Shown here: piece by piece, positions 1 to 64,000 of the stretch
Layout of the letters: every line of letters begins with the position of its first letter
Position numbering within the stretch: the first letter of the stretch is position 1
From: Blepharisma stoltei ATCC 30299
Taxonomy: Eukaryota > Protista > Ciliophora
DNA length: 64,000 nucleotides
Direction of reading: 5' to 3'
Assembly (NCBI GenBank): GCA_965603825.1
Contig: CBFDEM010000021.1
Coordinates: forward strand, 434,001 to 498,000
Program-made: the position numbers and the translations under genes
Notes under the pieces: generated by a model
Told to the model about the DNA's origin: nothing
What the model saw: only the letters and a program-made list of their open reading frames with translations
Databases searched by the model: none

Positions 1-551
1 GAAGGGCTCGCACAGCTCCAAATCTAAGCAAAGCTTTAAACGAGCTGAGAACCTTCCAGAGAACTACCAAGCTGAAAGAAGCTATAAGAGTTCACTTGTC
101 AAGCCAAATTATTTCTCAAGAAGATGCCCAAGAATTAAAGCAGTCTTTTCATGCTCTTGACAAAAATGGCGATGGAAAAATAACTAAAGAAGAGCTGAGC
201 GAAATCTATAAAATGTCACTTGGACAAGACGAAGCCGTTAAAGAAGCAGAAAGAATCATGGATGAAATAGATAGAGATAGGAATGGGTATATAGATTATT
301 CAGAATTCTTACAAATATGTCTTCAAGAAAATCGACACTTAAGTAAGGAAAATCTTATTCAATCGTTTAAAGTTTTTGATGCGGATAGTGATGGAAAGAT
401 CTCTGCTGAAGAGCTGAAGAATGTCCTCGAAACCGATGAATTGGCAGCTGACCATGTGTGGAGTGATCTAATAAAGGAAGCAGATACAAACGGAGATGGG
501 GTTATTGACCTTAAGGAGTTTATCTCATTAATGAGCAAAAAACTCAGATAA
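1..551 (+). CDS. Calcium-dependent protein kinase, C-terminal part (junction plus 4 EF-hands); 5' truncated by the window
   Basis: Frame open from position 3: junction LNELRTFQRTTKLKEAI, then four EF-hands (DKNGDGKIT, DRDRNGYID, DADSDGKIS, DTNGDGVID); TAA 549-551. Confidence 0.85.
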   Translation, partial: RARTAPNLSKALNELRTFQRTTKLKEAIRVHLSSQIISQEDAQELKQSFHALDKNGDGKITKEELSEIYKMSLGQDEAVKEAERIMDEIDRDRNGYIDYSEFLQICLQENRHLSKENLIQSFKVFDADSDGKISAEELKNVLETDELAADHVWSDLIKEADTNGDGVIDLKEFISLMSKKLR

Positions 552-811
552 AGATTTAAATTTAAAATGTGATTTTAAATTAAACTCTTTACATAAAGTG
601 TTTCAATTATCATTAAAAAACATAATGAGCACCAAGATTCAAGACCATAGAAACATATATATAATATATATTAATCTTGCTGATTAAAATAATCCTAAAT
701 GGTTATATATTTGAAATAATTGCATAAAATCTCTAAAAAAAAAATTTCTGATATTATAAAAGTCGTAAAAAACCAGATTTTTGTACATGTTTATTAAGTA
801 AGTTCTTAAGT

Positions 812-2578
812 ATGGAGAAGCCAAGTGAAAATGATTGTAGTCAAGCTGAAGAAGATGGAGAGGATCTGCATAGCTTAGTTGTAAGTCATACAGACAACAG
901 GAATGAAGTTGTGGAAGTCTCGCCAAAAGGACGCTTTTTTAGGGTATAATCTATTTAGTTCAATGACGAACTCGGCTCTGGAGCTTTTAAAGTGGTTTAT
1001 CGAGGTCTAGATAATGACAATGGGTGTGAAGTTGCCTGAAATACCATCAGCTTAAAAAATCTCCCTGAAAGCGACCGAGTTCATATTGCCGAAGAAGTCA
1101 AGCTGAATCGAAGGTTAAATCATCCGAACATAGTCCACTTTATCGCTGCCTGGACAAATCCAAACAAAGAAGAACTTGTCTTAATAACTGAATTGATCAC
1201 TGGAGGCTCTCTGAAGCAGTACCTCAAAAAAATCCGCCACCCAAGACTTAAAGTTATCAAGCATTGATGCAAGGGAATTTTGCAAGGCCTGCAATACCTT
1301 CATTCTCAGAAAATAATTCATCGAGATCTGAAGTGTGACAACATCTTTATTATGTCGAACACTGGGGATGTAAAAATTGGCGATTTTGGTCTATCGACAA
1401 TTATGAGGAATCAGCTGCAGACTTCAGTTCTAGGAACACCAGAATATATGGCTCCAGAAATCTACGAAGGAAGCTATGATACCAAAGTAGACGTCTTCTC
1501 GTTTGGCATGTGCGTGCTGGAAATGTGCACCTTATCGCCTCCTTATAGAGAGTGCCAGTCACAAGCGGCAATATACAAAAAGGTTCTGAACCGGCTACTC
1601 CCTGACTCAATACAGACAATCCAAAATGAAGAAGTTAGGAACTTTATTTGTTTATGCTTAGAATTAGTAGAGACTAGGCCAACAGTAGATGAACTTCTGA
1701 AGCATGAGTTCTTGGTAATGGACGAAAAAGACCCCAACAACCACCAGCCTGTTCCTTTAATCAGCTTAAGTGATGTGAGTCCAAATTCTTTGTCTATGGT
1801 TTCGTCTCCCAAATCAGCGGAAAACGCTCAAATAGAGAGCTCTTTAATTATAAAAGATAATCTTGGGATCCTCAGGCAAGTCAGCTTCACTTTTGATTTT
1901 GCCTCTGACACTCCTGAAAAAGTGGCAGAAGAAATGGTGCAGGAACTTGATTTAGATCCTGCTCTCGTGATCCCAATAGCTAATGAAATAGAAATGCTCG
2001 TTTTCTCTAGCAAGTCCTACAAGCAGATAAGTGTTACTAGCGACCCTCGCACAGAAGATTTAATTGATATAGCGCCAGTGCCAGAGCAAAACCCAGAAAT
2101 GCAAATAAAAGTCCCCACGAACTTCTTCAGCGACCATTGTGCCTATTCATCAAAAACTCTTAACCGCTCCAATTCTACAATAAGTGAGTCAAAGATGGTC
2201 GAGCTGAATATTGAAGATCTTGTGATTAGCGAAGAACCAGGCTTGGAATATTATAAGCGAGACCCCTCTCAAGAGAATGAGAATGGAGAAGACGAGTTCA
2301 GTGAGGCTGACATTGTTTCACTGAGACGAGGTTCGCCTCAAAATAACAGAAAAGTTGTAAAACAGCTGCAGAGGGCGTTGGGAGAAGTCCTCAAGACACA
2401 TGTGAAGGTGGATGGGTTTTTTGGGAAAAAAGTTGAATCGTTGATTAAGGAGTTCCAAGAAGCTCATGGAATCGCACCTGATGGCTTGATCTCATCAGAT
2501 TTATGGAGCTGCTTGATGAGCGAGTTCACGAGGTGCAAAGAGGGGTCTCTTGGGGATATTATTATTCCAACAGAATAA
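812..2578 (+). CDS. WNK: WNK-family Ser/Thr kinase with CCT-like domain and C-terminal peptidoglycan-binding-like domain (~583 aa)
   Basis: ATG 812; intron 944-958; GSGAFKVVY (Lys in G-loop), EVAWN (TGA 1037), KHWC (TGA 1265), HRDLKCDNIF, GTPEYMAPE; VSFTFDFASDTPEKVAEEMV CCT-like motif. Confidence 0.92.
944..958 (+). other. 15-nt spliceosomal intron
   Basis: GTATAATCTATTTAG; removes in-frame TAA and joins GRFFR/FNDELG. Confidence 0.92.
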
Positions 2579-2690
2579 TAGAATGGTGACATAGTTAATC
2601 TTTGATTACATGCTAGTTGGATTTAATCATAATTTATTTTATTAATAAGATTTTAAAACCACTTAAAATAGTAAGTATGTTGATTATCAT

Positions 2691-3347
2691 CTAAATGACC
2701 AGGATAAACCAGCCTAGAAATAGGTAGAAAAGAATCACTGGATACTCTGCTAAAACTTTTCTGCTCTCTGGCACAAGTTGGGTCATAAAACCAATTGATG
2801 ACAGTGTAGACCATGCAAATCCTGCTAAAACAATCGGAATTTTGATATAAGGCACAAATCCCAAAATGATTACAAGTAATGATGCCACATTCATCGGGAA
2901 AATGCAATACCCAAGCAAGCATACACTTTGGAAGAATGATACATTCCCTCCAAGAAGCTGGGCGTTGATAGTTACAATTGCAGCACCAACCCAAACAACA
3001 ACAAATACTATCCCGAACACCAAACTTGCAGTGTCTTGTTCAGAATTTCCTGATGAACTTGATATTGACAAAGTAAGTGCCAAAAATAAGCAAAGAAGTA
3101 GAGGTCCCCATAAATCCCAGTCTCGAAGCTGTTTGGCTTTTTCCTGCTCAGCAGATCTAGGGATCAGCACATATTTCAGCTTAAATGCAATTCTCTTTAA
3201 ATCGCGCAACTAAATATTTCTTACAATTGTTTCAGATACTGGCTCTTCAAGTGTATTTTCTGCTTCTGGTTGAGCTCCACCCATATGGCCAAGCTGATCA
3301 CTTCTAGGACCTTGTTGAAGAGTGATGTTACCACTAAGTCCAGCCAT
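2691..3347 (-). CDS. Yip1-domain Golgi membrane protein (YIPF6-like)
   Basis: NTLEEPVSETI/LRDL joined by intron 3210-3224; RDWDLWGPL, VCLLGYCIFP, YPVILFY motifs. Confidence 0.92.
3210..3224 (-). other. 15-nt intron
   Basis: GTAAGAAATATTTAG; restores the conserved Yip1 motif. Confidence 0.92.
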
Positions 3348-3777
3348 TATAAAAATAAGATTTTAGCAGATAAAAATTAATTCCAATACACACATAAAAC
3401 TTAAGGATTAGCCAATAAATGAGAAAGCGGACAAAATATCATAAATATTCATACTTTTTGACTAATAAAATTCATTTTATTATTAATGGCGAGTTTGGCT
3501 AGATTTAATTATTAGCTGGAGCTATTATCTGCGTTGCATCATATCATTTCTCCTCTTTTGAGTCAAAAGTATTGACAAAGCTTTTTTTAAAAGAAACTCT
3601 TTATAAAACAGAAATCTTTTATGTTTCATTTCTATAAATACTCAGAATCAAAAGGTTTAGAGTTAGTTTTCAACTAAGTATATCTTGCTTTCTAAATTAT
3701 CTATTAAATCCTCTCTGGTAAATTCCATAATTTGATTTATAAAATATCAATGCCAAAGATGTAATATAGAAATTAAT

Positions 3778-5847
3778 ATGTTTGATTTTCAATCTTCTCA
3801 AGTTTCGCAAGGCCCATTCACTACATCCCACAAAAACCAAAGAATCTTTCGAGCTAGTTTTTCTCCCATACATAATAAAAGAAAGTTGAATAATCAAAAA
3901 AACGTGTACTACCCAGATGAAGTAGAAATCCTCCAACCTGAGAAGCCTATTTCTTCAAAGCGCGCCCTAGAACTCTTGCATCAACTAAAAGAGCAGCCAC
4001 AAACTTCACATCTTATCAAGAAAGAATTCCTGAGAAGTAAAACTACAGAACCTGATCCTTTTGAGCTCCAAAAAAAGATTTCGTTGGAAATGCATCCTCT
4101 ATGGCAGGAGAGTTTGAAAGTTTGGCTAAATGCAATAGAACCTGAAGTCACCGCAAGATCTGATGGTGAAACAATCCAAACAATTTCATATGACAAATTC
4201 AAGGACCTTCGGCTCTGCATCTACATGTCTCTAAACCCAGAATTCAAATACGAAGATGCTCTTTGCGACATATGAGAAGAATGAGTAATTCTTACTAATT
4301 CTCACAAAGAATTGAGAGTGCTGAGAGAATATGACTTCTCCAACGGTTCACTCAACTATAAATATCTATCGAAGTTTTTGCAGGAAATTGTTTCGAGAAT
4401 GAGCCCACATCTTGATCCTATTAGCTATGTTTTCATTTTCAACTCGATCATGATGAACTCGTCGGATGGAGAAAGCATTGAAGAATCCAAACTCAGGAAC
4501 TGGAGAAAAATAAGCAAGTTTCCGGCTGCCTTTTTTGATATTATCAAGAAATTGTCGACGAAAAACCCTAGAAAGGTAGAGTTTACGCAATGGTTCCAGC
4601 AAAATTTTGCACATCTTTCTGACATGCAAATGCATGTAACAAATTTGTTGATGGCAGTTTTTCCTGAGGACAACCGAATTCATGATTTATGGAGAAAGTT
4701 TGTGACTCCAAACACGAGTGCGATTTTAGTTGAATGCATTGAAACTCTGAATAATGCTTTGAAGAGCAATGGAGCACTTGGAGCTGAATTTAGTCCCTTA
4801 AGAGACCAAAAAGTTAGGCTCCCTGGCAGGTTAAAAACAAGAGAGGGGGAAGTTAATGAAGAGCCAAAAAAGGTAGAAGTGCTCAGGGATGTAAAGCTGC
4901 CAATAATAGGTAAGTCTTGCTTGCCTAATAAAGAAGGCTCTATTGAAGAAGTATCAAGAGATACCTCAAAGGATCTTCAGATTTCAGATGCGATCATACT
5001 GAATTCTGATTCAAAAAACCAACTTTCAATTATAGAAGACAGGTCTATGAAGACTTTAGAAGTGCTTAAGAATTTCCAAAAGGCCAGCAGCTTAATCTCT
5101 AAATTCACAAATAAATCGTTGGAGTCTGGAGTGCAATCTCCAGAAAGCGAGAAGTTTATGTCTCCCAGGTTTACACCTGAGGATCGCGAATTCAAGCTTC
5201 AGCTAAAGCCAAAGGATGCTGATAGCAATCCTATTCATAGCCAAATGGCGCAGTCTCCAATGAGCACATTGCTGAGCAAAAAGAGATTTTCAACTCCTCA
5301 TCTTCGGGCAAGAAAAGAAGAAATTAATCCAAGAAGTGAAATCTTAGCTTCACCATTAAACAGGAGGAACACTGCTCATTCTGCTAAAGAAAGTACAGTA
5401 AAACGAATTTTAAAGTCTTATGATTCCAAGCCTTCAAAATTAGAAGATAAAAGCGATTCCAAAGACTCTTCTATTATCCTGGTAAATGGGAAAACCCCAG
5501 TTATGTATTATTATGACAGACCACAAAGTAAGCCAAGGGCATCTGAAACACGAAGTGATAGAAGAGACAAATCCAGGATAGCGAATCTTTGGGACAGAAG
5601 AAGCAATGATCCAAAATACAATGGAGAAGCCATTTGAAATGAGTTTTTAAACAAAATGAATAAGTATGTTTTAGTAAACAAAAGACCGCCAACTAAGAAG
5701 AGTGACAAGCGAAGTATGCAAAAGGTAATGCTAAACTATGCAAAGCAAAGGGAGGAGTATTGAAAAAATAAAGTCGAAGCCAGCATATATGGAGAAAATA
5801 TAAATACCCAGTCAGCGTACTTAGAAATTGATGTTGCTAAGTCATAG
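3778..5847 (+). CDS. Hypothetical protein (~689 aa), possible degenerate EF-hand-like region
   Basis: ORFs 3778-4275 and 4312-5637 share a frame and are separated only by TGA codons; first TAG 5845-5847. Confidence 0.75.
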
Positions 5848-5888
5848 TATATCTAAAATGTTATTGTAATTTAAAATTATTATAATTA

Positions 5889-6320
5889 ATGATAAAAGGG
5901 GTAAAAAGGATCTTTAAAAGATGCAAAGCTTTCATCCAAGACTCCAGGCTTAAGAGAATAGAAATAGGAACTGATATGCATGGAAATATTTATTACCAAC
6001 ACTATGATGATCTTGATTTTCCAACTAAAAGAGAAGTAGAGTACAAGGGCGACTGAAGGGATGCAATTATGGATCCAGTGTGGAGTCGGTGGCTCAATGG
6101 GTATGATATTCAACCTCCAAGCAAAGATGAAATAGAAAATAGCTATCAATCTTATCTCAATAGGAAAAAGATCGGAGAAGAGTGAGATAAAAAGGACGAA
6201 TTATTAATGCAAAACTACAGAGAAGCCATGAAAAAGATTAGTTCTATACGAAACGACAACAAAGAATTTGTCCCAGAGGTTTGGACTCCACCTCAGCTTA
6301 ATAAAAATAAGAAATATTAA
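5889..6320 (+). CDS. NDUFA12/NDUFAF2-family complex I protein (143 aa)
   Basis: IGTDMHGNIYYQ...KREVEY...WSRWLNGYDIQPPS; two in-frame TGA; missing from the ORF track. Confidence 0.8.
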
Positions 6321-6575
6321 TTATTTATGTATCCTCCAGATCTAATCATAAGTCTTTTTATTTCATTATCGTTATTATTTTCTTTACATAAAATACAAGC
6401 ATGAATTATAAGTGCCTATTTAGCCAAATTCCTTTATGTGGGAAATCTTATTATCTGTTTCTTATTTAATGAGCTTCAAAACTTTCCGAGCGCTTATAAA
6501 GCAACTGTATGGTCTTTAGAATGTGAGAGCATCAAGCTCTTTTAGCTATATTTTAGTATTCATATAGTATAAAAA

Positions 6576-6821
6576 ATGAATAATAGCATTTCAATACCAT
6601 TGGATGCCCATAGATGAAAATTGTTACGATCAACAAATTGAAAAAAGAAGCCAGCATCTAATCATTTCTATAATGATTTTGTGCTGCTGTCAGTGCTTAT
6701 ATCAGTTATTAAAAATCTTAAAAAAGGTTAATTTTATTTAGGAGATTTTAGTTCTCTTGTAGCTTGTTTTGACTATCTTGAGCACTTAGTTAAGTGTAAA
6801 ATTATTCTTTCCATAAATTAA
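6576..6821 (+). CDS. Possible small protein (76 aa) with a 15-nt intron at 6727-6741
   Basis: AAAAATG start, two TGA read as Trp, consensus intron GTTAATTTTATTTAG removes TAA; no recognisable homology. Confidence 0.3.
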
Positions 6822-7077
6822 AGAAGGCAAAACAGAAATTATTTACCTTTTAATTAAAGAATAGTTTCTTAATCACACCCTGTAAGGCAGAAATTGCATG
6901 GGGTTCTGACTTCGTGCAGAGCAAAAAGATGTGTAAAGCGAATATTTGGATAAATTTAGTAGTTTGAGCCATCTTTTCAGATGTCCTTGAAGTTATTTAT
7001 TTTTGATTGCTATCAATTTAATTTAAAATTTCTAATTACCCAAACCTGAGAAAAGAGATTAAATTTAATAAATAATT

Positions 7078-7968
7078 TTAACTAGCGTTAAATTTCTCAT
7101 CAATAACACGATTCAAAAACTCATAGAATTCCCTTTTCTCATGCATTCTCTCCTCATAAATGCTTCCGCTGAAGTTCATTATTTTATTTCTCAAAGTATC
7201 CATCAGGTAATACATAATGTGCTTTGTCCCAAAATTAATGAGCCACTGTGGCAAGAAAAACTATATAAAAATCACAATATTGGCATCAGCCTGGGTGATA
7301 AAGACGATTTTGGTCTGAGTAGGAGAAATTGCTTGAGCATACAAGCAGCCTATGTTCACACTCATTCTTTTCTTCCCTCCAGCTGGAGGAGGAACCTCAA
7401 AGTTCATATAATAAGGAGAACGAGGCGACCTCATCACTATGCAAATCGCCTTTTCAGACAGAACTGGAAAGGCAGCAAACTCCAGCATGCACTCTCTATC
7501 AGCGAGAGGCCATGGAAACCAGAAGTTGTAACGTGCAAATTTCCTCGTTTTGGTTGGTTCTTCATAAACAAGGACTTCTTTAAGAACATCAACCCTATAT
7601 GTAAGTTACCATGTAGGAACAAGGTCAATTTCAGAGAGAAACGGAAGAACTTGATGCAGATTGGCGTCGACGATTGCAGTAGCGCGGGTCAGAAAGTCGT
7701 GCCCAGAGCCCTTGCTTTCAGTTTTGATGTTGTGCTTGTTGATGATGACCTTCCAGTCGTCTCCTCTGATGTCACTTATGCAGGTTTCGAAGGCATCCAT
7801 GTCTTCAATGAACTTGGCGAACTCAATGCTCTTGGAAAGCTGGTCTCTGAAACTTGAGTCTTCCTCACAGCATTTTTCAAGCTTTTTGTGATATTTTAGC
7901 AGACCATCTAAATCATCGTGGTAGAAAGCTTCTTTAAAGCTCAGAAGGCACTTTTCGAATTTTGGCAT
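7078..7968 (-). CDS. START-domain lipid-binding protein; start codon uncertain
   Basis: Introns 7595-7609 and 7261-7275 join EIDLVPTWV...FWFPWPLADRE...DANIFFLPQWLINF; TAA 7078-7080. Confidence 0.82.
7261..7275 (-). other. 15-nt intron
   Basis: GTGATTTTTATATAG; removes in-frame TAG. Confidence 0.85.
7595..7609 (-). other. 15-nt intron
   Basis: GTAACTTACATATAG; removes in-frame TAA. Confidence 0.88.
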
Positions 7969-8682
7969 TGGATGGAAAATAAATGGCTGTCTGTATATGA
8001 GACTGAATGCAGCTCATCTTTATTTAAACTAATAAGAAAATAGATCAAAATGGCCTGGAGAATTATTTCTCAGGCTCCCAAATTTTAAGTCATTAGCTTA
8101 ATATAAATTAAACTCTTTAGCTTTTCTTGCTAATTCCAGCGTTTTTATGAATTATCTGGGATGTCGTCTTCTTAACGCTTTTATTATTTTAAATTTCAGT
8201 CTATTATCATAAAAGAAGGCAATAACGCTAATTTGTTGTCCTCTTGTGTTTAGTAACTGTTTTAGCCTTTCGCAATGTAAAAAATCAGTCAAGCTTTTTA
8301 ATCGAATTAATATCTTTTGTCAGGTCAACAATAAAGCAATGGGACCTTAATTTGATTGTATTCATCATAGCTGTATCCTCTGAGGTTGAATGCTTACAAG
8401 CATTATATATAAAAAAGAGACAATTATTTAATATTAATTAAAACAAAGGATTATAATTACTAAATAGAATTAAATCAGTATTCAAGCCAAACAATAATTT
8501 TATAAATGATTAAATTTAATTGTTAAATATAGTTTTTTATTAATATTTATTATATTGAGGCCCAATAGCTCATACCCTACAAGCTCTTTAATCGGTATAT
8601 TTAAATTAAATTGTTGGGTATGTTCAAATACTTTATACCCCTATAAAATTGGATTTATAATTTATTTTACAGATTAGTTATT

Positions 8683-10017
8683 TTAATTGGAATTTTTTTC
8701 AAGCAAATTTCGAAAGTCACTTGGCTTTCTCAAGCAGCCTAGCTCTCTTTCCCAGCTCATTTCCAAGGTTTTACTTTCGAGCTCTGCTCTATCTGAATTA
8801 GAACTTGAAGTCATATCTGATCCTAAGCTACTTGCAATTTCTCTATGAATTAATCCTTTATGATGATTCAAAAGCCATGCATCTCTACTTGATTCATCAA
8901 TACTTGGTCTTTCTTTAGGATTTTTTCTCAGCAGTTTAGATACAAAATTAAATAATCCGTAACTGTAATGATTCCAAATTTTTTCAGAAAAACAAATTTT
9001 GCATTTTTTGTTTGATAGAAGTCTTTCTTCTACATTACCGATAGAGAAAGGCGAATTTCTGGTCAGCATAGTATAAATCACAACGCCTGTGCTAAAAATA
9101 TCAACTTTTGGACCATATTTTGATTTCTTGAGGATTTCTGGTGCCATATATCCTGGCGATCCACAAACTTGAAACAATGAATCGTCAGAATTGCAAGCCA
9201 GACCGAAATCGCATAATTTAAATTCTAATGGCCGATGAGATACCACAAGAATATTTTCAAGCTTAATGTCTCTATGAATCACATGCTGATCTTTAAGATA
9301 TCTAAGGACATCAAGCATTTTGATAGCGAATCTTCTTATGGTTTTTTCAGAAAATCTGTCTTTTCTATCAAGAGCACTCAAAAGGTCTTTTCCAGCAACA
9401 TATTCCATAACCAAATAAAGATAATATGACGTTTCGTATACGTGAAACAGTTTCACAATCCTGGGATGGTCTAGCTTCCTCTGAATAGAAATTTCATTAG
9501 CAAGTGACTCGAGAGATTTATTCTTGGTGAGATAAGGACTCTTTTCGATACTTTTGACAGCGTAGTATTTTTGATCGATTTTGTTTTGGGCTAGGTAAAC
9601 GGTTGTGTCTTCTCCATAGCTGAGAGTTTCAGAGATAATAAAATCACTATTGAAGCTCTTAAGAATAGCAATTTTTGAAAGAATGCCATATCATATTTCA
9701 TATTCATCGTAATTTATTGCATAAAATGTCTTAGAGAAATTTCCTCTTGCTAAATTAAATCCATGATATACGCTATTATATATTGTCTGTGTAATTGGCT
9801 GCATGACTGTGAACTCCAGATTATGTGACTTAATTGGTTGCCCTGATTGAGATTTATAAATTAAATTTGTTCCTTCAATTGAAAATCTTTGGGTTTTTTG
9901 TGTTCCTTTAATGAAAATCATTAGTAGACCTTCATAAAAAGGCTTGGAATCTTTAAGAGGGGTGCTCCTGATCCAAAAGGACTGAGTAGGCCTTATTGCA
10001 GAAAATATTGAATCCAT
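8683..10017 (-). CDS. CAMK-group Ser/Thr kinase with N-terminal PH-like domain (444 aa)
   Basis: TGA 9691-9693 falls at the PH C-terminal helix Trp; YAVK, HRDIKLEN, DFG, GSPGYMAPE. Confidence 0.88.
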
Positions 10018-10821
10018 TTTAATTTATATTTTTTGATTTTTCCTGTAAATTATTTTATGTTTATCGGTTTTAAAATGGAATTGCAAAGCAGGCAAAAATT
10101 TATAAAAGAAATTTTTTGCATTGTCTCTGTTTTAAGAAATTTTTCTTGCTTTGGTCATACAAATATGTTAGAGCTATAAATATTTCGTTCGGAAATCATA
10201 TTTAAGATGAATCGAATTATTATTAAGAAAATTTTATCATAAAATCTGTCTAAAAAGTTCTGATTAAGATGATATGTTCAATTAAATTGTTGCAAAATAG
10301 TATATCTTTATTAAATAATTTATTGTTATGCGCTTAAACGGTAATGAATAGGCTATATTTACCAATCAATTATTCTCGATAAAAGTTAAATCATCTCATT
10401 TCTTACAACTCCATCAGCTCCAATTTCAAAATCTAAATAACCGAATCATTTTTCTAAAATTAAAACTTTGTTTAAAATGAAATAAAAAAAGTCCTTTCTC
10501 ACATATGAGCTTTAATGCTAATGGCATAAAGCTCATCTGCTTTAATTTTCACCAAACTATTTTTAAACATGATTTTAACCAGCGAATGCATTTCAGAGAT
10601 TGTAACTTTCTTATTATTTTTCATCTCTGAGTGTATAAACCGTTTATTTTTAAGTTTAGATTTCATGGCGATTTGCAAGAAAATAGCATATATATTTATT
10701 TGTTTTATCATCTTTAAGGCTCTCTATTGTTAACTTAGATTGAACAGCTGTTGAAATTCTTAGAGCATGAATGATAATAGTTAGGAGACCCAATTATTAT
10801 ATTTCAAAATTTCACATAAAA

Positions 10822-12216
10822 ATGAAATCAAATTCATTGTAAGTTTTAAGCAGCCTTGAAGTACGCACAATCACATGGTCCAGAGACACTCATGGCCTCT
10901 TCGATTATGAGTCTCGCTCTACAACAAAGTCAAACTTCAAAATCTCCTCCTCATGCTCGATTTTTCGAGCCAACCAAACTTGTTATGCAGTTGCAGACGA
11001 CACTAAAGATATCCATGAAGGTCCAGAGCCTCTCCTCAGTATCAGGAAAAATCTTGGCACCTTCCTAGCCCATCAATTTGGAGAATCCAATGAAAAGCTC
11101 TGATTTGTGGTCAAATATATGAAATCTAATGGATCCAAAGGACACATCATGCATGAAGGTGACTGGCTGAAACTTGGAAGAGTCCGCTTTAGAGTCAAAA
11201 AAATTTCTATAAATAAAGGCTCAAATGTGGACATTCCAGGCTTCCTGGGAGCAATCCCATCTGATATGGAAAACATTGAGCAAGAAGATTCAAACCAAGG
11301 CAACAATCAATGCAGGATTTGCCTTTATGATAACAGTACCAAGGCAGACCCACTCATTAGTCCTTGCAAATGCTCTGGAACTATGAAGTATGTTCATATA
11401 AACTGCTTAAAAGAGTGACTAAAAAATAAAGTGGCAACCAGACAGTCAGAAAGGGCAATTTCCTACTACTGGAAAGACCTTGCTTGTGAACTCTGCAAGA
11501 CAAAACTCCCCTCCTGCATGAATTTCGAAGGCCAAAAGATAGAGCTTGTTAGTATGGCTTATCCTACGAAGTCATATATGATAATTGAAGATTATCGCCC
11601 AGAAAGCAGACAAAGCCATGGTTTGCATATCATTTCTATAGAAGAAGGCCAACTTGCTTTAATAGGCAGAGGGCATGAGTGTGATGTCAAATTATCAGAT
11701 ATCTCTGTAAGCAGACACCACGCAAGAATTAAACTGCAAAATAATCAATTTATTATCGAGGATCAGAATAGTAAATTTGGCACTTTATTGCAGGCAAAGA
11801 AAACAATACCATTGTCATCGCATCATGATGTGACGATCCAGGCAAATCGAACAGTTTTGCATATGTCGTTAAAAGAGCCTTGAAACTGCGGGATGTTTTG
11901 TATGTGTCTTAATAAGCAAGTCATGCCTGTTGAAGAAATTTCTTATTTAACTCAGGAAGGGGGCAACTTTGAAGAGGAAGAGCCAGAAGAAATCGAGGAA
12001 GACGAAGAGTCACAGGCAGTGGGCATGTCTAGTTCTATAAATAGAGGGTCAGATTCAGGGGCTGTACAAAGATTGGTTTTTACTATAAACGCTGAAAGAG
12101 CTGAAGAAGAAAAAAAAGAAGAATCTAAGGAAGAAGAAAGAAAAGAAGACTTCGAGGAGCAAGTCAAGATGAGTGAGCCGAAAGAGCAGAACAGCATAGA
12201 AATGGTCCAGATTTAA
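10822..12216 (+). CDS. RINGv (MARCH-type) plus FHA domain protein (~459 aa)
   Basis: Intron 10839-10853; TWSRDTHGLFDYE; CRIC...PCKCSGTMKYVHINCLKEW (TGA)...CELC; FHA GRGHECD...SVSRHHA...SKFGT. Confidence 0.9.
10839..10853 (+). other. 15-nt intron
   Basis: GTAAGTTTTAAGCAG; removes in-frame TAA. Confidence 0.88.
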
Positions 12217-12333
12217 CTATATCTCAATTTTAATTATGAAATTATATTCTAATTATCGCTAACTTGCACCATTTTTAAGCTTATTTGTGCTCAAGAAAAG
12301 ATAAATTGAATTTAAAAGCATAATTTATTCATC

Positions 12334-15300
12334 TTAGAAATTAATTTCTTCTTCCCAGCCTCCTTCTGCAACTCTGTCCAAGTCAATTGCTTGACAATGG
12401 GTAATTGCGTATAAGAATTTTTCCCTCATAATTTCTTTAGAAGAATATGGAGGCAAGTCCAGTTGGAAAAAGCATGTGTGGGCTACTGGCAAATAGCTGT
12501 CAGGGTTTCCAGCTTTATTTAACTGTGTCAGCTTAAATCTCTTGAAATCTCTGCCTGATGGTAGCCTAGATCTTCCCCACACAAATCTCAAGAACTGGGA
12601 TCGATCCCTAGCACTTACTTCTTTAAGGACTTCCCAGAAATATTTTACATGTGGTGCATCTGCGCTTATGTTTTCATACTCAGTTTTCCCTTTCAGAAGA
12701 TCCACATCAATATCAGCTGCTCCACAGACCATATTTTCTACTTGTTTTCAGCTGAATAAGTTCAACAGATTCAAAGGCACTACACAGCTGATCCCTTTTC
12801 TGATAGCAGTATATTGCTTTTCGCTTTCATTAAGTCTCAGCTGCTCTACTAGGACAGCGTATTCTTGGGCTCGCTGATAAGTAACTGGGATTTCTCTGCC
12901 ATCTTTGACGAGGTCAACAATTCTTCCGCTGGAGTCATGAGTGCTGAAGTTGATGTTTTCAAACGCATCTCCGAAGTTGTCAGGGGTAATGCCTTGCTCG
13001 TTAAGATTCCTTAGTATGTCAAGCATCTGTACACAGCATTCGTCGACTCCTTTCAAATCGTTTATGGTGACTTCTTCTAGCATAAGTCTCTTCCAAAATA
13101 GCGGAGGAAGGGTTAAGTTCAAGTTGTTTTGGGTTCTTATCGCAACACCCATAAGTTTGCCGAGGAATTGGAATAGGTCAAGCTGCAAAGCAGAATCTGC
13201 TATAGGGTTGATTATCCAAGAATCACGGTTCTCACCAACGCTATGAACTTTATTTTGCGTTGGCACAAAGAGAGGAAGGAATCGAGACATAAGCTCATCA
13301 CACATAGTGCTTAAAGCTTCATTATATGGTCCTCCTGCATCTGTTGACCCTTCTCCTCTGAAAACAACTTTAAAGATTCTTTCAGGATTCCTAAATGACC
13401 GCGGAGTATTTGTATTGATGACTCTATAAATTTGTCCAAATAGGCTTACCAAAGCTTGTGAGTCTACCTTTCCTAGATATTTCAGTCTCATAGCTTTAGT
13501 TCTGTCAACAGAAATTTCAGGTCTTGACTCCGTCTTTGTGCTATTCAAAACGGCATTGAACATGGAGTTTTTCATGTTGAAGAAGATGTAGCCTCTTGTG
13601 CTTAAGAAGAGCTTTTGCAGCTCATCAAGACCTTCTCTAGAGGTGGTGTTTAAGTCAAGCGAAATTAAAGGCAAAATTTTTTCTACCTGCTTGTTGAAAT
13701 AAGAAATAATCCTGAACATATCTTGGAGATCTCCAACTGAGAGATTTTCTAACAGCTGATAATGCCGCAAATCTTGAGGAGCTGGGTTGATATCTTCTAT
13801 TTCAAGCTTGCTCGGGTCTTTCCCTTTAGATATGCAGAGCTCATCGATGAACTGGACTAATTGCTCTTCAGTTGCTTTACTTATATTGCTTAAGTGCTTT
13901 TCTGTGAAAATCTTCCATTTTTCTAGCTGTTTTTCAGTTAAACATTCTATCACTCTCATTTTGTTATCTCCAGTGTAGCAAGGAGTGACCTTAAACTTAT
14001 AGCCCCATTCTTTTGCTTCTGCCCCAGGTGGGAACTCTCTTTTCATTCCCATTAAATCAATTTCTTCTGGTATTGCTGGTGTTTTATTGATGATAACTTC
14101 TTGTTTTTCTCCATCAAATGAAACTGCGAACACATAGCTCCTCTCTGCATCAATTGTCATTACTGATGTGGCCACTTCGACCATATTTTTATAGAAGGTT
14201 GTCGTGCTTTTCTCAATGTCGAAATAAATTCCTATGATATCCTTGGCTTGGAATGGCTCAATTTGACGCTCAACTCCGTTGAAAGTAGCAATCCCATTTG
14301 CCTGATAGCAAGCAGTGTTATCTCTCACAAGAGACCCATGCCTTTCAATCCCATCTGGTACAATTCCTAGCTGAATTTTATCATTCTCCTTCATCTTGTT
14401 GACCAAAATTTCTATATAATGCCTTCCTGCCTGCATCCCAAGTCCAGTGATTTGAACACTTCTGTTTTCAACTGGACCAGTAGTTTTGACCTTCCTTTGG
14501 TCTTGTGAGAAGTAAATATTTCCAGAGAGGTTGCTTGGCCTTTTCCATGCATGCATATGAGTCAGCAAATATCCACAGTTAATAGGGAAATGATAGAAAA
14601 CTTGGTCGCCATCAATAGTAAATTTCTTCTTGCTAAGCTTGCTAAACGAGGCGATGTAACTCTCTACAGAAGTGACTGTTAAATTTTGGTTGCTGCCTCC
14701 AAAACAGACAACTGGGATGACTTCATCAGCGATGTCGTTGAAAGTGTGGAGTTCTATTTCATTTTTGATGAAGGTGATTGACCTCTCTTCCATGTTAATC
14801 ATCAGCGCTATTGAGTCTCCAGACCGATACTTGGACTCAGAGTTTGTGACCTTCTCTCCTCGTCGATGGAATTCGCCTGTTGTTTTCCATGTCCAGAGAT
14901 CGTGAGAGTTGTCACTGTTAATGACTTCGTTAAGTCGGTAGTTACCATCAGCTTTGAAGATTCCGATATAGAGGTAATCAGATCGGCCGTCGTTATCAAT
15001 GTGGAAGGTGATTTTTATTTTACCTTGGGAATAGGACTCAGACCACACAGCACAGCCCCAGCCACTTGAATTTGTCCTAGTCACTGCTCTGTTGTTGTTA
15101 CTGAACTGTATATCAGGTCCTCTTGGGTCGTTTGCCCATGCTGCATCAGTAAGTGCAACGTCAGTTCCTGTCTCTATTGGTTGGAGTCCAGCCTTGTCAT
15201 AGGTGAATAATATCGCATCTTGGTTATCCAGCTTGCTTCTTTCATCAAATTCTATTTCCAAAAAGCTTGCGCCTTTCACTGAGACCTCTTTTGTGGTCGG

Positions 15301-18300
15301 CTTTTTGGAATAAGGATGTCCGGACTCTCTACTTCTCTCCAAAGAGACTTTGTTAGTGGCTCTGAACTGCTCAAACAATATAGGATACATATTTTCATCT
15401 CTGTTGCAGAATCCTTTCATTATTGCAAACGCGTCGCAAATCTCATGGAACCATCTTTCATCAAGATTAATGTGGTACTTCGCCTTCAGCTCAGTGATCA
15501 AACTAACCAGTTTCTGCAAGAGTTCAGAACTTCCTTTATTGCTTTTCTCGAAATGGTACAGAGATCGAGTCTCCTCAGTTATCAAATCAACAACTCTTTG
15601 CAAGGCGGGGAACGACTCAGACTGCTTTTTAAGCAGGCCTTGAAGAATCCTCACCCCTCGTTCTTGCTTATTAGGATCTTTGATGGAGTGGATAAAGATT
15701 GTGAGAGGGTTGATAAGCTCTTTTTGTAAAAATCTATGACATTCAAAAGGAACTGCTTTTTGGCCCAAAATCAATTTTTCTAGAATCCATAGAGCATGCT
15801 CGATACTCATGCGTTTCAGCAGAGGATCATTGGAATTTGAATTTGCTGGCTCAACTGGGATGACTCGGAATTTATAGCCCCATTCCACACAGGAGGAGTC
15901 TGAGTAGAAGTACAAGAAAATAGTGTCGCCTTCTACTTCAAAGTCGGGGAAACTTCTGCCAGAGTACTCACAAATCTGCCCAACATGATTTGGCTGTCTA
16001 AAGAATCTCAGAATATCGCAGCCAGATTCTGTATGACACTGCTGATCAAACTCTATTCTTAGTCCTGCAGCTCCAGGGATCGTAATAGTTTGGTCGTGCC
16101 TCATGTTATTTTCATAAGGATGCCCTGACTCGATAAGAAGTTCGCTCAATTTCCCAGTCGGTGCTGAACATGTGGATGCTAGAATCAGCTGCAAAATGCA
16201 CTCGTGAAGTAAAATTCTTGCCATACTAACAGCATACGGGCCTTGTAATACTTTTAAGATTGTAGATTCCAAAATAGAAATATTATCTTTCAATAAGTTA
16301 TAAAGCAGTGCGAAATTTTCAGGATTTTTGCATACTAAGTAAGGCAAGGTTGAAGGCAAAACTTGAATTATTTGTAAGAAAAATGTCTTCATTGCTAAAT
16401 TTCTTCCAACTTCATCAAGATGCTTTACATGTGCAAGCAGCTCAATCACAGAATATTGGTTATAGTTTGCAAGCTCTTCTTCGATCTTCTTCATTTTTTC
16501 TGCGTTTGCTTCAGGAGAAACATTTTCAAGGACATCTACAAGTCCATGCTCAGAGAGGTTGACTTTTGAGTATATAAGAGGAGTTACAGGATACCCTAAT
16601 AAAGCTGATGTCTTGCAATAGGCAATGAACACAAAGAACTCGCAAGAATCCTGGGCGATGTTCACGGCTTTGTTTTCGTAGTGAACCACTTCAAACCCTG
16701 GCGGCACTGCAACTTGGTTAGGGTTTTTTGAAGCGAGCATCATAATTCTGGTCAATGGCTGCCTCGTTCCTAATTTCGCTCTTGCTAATTTTGTGGCCCA
16801 AACTCTGTTTTCAATATCTCCTTCCTGGTTTTTTGTGAGATTCCCTATTTCTGTATCTTCTTTATGGCTTTCTGGAGTTCCTCCAATAGAAATAGAGGTG
16901 ATCATATTCCCAGGTGGTGCAGATCCATAGTGCTGCTTATAGCATAAGATTTTCCTATTTTCAAGCTGAACTGTGTCTGTGATGTCTTGCCCATCCATAT
17001 ATACACTAACCCTCAGGTATCCTTCTTCTATATCTTCTACAGAGTCTACCATTGCGATTTCTACTATTGGTGGGTCTATATTAGTTTCTAGCTGGTCTTG
17101 CCACATAAATGATGCGTTTTGATCTAACAGCACTTCTAATGCTTTGTCAAAGCTAACATATCGGCTCGCGAGTTCTTCACATAGCTCTGAAGGTGCACCA
17201 GTTGTGCGCAGTCTTAAAGCTGTCTGGTTTTGCTCTTTAGGCTTCAAGTCTACAAACCTTTTTGCGTTTTTTTCCTCTGCAGGCTTCTGCGAATCTTTTG
17301 TTTTTTCTTCTTCCCAATAGTTAAGAGTGCCCATGAAGTGGCCTTGACAGATAGCAAAACCTTTAAGGACTACAGACTCTCCTAAAACTAAAAATATTCC
17401 GAAGTCACCAATAGCAAGGCCATCATACACTGTGAGTTCAGAGCAGGTGTGCTTGAACTCTTCTGTCTCATTTTGAATTGTAATGGTTCCATTGAAATTG
17501 GCAAAAATCCTGAAGGAATAGTTAGAGCTTTTAGAAATTGTTGCAACAATTTCAGTTCCTATCATAACTAAAGCAACCTCTTGAGAGGAGTCTACAGAAA
17601 TTTGAAGATTTCCGATGCTCAGCCCAATTATTCCTGAAATATTTTCTGTCTTGTACCCAATGGTCGCTAGGAAGGTGATTTCTGGGCAAAACTCATTCAA
17701 GTGTCGAAAAACGTTGGCTTCGAAGTGTTTTTTAATCGCTTTTTGCTCGTCTAAAGGAATTCTGCATGTGATTGACATATGCCCACTTGCTGACTCATCA
17801 AAATGTGCAATCCCTGAGTGATCAGTGATCTGGCAAGTGATGCTTTCCTCTTTCCTCAGTTTATAAATATAGCTGACCCCCTGTACCTGAACTGGCTCCA
17901 CTTGTTTATGCTCTTCTTGCTCTTTCTTTTCCGTGATCCAAGCTGCGATTTCTTCTACATCTTTGAGTTTGGCATTCATAGCCGCTTGGATAGCTCTGAA
18001 ATTGAACCCCATTGACTTCAGGCTGACCACAATGATCTGCTGTTCTTCATTCATGGCTGCGATGATTTTCATTTCTTCCTCTTCTGACATGTATTTGAAC
18101 TCTTCCTCTTCTTTTTCTTCGCTGATTTCTATTTCTACAGTGTCGTTCTTCTTAAGGTTTTCTATTTTTCCTTGCTTCAATTTGGAATATAAGAGCATCC
18201 TGATGGTTCTGTATCTTAGGCTGTTTTCTATAACATCACCATCTTCGTTGCTGATGACGCGGCTAAAGACGGACTCTACCATTTGATTAGCTTCTTCTTC

Positions 18301-21300
18301 AGTGTATTGGACCTTGTGGGAGGTTAAGGAAGAAAGTGTTTGATATATCAAGCACTCGAGCTGGCGCCAGATGGCTCTGATTGAGTGGAGTTTTTCGACA
18401 TCATCGACAATAGGGACTTTGTCTTTTTCTTTTATGAAAACAATCAATTTGTTAAGCATTTTGAAGAGATTTTGGGATTCAGCTGAGGTCATTGATGAAA
18501 ATAGGTTTGGTCTGATTAAAGAAATCATTTGGTCGAGATGGTTCATGCTTTCATCATGGATGGCGTCATCTTCTTCAGAGTATATCTGCATAACTCGTGT
18601 TTTTTTGTTCAGACTGATTATATGTCCTTGAGGCAAAGATCCTCCTTTTAAGGTGACATAGCTCCATTCTTGCAAGTGTTTGTCTAAAGGCGAATAATTT
18701 GATGAGCACATTGTTAAAAAGCTTAAAGAGCCTAGGCCTAAATCATATGAAAAAACATAGTTATTTTGCTCCAAGTTTGTGAGCATGTTTTCAATAGAAG
18801 TCAAAATTGCAGTGAGCACTTCTTGCTTCCATTTATTTCTCATGCACACTGCTTTCAAGAACTCTGATGCTTCATTACTCCAAATGCCTAGCTTGCTAAG
18901 GTTGGGTATAAACTCTTTGTCAGACTTAATATGATAAGAATTCCTCATTCCCACAAATGCTAGAAAAGTACTCAGCCAGTCATCCCTGATTTCTGGACTC
19001 AGATACTTGTCCATGAATTCTTTAGGAATCGACTGCCAAATCTGAGAAAACAATTGCGGAGTCAGCTGGGAAGGAACAATGCTCCTAATAATCCTGAACG
19101 CGATGACAATAATAGTTTCTGAGGCCCCAAAGAGCATATGACGCAAAATTCCTTCAATGTACTCTGGCTTAGCTAGCACCTTTGTCATTCCATCTGAGCA
19201 GCAAGTCTGGTATAGGACCCATAGCAAAGAAGCAATATAGTCATTTAAGCTTGAGTCAACTTTTTGAGGGTTCAGCATTTCTTCCACTGAAGCTGGCAGG
19301 TCATCGGTATTTGGCAATGCTTGATGGAGCTCAGAATAATAGTCTCCGAATTTATTTGGGTAGTTATAAATGGCATTAAGCATTAAAAAGAAGTCAAGGT
19401 CTTTGGAAGGATTTATGAATTCTGAAGGAGTATTCGGAAGGATTTTATCAGGATGAACAATTCCTGGCTTTTCAGGATCTGAAGAATTCTCGAACAGCTC
19501 AAGATAGTTAAGTATTGAATTCTGTGAAATCGGGTTGATTTCACGCTTCAAATGAGCAATCAAGTTCGGTACCTCAAAGCTAACTTCTTCCATGGCCGTA
19601 TAGAAATCCCTGGGAATCGTATTCATTAGTTTATGCTTGTAGATTTCGTCATATTCATCATCGCCGTATTCCTGGGCAACTTCATAGTTTTCTTTGATAA
19701 TAAAATTTAGATAGCAAAAGAAGTCAATCTGTCCAAGACTATTTTTTAGTCTCTGCTCTTCTCTTAATTCCTCAGCGATATCTGCAGTTTTCAACTCTTC
19801 TATAGTCAAAATTCCTTTCATTGCTGGGTCAATTTTCAAGAACCAGTTCTCTACAAATGCAATAGGGGATTCTACACCAGCAAGCTCAGAAATATCTGAA
19901 GGATACAGATGCTTGAAGGTTTCTCTGAACTGGGTGACCCATTCTATCATGGGATTTCTGTGAGGCTTTGCTTTAGAAACTTCTCCTTGCATTCAGAGTT
20001 CTCCTGAACTGACTCTTTTCAATCTCAGTTTCGCGACATCCCGTGGTGCCATGTCAACTCTTTCTTTTGTCCTTATCCATGAGGCCTCACCAAGTAGTAG
20101 TTCAGCAAACATTGTCTGCAACTTGAATTTTTTGACCTCAGATAAGGTTTCTTGCATATACTTGTGTTCAGGCTTTCCAGCACATGTATAAACGAGATGC
20201 TTAAACAGAATCCATGCTGCTTGTCTTAAAAATTGTTTTCGTTCGTTTCTTTTAGCAGTCTCTGTAGCATCTTGCTCTTTGACTAAAAATCTGCTATATG
20301 GGATAAAGATTGGCCTCAGCACAATAGGGTTGTCTTCAATGACTTCAAGCTTTGATAAAATGCTGATATTTTCTTTCGGGTCTGATCTTTTCACAAACAG
20401 GAATAAATTTTCACCTTGCTCATTGATATTGCCTTCAATTAACTCAAAGCCTTCTTCTTCACACATTGTCCCAATAAAAATCTGCACAATTGGCTTTTTA
20501 TTTGCTTCTCCTCTTATTACTTCTAAACACAATTTTTGAGTGACTTCTGACTCTTGTCCGAACTCTCCTTCCAGCCTATTCACGGTGCTTAATGAAAAAC
20601 ACTCAGCGTTTTCAGGCTGGTTTTCTTGAAATTCCTCTTCATTGTGAACTTTAAGACTTGTAATGCAGTTTGCAGGATCAAATTTATAAGAGACATATTC
20701 ATTGATTTTTTGACCCTTAGACCACGTCAGCAGGAAAGATAAGCTTTCATGAAGCTTCAGGTCGAGCAGTTTGTAGGAGTCAATATCTTCAAATGGGAAA
20801 CTTAAAGCTTCAAAAGTCTTTAGATACATATGAGAAGCCTCTTGACCTGTACAATCCAGCTCTTTTACTTCTGATATCCTTAAATGATTTAATAACAGCT
20901 GATACATCAAGAAAAACGATCTTTGCACACATTTTTGCAGCTGACTATCTACGCCTTCGAGATCTTTCAAATAATGCTTTTTTTTGCTTGAGCCATTAAC
21001 TCTAAAAGCTTCAGAAAACATCCTAACGATTTGCCCTTTTAGTGCTTTGTGGCTCCTAGATGAAATCTTGAACATATGCATAAGATAATTAATCCCAATA
21101 GTTCTTGCCATTGCTTGATTTCTTTTTTTATCAACCTCACTAAAGTACTTCGTAAGTTCAGTCTTATTTTCTAGGAACTCAAAAATCAAGGCATTTACTT
21201 TGTTGAACTCTTTCTTTTCATCATCTTGGTCTGCAGAATTGGATCTTCCAGGCCCTACTATTTTTAGAAGATTCCTAAGTCTATTGACAGATTCCGCGGC

Positions 21301-24300
21301 TTGCTTTACTGATTTCCATTTATTTCCTTCTCTAAACTTGGCTTCTGGTCCTTTGCTTCCTGATATAATAGTGTCTGTCGTTTGCGCTCTTGCGTACGAT
21401 GGAAAAGTGTTGACTGTAATTCTGTGGATTCCTAGCTCATTTAGAGCTTGCTTAAATTCACAGTGTATAAGGATGACGCATCTCTTTATAATGTCTTTTA
21501 TTATTGAAGAGTAATCCACTTCTGCATTATTGTCCATTAGTTCTTGCTTTTGCTGCTGAGCCCATTTTCTGATTTGGCAAGCTTGCCTAATAAGTCCTTT
21601 TAAGGTGGAGTCGCTGACTTCTTTAGGAGACTCGATTAGGCTTCCTAGCACGTCAACAAAATCAAAGAAGCTGCTGTAAACAGCAAAAAGAGCACGCTCA
21701 GCTTGATCCATTTGAACTCCTCCTACAAGAGTATGAGGGCCGACTGCTCCAGCTTCTTTTTTCATGATGCTCCAAGCTTGATTCACTCTGTCACTACCAG
21801 CTATCCATTCTTCTAATATCAAATTTTCTGAATATTGTGCGAGACTTGCAGCACTTGCTGTATAATTTGCAATGTAGCCTGCTAGCGTGAGTGCTTGATT
21901 AGGTTCAGCTGGCTTAAAGCCTGGCAAAGAGCTTTTTCTATCATTCATGCTGCCTTTTCTGAAGCTTAAAGACCCAGAATCAGCGCCAGGAATGATTACT
22001 AAATTAACCAAATTTTCATCCAACTTTGGCTTTAATGACGGTAAAACCATTTTTTGGCACTTGTCTTGAATTCCATACTTAAACAAAGGATTTTTCAATA
22101 CTTCCAGTTCTTCATCGTTTTCGTCGCCCATAATAAGCTTTTTACTAAATAGCACAATCAAGAAATTGGCAGCAACTCTTAAATGGTGAGTTCATGGGAT
22201 AAAGACTTGGTCTGTTTCTGCCTCAACTTCGATATCTATTTTCCAGCCATATAGATCATTTGCTTCATTTGAGGTAAAATTGAAGAAAAGACTTGGACTG
22301 TCCACTGTAAATGGCTGGTGTGGGAAATTGTTACCATCCCATTTTCCAATTAAATTAGTTTTATTTTCATCAGTAAAAAGCTCCAAAGTATTAACTTCAG
22401 GTCTAATATTGCATTGGCTGTCAAATTTTAAGGAGTATTTTATAGCATTGGGTACTTTTATTAGCTTGGCTTCTGATGCATTTGTGCAAGGGTGGTTGCT
22501 TTCATATACTTGAGATTGAACTGCTGTTTTTTTCTTGGCCCGGCTTGGATCTTTTACACCTATGGAGTTCATGGTATTGATAATGTTCATTAATGGCTGA
22601 ATTAGCAATGATAACGACTCTGTTGTAGTCTGTGATAAGCACAGGGCCAGCAATAAATTGGTGACCAAACTTTCTAATATAGTCTTGCGACCTCTTTCTT
22701 CTGCATTAGGCTCCATCACTTTTAGTCTGTCAACAAGCTGCTGTGTAGTGTTAAACAGCTTTTGAGTATATTTAATTAATAACACCTGCCATTGGCCTTT
22801 GAAATCATCTCTTGCGGCTTTGGAAAGTAGCACTTTTTGGGCTGAATGCAAAAATTTCAAATAGTAGCTGCTATCTTGTGAAGGATTTCCTGATAAGGAT
22901 AAGTGTGACTGTTCTCCACAGATGTCCAGCAATAACTCCAATAATTTTTCTACCTTTTCGGCAGTTTCTGGGACTTCTAAAGAAAAGGCGGCTGATAGAT
23001 TAACAGGGATGCTCATCTTGTCAAATACTAGTTTCTGGATGTTCAAGTGGATGTCGTGAAGTTTTTTCTTTGCTTTTGTGTCTTCTAAGCTTTTATTGAT
23101 GTAGTCTAGTTTTGCTACTTGTGTAGGATAGAACACTTCAAAGCCATGAATAAGTGTTAGAGATGATTCTTTTTTGAGCGCATTAAGAGCATCGAGGTCT
23201 TCTTTGGTTTGATACTCTCCTCCAAAATTAGTGACTTCTAGCTCCAAAAAGTCTTGTAAAAGACCATACAAGATTTCTCTCAGTTCGTGAGTGATTCCAG
23301 TTTCTTCGTCTTTAAGCTGTAAAAATAAAACCGTAAACAAGTGAGATCTTATTAGGCGAAGAAGGCAAACTCCAGCCCAGGCACACAGATGGAAATCCAT
23401 TTTTTTCCAAACTTGTTCTTTAAGGAGCTGAAGAATGAATTTCAGCATTGATGTGAGCATATGAAAGACTTCAGGCTTTATTTCTAAGCACAATGGCTGC
23501 TGCTTGCTCAGCTTTGCTTTGATAGGCTCGGAAGAAGGTTTCTCATTTAACTTAAACACTTCAAAATAGGCTTCATTTAATTTATCCAGACATGCGAGCA
23601 GAAAAACTGACAATTCTTGAGCTGTTAATTTTGTAACATCAGCTTTTCCTTCAGCGATAATCCTGAATCTGCTGGACTTTAGAATGTCCCTTGGTCGAAT
23701 AGGGAAAATTTGGACTTCTTCTCCTTGTTTTTCGTCCTCTTCTTCGTTGTCTTTTTTTTCTTCTTCTTTGTGTGGGACTAAGTGTGACCCGATTGCATCT
23801 TGAGCTTCATCAGGGATTTCAGGCTCATTTAAGACTGTGACAAATTGATTGGAACCTCCAAAGCATGCTAGCAAATAAACTTCATCTGGCAAAGGCCCGA
23901 AAGGCGGTTTATTTTGTTTTTTCCCGTTTAAGAAGAAAGTGATATTTTTATCCTCCATGTTAATCAAAATCCCAATTCTATCGCCTTCTCCAAATCTAAA
24001 CACGTTTCCAGATCCTCTGTCATTCATATAAGCATCTCCATCCGCCTGGAGAGTATAGCAGTGCGCTCCAGAGCTTTTGCTTGTGAAGTTATTAAACTGA
24101 GCGCCTGCAACCCCCAGAAGCAAGCAAGAGGAGTTGTTTCTATCTATTTTGTATTCGTAGTAATGTATTCCTGAGGTCAAGCTTTGCTCTGAAAGCTGGC
24201 AGCCCCAGCCACTTGAATCTGTTCTAGTCACTGATAAATTTTCATTACTAAGAGCAATATCTGGGCCTAATTTGCTAGGGTTCCAATTCATTAGTGTTTT

Positions 24301-25200
24301 TCTGCCGATTCCAGAACCTTCAAGATCTGATAGATTTTTAAGCAATGGCATCATCATAGAGCAAGCATTAGAAAAAGCTGGTGACTGATCAAGCTCTAAA
24401 AACTTCTGTGCCACCGCCAGTGCACTTGATAAGTCTCCTTTTGACAGCGCCATTCCAAAGAGCGGTGCAAGTGCCAATACAGAATCTGTTTCCGTCGCGC
24501 CTGCCGCACTACCTTTAAGGACGCCTTCTAAAAACATTTTGACCGTATCAAGACCTTTCAAAATCCCTCCATCATCAATATTCAGTGAAAGTGGAGTCAG
24601 CTGTATCAAAATCCCAGTTATCGAATTCATGACCAGTCCAAAAATTTCATGATTTGTCGTTCCCACAACCCTCACCAAATTAATCAAAGTTTCAACTCCA
24701 AACTGCAGGCCAATCTGTGCTGGAACTGGGAGCTCTTTTTTCTTCTTTTTTTGCTTTTCCTCTGAACTCTGTGAGGATTTCATGAGTCTTCTTCTTTCAC
24801 GCTCTTCTTGTCTGATAAGACCTTCTTGCACTCGGCAAAGAGACTGGAGCTTTGTGCAGATGTCCTTGAAATCAGGATCATCTTCTTTGGATAGAAGCGA
24901 AAAAATTTCTGATTGAAGAGCGCTGCGGAGGTCTTCGTGCTTGTCAAAAACACGGTTTTCTTGAGCGTGAACAAAGGCGAATTTCACTTCTTCTAGCTTT
25001 GTGTCGGCTGATGGAGCCTGACGGGGTTTGAGCACGGGAATTTCGTAGTTTGAGAGATCTTTAAGGGTGCTCAAGTAATTTGGCTGATATAACTCATCGA
25101 CTATTAAGGCTACTTCGTCGTCTTCTCTGGAGCTTTTGGAAAGCTCGCTCTCTGTCAAACCTTTGACTCGTTCGCATAATGCTGAGCCTGTATTACCCAT
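12334..25200 (-). CDS. Giant HECT E3 ubiquitin ligase (4288 aa): 3 SPRY, CUB-like, MABP-like, UBA and HECT domains
   Basis: Four ORFs in one frame joined by TGA at 22192, 19993 and 12748; HECT motifs FRGEGSTDAGGPY, LFSWKQVENMVCG, FLRFVWGRSRLP, LPVAHTCFFQLDLPPY; MGNT N-terminus. Confidence 0.93.
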
Positions 25201-25242
25201 TATTATTTATAAAGCTGTGGATGCAGCAATTTTAAGAGCATG

Positions 25243-25257
25243 AATTATGCAATGGCC
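25243..25257 (-). promoter_or_regulatory. Candidate shared upstream motif GGCCATTGCATAATT
   Basis: Identical 15-mer at 48518-48532; both copies lie upstream of minus-strand ATGs; variant at 58812-58822. Confidence 0.35.
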
Positions 25258-25535
25258 GAATAAATCAGGAATTTAGCTTTATTTCAAGTAGTCCGACATT
25301 TTGTAGTAGATTCTACAGAAAATCAGAATGGTTAATGTCTATAATAAGAGACATTTCTCAAAAGCATTAACTTTTATAACAATAAAATTGATTTTTTCAG
25401 GCTTGCTTAAATTAATTATGAAAATGAGGAAGCTCAAGTTTTTTTTTCGGATTTTTCATTAAATAGTTAAGAATATTAGTTATTCAGAATGGATTTGCAA
25501 ATTTAGTAAACCATCTTTATGATGATATCAAGTAA

Positions 25536-27416
25536 ATGGAAAAATCAACGAAAAGATTATCTCTATCAGCTATTAAAGAAGCAGACATTTTAAGCTTAAA
25601 TAAGCTTGCGTTGGAGCATCTGAAAACTGAAGAATATGAAAGTTCTCTAAACTATTTAGAGCAGTCTTTATTAAATTTAAAAACTTTTAAACCAAGTCAA
25701 TCCATAGACAAATTATCAGCAATTACATATAAAAATTTGGGCTTTTTTTACAAAAAAGTTGGGAAATTGCAAGAAGGAATTAATTGGTTTCTAAAAGCCC
25801 TTGAAATTGAGAAAAAAATCCCCAACCAATTCCTTAACGTAGCTGGAACTTATTTAAATATATGTTCAATTTTTTCACAATTAAAAATTCATGAAAAAGC
25901 TCTACAAAGCGCACTTAAAGCTATAGAAATATTGCAGAATAACTATTCAGCAGAAGTGAATATAGTAACAACTCTTGTAATAGCCCTCCACAACGCTGGT
26001 GTTGAGCATGAGCATCTTTTTCAATTTGGGGATGCTTTAGAGTGCTATGAATCAGGATTAAAACTCAGCAAAGAGCATCTTGGTACTAAAAATAATCTAA
26101 CCCTCGCTCTCAAAAGAAGTTTGGATGAGGTATCTGGGCAAGCCATTCCTTTAAAAAATTCGAGCAAATGGAATAAAGGAACTTTTTTGAATACTTCTTT
26201 AAATTATTCTTTATTAAAAGATACGAAAAAGTGAAGTCTGACTCCAAAAGCCGAGAAAAGTTCTCTTTTGAGAAATTTCAGCCAAGATAAAAGCAACAAA
26301 AGGTATGTGATTGAGAGGAAAAGTAAAGAGTCCCAAGGAAAAATATTGAAAAAGGTGAATACTGATATTAGAAATAGAACTTTTTCTGCAAGATGTCCAA
26401 AAAATAGTATAAAGCCCGATGTGTATTGAAATAAAAACAGACTTTTAAATAGCACGATAGATTCAAAAAAATCTGTAAGTGCAAAGTCAAGTATTTCATC
26501 ATATTCTCCATCACTAAAAATGGCAAAATTAAGAACTTATATCTTAGAAACTCCAAAAGTGTCAATTTTTGATTTTCCAGAAGAAAAACCCAGAGAAAAG
26601 CTAAAGCAGCATGAAGTTAGATCGAATAAAATTGATTTAATAAATTACAAAGAGCAAGAAAGAACTGCAGTAATCATGATTCAAGCATGATGAAGAGGAG
26701 TTTTGACTCGGCTAAAGTTCAAAGAAAAATTGTTGATGCATAAGCTTAAAAATGCTGCTGCACTAGAAGCAAAGGCTCAATTTGAATTATCCCAAATTAA
26801 AATCAAAATGAATGATTTGAAAAGAAATTATGATATGCGAGAAAAGAATACGCATAATGATATAGAAACTGAAAAGAAAATACTAGAGCCTGATTATAGT
26901 AAAAAAATCGTAAAGATAGCTCCTCAAGAAGTTAAATTCAAAAGCATTGAAAAGAAAAAAATATTTGAGTCTGATATTAGCAAAGATATTGAGAAGGAAA
27001 AACCTAGAGAACGAGTTAGCAAAGAAATTGAAAAGAAAATCATTGAATCAGATTGCGAGGCTACAGAAAAGAAATTACTTCATCAATTAAAAAATAATAG
27101 AGTCGATGAAAAGAAAAAGCCTGAGGGAAAATGTATTGTAGAAGCTGAAAAGAAAATCGAGGACGATAGTCATGGCAGAAAGAATGAAATAATGTTTCAA
27201 AATATTTTGAAAATCCAATCTAGCTTCCGTTCATTTCTTTGTAAGCAAAAATGCAAAAAAATGATTATCTCTATTAAAAAAATTCAAGCATCTGTGCGCA
27301 TGTTCTTGATTCGAAGATTATATAGAAAAATTTTATCAGCAATTATATTTATCCAATTATTTGTAAGAGCAAAAAATCAGAAAATAAATAAAACTTATAA
27401 GCGTTTAAATAATTAA
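25536..27416 (+). CDS. TPR-repeat plus IQ-motif protein (626 aa)
   Basis: N-terminal TPRs; IQAWWRG uses tandem TGATGA at 26688-26693; C-terminal IQSSFR, IQASVR, IQLFVR. Confidence 0.85.
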
Positions 27417-27639
27417 TTAAAATATTAATTTATATTTGCATTCAAACTTATTTGAATGTTCTTTAGATCAATTTTAAAGTATTATATTATAAGAATTTTA
27501 AGTTATTGTAAAAGATCTCTTTTTAAAAAATTTATAACTAAGATAAAATGGAATAAGAAATTCATTCATGGCAACTTTAATAGCCTTGAGATATTTTATA
27601 TCATAATTTTAATTTATAAAATTACGAGCCAAATGAATT

Positions 27640-27646
27640 AAAAAAA
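27640..27646 (-). terminator. RNA Pol III oligo-T terminator of the 5S gene
   Basis: T7 run just 3' of the 5S rRNA on the minus strand. Confidence 0.8.
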
Positions 27647-27647
27647 T

Positions 27648-27766
27648 AGCTGTCAGCACGAGGGCTTCCCTGGCGGTCCCCCACCCAAGTACTAACCTCG
27701 CCTTATGCCGCTTAACTTCAGAGTTCGGATGGGATCTGGTGCGTTAGGCATAGTATGGCCGACAAC
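27648..27766 (-). rRNA. 5S: 5S rRNA
   Basis: GTTGTCGGCCATAC...GATCCCATCCGAACTCTGAAGTTAAGC...TTAGTACTTGGGTGGGGGACC...GTGCTGACAGCT; 119 nt with paired termini. Confidence 0.98.
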
Positions 27767-28051
27767 AAGAAATTAGTCTTTGTCTTCTATAAATATCACT
27801 TCTCAATAAAACATTTCTCCAATAAAATACTTTAATATAGAATTTTGGGTGTTTCTATTTTACATTTTTTAATTTATCTTTTAGGTTAGCCTTATTTACT
27901 ATTTAAGGTCAAAATTTCTGAGAAACAATTGATTTTGCTTTTATTTTTAAGAATTTTCAAGAAAAGCTATATTTAAGATTAAAAATTATTTCCAAAGATA
28001 TTTTCGAAGTAAAAAATTTACCAATTTCCCTTATTTACACATTCAAGTTGC

Positions 28052-28261
28052 TTATGATGAAATTTCAGCCTTTTTCACTTCTGCAACAATCATTTTCATA
28101 GCCTCTCTATACTCCATCACAACCATACTAATTTCTCGATCAAAAATCTGGGTAACATGCTCAGTCCACCTTTCTCGAAGTTTCTCAATGAATTCAGCGA
28201 CTGTGATACCAGGGTACATTGTGATAAATTCTCGAATTGTTTCCGCGCGAACTTTTTCCAT
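28052..28261 (-). CDS. Small hypothetical helical protein (69 aa)
   Basis: ATG to TAA with coding-like composition relative to AT-rich flank; starts 7 nt after the ODA1 stop. Confidence 0.55.
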   Translation of the reverse strand: MEKVRAETIREFITMYPGITVAEFIEKLRERWTEHVTQIFDREISMVVMEYREAMKMIVAEVKKAEISS

Positions 28262-28268
28262 TTTAAAA

Positions 28269-29843
28269 TTATTTTTTAGATCTGATTTTAGACTGTTTAA
28301 ACTTGTTCTTCAGTTGGCTTTCGAGCTGCTGAGCTCTTTTTTCCGCTCTCTGCTTGAATTCTTCTGATGTAAGTGGTTTGTCGTCTTCGATATCTTCTTC
28401 TTCATCAGAAATGTCATCTCTTACATTTGGAGCTTCAATTCTTGGAGGGTTAGATGAAGGTGGCCCTTGAGGTCCTGGCATCGCGAACTCCCCTCTTCCT
28501 TTCTGCATTTGAAGCAGTGCGTAAGCTTGGAAAATTTCACTTGATCTTTGTTCAATTAAGGCTAAATACTGTTCCATGTTGCTTTCAGTCACATTGTCTC
28601 CCAGAAACTCATGGGCTAGCTGTGTTTGGCAGTCTATCCCGACAAATAGCTTTTTAATTTCTTCCTTGAGGGCGTTCACTGTTTTTAAGGCTTCTTGATA
28701 TTTAAGCTCATACATTTCTGCTTTATTAGCGTATTTATTCTGCTTTTCTTCTAGTGTGATTTTTTTCCTCTGCATGTGTTGGCCATCTTCTTTACCTTTA
28801 CAGCTAGTAATTTCGATTTGCAAGTCTTGTATTTGCTTTTCGAGCATCTCTATATCATTGCTGAGCTCATTTACAAACTTAAATAGTGTAAAGTTTTTAT
28901 CTTCAGCCCTTATGAAATTATTCACAAGCTCATCAATGTCCTGAATTCCAGTTGCTGCTTGTATTTTATTAAAAGCGTCTTCATATATTTTTACTCTTTC
29001 TGCTGTGAGTTGGCTTGGGCTTGCTTTTCCTCTTTTTCTTGCAGTATCATCTTCAGCTTTAGGAGCTTCTGTATGCTCAGCATGCTCCCTTTCTGCCTGC
29101 TTGAGCTTCAAGAAGTCTTTCATTTTCTTGTCTTTTTCGATCAAAGTATTCAGATTTTTCCATTCTTTTTCAAACTCCATCTGCTCGCGCTCTGCCTGCT
29201 GCTTCAATGCTGCAAGCTGATCTTGAGCCCTATCTCTATCTTCATAGGCCGAGTTAGCAGCTTCAATGATGTTTGCCATTTCCTTCCTTTTATTGTGGAG
29301 CTCTTTTTCAAGTTTTTGGTAAATTTTATCAAAGATCACTCTTTCCCTTCTCAAATTATCGATCTCTTCTCTCAGCTTTTTATTATGCGCAATCGCTTCA
29401 TTGAACTTTTGGTTTGCTTTGTCAAGTCTGTTCTCAAGTATCCTCATTTGCTTATTAAGAGCGTTTGCTGTATCTCTACTTGCGTTTATTCCGCCCATTT
29501 GATCTCTCTGTTTGAAAATTTTGTCTTGGATTATCTTGATGTTTGATTCCAACTCTTTGATGCGCCTCTGCTCCACATCAATTTGGTCTTGATATGAACT
29601 TATAGGCTCAAGAACTGTGCTTGGCCTAGACGCGGGTCTGATTTCTTTAGTTTTTTGAAGATTGTTGAGATCGTCACTTAAAGCGTTATTTTCTTTCTTA
29701 AGCTTCTGGATCTGAGAACGTTGCTTTTTGATATGGCTTTGGACGTCTTCAGTATATTGTCGGATGTCATTTGATATAAAGCGGATTTTTCGCTGGGCAT
29801 CTGCAATGGCTTCTTGGGTGTTCTTAGGTTGAAAGTCTTCCAT
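28269..29843 (-). CDS. Outer dynein arm docking complex subunit DC2 (ODA1/CCDC114/ODAD1-like)
   Basis: Coiled coil with RILENRLDKANQKFNEAIAHNKKLREEIDNLRRER and FIRAEDKNFTLFKFVNEL. Confidence 0.9.
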   Translation of the reverse strand: MEDFQPKNTQEAIADAQRKIRFISNDIRQYTEDVQSHIKKQRSQIQKLKKENNALSDDLNNLQKTKEIRPASRPSTVLEPISSYQDQIDVEQRRIKELESNIKIIQDKIFKQRDQMGGINASRDTANALNKQMRILENRLDKANQKFNEAIAHNKKLREEIDNLRRERVIFDKIYQKLEKELHNKRKEMANIIEAANSAYEDRDRAQDQLAALKQQAEREQMEFEKEWKNLNTLIEKDKKMKDFLKLKQAEREHAEHTEAPKAEDDTARKRGKASPSQLTAERVKIYEDAFNKIQAATGIQDIDELVNNFIRAEDKNFTLFKFVNELSNDIEMLEKQIQDLQIEITSCKGKEDGQHMQRKKITLEEKQNKYANKAEMYELKYQEALKTVNALKEEIKKLFVGIDCQTQLAHEFLGDNVTESNMEQYLALIEQRSSEIFQAYALLQMQKGRGEFAMPGPQGPPSSNPPRIEAPNVRDDISDEEEDIEDDKPLTSEEFKQRAEKRAQQLESQLKNKFKQSKIRSKK

Positions 29844-29844
29844 T

Positions 29845-30504
29845 TTATTTAAAACAATGTTTAAAACTAAAACCTCCGCAGATTAAAGCAGAGAAAAAAT
29901 AAATATTCAAAACAATCATCGTGGAAGCTAAAATTGTTGATTTCACATTTTTTCGGAGCTTTCATCTTTGCTTTCGAGGTGGCTGAGCTAGGAGTTTTGC
30001 TGCTTCCTCAACAGTTTCATTAGCTTTATGAGTTTTTTCATGGCTTTCTTCTATGACTTCGCTTATATCTTCAACCAGCAGCCCAATAACTTTGTCAGCG
30101 CTTCCATCTGGGATCTTGGAAAGGTCACTATTAGGGTTTTGGTCAATTTTCTGCACAATTTCATAAAGTTCTTTAGTGAATTCTTCATTTAGCTGCTTTC
30201 CAACCTCACTTGCGTCTTCCTCATCGTAATCTGACTGAAACTTTTCAATCAATTCATATAGAAATAAGAAGGCTCCAATTTTAGGGTAATTTGGATCAGT
30301 GATGCATATATATGTAAACCCACCCTGGTTTATGTAATGGATAATAATGCTAGCCTTTCATGAATAAGAGTGTATTGAGCCTTCCAAAATATGAGGTAGA
30401 AGTCTTCTCAGTTGGTCTTCATATCTCTTATCATCAAGATCTATTTCTATAATAGGATCAATTGATTTGTCTTTTATTACAGCCACGTACTTAATCAAAT
30501 TCAT
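29845..30504 (-). CDS. VAMP7-like longin-domain membrane protein with degenerate SNARE motif (219 aa)
   Basis: Longin HYINQGGFTYICITDPNYPKIGAFLFL; TGA at 30358 and 29962; C-terminal TM then CGGFSFKHCFK; TAA 29845-29847. Confidence 0.82.
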
Positions 30505-30533
30505 GCTAACTCTCTTTATTTTTTGCTATTATA

Positions 30534-31172
30534 ATGAATAGATCAAGGTTAAGATATAAAAATTTAAGTACAAGAGCATCACCAAGTCCAGGAAGAAGCC
30601 CAAGCCCAGTCTTATTTGGCACTGAGGCAATTTCTAAGTCAGTTTATCTTCCTAGTATTGCAGCCTCAGTTGGTCATTCTAGAGATACTGAGCCAGTACA
30701 TAAAAGTTTTCATAAAATACCATCACAAAAACATTATTCACCCCTTCGCTCATCAGGCAACAAAGAATATAAGTTCAAACTTAATAAGATCCGGATGCTT
30801 GCGAGAAAAAGTCCTATGTCTATAAAGCGAAAATTAATGCCTAACGTGATTCAAGGCTTTTTTGAAGCAATAAAACGGAAAAATTTAAAAAAAGATGAGA
30901 GCTTGAAGGATTTCAGAGAAATTTCTACACCGTTTGTGACTAATTTCGAAGAGAAAATACAGAAGGAAACGCTTGAGAGAAAAAATACAGCTGAGGCAAG
31001 CACTGTAACAGTAGAGAGAGATGTTTATTCTCCAGGAAGAATTTCTGTATTGATAAAGCATCATAAACATGATTTGGCTACTGCAAATAGGAAAACCTTT
31101 TATGTCCGTAAAGCATCGTTAAATGGAGTAGTCTTGCCATGAAGCCCGCATAACAACCCGCTTCCTGTGTAA
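30534..31172 (+). CDS. Hypothetical basic, Ser/Pro-rich protein (212 aa)
   Basis: ORF extended through TGA 31140 to TAA 31170-31172. Confidence 0.7.
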
Positions 31173-31268
31173 ATTAGCTAAAATTTAATCTAAACTTTAT
31201 TATTTCCTATTATTCTAGCCGCTCTGATACTTTTGTATGTGTCCTGATTTTAGCTATATATAAAATTC

Positions 31269-31550
31269 TTACATTTCATCGTCTTCTAAGTCTATATGAT
31301 TTATACCGCTTTTCGATGTTTCTGATCCTTCGTCACTATTAAGCGTTAAAACTTTTGATAATGAGAGATAGTATAAAGGATGGCAAGCTCTCATAAGAAC
31401 TACTTTATTATGTTCAGTGCTGCTTATATTTTACTAAAGTCTCACAGACCTATAAGTCATTTGCTTAATGCTCGTCGTTGTGCGAAATCTAGCTATTTTT
31501 TACTGTCTTGCAATAAATTTGGCACAGAAGCTTCTGAAATGACTGTTCAT
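31269..31550 (-). CDS. Small protein (83 aa) with two 15-nt introns and a mitochondrial-presequence-like N-terminus
   Basis: Introns 31489-31503 (GTAAAAAATAGCTAG) and 31420-31434 (GTAAAATATAAGCAG) each remove an in-frame stop. Confidence 0.65.
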
Positions 31551-31636
31551 ACCACAAATTTTATTAAGAAAACCCTATTGATTTCGTAGCTAGGTTAAAG
31601 ATTCCAAAAGTCCTACTTAATGAGTGGATATAATAA

Positions 31637-32362
31637 ATGGAAGCTTCAGGCAAAAAGGGCAATATTTTTGCTCTTCTCGACGACGACGTAGAAGACACCC
31701 CAAAACCTAAATCTGAGGCTAAAAAGGGATCATCAAGCACTGAAAAGCAAGCTGGCCAATCTTCAAAATCGGAAGGCAAAGCCAAAGAGTCTCAGCAAGT
31801 CAAAAAGACTCCAGCCCAGCCTAGATCACAGCAACCTATGGCTCCAATTCCTTCTTCCAAGGAAACTAAAAACCAAGACAAAAAGAGGCGAGAAGCACCA
31901 GGAGATGATAGAAAACAAAGAACAGCTTACAGAGGCAAAGATCTGAAACGCGACGGAGCAGGCGGACATAACTGGGGCAAAGCCACTGACTTGCCAGGAG
32001 AAGAGCCTAAAGAAGAAGTCGATACCAAGGCTGAAGATGAGGCCAAAGAAGAAGCCAGCCCTGAAGAAGGTGCAGAGAAGGTTGAAGAACAGCCTAAAGA
32101 ACAATTTTTGACTCTAGACGAATACTTCGGAACTGCTAAAGAAGAAGAAAAGACCGAAGAAGAACCAAAGGATGAACTTTTACGCTTTAGAATTAACAAA
32201 GGAAACAGGCGTAAACCACAGCAAGGTGGATACAAGAAAGGGGAAAAAGGTGAAGGAGAAAAAGAAGGAAAACCTGAGAAAAAGGAATATAGAGGACCAA
32301 GAAAAAATGTCCAGCAAGCTCCTAATTTCGCAGATGCAAACGCTTTTCCTGCTTTGGCTTAA
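31637..32362 (+). CDS. SERBP1/HABP4/Stm1-like RNA/ribosome-binding protein
   Basis: NIFALL N-terminus, KRDGAGGHNWG, TLDEY, C-terminal FPAL. Confidence 0.85.
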   Translation: MEASGKKGNIFALLDDDVEDTPKPKSEAKKGSSSTEKQAGQSSKSEGKAKESQQVKKTPAQPRSQQPMAPIPSSKETKNQDKKRREAPGDDRKQRTAYRGKDLKRDGAGGHNWGKATDLPGEEPKEEVDTKAEDEAKEEASPEEGAEKVEEQPKEQFLTLDEYFGTAKEEEKTEEEPKDELLRFRINKGNRRKPQQGGYKKGEKGEGEKEGKPEKKEYRGPRKNVQQAPNFADANAFPALA

Positions 32363-32465
32363 AACGGGGACTTCTCAAATAATTTAGGTATTTTGAGACA
32401 ACTAATCTTGACTTTATTATGGAAAAGATTTTCTTAGTAATCTCATAAAATTCAGCAAACCAAAA

Positions 32466-33482
32466 ATGGCTTCAGCTAAAACTCTTCTTAAAAGGCCAGG
32501 CACTCAAAGTGAGGCTTCTATTTCAAAGAAGCTGATAATGCAGCAGCGAAAATCGCTCCCAAACCCTTTCAGTGTTCCAAATTCAAGGAACCCTGAAAGT
32601 CAGCTTAAAACGGCTAAGCTACAATCAAAGTCCCCAACTCCTCTGCCTGATCTTCCGACTTCTCCTCGTTTTAATCATACTTCTCCATCGCCAGAGATGC
32701 CAAAAAAAGATCAAAGTAGTAGCTCATGTCCTTTAGATGACCCTGAACTTCCAGCAGTTGGTGAGCTTGAACATGCAGTAGGCTACTGCTTCTGTCACCA
32801 CTGTAATTGTGGAAAGCATGAATGTATCAGTAAATCTCGTAAATTACTAAAAACTGCAAGCTCAGCCTGGAGAACACGCTACAAGCAAGAATTCAGGCCC
32901 CGAACTCCTGAAAAGACTTGATGTTTTAAACCAGAAGACACGAAGCTTGGTTGTTTTGCGAAAAGTAATGATTTCACTACAACAAATCAGCATTTCTATA
33001 AAACTTTTCAAATAGAAAAGAAGGAGAAGCCAAAAGAAGAAGTGCCTGATTCCAATTTAAGGCTGGATGGTAGAACTAATTACCAAAGAGATTTTATAAA
33101 CTGGAAGGTTGACGATGCTGTGTACTTTGGAAGGCCAAATTTGCCATATCGTGGCGGAATGGTGAAAGCTAACAATAGTACAACTTACCGTGAAGTTTTT
33201 CAGCCGCATGTTGTTAATATTGGGCTAAATAGAGCGAATTCATTGAATGGGCTTCAAAGTGGACGAGTTTTCAACACTATGGGGACTGAAGAATATTTCT
33301 ATAAAACAACTGCAAGTCAATTTTTCAGAAAAGAAACTGAAGAAGCAAACATGCTCAATACAAGATATAGAACCAAGCACGATAAAGCTGACGGATTAAT
33401 GGCACCCAAAGGACACTTCGCCACGATGTATGCATCTGAGTTTACATCGAAGAAAATCCCTAAACAGCTGACTAGAGGCTAA
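32466..33482 (+). CDS. SAXO/FAM154-like microtubule inner protein (338 aa)
   Basis: CFCHHCNCGKHEC plus repeated Mn-like motifs TRYKQEF, TNYQRDF, TTYREVF, TMYASEF; joined by TGA 32919. Confidence 0.75.
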
Positions 33483-33514
33483 AATTAATTATTAATTATT
33501 GCAGATATAATAAA

Positions 33515-34303
33515 ATGAATGGAAATATTGATGAGTTTATAGTGGCATGCATAATGAATGATTATAAAAGGGACGATCCTTATATTCTAAGTGATGCAGA
33601 AAGGGAAGAAATTGAAGCCAAACAGATGATTTACCAATCTCTGATCTCTGATATTAATATTGAGATCGGGCAAGAAGCATCCAAAAAGGATAGAAAACTG
33701 AGAGGAGATGAGAACTTGTCAGATGATACTTTAACTTATGGGGAAATTGATTTTATTCCCTTGGCTGAAATTATTTTTACCATAAAAAACAGATATGGAG
33801 GATGTAGAGAGGGAAACTTTTATGATCTTGGCTCTGGAACTGGAAAGCCTGTAATTGCAGCTGCACTTTTAGGAAATTTTCTAGAGTGTAAAGGAATTGA
33901 GCTTTTAAGTAGCCTTTATGAAGTATCTTTAACAGTGAAAGAAAGATATGATAGGTGAGTCCAAACTCAAGAATGTATGCTTCCAAATAATTCTTATCCA
34001 AAAGTTTCAATGATTTTAGACGATATTTTTGAGTATGACTGGTCAGATGCAGATTTAATTTTGGCAAACTCTACTTGCTATGATGAGAATATGATTGAAA
34101 AAATTGGAAAAATTGAAGTAAGTCCTGGGACTTTTTCAATTTCTTTATCAAACTCATTGCCTGTATCAAGCTGGAGAATTGTTGAGAGCGTAAGAAAAAG
34201 GATGAGCTGAGGCATAGCAACGGTCTATATTCAGCAGAAAATAGATTTAGAAGAAGAAAGGTTGAAAATCTTGGAATTTGGGAAGGCATTAGACTCTGAG
34301 TAA
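33515..34303 (+). CDS. DOT1-like class I SAM-dependent methyltransferase (262 aa)
   Basis: TYGE, FYDLGSGTGK, GIE, ANSTCY, MSWG (TGA 34208); TAA 34301-34303. Confidence 0.8.
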
Positions 34304-34571
34304 AATTATGATATAAGCAATTTGTCATGGGATACAATGAATATTTTTGATTAAGAAGAATTATAATTATTTTATAAAATATTTAATTAATAAATATTTA
34401 TATCGAATAATTTTTGCTGATTCAAAAATCAAGATAATTAGCCTTTTCTTATCTGAAATTATTTTAGATTTAGATGATAATTAAGAATTATTTATTTATT
34501 AAAAAATGATGTAATGACTCAAGATAAAAAGCGATGCCAAAATCTCTCATTTTTCTAATGGTTATAATAAA

Positions 34572-35408
34572 ATGTTTTGGGCTACTTCTCTTAAACAAGG
34601 CAGTACTTGCAATCTCTCCCAGCAAAAAGACAAAGGCGAGCTTCTTCATCTTTCCCAATCAATCCTTCATCCAAATGGACCAGAAGGCCTTCATACAGTC
34701 TTCGTCACAGTTGATGGCAAAAAGTACCCAATCGCTAATTTAGACAAAAAGTCAAAAGACACTGCCCAGCTCGATCTCTATTTCCAAGCCGTAAGCTCCC
34801 CAGTTTTCTCCATCCAAGGACCAGGTGAAGTTTCTTTACTCGGCTATTTTGAGCCAGAAGAAGAATCAGGTCCAAAGTTCGCTGAAGAAAGCGACTCAGA
34901 GGTGGAGGAAGAAGAAGAAGCTTCTAGCGAAGAAGAAAGTGAAAGCGAAGAGGAAGAAGAAGAAGAAGAAGAAGTCAAGCCTAAGACTAATGGCCAAAAG
35001 CCTCAGCCAAAACCTCAGGCCAAGCCTCAAGCTCAAGCAAAACCTGAATCACCTAGTGATGAAGAAGAAAGCGACGAAGAGAGTGAAGGGGAAAGCGAAG
35101 AAAGCAAAGAGGAAAGCGATGAAGACGAAAGTGACAGCGAAGAAGATGAACTTCCTAAGAAAAGAGAAGGAGGAGCTGCATCTGCTGGACAACCACAGAA
35201 ACAAGGCAAAGGACAGCCTCAAAAATCACAGCAAAAGACTCCTCAAAAGCAACAGGAAAACCAACCAAAACAGCAAACTCCTCAGCCAAAACAGCAAACT
35301 CCTCAACAAAAGCAAACCCCAAAGCAGCAGACACCAGGGTTTAAATCAGCTGAAAAGAGCGGCCAAAAGCCTCAAGAAAAATCTGGCAAGAAAGAACAAA
35401 AGCACTAA
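34572..35408 (+). CDS. Nucleoplasmin-like (NPL) domain protein with acidic tracts (HD2/FKBP39-type histone chaperone)
   Basis: MFWA start, LHLSQ, QLDLYF, GPGEVSLLGYF, long E/D/S tracts, Q/K/TP-rich tail. Confidence 0.82.
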   Translation: MFWATSLKQGSTCNLSQQKDKGELLHLSQSILHPNGPEGLHTVFVTVDGKKYPIANLDKKSKDTAQLDLYFQAVSSPVFSIQGPGEVSLLGYFEPEEESGPKFAEESDSEVEEEEEASSEEESESEEEEEEEEEVKPKTNGQKPQPKPQAKPQAQAKPESPSDEEESDEESEGESEESKEESDEDESDSEEDELPKKREGGAASAGQPQKQGKGQPQKSQQKTPQKQQENQPKQQTPQPKQQTPQQKQTPKQQTPGFKSAEKSGQKPQEKSGKKEQKH

Positions 35409-35453
35409 AATAAGCTAAATCCCCATTTCACACAATTTCTTAATATTTAAATT

Positions 35454-38400
35454 ATGGAAGAATCTAACAGACACAAAACTTTTTGTAATCCACAATGCAC
35501 AGCGAGAAAAAGCATTGTGCTGGATTTGAAATATTTATTATCCGTTAGTGAAAACATTGATAAAACCCTGCGAGATTTTTCGAGCTCCCAAGATGAAGAA
35601 TTCAAAGAGCTGCCTGATTTCCCACATACAAGTTTCAATGAGTCGCCAAGATTGTAAAAGTTATGTAGCCTTGATATAAATTTCGCTGATATTTCTATGG
35701 AAGAAGCAGCGCTAAATTTTCCATTAAGCCAAGACTTGAATAATGCGATGTTAAGGATTATTTCAAGGATTCAAAAACTGAAAGAAACAGAAAATCAGCT
35801 GATAAGGACATATAAAAATGCTTGTAATTCACAAGATAAAGAAGAAATCCAAAGACTGACAGTCCAGCTGAGAGAAATGAGCCAAGAAGTAGAATTTTTG
35901 AGCAAAAAAATTGAAGAAAATGAAGAAGAAAGAGAAAAAACAGGAAAAAGTGAATGTAAAGACTGTGGCAAAAATGTCCAAAAATTAAAAGAATTTAAAG
36001 GAGAAATTGAAGAAATAAAAAAAGAGCTAATAAAGGCTGATGAGTTACTTAATACCACAAGAAAAGAAAAAGCTGATCTAGAGTCAGCTTATATAGACCT
36101 GCAAAAGCAGCTTGAAGAGCTAAAAGATTTCGACCCAAAAGAATATGAAGCAGCCTTCGCAGGTCTTAATTCAGAAAAAGAAGATCTTATAAAGCTTAAT
36201 AAAGAGCTTGCTAGGAAATATAACATACAAGAAAGCATGATATGGAAAATAGAAAAAGAGCTAGAAAACGCTAATATCGAAATAGAAGAAAAAGATCGTG
36301 CCTTAATTATTGCAAGAAATATGATAACAAAACTTCAGAGTTCACAAAATGAATTAGAGAGAAAACTTAAACAGCAAAAACAGTTAGCAATACAAAATAA
36401 GCTGAAAGGACAAAGCTTTGCTGATATTGAAAGCCATGAAGGAATGCTGAGAAGTGAAATTTACAGTTTGCATGATAAGATTGAAAAAATTTCAATTGAA
36501 AGTGATAGAGAAATTAAAAATAGAGAAGAAGTCATTAGAAAATTAAATGGAGAAAATAATGATTTAAAGCAAGCATTCGATGAAATAGAAGGAAAGTTGA
36601 AAGAAATTGAAAGCGAGAATAAGCTAAGAGAAGAAAATCATCAGAATGAAATGAAAAAGCTGACTGAAAGTTTAGCTGAAAAAGAGGAGTCAATCGGCCA
36701 GCTATCAAAGCTCAACCAAGAGCAGCTGAAGCTAAAAGACTTAGAGCTCACTCAAATGAAAAAATCAATAAATTCAGGCATTTCTGTTGATAACGAAAAA
36801 CCATCACTAGATGAAGAAAAAACTACTCTAAGGTCAACTACTCCAATAAAACGCAAATCTCCAGTCAAAACCTATGCTAAAATGCCTATAAAACAGACGC
36901 TAAGACCATCTGAAAATATAAAAACTGTCTCAGACATAGAATCTAATCAGCAGTCAGAGCTTGCAGAAACTGAAAAACCTAGCATAGAAAAGCCCTTAAG
37001 TATGCTTTGAAGAGAACAGCTTCAAGAAAGCTTAAAAAAGGAATCCTTGTATAAAAAGCAGTTGGGAAAAATAAATGAGCAAGAAAATCAATTTTTTAAA
37101 GAAAGAATTAAAATATTAGAAGAGCTCGGAAGTACAAAGCACCAGTTAAGCGAAAAGCTGAGAATGAGAGAAGAAGAGTACGAGTCAAAAATCAATGAAA
37201 TTGCAACAAAACAGCAAAACCTATTAAAAATTGTTGAAGAAATGCAAAAATCGCTGCTGATGAAAGATAAACAAATAAAAGAGCAGAGCAACCTTTACTT
37301 ATGTGAAATATCTGAAATGAAGAAGCTTATAGACATATTCAAAAATGAAATTGCATATAGAGATGATATTTATCGAAAAAATTACTTCAAGCCATTGGTT
37401 TTCTCAGCAAAAATTGATGCCCTAAATGATGAAAATTCAAAACTCAGGCAAAATTTAGAAGATAGCAAAAGAGAGTTAACAATAATTATGAATGAGAAAG
37501 AAATATCAAAGGGCCAATATAAGCAAGCTGAAGAAATCATAAATTCTTTAAAGCTAGAAATCCAACTAGCAGAAAATGAACTTCTTTCTATGCCCAAACT
37601 CAATTTCTTAACTGAAGAAAAACCCATGAAACTTTATGAAAAAATAAAAGAAATGAAAAATGAATTCACAAAGTCTATTGAATGAAAAGAAACTGATATA
37701 AAAACGATAAATAATTTACAGGCAAAGCTTAAAGAAATGGAAGATTATTATGAAAAAGCGTTAAGCGAAAAAGCAGCGATTAATCAGCAATTAATTGCCA
37801 CTCTGAATAATATAAAACAAGAAAAAAACACAAAACGCCTCGATTCTTCTCAAAATTCAGCATTAGGCCGCTCAGAAAATGAACGGTCAAGAGCTAGTAT
37901 GACTCCTCTTAGACTATCCAACCGAAGCCGCTATCAAAGTTTAGATTTAGATGCCCAGCCATTCACAACTCGAGAGTCAGACGAAACAAGTCAACTCTTA
38001 TTTGAAAAAGATAAACAAATTGAAGATTTGCTATATAAGCTCAGCAGTGCCAAAACTCATAGAAGAAGGCACTCACATAAGCATAAAGGAAAGTTTGACC
38101 TTTCAGAAGTGTTGAATCTAGTTGAATATTTAAAAGATGAGATATTGGGAAACCGGCTTACTAATAAAGATTTATCTGAAGAACTAAAGGAAATTCTGGT
38201 GAATTTCTCAGAGTGATTAAGAACAACTCCGCATAAACTATCAAGGAATCAAGATTTAGGATTCTATTCAGAGATTATTTCTTTATTATTAAATAGCTCA
38301 AAGTTAGCTGACCAAATTTATTCTTTAAAACAGTTGCAAAGCCAGCTTTATCAATATGACCAAAATTCTATATCAAGTCAGTTGCTCATGTATGTTAGAA

Positions 38401-38729
38401 TTTTATGCGAAAATAACGAAAGCAACCCCGAAGAAAATTCTACAAAAGTCAGGCTGCGATTAGAAACTTTATATAGAAACTTAAAAAGTTCAGCAGAAAG
38501 CATCTCGAAAGTAGCCAACAGGTTACAAGAAATGAAATGATCTTTGTCCCACGAAGAAACTCGTGCAGATATCTTTTTAAGGGTATTAGAAATGGTCGGA
38601 AATTTTTTCGAAAACTACATTTTGGAACACAAAAACGACGAAGAAACCTTACTAAAGGCGATCAAAGAATTGTCCAATTCAAACACAAAGCCGCTGCGGT
38701 CTTCTAGAAGCATGAGATCATATCAATAA
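35454..38729 (+). CDS. Large coiled-coil protein (~1086 aa)
   Basis: Intron 35654-35668 and TGA at 37008, 37683, 38214 and 38538 unite six same-frame ORFs. Confidence 0.82.
35654..35668 (+). other. 15-nt intron
   Basis: GTAAAAGTTATGTAG; removes in-frame TAA. Confidence 0.85.
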
Positions 38730-38766
38730 TTAGTAAATTATTTAAATCATTTTTAATAAAGACAAA

Positions 38767-40719
38767 ATGGAATTTGAAGCAATAGAGAGCTGGGAACTGC
38801 AGCCCGACACAGAAGTCTTTTATAATTCGAGCGTTGGGAAATTCTATTACAAGAATCATCATATAATTACTGGGAAATTAATCAACACATTAGAAACTCA
38901 TCCTTTAATTGAACTTCCATCATTAGAGTGATTTTTATTCAGCCAAAAAATAATCGCGATGAGCATGACAAATGACGATAGAATCATTGCTGTCCAAAGA
39001 GTGCCTCATGAGTTAGTACAGTTTATATAGGATCTAATAAGCGTTGATACGCTGCAAACTCTTACAATAGCTGGTGGAATCAATAGGAAAATTTTAGGAT
39101 TCCACTGGGTAAAAGGAATTGCCAGCTTATGTGATCTGGTTATGATAACCTCAGCAGGGATCGAATTCTATAAAGTCACTGAAAAACCTTTTAGAGTTTC
39201 TAATGTCAGAGGCTATCAGTTCGGAATTGCTTTTTATTGGTTTGAGCCTAAAAGTGGAGTTATTGCGGCAGCTTGCTCAGCTCCGAATTTGGGGAAAATC
39301 CGCACTTTCTTTTTGTATCAAAATAAAGGTACAAAGTTCCAGGGAAATAAAATTATTATTGACATTTCACCGTTTACGACTGATATATGGACCACTATGC
39401 CTCTAAATTCATCAAATTTATTTGATTTTTATTCAAATGTATATGAAGACAATATAAACCAAATTGCCCTGATTTCGATTTATGATGGGGTTTATTTTAT
39501 TCATATCAACTGCATTAAAGGAAGCTTAGTTGTATATAAACTTGAATATGAAGAGCTTCCAGAAATTGCATTCAATTTGTCAATATCGTCTGGGAAATAT
39601 GGAATCAGATCAAGTGATAATTTGCTGATCTTGCAGAATTATGATACACAGGCTTGCCATATTTTTGATATAAAGAGCTTTGAATATTCTAGTAGACCAA
39701 TTGTGACTATTAGTTGCAAAGAAGATTTAGAAAATCGTGAACAATTTAATTCATTTGCATTGAATCACAGCAAAACTCAGTATATTTACTATGATTTTTT
39801 ACTCGATTGGGGCCTTAAATATATAGATAACGATTTGTGCATTGATATGAATAGAAAACTATGCTTTAAATTGAATCTAAAGCCAGAAGTTTTGATGCAA
39901 AAACATCCAAGCTCTATTGAAGCAATTTTATTTCTCTTAAGAAGAAAAGGGTGTAAAAATCAGGCATTTGAGTTTCTAAAGGATAGCTTAAGAAATAAAA
40001 TCGAGCTAATTAAGCTTGGATTTTTTTTTAATACTCTCAACAAAGTCTACAAAATAGCAGCTATTGAAAGAAAAAAAAGCAATAAAGACGACAAAAGGCC
40101 AAGTCTACCCAGTTTAAGTTCATTTGAGAGCTATAAACCTGGGAAATATATAAAAAGAACTAGCCTGCAAGCTGACGTTGAGCTCAAAATAAACTCAGGA
40201 ATGACTGTCATTCTTCAAACTGATATGCATAAAGAAATATTTGCTCCCTTATATAGAGAACGGCTTGACTTTGATTATTTAACAAAAGTAATTTTATTAT
40301 ATAACAAATCCCTAATTGATGAAGACATCCAAGTCCACCAAGTCTTGCAAATTCTTTTAGCAAAAGTTCTCATAGAAAGCCAGAATTTCGTCTTGCTCCA
40401 GCAGCTATTCGAGCACAACATGTTCAATGACAACGGAGACTTCGCGAATTTGATGATAGAACTATCAAAAGGGACAAATTCCATTTGCTACCCACCTGCT
40501 TTCCAAATAGGGATTGACATGCTCTATAGGCTGGAGTCATATGGCGCCTTAGCTGAAGCGTTTTTAAATAATGGCATGATTTTTGAAGCTCTTCAATTGC
40601 TTGAAAAGCATCCTTGCCCTGGTTTTGACGTCAAACTGATCCAACCACGTGCTGACAGCTATAATGACCCTCAGTTATCGTTGTTCGTTTCTCAATATAT
40701 TAACTCAAAAAGACTCTAG
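38767..40719 (+). CDS. Regulator of MON1-CCZ1 (RMC1/Mic1-like)
   Basis: IAVQR, ILGFHW, ITSAGIEFY, DNLLILQNYDTQACHIFDIK, FLLRRK, AFQIGIDMLYRL; introns 38928-38942 and 39016-39030. Confidence 0.8.
38928..38942 (+). other. Probable 15-nt intron with no UAA/UAG if retained
   Basis: GTGATTTTTATTCAG fits the consensus. Confidence 0.6.
39016..39030 (+). other. 15-nt intron
   Basis: GTACAGTTTATATAG; removes in-frame TAG. Confidence 0.88.
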
Positions 40720-40740
40720 TGTAGTTATTTAATAACAATA

Positions 40741-41187
40741 ATGGAAAGAACACCTGATTTTTATTTAAGATATTATATAGGACACAAAGGCAAATTCGGG
40801 CACGAATTTTTGGAGTATGAAATCACAAATGAAGGCAGACTTAGATATGCGAATAACTCAAACTACAGAAACGAGCCTCTGATAAGAAAAGAAGTTTATA
40901 TAAATCGAATAGTAATTGAGGAAATCAAAAGATTGGTCAACAATTCTGAAGTGCTAAGCCAAGACGATTCAAGGTGGCCTGAGCCAAACAACGTCGGAAG
41001 ACAAGAGTTAGAAATTGTGATCGGAGAAGAGCACGTGTTTTTTATCACTTCAAAAATCGGATCTTTCTTAGATGTTCAGAGAAGTGAAGATCCAGAAGGA
41101 CTCAGGAGCTTTTTCTATCTAGTGCAAGATATAAAATGCCTGGTTCTTACCCTTATGAGTATGCATTTTAGAATAAAGCCAGTTTAA
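40741..41187 (+). CDS. MAGO: Mago nashi, exon junction complex core protein
   Basis: [21 protein letters not shown]...LRYANNSNY...HFRIKPV. Confidence 0.98.
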
Positions 41188-41240
41188 TTGAAATAACTTT
41201 AAATCAATTTTAAAAACAAAAACTGAGTGGCTTAGCAAAA

Positions 41241-42656
41241 ATGAAATGGACAAAACTCCCAGAAAGGCAAGATGATGCGCCTAGAGTTAAAAATCACACA
41301 GCAATTTTTTATGAAAATTCTTTATATATATACGCAGGGTTCGATGGAACTCGTCATCAAAATACTCTCCATGCATTAGATCTTAGAAATTATAATTGGA
41401 CAAGGCCCACCACTTGTGGCCCCACCCCGCTCGCCCGAAATGGCCACACAGCAACTTTGTACGGTTCTGAAGTATATGTGATTGGCGGGTGGAATGGAAA
41501 TTTGCCTTACGCAACTGAAGATATCTATGTACTAAACCTAAAAACAATGTTTTGGGAAAAAATAATCCCATATGGAGAAGCTATGGTTGCATGTAACATG
41601 CATTCCGCTGATTTATATGAGGACAAAATTTATGTATTTAGAGGAGGCGATGGCAGCAATTATTTAAATGATCTACATAGTTTTGACATTCCAAGGCGAG
41701 TATGAAGCAAAATTGATGCCCATGGCAACCATCCATCAGCCCGAGCTAATCATTCTTCCTGCATTCACAACCATCATTTGTATATTTTTGGAGGATGGAA
41801 CGGTATAGAAAGGTTAAATGACTTATATGTGTTGGACCTAAAATCATTAATATGATCAAAGCCGAGAACTCATGGAGAAATTCCATGTCCTAGAGCAGGA
41901 ATGAGTTTAAACTCATTAAATGGAAAGATTTATTTGTTTGGTGGCTCAGGAGTATCATCAGCTTGCTACAGTGACTTGTATATTTTTGACCCTAAGACTT
42001 TGCTGTGATCTGATGTTCATACTAATCAAGATACCCCGACTCCCAGAGCTGGGCACAGTTTTACAGTAATTTCCTGTCACAAGCTTTTGCTATTTGGAGG
42101 ATCATGCGGAAATCAGTATCCAACGACATATTATATATTAGACTTGGATCCACCCCCACAGCTTCAGCCGATTCCTCCTCCAGAAGACCTTAGGCTCCAT
42201 ATCCGTTCATTATTCAATAACCCAAGCTTTAGTGACATAAAATTCATAGTAGAAGGCCGAGCTATTTATGCTCACAAAGTGATCATTACCATGCTTAGTG
42301 AGCCTTTTCAAGGAATGTTTGCATCTGGAATGAGAGAAACTCGCGAAGGGTCTATTGAGATCAAGGACATTAGTTATAGAACTTTCTTAATTTTATTGAA
42401 ATATTTGTATACAGGAGAAGTAGAAATCAGTGCTGGGACAGAAGGGCAGTCACTTTCTACAGAAAGCATCATTGAAATTATGCATGCAGCTGATAGATAT
42501 CTAATAGAGCCTGTAATAATTGCATGTGAACATATGTTGATAGAAAGAGTGACCAATGAAAACGCAGAAGTGATTAAAGGCTGTGTTGAAAATATCCACG
42601 CCGATAATATAAAATCATACTGCGATTGGAAGATTAGATATAAAAATGAATTTTAA
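41241..42656 (+). CDS. Kelch-repeat plus BTB protein (LZTR1-like, 471 aa)
   Basis: Kelch repeats; TGA 41703, 41853 and 42006 fall at the Kelch Trp position; BTB FSDIKFIVEGRAIYAHKVI. Confidence 0.9.
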
Positions 42657-42697
42657 TTAAATATTTCTTTTAATTCCATATTGTTTAAAAACGGGTA

Positions 42698-43213
42698 ATG
42701 GACTCAAGCAAACAAGTAAGAATTTTCGGAGGCGTCATAACAATCCTTGCAATGCTTTATTATGCATATGAAATTTATCTCTATGCGACCAACTGGTACT
42801 CACTTGAGGATATTCAGAAAGACACAACCTGCGACGAAATCTACACCCTAGAAATTTGACTTCTCTCACAAAACATCATTTGGCTTGCAGCTTTGGGACT
42901 ACTATTAATTGTACTTGTAGTCCCAAATTTCTATAAGCTTTTGCTTTGCTTTTTGTATTTGATGGGGCCAGTTTATCTAACATGGACTTTGGTAGCGATC
43001 GGCTATTACAGTTGGTTTCTTGCATGCTGCAAAAAAGAGCAAGATCAATGCACAGATTTCTACCCTTATCAAAACCCAGCTGGCTTTATAGCGCTGATCA
43101 TAGTTTCCTTGGTATTTTCTGCGCTGATCACCCTTTATCTGCTATCTATAATTATCCAAGCACTTTGGAGTTATTTTAGAACAAGATATCAGCAATATAG
43201 CCATCTTTTCTAA
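42698..43213 (+). CDS. Hypothetical multi-pass membrane protein (171 aa)
   Basis: ATG 42698, one TGA, about four hydrophobic segments. Confidence 0.75.
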
Positions 43214-43263
43214 ATAATTAGTTATTGTAATGAATTAAACAAAAACGCATAGGATAATCATCT

Positions 43264-44409
43264 TTATTTAGAAGCTGACAAATATTTTATTGTATGATTT
43301 ACAGTGTCATAGCCAATATTTAGTGATGATTTTTGCCACTCCTCGCTACTTGGACAGAACATTTCGACAAGTACTTGCTTAGTCTTATGGTTTAAGTAAC
43401 TTTCGCTATTAAAAGCAGATAATTCTTTTTTTGAGAAATTTTCTACAATAGAATTTGCGTTGTGCCAAACTGCTTCGTCTCTGATACTTAAAAATGTTTT
43501 GTTTATTGGAGCTGTCCCAATTTCAAGAGCAAAAGCTGCCCATTTCCCATCAATTCTTTTGGTTTCTTTCAGTCCTGATATAATTAATCCGCCGTCCTTG
43601 CCGCTGAAAAGACTATTAAAGTCAACTCTTTTTTCACCAAAAATTGAAGCAGTCGTAGTTTTAGATTCCTCGTCTGTAACAATAAATGTTTCTTGCCCTG
43701 GGTCTCCTAGCCCAGTATGGATATCAATATGTATGACTGCCTCAGAATCTGTAGGGATAAGTTCATATATTTTTTCTTGTAACAATTTTAATTCAATTTC
43801 CATGCTTTTTCCTCCATACTGCACACCTCTGCTTTTGAAGCGCTGTCCGAACATCATAGCGTAAGTGAATTTTTCCCTCCCATATTTCCAAAAATAATAA
43901 GCTATTTTAGCTCCATCATACAAGTTAGAAAATCTAGGGGATCCCGGGTTGATAATCTCGTCAGTATCTAAATAAATTGATTTGGCTTCTTTATATCTTG
44001 GATCTGTTTTCTGCCTTTCTAAGAGCTCAGGGAAATCTGTAATAAAGTTTCTATTTAAGTCAATGTTGTTTACATTGACTCGTCGAAGCCAAGCTGCACC
44101 TCATGGATTTATAGCATGGCCCATTATAATTCCTACATTGTCTGGAATCTGGAAGCTTCCATCTATAATTTTCTTTAAAACATGAGATTGAAGAGCACTG
44201 CCATAGAATAGCTCGACGCCATGCGTCCCACTTGTGAGAAGAAGCCATCTCTTCGGAGATCCTTTGTGTATTTTTAAGAAATCAGTGGAAAGAGGTCTTC
44301 CAGTAAAATCTATGTATGGAAGCTCGTAGTTAGATTTTTGGACCCTATGAGGAACCCTGCTTGATAGATTTAAAAAGAAATCTCTGCATTTTTGGAGGGA
44401 CCGGTTCAT
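43264..44409 (-). CDS. M14-type Zn carboxypeptidase-like protein (DUF2817 family, 381 aa)
   Basis: SGTHGVE..GSALQ, HAINPWG (TGA 44101), RRVNVNNIDLNRNF, IDIHTGLG. Confidence 0.85.
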
Positions 44410-44936
44410 ATTTTATCATTGAGTAAATAATGAGTCTGAATGATCAATAAAGCATGAAAATTGTTGTCAATCAATATAACTTTAAGTAATGATAGATGGA
44501 GATAAAAGCCATCGCAGATAAAAATATTATAATATATGAATAATAAAAAATTATATCTCTTTATTAGCAATTAAAAATCAATTTTAGCAAGATACTACAA
44601 TCTAAACTTCAAAATTTGCAAATAAGGCAACTTTCAAGTATGATTTCTCGATATCTTGAATCTAGTCATTTACTCAAAAAGCTGAAATAATGTCAATTTA
44701 AACAAGGCTTTGAATATATATACTAAATAGAAAATAATTTTTTATAGTGCTAGAAATTTTTGAATATTATATTATAAAATATTGCATTAAAGTTTTGCGT
44801 GTATAGTTATCAAAATTAAGATATTATAAATTCTTTTAATAGTCTATGCAAACACATAAATATTACTTAATCTTAATTATCGCTATAGTGGCTTAAAATT
44901 TTAAGTAATGGTTTTAGCCTTAAAGATTTGAATAAA

Positions 44937-46325
44937 ATGAAAAGCGATTTAATAAGTCAAAAGCTATTTGGATATGTTTTAAAGCCAGAATCCCCAAAAG
45001 ACAAAAATCAAAACTCATCAGCACTTAATACCTCCAATAAAAGTATTCGACCTGTAACAGCAGCAAACGTAGGAAACCATGAAAATCAATGAGTTTTCAA
45101 CTGTATCAGAAGACCGAGGCATGTTAGCTCAGTTATCGCTGCGAATCCTAATAAACTGCCAACAAATAAAGAAATCAATAATTTTCTCACATATATTTTT
45201 AAAGAAAGGAAAGGAGATGAATTAGCCCAACCAAAACCAACTCCAGCTAAAAAAGGCAATTTTATTAGGCCAAGAACAGCTAGTTGCTCAACAATGAACA
45301 ATATTTTCAAAGCATCACCGATCATCAAATCTCCTTCAGCACTTGTAATAGCTCCAAATTCCAGTCAAAAAGAAAGTTTTACGACTAATCAAACTGATAT
45401 AGAAGACAAAAAAGTGGAAAGCCCTATAGTATCGAAACTCGCATTTCACCGTATAAATTTAGATAGCCAAGTACGAAAAACTCTTCGAATAAAAGATGCC
45501 AATGATGATGGAACTCTAGAAGATTATTTCATCGGAAGTGAAATCGGAAAAGGTGCTTATGCAGTTGTAAAGCTTGGAATAAGCAAAGCAAACAGCAAAA
45601 AAGTTGCTATAAAAGTATATGAAAAAATTACCTTATTAGATTCAAATAAGAAGAAAAATGTGCAAAGAGAAATCAGAATTTTGAGTAAGCTAAATCACCC
45701 ATCTATTGTAAAATTATATGAAACTATAGAGACACCTAGAAGTATCAATTTGATATTAGAGTATGTGCCGGGATGCTCTCTGCAAGAATATGTCAAAAGA
45801 AGGGCAAGTAGAAGACTAGAAGAAGGTGAAGCCAGAAAGATTTTTAAGCAAATAATGGAAGGAATCGCGTATTTTCATTCGAAAAATATAAGCCATAGAG
45901 ATATTAAGCTTGAAAATGTTTTAATAGACCAAAACCAGCAGATTAAGCTTATTGATTTTGGATTTGGAGTCTATATCCCAGAAACTCGCAGAGTAAAATT
46001 ATTTTGTGGCACACCAAGCTATATGGCTCCTGAAATTGTTATGAAAAAAGAGCACCTTAGTCAGCCAGCTGACATTTGGGCTGCTGGGGTATTATTATAT
46101 GTGCTTCTTGCAGGCATTTTTCCATTTAGAGCTCCGCATCACAAAGAGCTATATCAAAAAATCCAAAAAGGCTCGTTTTCTATGCCAGAAAACATTTCAT
46201 TAGAAGCAAAGCATTTAATCCACAAAATGTTAAACTATGACCCACAGCAGAGAATTTCTGCTGGAAATGCATTGCAAGAGCCATGGCTGCAAATGAGTAA
46301 CTATGAGTCCAAAAAATTAAAATAA
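44937..46325 (+). CDS. CAMKL (MARK/SNF1-like) Ser/Thr kinase (462 aa)
   Basis: GKGAYAVV, VAIK, HRDIKLEN, DFG, CGTPSYMAPE; N-terminus extended through one TGA. Confidence 0.9.
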
Positions 46326-46416
46326 ATTGTTTTATCGATTACATTATAATAAAGTTGTTGGAAATATTAATAAGCTCATGCCTAGTCTCTTGATTTATTA
46401 AATTGTATTTTTGTGC

Positions 46417-48504
46417 CTAATATGGTGAATCCTCGAGATCTCCAAATTGGTCACCTGCGATATAGGACAAATCTGGTACGTTTACGGAAATTTGTTTATT
46501 GGTTCTATTCTTAAGGGAATTAATTAAAAACATTTCTCTATATCTCATGGAAGCTGGAAGGGCAGTCTGTTGGTCAACTTCCTCTTCACTTTCATCTTGA
46601 ATTAACGCTAGCTTAGAACTACTTTTATTTAAGTCTTTTTCAACATATAGTTTTTCAGCCTTTTCTGCCATAGATTCTCTCTTGAATTTTGGCTCATTTT
46701 TTCCAATAATATTTTGTAGAGAAAAATGCTCAAAATGGTTGGTAATTTTTCGTTTCCTTTCTATTTTTTTGATGAGTCTATCGTTCAAATTAATGTATGT
46801 TCCTCATCTGTATTTATCCTTATCAGCCATCTGCGCAATTTTGCTCCTATCAAGCTGAAACTTATAGAGATCACAGTCACGAGCAATATGTCCTAGTGTT
46901 GCACATAAATAGCATCTTACTCCAAGGGCTGAAAGGTCTTCTTTACATTCTTTTATTAGCAGCTCTGTGATTTCTCTTTCTCTAGGCCTCGATATAAACA
47001 TCCTCATTAGTGCAGACCTACTTAAAGACAGCAATTCACTATAAACTAAACACCGAGCTGAAGCACTCCTTATAGAGTCCAAAAAAAAAGAGATTTCGCC
47101 AAAATATTTTCCTTTTTTAAGCTCCTTAAAAACGGTTCGAGTAGATTCATGATAAATTTCAACAGTTCCGCTCTGTAAAAAATACACGTCATTGCTCATT
47201 TCTCCTTCTTTAAAAAGCAAATCGCCAGGAGCATGGACTTTGATTTCCAAATTTCTCCCTAAAGCCCTTAAAAAACTTGTAGCGTAAATGCCAAATGCTG
47301 GACAATCGTTTAAGGACTGTCCACGAGTTTGTATATAAATTTCGTCTTTTAACTGAGCACTTAAACATTTGAGCAATTCTTCATCATTAAATTTATTTTT
47401 GCTGCTTCTTTTAAGATATGTAATATACTCTGATATTCTTCCTCTGAGCAGTTTAGGAACATTTTTCCGGTACATGAACTTTCGAAGTTGATCCTGGACG
47501 TTTTCTCAGTACTTAGACTTAGCTGTTTGCTTGCCTATAATGGTCTGGAGGTTTCCTATCAAATACCCGAACAAGAAGCATTCAAAAAACATAGTGGTCA
47601 TCGCGTTTATCATTTGTAAAGGCGAAGATATAAAGAAGCTTCCATATCCACACGAAGTCATTGTTAACACTGCGTAAAAAAGCATAAAAAGATATCTGTC
47701 ACTTACAAACTCTTTTCTTGATGCTCATAGTTCTCCATAATGCAATAACGCATCTTTGTAAAATACATATGTAATGCAACTGATTCAATGAGCCCATAAA
47801 ATAGCTACTAAAAAAAATTTTCCAATTTGGGCAATTGCTATAAATTTAGGGCTTGATAAAGAGTCTTCAACTAAGTACATGATTTTTTTCATCTTGGCAA
47901 TCCTTGCAAGCTTAAGGAGTCATATATAATTTAAAATTTTAGAAGTTAATATATCTTTTAGCTGTATTTCTTCGTCTGGCTCAAAAATGTCTTCAAGAAA
48001 AAACATAAAATTAGGGGACAGAGTGAGAAAATCCAAGATAAACCAGCTTTTCATATAATTTAGGCTTATAGATTTTCTACTAATAATGTATTCACCGTAA
48101 AGATAATATGCTGTATTAAGTTGGATAAAGACATCTATAGAATATAAAATTTCTGTAGTGAATATAGAACTAAGTACAGCATGGTTTGGCATAGGATTAA
48201 ATGATAAAATAAAAGGAATTATAATGCATTGATAAGTAGTAATAGCGAGGATCAAAACATCTCAAACAACTCTAAGAAAATTTTCAGGGTCAAACACTTT
48301 TATAATTTGGTGACTTTTCTCTAAATTTCCAGATTCTTTTATATGGAAAAATATTTCAGTTTTACGTTTTTTTGCTCTTTCAAAGTTTTTAAGAGACTCT
48401 GGCTCGTGAAGCTCGAGCAATTGCACATGATTCAAAATAGATAAGGTCTGTCAAGTTCGTGTTATTCCCGGACTTGTTTCTCTTGTCCGATTATATTCTT
48501 TCAT
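46417..48504 (-). CDS. CNBD-containing 6TM cation (K+) channel with CCHC knuckle (695 aa)
   Basis: PENFLRVVWD, YMKSWFILDF, S4 LLKLARIAK, pore TMTSCGYGS, CNBD FGEI...RSASAR, CYLCATLGHIARDC; seven TGA. Confidence 0.9.
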
Positions 48505-49143
48505 TTATTAGCATTTAAATTATGCAATGGCCAGACTGTAAATCGAAGTTTCATTCCTTTGGATAGGATATATTTAGAAAATGAATAATATTTTAAGAAA
48601 AGAAAAAGTATAGATAAGCCAATAATTTCCAAATTTTTTATAGGTTAAATTTTTGTTCATCCGGTAGAAATTTTGCATAAAGAACTATTATATAGAAAAA
48701 TATCAGAGAAGTAAGCAGTAAATAAACAATTTTATCTAATAATGATGCCAAAATCAATACTTTCATTACAAGGTTAAAAATTTTTTAATTTTTATACTAA
48801 GAAAATAACTTATTAGCTGAGGTTTGCCTGGACTGGAAATAATTCAGATTTTATAATATACGCAAATTTACGTTTTATATATAAGGTTATTATTTATTTA
48901 GGGTTTGAAGTTTTTTAAGTAATCATTCGCCACAATAATTTGATATTCATTAATTTTTAGTATTTTAAATTAATTAATAATTGTAGTTTTAACAATTAAT
49001 TCAATTTTTCTAGTTATGTATTCTTATATTTTATGATTTCAATGAGCTGAGCTCACTCTCAGCTTATAAATATTTTATAAATTAATTATAAAAGCATTTT
49101 ATATTTGAGGCATTAAAATTTTATTTGATGTGTTTAATTAATT

Positions 49144-49650
49144 ATGGAAGACAATCAAAAAAATTTAGATATCTTGGAAGGCGCAATCAATCGATACAAT
49201 GATGTATCACAGATAATCCACGAACTCCCTAATAAGCTTGATCATGAAATTATGGTACCTTTAGGAAAAGTTGGCTTTGTTAAAGGTAGAATTGTGCATA
49301 CAAATGAAATATGGGTAAATATTGGGAAAGATACTTTTATTAAGACAACCACAATTGGCTGTGATGGAATTATTGAGAGAAAAATCAAAGGTATGAAATA
49401 TACAGCAATCCAAGAAGAAATAAAAAGATTCAAACCGAAGGAAATTGAAAATAAATCAATCGAAGATGTATTCAAAAGAATCAAAGAGCTAGAAATAGAA
49501 GAAAAAGGTGGAAAATCTGCTCAAGAAAATTTGACAGTCGGGAAAATAGTGGAAAGAAATCCTATAGAAGAAAACCAAATTGAAGAAGTCAAGAAGCCTG
49601 AAAAATTGTCAAAATTTAAGCAAGAAATGAATAAAAAAAAATCATCATAA
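49144..49650 (+). CDS. URI1/Bud27-like alpha-prefoldin
   Basis: HEIMVPLGKVGFVKGRIVHTNEIWVNIG; C-terminal LSKFK URI-box. Confidence 0.8.
   Translation: MEDNQKNLDILEGAINRYNDVSQIIHELPNKLDHEIMVPLGKVGFVKGRIVHTNEIWVNIGKDTFIKTTTIGCDGIIERKIKGMKYTAIQEEIKRFKPKEIENKSIEDVFKRIKELEIEEKGGKSAQENLTVGKIVERNPIEENQIEEVKKPEKLSKFKQEMNKKKSS
49391..49405 (+). other. Probable 15-nt intron, stopless if retained
   Basis: GTATGAAATATACAG fits the consensus. Confidence 0.6.
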
Positions 49651-49710
49651 ACGAATTTGCTTAATTTCCACAAAATTCATTGATTTTGTAATGTCTCATA
49701 ATTAATAAAA

Positions 49711-50265
49711 ATGACTACAAACAAGTATACTTTTTCAGGAAAGGCTGATTTTGAAAGGAGTTTACGTATAAAATCTCGAGGCTCAGGGTCTCGTGAGGTT
49801 AGAATCTACAAAAAATTTAAAAAATCCACTGCAATCGCAAGCTCTCCAAGTATGTCAACAAAAGAAAGTTTAATATGCAGTTTTCAAAACCAAAGCATTG
49901 AATCTATTTCTGGGCATGTCTGTCAGAATAAGCCCCCTCGTGTGCCTCCACTTCTAACTAAAACAATTTTGCAGCATAAAAATAAAGAGAAAAGTGAGAG
50001 AGGTACTTTTACTCAAGCTGATGATTTCTTTTTCCTTAATCAACATAGGTAATTTTTACTCAGAAAAATCGAAATAATTAAATCTCGGCAATTTTTTAGC
50101 TCAAAATTACCGTTTTGATTCCAAGATGCAATTTTGTTTGATATTTCAACAAAAAGATCAAGCAATTCCAATCGCTGCTTGCATATAGAAGATTTAATTC
50201 CTAAGGATATTAAAAGATCAGATTTTGTGAAATGGGTAAACTGCATGACTGAAAATAGAAACTAA
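49711..50265 (+). CDS. Hypothetical protein (~179 aa)
   Basis: Intron 50049-50063 (GTAATTTTTACTCAG), one TGA, TAA 50263-50265. Confidence 0.7.
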
Positions 50266-50280
50266 TTACCATGTAAATTT

Positions 50281-51483
50281 TTAATCTTTATGATGCTTAA
50301 TCATAAGTGCTTTCGCAATAATTGTTCTTCTGATTTCGGATGTTCCTCCTCCAATTTCATATAGTTTCGCATCTCTTAAAATTCTTCCAAGAGGACATTC
50401 ATTTATGTACCCATACCCACCTAAGACCTGGATTGCTTGTAAAGCCATTTGTGTGCCTTGCTCTGCATTAAAAAGAAAAACTGAAGCGCAATCTTCATTT
50501 AAGGAAGTACCATGATCGCAGGATTTTGCAATAGTATAAAGATAAATGCGTGATGCATTTAATGCAGTGTAAATATCTGCGATTTTTGATTGAATTAGTT
50601 GGAAATGGCCAATTTTTTCTCCGAATTGTTTGCGAACTCCTACATAAGGCAAAACAACATCATAAGCAGCTTGCATTAAACCAACAGGGCCAGCAGATAA
50701 TAAAAGCCTTTCAAAATTAAGACCCTTCATAAGTATGTAGACACCCTCATTTAAAGGACCTAATAAATTTTCTTCGGGCACAAATACATTATCGAAAGTT
50801 AATTCACCAGTTCCACTGCCTCTCATGCCAAGCTTATTCATCTTTTGTGCACAATTGAAACCTTTAAAATCTTTTTCTACAATGAACGCAGAAATTCCTC
50901 TTTTTCCTTTAATCGGATCCGTTTTGGCATAAACAATTATGTAGTCTCCATATGGCCCATTAGTGATCCACATTTTTGAGCCATTTAATAAAAATCCGCC
51001 ATCAACTTTTTCTGCTCTAGTCACCATGCTTGTCACATCACTTCCTGCTCCAGTCTCAGTCATAGCTAATCCTCCTATTTTTGTGCCATCACAAAGCCCA
51101 GGCAAGTACTTTTTCTTTTGTTGTTCATTCGCATGGAGAACCAATTGATTGATGCATAAATTACTATGAGCAATATAGCTGAGACCAATAGAACCTGATC
51201 CTCTGCTAATTTCTTCCGTTATAATAACATGGTCTAAGTATCCTAAGCCAGATCCTCCATATTCATGAGCAGCAGTCACTCCTAATAATCCTAATTCTCC
51301 TAATTTCGGCCAGAGTGAGCGATAATCACAAGAATCAGTTTTATCAATTTCATACGCAATTGGAGCAATATGCTGCTGTGAAAACCGATAAACCATTTCT
51401 TTTAGGTGCCTTTGCTCCTCTGATAATAGAAGATTTGAGGCTGAAAATCTTCTCGTAAGGATTGATCCACACCGTTGGAGCAT
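50281..51483 (-). CDS. IVD: Isovaleryl-CoA dehydrogenase, mitochondrial
   Basis: LSYIAHSNLCINQL, GAGSDV, NGSKMWITNGP, KLGMRGS, RDAKLYEIGGGTSEIRR; presequence-like N-terminus. Confidence 0.95.
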   Translation of the reverse strand: MLQRCGSILTRRFSASNLLLSEEQRHLKEMVYRFSQQHIAPIAYEIDKTDSCDYRSLWPKLGELGLLGVTAAHEYGGSGLGYLDHVIITEEISRGSGSIGLSYIAHSNLCINQLVLHANEQQKKKYLPGLCDGTKIGGLAMTETGAGSDVTSMVTRAEKVDGGFLLNGSKMWITNGPYGDYIIVYAKTDPIKGKRGISAFIVEKDFKGFNCAQKMNKLGMRGSGTGELTFDNVFVPEENLLGPLNEGVYILMKGLNFERLLLSAGPVGLMQAAYDVVLPYVGVRKQFGEKIGHFQLIQSKIADIYTALNASRIYLYTIAKSCDHGTSLNEDCASVFLFNAEQGTQMALQAIQVLGGYGYINECPLGRILRDAKLYEIGGGTSEIRRTIIAKALMIKHHKD

Positions 51484-51672
51484 TTTTATTCTTAAAATAA
51501 TGAAAAATTAAACCTTTATTTTATCAAAAACGAATTCTGACTTATGATTAGTTTATATTCTCAAGCCAACGCAATTATTTTAAATTTTAAATTACTTTGA
51601 TTTATAGGTGTTTTGCTATAATTCCCTTTTCTAAATATTGTAGTACTGAAAAAACCATATTTATATCTAACG

Positions 51673-52728
51673 ATGCAAACTAACCGCTTTCTGCACAATT
51701 CAAAGCACATTTTATCCCCGGGCTTTGATTTAGCGATTTCAAAAGACTCAAACCTTTTCGAATCCTCACCCTCAGATACAGTTATTGCTAGAAACTTGCC
51801 AACTCAAGCAGAAAGGATATTGGATGCTCCTGATCTCTTAGACGATTATTATTTAAATTTATTGGACTGAAGCTCCTTAGACACATTAGGTGTTGCTCTT
51901 GACAATTCTATCTACGCATGGCACAATGGAGAAGTGAGAGAAATCATCAATTCCCCAGTCACCATTACATCATTATCCTGAATGCCTGGAAGTCATTATC
52001 TCGCAGTTGGAGACTCTGAAGCTGATTTAAGTCTTTACGATGCTCAAGTAGGTCGAAAAATCAGAGTCATCCACGCTCATGCTGACCGAATCTCAAGCTT
52101 ATCTTGAAAAGGCAGTATCCTATCCTCGGGCAGTCGAGATTCCACAATAATCCACCACGATATGAGAGCCAAAAACTTCCAAATGCAAAACAAAGGCCAT
52201 TTCCAAGAGGTCTGTGGACTTAAATGAAGTGAAAAATATCTTGCTTCTGGCGGAAATGATAATCATTTGAACATTTGGGAGATTGGCTACTCTAAGCCTA
52301 TTTTTAGCTTTAATGAGCATAAAGCTGCTGTAAAAGCATTGGCTTGGTGTCCTTATGCAGCAGGAGTTTTGGCATCTGGGGGTGGCTCAGCTGACCAAAC
52401 TATAAAACTTTGGGATGTAGCAAAAGGAGTATGCAGCAAAACGATAAATACAGGCAGCCAAGTTTGTGCACTAGAATGGAATAAGCATGATATGGAGCTT
52501 CTAAGTGCCCATGGATTTGCAGATAATCAACTTACAGTATGAAAATATCCTCAGATGCAGAAACTTGGGGATGTAAAAGGGCACACAGCAAGGGTATTAT
52601 ATTTGGCACAAAATCCTGAAGGAGATACAGTGGTTTCAGCTGGGGCTGACGAAACCATAAGATTTTGGAAAATTTTCAAAAAAAGAGAGAAAAATAAAAG
52701 CTTGGATCTAAAATTCTCATGTAGATAG
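51673..52728 (+). CDS. CDC20: Cdc20/Fizzy-family APC/C co-activator (351 aa)
   Basis: [47 protein letters not shown]; five TGA, all at WD40 Trp sites. Confidence 0.92.
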
Positions 52729-52788
52729 CGATTTTTCCTCAGGACGGTAATAAATTTTTCTGTTTTAAACAATCAATTTAGATTATAA

Positions 52789-53070
52789 ATGGGACCATTT
52801 GCACAATTTGCTTTAATATTAGGTGCTTCTTTTATTGGGATTTCAATTGGGCACTCTCTTATAAGAGGACTCCTTGGTGGTGGCTCACAAAGCCATAGAC
52901 CAGCTCAGCAGCAGTATCAGCAGGCTCCTCAGGTTCCTCAGCCATGCCAAATTGAGGCTCAACAACTAGGACAATGCATAGAGTTCGCAAGCAAAGATAT
53001 TTCTAAATGCCAAATCTATATGGATAATCTTAAACAATGCCAACAAAGATCCCAAGGATATCAAGTTTAA
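52789..53070 (+). CDS. CHCHD2/CHCHD10 (Mix17)-like twin CX9C mitochondrial protein
   Basis: GISIGH hydrophobic helix; C-X9-C...C-X9-C. Confidence 0.8.
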   Translation: MGPFAQFALILGASFIGISIGHSLIRGLLGGGSQSHRPAQQQYQQAPQVPQPCQIEAQQLGQCIEFASKDISKCQIYMDNLKQCQQRSQGYQV

Positions 53071-53357
53071 GGATTATTAATTTTATGAGCTATTTCAGTC
53101 TAATTTTTTAAGCCAGGACATAAGAAAAATTATTTTTGTGATAAATGCTTTGCTTTTAAGTTTAAGTAAATATTTCCAGATACTATAATATAAGAGAAAG
53201 CAAAGGATTGCTATTTATAGTTTTATGTCGATATAAAAATTCACTTAAATGGGAAAAGGGTAAAATTGCTATTAGGTAACCTTGAGTAAGATACATATAT
53301 AACATTTAGAATATTTAGATGTTTGCTAATATAAATTTATTTAAAAATTATAAAAAT

Positions 53358-53534
53358 ATGTTGTGAGGAACCTTTTGCTTTGTGGTTCTAATAGGGTTCA
53401 TTTTACAAATAATCATTGACCTCTATGAAAGAGTTATTAAGGCTCCTGAAGCTAGAGAAAGAAATGAAGAAAGAAATGAAGAAAGCAAAGAAAGCGAAGA
53501 AAGTGAAGGGTGCACTGAGGGCAAATGAAATTAG
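53358..53534 (+). CDS. Possible single-TM micro-protein (58 aa)
   Basis: Hydrophobic N-terminus plus acidic tail in a GC-richer island; an overlapping frame is also open. Confidence 0.3.
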
Positions 53535-53968
53535 AGATTCAGATTGAAGAAGCTTCAAAAGTGAAGACAAGAGCCAAATAGTCCGCTCTTGTTGGAGGAA
53601 AAGGCTTATTAACTGAAATTAATATACAAAATTTTTATAGTTTTTGATCAATTTTTTATTTGTTATAAAGCTATTGAGGGTTGATCAAAAATTCTATATA
53701 TAATATCTTACTGTGATATTAGGATATTAGGATTACTAATTTAATTGCAATTAATTTAATTTAAGAATTAATAAGACTATTAAATTTCAATAACTTATTT
53801 TAACAAAGAATTGAATTTAGTAGGATTTATTGCTTTTATCTTCAAACTCTAATAAATATATTATATTTAAATTGAAAAATAAATCGAATTTGCTTAAAGA
53901 TTATATTTTCTGAGAACTTTTGAAGATTTTCACCATTTTAATGTATTTTTTATTAAGCTAAGAAATTA

Positions 53969-54343
53969 ATGGACGAACTCCAAAACCTTGTCTCAGTGGA
54001 GCAAAAGTATAATGAAGAGATCAATAGCATGCTAGAATTTATTAGAACCAAAGAAATTCATTTAGAAAAACTTGATGACATTATCAATTGCTTAGAAAAT
54101 GATAAAAACGTTGCGCACTCTGCCGGAAAATTTCAGGTAAAAATCACATAGGATGCAGCTATGCTAGCTAATACAATTGGGAAATATGAAAATGAAGAAG
54201 CAAGCATAGAGGAAGAAATTAGAAATATGAATGATGATTTATTTAAGAAAGAGTTGCTTCTTTTTGAGGTAAAATCTAGGCAGATTCAAACTATCTTTAA
54301 GGAATTAGAAGTTAATCCTTTAAAGACAATTCAGAGCGCTTAA
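53969..54343 (+). CDS. Hypothetical coiled-coil protein; 3' end uncertain
   Basis: Intron 54137-54151 (GTAAAAATCACATAG) joins two ORFs; possible second intron 54269-54283. Confidence 0.65.
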
Positions 54344-54777
54344 GATTGAGCAAGATGCTCATCGTGATATGAAATTAATAAGGATTAATTTTTTAATAAA
54401 AATTTAGGGAAATTTAAAAGAACAATAAATTGAAGAAAGTATAAAATTTAAGGAATGGTATAGCCATTTTAATTATTGAAAATTAATCCGCAAAAATGAA
54501 AGATAAAGATTGATTTTTATCAAGAGATATTGTGATAGATTTTATGAGAAATTGATGATATTTTGTTTTAAAATACTATTTTCGTATATTATAGTCTAAA
54601 TTAAAATCCATTGAGTATAATTAATCTTATTAAATTCTTATTTATAAAATTATTAACTCATAATAAAAATAATCATTAAGAGAAAAATACATAAAAGCTA
54701 ATAAAAATATTTTTCGAAGTTACTATCTCATATAAATAATTAAAGATAATTTGAATACATATTAAAGATATTTTAAT

Positions 54778-56713
54778 ATGGAAGATTTCCAATATGAGCG
54801 AAGACCCAACAAAATTTATGCTGGGAATCTAAAAAGTTTAGACATTCTAGATATTTATGGCTCTCCTACGCCAATGAGCCCACTTGATTTTGCGAATTAT
54901 AAAATCAGTAATTATTTTGGAAATGATAAAATTAACAAAATTCTATTTACAAGAGAAATTACTCAGACCACAAAAGAGCTTGGATCAGAAAATTTTGAAA
55001 AATTGATACCTATTTTGTTTAGCTTGGTAATTTTAATTAAAGGCTCAAGATTCCTGCTTAGAGGTCCAAATTGAATTTACAAAAAATATCCCAGATTTAT
55101 ACAAGATACTTATAAGTCAAAAAATAGAAGGACTTTGAGACAATATTTTAGCAATATTAATGATATCTTTAAAAACAAAGGAAAAAAAATTAAAAGAAGT
55201 TGCCGCTAATTCTGTTCTAAAAATATCAAAAATTTGTAATGAGAATGAGCAAACTCATTTATTAGCTGTTATTTTAAATTTAATTGGAGATGAGGATTTT
55301 CAAGCATTGGCAATTGAAATTCTTGGCAAGCTTTGTGATGGCCTTGATATTTCTGCATGTGAAACTTTTATTTTACCTGAAGTTTTAAGATTGTGTAGAG
55401 ATTCTCACTTAAATGTAAAGAAAAAAGCAATAAAAACACTTGGGATTTTAGCAGGCTCTGTGTCGCTAAATGCTTTTATTAGCGATATATATCCGCTTTA
55501 TTTATATTTATGCACAAACGAAAATTGAAGCGTTAGAAAAATATGTGCTTCTATTTTAGGAGAAATAGCTTCAAAAGCAAATTTTAAAGCACAAAAGACT
55601 ACTTTATTAGAAACTTATTACCTTTTATTATGAGATAGCGTTTTGATGGTAAAGCAAGCTGCGAGATCTCAAATTGGAAGATTTCTATATGAAACAAGAA
55701 GCAATGATGCGCTTATTTTGAAAGAATTAATAAATTTAATTTCTGACCAAAATGAGTCATCTATTGAAACCATGAAATTTTTACCAAGTATCTTTAGAAA
55801 TAATAAAGTAAAAGAAGAGTGAATGATAGATAGAATCATACAAATTTCAAATAGCTCGAATTCTATAGTAAGAGGCTCACTAGTAGGGATTTTAAAATAT
55901 TTTTCAAGAAATTGTTCACATGAAAGCTTAAAAGAGATAATTCCAATATTCAAAGATTTATTAAGAGATGTCGATCTCGTCAAAATAAAAGCCATTAAAA
56001 TCCTACCTGATTTTTTGCAGCATCTTGATTTAAAAGATAGAATTGAATTTTTATCAATTTTAAGAAGAATTCAAATGAACCAGGTAGGGATAAGGATAAA
56101 AAAATCGCTTGGTAAAATATTGAAAGATGCAGCAAAACTATTTCCGAATAATATTACTATTGAAAAAATTTGGCCTATAATTACTGCTCTATTAAATGAT
56201 AAAAATACAATAGTAAGACAAGTATCATCATTTTCTATTGGTGCTATTTCTGAATTATTATGAAATTCATCACAAAATTTTGATGAGGAAATTCAAAAAT
56301 TCTTCAGAAATTCAGCTGGAAGTGAAAGCTATCAATTTAGATTGAATTTTGTATGAAGCTTAAGGAAGATAAAAAACATTTCTTGCTTTGGCGAATGGCT
56401 TTTAAATATATTTTATAAGCTTTGTGAGGATTCTATTATTAGCATAAGAATTGCTTGTGCACAGCATGTGAAGATAATGCTTGGTAGAAATAATTTATAT
56501 ATATGAAAAAGAGCAGCTTTTATTTTAAATTCAGATCCTGAATGAGATGTTATTTATTTTCTAAAAGAAAATTCCCAAATCCAAAAGAAAAAGAAATTCG
56601 AGTACTCCATAATTCCTCCAAAAAGACTCCCAAAATTAAACACAGATCCTGACTGAGAGCTTGTTTATGCTTCTAATACAGATTCTTCATCAATAAATAT
56701 TATAAGTATCTAA
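54778..56713 (+). CDS. HEAT-repeat protein (PP2A-A/PP4R1-like, ~639 aa)
   Basis: 16-nt intron 55027-55042; nine TGA; HEAT motifs DSHLNVKK, NENWSVRK, DKNTIVRQ, DSIISIR. Confidence 0.8.
55027..55042 (+). other. 16-nt intron
   Basis: GTAATTTTAATTAAAG; provides the +1 frame change between upstream and downstream exons. Confidence 0.8.
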
Positions 56714-56745
56714 AATCATTAAAATAAAACTTTAATAGTAGTTAA

Positions 56746-57345
56746 ATGGATTATCAATCTCCTTTGAATTTAAGCTATCAGTCTTTTCATTCAAATTCTT
56801 CTATTAAGAAAAAGATCAACCCAACCTATGATTTTTCAAAGTGGAGCATGGAAAGACCGAGAGGCCTAGCTCGTTCAGAATTTTCTCAGAATTCATTTTC
56901 AAATATAAGCTTCACATCTCAAGGATTTTTTAATGATCATAAGCCATCGAGAAAAATAATCGATGCTCCACAGCCACTACCAAGCAGGCCAAGCAGTAAA
57001 AGGCATAGAACTCAAACGCCATCAAGAGATCCCATTTTGCAATCTGAAGAAATTCAATATCAGCAAAGCAATAGAAAGCATGGGTATAATGCCAAGCCAT
57101 CACCTGATTATGATTATTTTAACAAAAGAAAAAACTGTTTGCCTGCTGAGCTTGGAATCTCAAAATCATCATAGTAAATTTTATATAGCAATCGAAGAAA
57201 TATGAGCACGGTATTTGAAAATTCATTTGATGCTTATTATACTAAGCCTGCTAAAATAAATCATCAACAATCTCAATGTGCTGATTTAATACATTACAGG
57301 TATGGACCAAGTTTTAAGGATGAGGAAATCACTACGAAGATATAA
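56746..57345 (+). CDS. Hypothetical protein (~194 aa)
   Basis: Intron 57174-57188 (GTAAATTTTATATAG) removes TAG; TAA 57343-57345. Confidence 0.75.
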
Positions 57346-57354
57346 ATTGCTTAA

Positions 57355-58398
57355 ATGTTGGAATATTTAAATAATGCTAAAATAAATATGAAAAGTTCTA
57401 TTAAAAGACCTCAAAGCGCTGCGAGCTCCAAAGAAGTTAAGCAGTTTTTTAAAAATTTAAAAAAGAAAAAAGAATACTATGCAGAAATTAATGAAAATTT
57501 GATCATCCCCACAATACTGAAAGTTCAGAAGAAAAACCCGAATAAAGAAGATATTGCAAAAGAATTCTTAAAAGCAAAGATCAACCAAACAAAAATTGCT
57601 ATAAACGAGCAATTAAGTGTATTTATTAGACAGGAAATATCATCATTGAAAGTGCAGATTAATAAATGCAAATTTTGAAATCCTGAAAAAACGAAAAATT
57701 ATAAAAAAACATTAAAATTATCCCAAAATGAGCCAAAAATTACCACAGAGCAAAATCCATATAACTCAGTTATTCAAGCTAAAGAAAAAATTGAAGAACT
57801 GAGAGCGCAAATCGAGATAAATGAAAAAATTATTCTTCAAAGAAATCAAGATGTAACAAATATTTAGATAATTCGCTTACAATCTAAGATTGAAAAATCT
57901 CCTAGCGTGCTAAAATTAACAAAGCACAAAGAAAAAGTCAAAACTATGATTGAAAAAGGCGCAAAGGAGCTTGAGATTCGGAAAAATATGGAAAATTTAT
58001 TAATTAAAGGTTATGATCACAGATCAGGTGTCACCACTCCAATGAGTGAGAAAAATAAAGTCATGAATGTTTTGAATACTCTAGAAAACTGAGATTCAGC
58101 TCCAGAAATTGTAAAAAAGCATGTAATTGAGCAAAAAAATGCGATAAATGACCAAGAGAAGGAAATCAACGAATTGGAAAGACAGCTCGAAGAAAGGAGG
58201 AAAAATTTTATTCATAGTGAATTCCAAAAAATATTGGAAGAGAAGGAAAATTTGTGAAAAAAGGAATGGGAAGAAAGAATAGAGTCAGATATAGCAGCAC
58301 TCAAAAGAAATAAAGAAATGGAGATAAATAATCTAAAATTTCAGAAAAAAATGATAGAAATTGAGATAGCTAAGGAAAAACTCCAAGAAAGGGCATAG
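57355..58398 (+). CDS. Hypothetical coiled-coil protein (start 57355 or 57388)
   Basis: Three TGA plus intron 57853-57867 (GTAACAAATATTTAG); TAG 58396-58398. Confidence 0.75.
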
Positions 58399-58859
58399 AT
58401 AATTTATTATAATCAGACTGCTATCAATAAGACATGTATATTTTTAGTTTGCCTAAGCTATTAAATATATTAAACTTCATGATCATTATATATGATTAGT
58501 TTGCTAATTAGCGTACTAATTTCTGAGCTAATAATTGCACAGATGATGTGCATTAACTATTTATATCCTTTCTCTTTAAACGGAATATATATATATCAAA
58601 AATCTGTAACGATCGATGAATTTATTTTCAACAATATTTAAATTTCTCAAATACCGCAATAGCGGCATGCGCATATATTCATATCCGAATCTGTCATATC
58701 ATATCACATTATTACACCAGACAAATTGTTTTCCTAATGCTTGGAGAAAAATCTCCTCTCGTCGTTTATTATATTAATTTTGTGATAGCGTATTATCTGC
58801 ATATCTGCAGTGGCCGTTGCATCGATTAAGAGCTTTTTTCTGAATTTTATATTAAATTT

Positions 58860-59912
58860 ATGTTAAGGTCTAGTAAATTAATAAAGATTATGTCATCAAA
58901 GCCTTATATTGAGCTTGCCTACGTCAAAAAAGCCAAGCCAAAACCCAACGAACTCCGGGACGCAACAGTTGACTCAAGGCCAAAATCCTTCCAATTCCGC
59001 CATGTCGCTCAATGCTTCTGCTCTGATACTAATGGAAATTCCTCGAAAATCACGTGCTCTGAAAGCTGCCCATTAAAGTCACCACTCTCTTGTCGAAAAG
59101 CTCACAAGTGGTGCCATATAGCTGGAGTCCCTCATAATAGCGAAGCATTATATGTAGAGCTGTTAAAAACTCCCTTAAGTACGAGAAAATACCTGACACA
59201 TTTGGATCAAATTGAAATGGACTTATTACGAACTTTTCCTGATGTACCTTATTTTAGCAGTGAAGTCGGTAGAGAGTCATTGAAAAGAGTACTTTGTGCT
59301 GTAACAAAATACAATATAAAACTTGGCTATGTGCAAGGTATGAATTTTTTAGCTGCATCCTTGTTATATCATACAAGTGAATCGCAAACTTTCTGGATGA
59401 TGCTGATTTTGCTTGATAAATATGAATTAAAAGAGAATTTCAAGCCGGATTTTCCGGGATTGATGAGGCATTGCTATGTAGTAGATTTTCTTTTAGAAAG
59501 AAGATTGCCTAGACTAGGTCAACATTTTAAAGAGATGATGATAACATCACCAATGTTTCTCACTGATTGGTGCCTAACACTTTTTACGAGGCAAATTCCT
59601 TTGCGCTATAACTATAAAATTTTAGGAAATTTTTTCAAACAAGGTTGGGGATTTTTTTACAAACTTGTTTTACTTATTTTAAGAAGACTAGAAACTCGCC
59701 TACTTGCTGCTGCGACAAGAGAAGATATTTTATCAATAATAAAACCGTTTCAGCCAGGAGATTGGAAAGAGTTTGTTAAACTTTTGAAAAATAGTAGGCT
59801 TGAAAAATTGAGCTGGAAAAAACTTGCAAAAATAGCGAAAAATGATAACATTGATATGGAATTAGTATCTGAATTACTTGAGAGGCCTGAGTCTGCGCTA
59901 GAAAAATATTAA
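58860..59912 (+). CDS. TBC-domain Rab GTPase-activating protein
   Basis: IEMDLLRTF (Arg finger), GYVQGMNF (Gln finger). Confidence 0.92.
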   Translation: MLRSSKLIKIMSSKPYIELAYVKKAKPKPNELRDATVDSRPKSFQFRHVAQCFCSDTNGNSSKITCSESCPLKSPLSCRKAHKWCHIAGVPHNSEALYVELLKTPLSTRKYLTHLDQIEMDLLRTFPDVPYFSSEVGRESLKRVLCAVTKYNIKLGYVQGMNFLAASLLYHTSESQTFWMMLILLDKYELKENFKPDFPGLMRHCYVVDFLLERRLPRLGQHFKEMMITSPMFLTDWCLTLFTRQIPLRYNYKILGNFFKQGWGFFYKLVLLILRRLETRLLAAATREDILSIIKPFQPGDWKEFVKLLKNSRLEKLSWKKLAKIAKNDNIDMELVSELLERPESALEKY

Positions 59913-60113
59913 CCAGTAATTCGATTTTCTATTTAATGTAAGGTAATTGTAAATAAATTTTATACTAGCGCTATGGTAAATAAAGAATCATGAAAATAAG
60001 CATAAAATAAATTAATACTTATGAAAACTATAATAATTTATTAATTAATATGAAATTAATTAAAAATGAGGCTTGCTCTATTATCAGGTTTAGAAATAAA
60101 ATTAATTTATTTC

Positions 60114-60563
60114 TTACGACAATCCTCTCTGTCTTCTAATTTCTTTTATCTCATCACTTAATAATCCTTTTCTATCAAGATAGGCTACATAATCTCCATC
60201 TTCAACAGCTTCCACAAGCCCACTATTCAAATACTTAACAATATCCTCTCTATTTTTATATAAATAAGAAAATGCTTTTTCTCCGCTCTCTAATTCCACT
60301 TCTTTTCTTATATAAAATTCAGGTATCTCTTCAAATGCATCAAGCTCAGGTATTTCTTCTATCCTAATTAAATAAATTTCTCCTTTAATTTTTCCATTAC
60401 CTTCCATTGCATAAGAAAGTGTCCCATTAACTCTTGAGTATAATTCAGCATGTATCATATAATCTTCTCCTTCAAAAATTGGATTTACAAGCTTGTGATG
60501 ATATAATAATCCATATCTCAGAGTCCCATATACAAAAACTCTTATCAAGTTTTCTTCAGCCAT
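60114..60563 (-). CDS. Gamma-glutamylcyclotransferase (GGACT/AIG2-like)
   Basis: VFVYGTLR, GEIY, LDAFE, YIRKEV. Confidence 0.88.
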   Translation of the reverse strand: MAEENLIRVFVYGTLRYGLLYHHKLVNPIFEGEDYMIHAELYSRVNGTLSYAMEGNGKIKGEIYLIRIEEIPELDAFEEIPEFYIRKEVELESGEKAFSYLYKNREDIVKYLNSGLVEAVEDGDYVAYLDRKGLLSDEIKEIRRQRGLS

Positions 60564-60576
60564 TTATTATTTATAT

Positions 60577-61860
60577 TTACTTATTTTTCAATGGACTTGA
60601 TCTTACATCATAAGTCCCAGGTCCAGGAATGTCATTTTTTCCGGGAGAAGGAAATCTTGGGGTTGTAGATTTGAAAAATTTAGCTTTCGGCGAAAAATCA
60701 GTATTATAAAAGCCAGGGTCAGGAGCTCCTGTCTTTTTTATTCAATAGTCTCTTGCCAAAGGAAATCTTATATCGGAAGAATTAAAAGGTGCCTTATTTT
60801 TGTCTATTTTTACAGGCAATGGCGTAATCCCGATAATATTTTCAACGTCATTAGTAGATACTGCGTAAAATTCAGGGTTTTGCTTATCTAGTGGTAGAAA
60901 TCGCTTTTGTTTATTATCAAGGATTGCTGATTTCTGCAGTTTCTTGGTGTTAGATCTGTAATAGGCAGGACCAACCCCTGGTTTTCCTTTAAAAAAATCG
61001 AATTTAAAGCGATCTGTTGTATTGAAAGAAAAATCCCTGGGCGAAGATTCAGGTGACTCATAGGCTCCTGGGCCTACAGCAATTGATATTGTAGAATTTA
61101 GCCTATTAGATTCCGAATTAAATACATAAGTAGCTGCATGATTATTTGCTGATGGCTTTGGGGTATATAGTCCTACTCCTGGGACTTCAGTTATTATAGG
61201 TTTGCCTAAACTACAAGTCCTTAATCTTTTTGTTCCAAAATTGAGAAATTCAGGTAGTTTTGTATTAGATTTTGGGTCATAGCTTCCAGGCCCAGGAACT
61301 CCATTGATATTTTCTTCTAGTTTTTCACTTTTTGAAGCAAAAGCCCATGAAGTGTCGATTTTTGGAATTTTCTCTCTAAAATCGTAGCTGCCTGGTCCTG
61401 GATTTTCTCAGCTTGCTAGCTTGCTAGGGGGATGGTGAATATTTTTAGGGTTTCATAATTCTCTATCTTTCTTGTTTTTAGAGAATTCTGTTGATCTTCC
61501 TCTGTTTTTTGGAGAAATCTCATCAAAGCTTTTTCTTGGAAATTCAATTATAGGGGAAGCTGAACCTTGAGATGATGATTTTAATATAAATTTATCCTCA
61601 ATTCCTTCCTGGTTTCTGGTGGATTTTGGGCTTCAATCTTTATGGGAAATATAACTACCTGGGCCTGGTGTTTGGAAAGGGTAATTTAATGGATCCAAAA
61701 CGCTAAATTTCGATATTTTTCTTGCAGAAGTACCAAATCCGCCGTTGATTTTTTTAATCTTTATAGGAATTTTTTGAGTTTTTTGGATATAGGAAGTTGC
61801 TGGCTTTGAATTTATAAAAAAAGTGTCTTTAGTAAGATCAAACTCTTCATCATTTGACAT
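60577..61860 (-). CDS. PG-rich repeat (STPG/ODF3/SHIPPO) protein (427 aa)
   Basis: Multiple PGPGxY repeats; TGA read as Trp; TAA 60577-60579. Confidence 0.88.
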
Positions 61861-61879
61861 AATATTTTTATTTACATTA

Positions 61880-62608
61880 TTACGTTTGAATAATACTTGA
61901 TAAGTCTAAGCTTAACGCTCGCCTTTTCTTCCTTATTGGGACCTTATCAATAAACGCTACTGTAATGACATCATACGTTCCAGGTCCAGGCGTATCATTT
62001 AACGAGTTTCTGTGAGGAGTCCGTCTCCCAAAAGCTATTGACGCGTATCTGCTTGGTATTACTAAAGAATGACTCGGATTATAAGTTCCTGGAGGAGGAG
62101 TTTCTGATCTGGTCTTAACAAAATTTCTGCCCTTAAATGAAAATGATGGGGAGTTTCCTACAGATCTTACATCATAAGAGCCAGGGCCAGGAGTTGATTG
62201 CTGCCTAGAATGAGATGATCTTGACGGTGATATTTTAGTAGAAATCCCTAGCTTATCAAAACAGCTTGAAAGTTTATATGCAGTTGGAGGAGGTGAGTCT
62301 TTGCCAAATGCATTAGAAGGTGCCGTGCGCTTTCCATAGCCAATGCCTGCTGCGCGTGCCTTCCCTAAGGCTGATTTTATTATAATATATCCAGGACCTG
62401 AATTTGTTTTCTCTCCTTTGAAACGATCAGCTTTAGAGAAGCTTCAACAAACCGAATTTTTTCCAATTGTGCTTGCAACTTCATTTATTAATACAATATT
62501 TTCATATAAAGAGCTTTGTGAAGTTCTTCTTTCTCTGGCGATTTTAGAGTTCTTTGGGGATTTTGATTTGTTTTTCTTTTTTAATGAAATCGTGTAAGGA
62601 TTCGGCAT
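61880..62608 (-). CDS. Second PG-rich repeat (STPG/ODF3) protein (242 aa)
   Basis: WSFSKADRF (TGA), SPPPTAY, TPGPGSY, TPPPGTY, TPGPGTY; missing from the ORF track. Confidence 0.85.
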
Positions 62609-63081
62609 AATATTTGCATGAATTAAAATGGAGTTGTTTTAATTTAAAGTAGAGATGCATTAAAAAATGTAGTGAGCTATTTTTTCAGAATATTTAAGAA
62701 TTTATATGAAATTTAAGACACTTAAAACAACATTAATTATGCTAGGCTACCAATATGGAAATATTAAAATCGTAAAAATTTGGAGAGGAGAATTCATAAA
62801 ATTTCTTGTTAAAATAAAATGATTACCCTATAAACATTAATTTATAATATTTAGCATAAAATTTGCCAAGATAAAACTTTAAATTTTAATAATTCATATA
62901 AAGATTGTACTAAATTCTAAAAGTTTAAAAAGCAATCTCTATTTCTTTAAAATCAAATAATTTCTTCTAAAATATGCTTACTAAATTTTTTTAATTAAAT
63001 TTAATCATGAAATGATTATTTTCAATTGCTTTATTCTTCATTGTTTATAAAAGTTCAAAACCTAAAAAGCCTATAATAAAT

Positions 63082-64000
63082 ATGCTGAACCCAGAAGAAG
63101 TTAACTGGAGTGAAATAGTAATTGATGGATCTAATGGTAGACCCATAAGTATATTTCCAAACAATACAGTAATATCTGCTCGATACCATCCTTTGACCCT
63201 TGTTCCACGAAATCTTTTCGAACAGTTTCAAAGATTGCCAAACATTTGATTTTTATTAATTTCAGTTTTTCAACTCGTCAATTGAGATCTCAACCCTGTA
63301 AACTCATGGACAACTATAGCCCCACTTACATTTTTACTCTTTATTTCCCTTATCAAAGTAGCAAAGAATGAATATAACAGACACAAAGAAGACATTAAAA
63401 TTAATTCAGTAGAATATTTATACTGAAATGGCACAACTTTTGAAAAAATCAAATGCGGCGACCTTGAAGTTGGCATGTTTGTGCTTGTGAACGACGGTGA
63501 AACAGTACCAGCTGATATGATTTTATTAGCTTGTAGCAATGAGTCTTGCAAGGTTTATATTGATACCACAAGTGTAATAGGAAATGGGAATTTAATTGAA
63601 AGAGAAGCTTTGTCAGAAACTCAAAAATTTTTAAGCGCTGGAGTTGAGCTAGGAGCAAAACTTGAGAAAATGTATGGATCAGTTAAAGTTGAAGAAGCCA
63701 ACAGTGATATTTCTAGTTTTCAAGGACTTATGATATTAGCTGGGCATCCAAAAGGAATTGATGTTAATATTCAGCAGTTGCTAGTTAGAGGCTCAGTCTT
63801 GAAAAATACAACTTGGGCTCTTGGATTTGTAGTTTATGCTGGGGAAAACTGCAAAATACAAATGAATATACGATACCAGCTGAAAAAGACAAGCAACTTA
63901 GAGAAGCGACTGAACAAATGGGTTATATATATATTGCTCTTTGAAATCATTTTGGTTATAATATCAATGTTTTTATACTTTTATGCCTCAGAAAGTTCAT
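63082..64000 (+). CDS. P4-type ATPase (flippase)-like protein, N-terminal part; 3' truncated by the window
   Basis: FPNNTVISARY...PRNLFEQFQRLPNIWF, VPADMILL, LLVRGSVLKNT...VVYAGEN; three TGA. Confidence 0.9.

Follow-up and report, generated by a model that had tools for sequence, protein, structure and literature searches.

The window analysed here, a stretch of 64,000 nucleotides from Blepharisma stoltei, carries near its beginning a two-exon gene which almost certainly encodes a WNK-family kinase of 583 residues, composed of a kinase domain, a CCT-like domain, a linker of about 90 residues and a PG_binding_1 domain (PGBD) of bacterial/phage type. The features of this gene are the following:

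805..2615, + strand: transcript contig with the shape of an mRNA, 5' UTR of ~7 nt and 3' UTR of ~37 nt (assembled RNA contigs)
812..943, + strand: exon 1, ATG and acidic N-terminal region, 44 codons, terminal motif GRFFR
944..958, + strand: intron of 15 nt, gtataatctatttag, heterotrich type (read from the sequence; absent from the transcript contigs of four runs)
959..2575, + strand: exon 2, followed by the TAA stop
959..1714, + strand: WNK kinase domain (Pkinase profile matches, AtWNK8 alignment, and WNKs as nearest named relatives)
1829..2026, + strand: CCT-like / PF2-like domain, OSR1_C type (PF12202 matches and predicted fold)
2027..2299, + strand: disordered linker, ~90 residues, rich in E/S/N/D/P (low pLDDT, composition and fast evolution)
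2321..2551, + strand: PG_binding_1 domain, in which a short strand at the N-terminus precedes three helices and helix 3 is extended
2354-2509, + strand: Pfam core of the PG_binding_1 domain (PF01471 profile match)
2552..2578, + strand: short C-terminal tail and TAA stop (2576-2578), with TAG directly after

The product of exon 1 can be aligned with the N-termini of Stentor P0011 and of plant WNK8. The same intron site holds a 43-nt intron in gene P0320, from a lineage with a GC content of about 0.50, against 15 nt in Blepharisma. TGA is read as tryptophan in Blepharisma stoltei, since in-frame TGA codons coincide with conserved tryptophans: the two in the kinase domain (1037-1039 and 1265-1267) sit on residues conserved in all WNKs (EVAW and HWCKG) and another, in the paralog C5, is placed at the conserved tryptophan of its PGBD. 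Database, family and fold queries were stop-free pieces, mainly window positions 1280-2575 and 2300-2575; the exons were joined locally for the hydropathy and motif scan only, and translations with TGA as tryptophan were used for local alignments and trees only.

In each of three RNA runs, all from one 2022 study, a single contig spans the gene, starting at 805, 837 or 883 and reaching 2615. The three transcript contigs omit exactly the 15 nt of the intron and end about 37 nt past the stop codon, and the convergent neighbour gene (from 2658) is found on a separate transcript contig. A contig without the intron is derived from RNA, and therefore the kinase, the CCT-like domain and the PGBD share one spliced mRNA. 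The same spliced single-contig structure, with ~5% differences, was present in a 2015 run of a related strain, and the product of an MMETSP transcript is 97% identical to the window WNK. The gene joining a PGBD to a WNK is real and is expressed as a whole from one mRNA.

The kinase has the features of a WNK. Its glycine loop GSGAFKVVY carries a lysine and the beta-3 lysine is replaced (EVAWN), and both segments match AtWNK8 and Citrus WNK8 column for column, the tryptophan of EVAW being encoded by TGA. The catalytic loop HRDLKCDN, the GDFGLS segment (DFG) and the region of the activation-loop serine, SVLGTPEYMAPE, are all in the open frame. The Pkinase profile scores 121 bits on the C-terminal piece and the N-terminal pieces match as well. 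For the CCT-like domain, PF12202 (OSR1_C) scores 19.9 bits on the piece and 22.9 bits in the genome search, against a cut-off of 22.4, the paralogs reaching up to 25.6 bits; AlphaFold2 predicts for residues 184-249 of the piece from window positions 1280-2575 a two-hairpin sheet with helices, at pLDDT 87-97. After the ciliate proteins, the nearest relatives among the database matches are plant WNK1-11. When the Blepharisma stoltei assembly (41.46 Mb, 64 contigs) was searched for kinases, nine WNKs scored at least 153 bits and every other kinase at most 93 bits. Nine OSR1_C matches in the genome coincide with the nine WNK loci, and apart from these the genome search found no CCT-bearing kinase of the SPAK/OSR1 type. 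A motif scan found no RFx[V/I] motifs in any Blepharisma WNK, nor in those of Stentor or Climacostomum.

The displaced catalytic lysine, the HRDLKCDN loop, the activation-loop serine and a CCT-like/PF2-like domain following the kinase are thus shared with the canonical WNKs (AtWNK8 and animal WNK1-4). Unlike these, the Blepharisma protein has at its C-terminus a PG_binding_1 domain, absent from every plant WNK in the match lists, and it is short, without RFx[V/I] motifs or a long coiled-coil region.

The initial annotation had placed a PG_binding_1 domain at 2321-2515, in one reading frame with the kinase and CCT-like domains and in a protein without signal peptide or membrane segment, and on all of these points it was correct. 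The translation runs from LRRGSPQ to DLWSCL as claimed and shares its frame with the kinase in exon 2 (2321-959 corresponds to 454 codons), the Pkinase and OSR1_C matches given above lying in the same open frame. PF01471 scores 34.7 bits (E 2.1e-8) in the 432-residue piece from window positions 1280-2575, compared with a curated cut-off of 23 bits. In the 108-residue tail it scores 37.8 bits (E 2.2e-9), covering profile positions 4-56 of 57, and a six-frame search of the genome gives 38.8 bits at the same site and 40.7-50.3 bits in four paralogs. The best partial matches in NCBIfam are wall enzymes which bear a PGBD, such as peptidoglycan hydrolases and SleB.

The predicted structure, which the initial annotation had proposed as a check together with Foldseek, agrees with the family assignment. 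AlphaFold2, run on single chains, gave with a 33-sequence alignment a confident bundle of three helices (17-30, 43-55 and 66-84) with a core pLDDT of ~90, and in the longer construct (window positions 1280-2575) the PGBD reached pLDDT 94-98. The model of that construct begins with the C-lobe of the kinase and the CCT-like domain. Its residues about 246-333 have a pLDDT of 32-44, and because the model passes from this disordered stretch to a confident PGBD, the domain is predicted to fold independently and to be attached through a flexible tether of ~90 residues. The best 27 Foldseek matches in the PDB are all PG_binding_1 domains from bacterial and phage proteins. In 22 of these 27 the probability is 0.9-1.0 (1.00 for the first 18), with TM 0.5-0.73 and rmsd 1.2-4.6 A; the E-values are only ~1e-2 because the domain is so small (70 residues). 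These matches include SleC 9h68, phiKZ gp144 3bkh, 5tv7, SleB 6tci and CtpB 4c2c, and further ones are the DD-peptidase 1lbu, EpsAB 4g54 and L,D-transpeptidases.

When the family profile was compared with all PDB sequences, the endolysin phiKZ gp144 came first (E 2.3e-10), followed by other endolysins, amidases, CtpB (E 2.9e-7) and SleB/SleC. No pro-metalloproteinase chain is among the 27 PDB sequences matched by the family profile at E<=10. The PGBD is thus of bacterial/phage type, since the best PDB profile matches are wall enzymes and no pro-MMP is among the matches. In addition, no cysteine-switch motif is conserved across the family in the 33-sequence alignment and the protein has no protease domain. 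A PGBD of the metalloproteinase-prodomain type is ruled out by these three observations.

Across the 33 sequences the consensus DG-x-FG-KK-T/V-E...FQ...G...DG...W..L is kept at almost every position, and the invariant positions, among them a Glu-Lys pair at i/i+4 on helix 2, belong mostly to the structural core. A loop motif D-G-hydrophobic-hydrophobic-G-K/N-x-T was reportedly described by Briers et al. in 2007. The PGBD of the window gene has DGFFGKKV at this place, with valine for threonine; most family members have DGxFGKKT, and C60 and C5 have cysteine. The motif threonine is replaced by valine or cysteine in the clade of Blepharisma and Stentor copies which contains the window gene. Helix 3 is extended, and in one of the paralog clades described below (clade C) and in the GC ~50% lineage it is followed by a charged tail rich in K/E.

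The hydropathy scan found no hydrophobic segment (the maximum Kyte-Doolittle mean over 19 residues is 1.24) and the N-terminus is acidic. The protein is predicted from its sequence to be cytosolic because it has no signal peptide or membrane segment, and the same scan rules out a secreted or membrane protein. The usual setting of PG_binding_1, a secreted or periplasmic wall protein, is therefore absent here, the partner being a kinase and no wall enzyme domain being present. This context leaves the membership of the fold intact, although it weakens any inference of function from context. The comparison with wall enzymes such as phiKZ gp144/KZ144 (3bkh), SleB/SleC, 1lbu and the L,D-transpeptidases has the same two sides: the Pfam family, the three-helix fold and the consensus motif are common to all, but their PGBD is carried by secreted or periplasmic enzymes which cleave the wall, whereas in Blepharisma it is placed on a predicted cytosolic kinase with neither a catalytic domain acting on the wall nor an export signal.

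The genome contains five PF01471 matches, all of them at the C-terminus of WNK genes: C21 (the window gene), C60, C5, C56 and C51. The PGBD is accordingly carried by five of the nine WNK paralogs, and the other four (C18, C2, C57 and C36) stop just past the CCT-like domain. Two word-based searches of protein databases recovered 37 clusters (at 90% identity) with both Pkinase and PF01471. The named ones are from Stentor coeruleus (SteCoe_25049), Climacostomum virens (MMETSP1397), Fabrea salina (MMETSP1345, at least three clusters) and Blepharisma, and every named cluster belongs to the Heterotrichea. Beyond these clusters the match lists go on to plant WNKs, all without a PGBD. The statement in the initial annotation that no WNK carrying this domain was known does not hold in view of the 37 clusters and of the five copies in the genome of Blepharisma stoltei itself.

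Open frames of the paralogs are contained exactly in two NCBI entries, 'WNK4_8 [Blepharisma stoltei]' (P0003), which is among the 37 clusters, and an 'unnamed protein product' (P0043) of Blepharisma stoltei; the assembly is therefore the macronuclear genome of this heterotrich. Three longer proteins, P0287, P0289 and P0320, score 30.7-43.9 bits with PF01471, and P0287 and P0289 have in addition a weak OSR1_C match; P0287, P0289 and P0017 carry the PGBD by Pfam or by the family profile. The contig of P0320 has a GC content of 0.50 and represents a lineage distinct from the named heterotrichs. P0036 adjoins an ATG8 gene, which clusters with Fabrea. A word search limited to the PGBD region returned just two close relatives, and the ESM Atlas searches returned only generic PGBD clusters or generic kinase clusters. 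A search with a profile of the PGBD alignment gave 19,376 matches, and nearly every one of the 150 listed had 4-16 PGBD repeats in tandem; this search is uninformative on the kinase fusion because the summed scores of the repeats swamp proteins with a single domain.

The architecture can be regarded as already catalogued, since public databases list these proteins under PF01471 tags assigned automatically. Nevertheless, our literature searches (WNK, PG_binding_1 with kinase, Blepharisma, and ciliates) found no description of a WNK with a PGBD. A preprint on the Stentor kinome lists 10 WNKs and the PGBD is unmentioned. The proteins form a WNK subfamily with an accessory domain which is so far unreported for WNKs in the literature searched. 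The fusion is also old; it is present in five copies in Blepharisma stoltei and is common to Stentor, to other heterotrichs and to the GC ~50% lineage.

For the trees the PGBD was removed, so that they rest on the kinase and CCT part alone, and plant WNKs served as the root. The PGBD bearers are distributed over three well-supported paralog clades: clade A with the window gene, C60, C5, Stentor and Fabrea; clade B of the Climacostomum type; and clade C with C56, C51, Fabrea and others. The GC ~50% lineage, which has the PGBD, is sister to all the heterotrich clades (SH-aLRT 97). Copies without the domain are nested among the bearers, Blepharisma C18/C2 being sister to the PGBD-bearing P0027 (support 100) and P0042/P0046 lying inside the P0028/P0029 clade. 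Moreover P0285 retains only the second half of the PGBD (14.6 bits) and P0034 is frameshifted. One old capture followed by several losses is the simplest reading of these trees, and most likely a single capture from a bacterial or phage gene preceded the diversification of the WNK paralogs. The initial annotation had also called for a phylogeny of the PGBD. In a tree of this domain alone, one branch separates all the WNK PGBDs from the others, which is consistent with a single origin, but the branch has support 0 and the outgroup, 40 domains from multi-repeat proteins, is not a fair sample.

The rates of change between paralogs indicate that the domain is constrained. For the pairs C60/C5, C56/C51 and C21/C60, dN is 0.045, 0.022 and 0.15 in the kinase, 0.156, 0.083 and 0.479 in the PGBD, and 0.216, 0.11 and 1.17 in the linker before the PGBD; dN alone was compared, without dN/dS, because dS is saturated between paralogs. 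The PGBD is constrained less than the kinase and more than the linkers. Purifying selection has maintained it in most copies, and some have lost it.

Research on WNK kinases treats them as sensors of chloride, crowding and the osmotic state, and their accessory regions set clustering and partners. Animal WNKs cluster through their C-termini, and a disordered linker with a folded domain at its end resembles that arrangement. We tentatively prefer, at low confidence, to read the PGBD as a domain converted to a self-association or partner-binding module rather than as a sensor of muropeptides, a role which is possible but doubtful. The domain would then be a flexibly tethered binding module used without peptidoglycan, a 'sticker' at the end of the disordered linker. 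By bringing WNK molecules together, or to a partner, it could control the trans-autophosphorylation of the activation loop, and it may take the role which C-terminal coiled coils and disordered regions have in animal WNKs.

Several observations argue for such a role away from the wall. The protein lacks both a signal peptide and a membrane segment and has no way into the lumen of the vacuole, and neither a PTR2/SLC15-type transporter nor a PGRP/Amidase_2 domain was found in the genome. The PGBD is kept in several paralogs in parallel, like a core regulatory part, and it has been lost repeatedly without loss of the kinase. The extended third helix and the charged tail in some clades point in the same direction, as does the presence of the C-terminal domain of CtpB (4c2c) among the good matches in sequence and fold (TM 0.68-0.73). 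This domain is said in the papers of its depositors to be a dimerisation domain. The PG_binding_1 fold serves for autoinhibition or dimerisation in CtpB and in the prodomains of matrix metalloproteinases, where it has a role without any wall. The Blepharisma protein differs from these in lacking the conserved cysteine switch and the protease domain, and pro-MMPs are unmatched at E<=10. Against a role of this kind stand the near-complete bacterial consensus and the nearest sequence, which is the domain of an endolysin; both would fit a retained wall-fragment ligand too.

The main alternative is that the PGBD is a cytosolic sensor of wall fragments, in which muropeptides from food vacuoles or intracellular bacteria would bind the domain and activate, cluster or relocate the WNK, so that the digestion of bacteria would be coupled to ion and volume signalling. 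Blepharisma is a bacterivore, and kinases coupled to wall-binding domains are known from the PASTA kinases and the LysM receptor kinases. The bacterial/phage type of the domain, with phiKZ gp144 and wall enzymes as its best PDB sequence matches, and the well-kept consensus motif speak for this alternative, and so do the seven GH25 lysozyme genes of the genome, which would make muropeptides, and the fact that WNKs are the sole use of PG_binding_1 in the genome. A reference given in PMC5674055 (Briers 2009) is cited for a high affinity of the KZ144 PGBD for peptidoglycan. These points have to be set against the lack of a route for the protein into the vacuole lumen and of a PTR2/SLC15-type transporter in the genome, and against the conserved positions, which as noted are mostly those of the structural core with its Glu-Lys pair. 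Moreover the motif threonine is valine or cysteine in the clade of the window gene, and a single ligand gives no obvious reason for five paralogs in parallel. That heterotrich WNKs are direct cytosolic receptors of peptidoglycan fragments, switching ion, volume or vacuole control, is thus a conceivable reading to which we give limited credence. The initial annotation had put the wall sensor first and named a repurposed interaction module as its alternative, and that alternative is at least as likely.

It is rather unlikely that the PGBD binds some other ligand, either a glycan such as the GlcNAc polymers of cyst walls or a peptide, and targets the kinase to a compartment. Small and of general use for binding, the fold recurs in many contexts, and the tethered layout would be suited to targeting, but the sequence points to no candidate ligand. 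Still less probable is a functionless remnant of the old fusion which is drifting to loss. The several independent losses, the half domain of P0285 and the frameshift in P0034 would be expected from such a remnant; however, the PGBD scores above the Pfam cut-off in 37 clusters from at least four genera and in three old paralog clades, it evolves more slowly than the flanking linkers, and its predicted fold is of high confidence. An artefact of assembly or annotation, whether a chimera, contamination by bacteria or the reading of two genes as one, has no observation in its favour and a negligible probability, and is ruled out by the spliced contigs covering the whole gene in three runs and likewise in the related strain, by the use of the ciliate code in the frame, including the PGBD tryptophan of C5, and by the recurrence of the architecture in many orthologs besides the four paralogs.

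Bacterial PASTA kinases (PknB/PrkC) and plant LysM receptor kinases consist of an extracellular sensor, a membrane segment and a kinase. The Blepharisma WNK may be compared with them by analogy only, as a kinase coupled to a domain of peptidoglycan-binding type; it has no membrane segment and belongs to another fold and another kinase family. NOD1/NOD2 and Drosophila PGRP-LE are cytosolic peptidoglycan sensors of animals, with LRR and amidase-like folds. What the Blepharisma WNK would share with these is the proposed principle that wall fragments are detected inside the cytosol; the folds are unrelated.

The heterotrichs, giant ciliates which feed on bacteria, have thus replaced or supplemented the accessory region of a WNK with a domain from bacterial or phage wall enzymes and have kept it for long. 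If the binding of wall fragments is true, a protist would possess a cytosolic kinase of a new kind that senses bacteria, and innate sensing of bacteria would have arisen independently of the NOD, PGRP, LysM and PASTA systems. If the PGBD does not bind the wall, as in the preferred reading of a self-association or partner-binding module, the family would be a clean natural case of a wall-binding fold turned into a eukaryotic signalling module, beside the metalloproteinase prodomain. In both cases the 37 clusters and the clear domain boundaries make this a well-defined family suited to biochemistry; RNAi works in Stentor.

The architecture of a WNK kinase joined to a peptidoglycan-binding domain (PGBD) is also present in the proteins P0287, P0289 and P0320, in the first two of which there is a weak match to OSR1_C. 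They represent a eukaryotic lineage that is placed as the sister branch to all heterotrich-type WNKs, and its gene lies on a contig with a GC content of 0.50:

L023:8001-10451 (ENA ERZ28593858 scaffold_1187), WNK + PGBD gene of this lineage, GC3 0.59

The site of the 15-nt heterotrich intron is occupied in this lineage by a 43-nt intron, and the PGBD is followed by a long K/E-rich tail. Several of the public database models for the Stentor-type and Climacostomum-type orthologs (P0006, P0011, P0013, P0020, P0024 and P0026) present five additional residues between GRFxR and FN(D/E)ELG, for example VIFTK, VIPIK or VNSKQ. As an unspliced 15-nt intron would yield five extra residues, these models probably retain the intron. 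Decay of the PGBD among the relatives is shown by P0285 (453 aa), in which only the second half of the domain remains (14.6 bits against the family profile), and by P0034 (509 aa), a frameshifted form of the P0024 type whose end falls within the PGBD.

In-frame TGA codons stand at universally conserved tryptophan positions of the kinase (window 1037-1039 and 1265-1267), and in the paralog on contig C5 an in-frame TGA is found at the conserved tryptophan of the PGBD (L014, about 3030-3032). Because of these positions, there is direct evidence that TGA encodes tryptophan within this gene family.

In a genome-wide search all OSR1_C/CCT-like matches (9/9) were located inside the nine WNK genes, and the search revealed no CCT-bearing kinase of the SPAK/OSR1 type apart from these. 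Since, moreover, no RFx[V/I] motifs were found in the WNKs, the canonical WNK-to-SPAK/OSR1 docking system seems to be absent.

The assembly also contains four LysM-domain genes and seven GH25 lysozyme-like genes, the latter occurring in tandem clusters:

C12:734266-743984, four GH25 genes within 10 kb
C43:200640-202254, two GH25 genes

Neither Amidase_2/PGRP nor PTR2 family matches were found in the assembly.

The WNK gene is flanked in the window by the following features:

1-551, + strand, 3' part of an EF-hand gene already underway at the window start, TAA stop at 549-551
2691-3347, - strand, Yip1-domain membrane protein gene (PF04893, 71.9 bits), convergent with the WNK gene
3210-3224, - strand, 15-nt intron gtaagaaatatttag between the two open frames of the Yip1 gene

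Four EF-hands make up the final 151 residues of the upstream gene (EF-hand_1 109 bits, EF-hand_7 106 bits). The gene product may thus be a larger protein with a calmodulin-like tail, for example a calcium-dependent kinase. The Yip1-gene intron is of the same type as that of the WNK gene, and the stop codons of these two genes are spaced by only about 110 nt.
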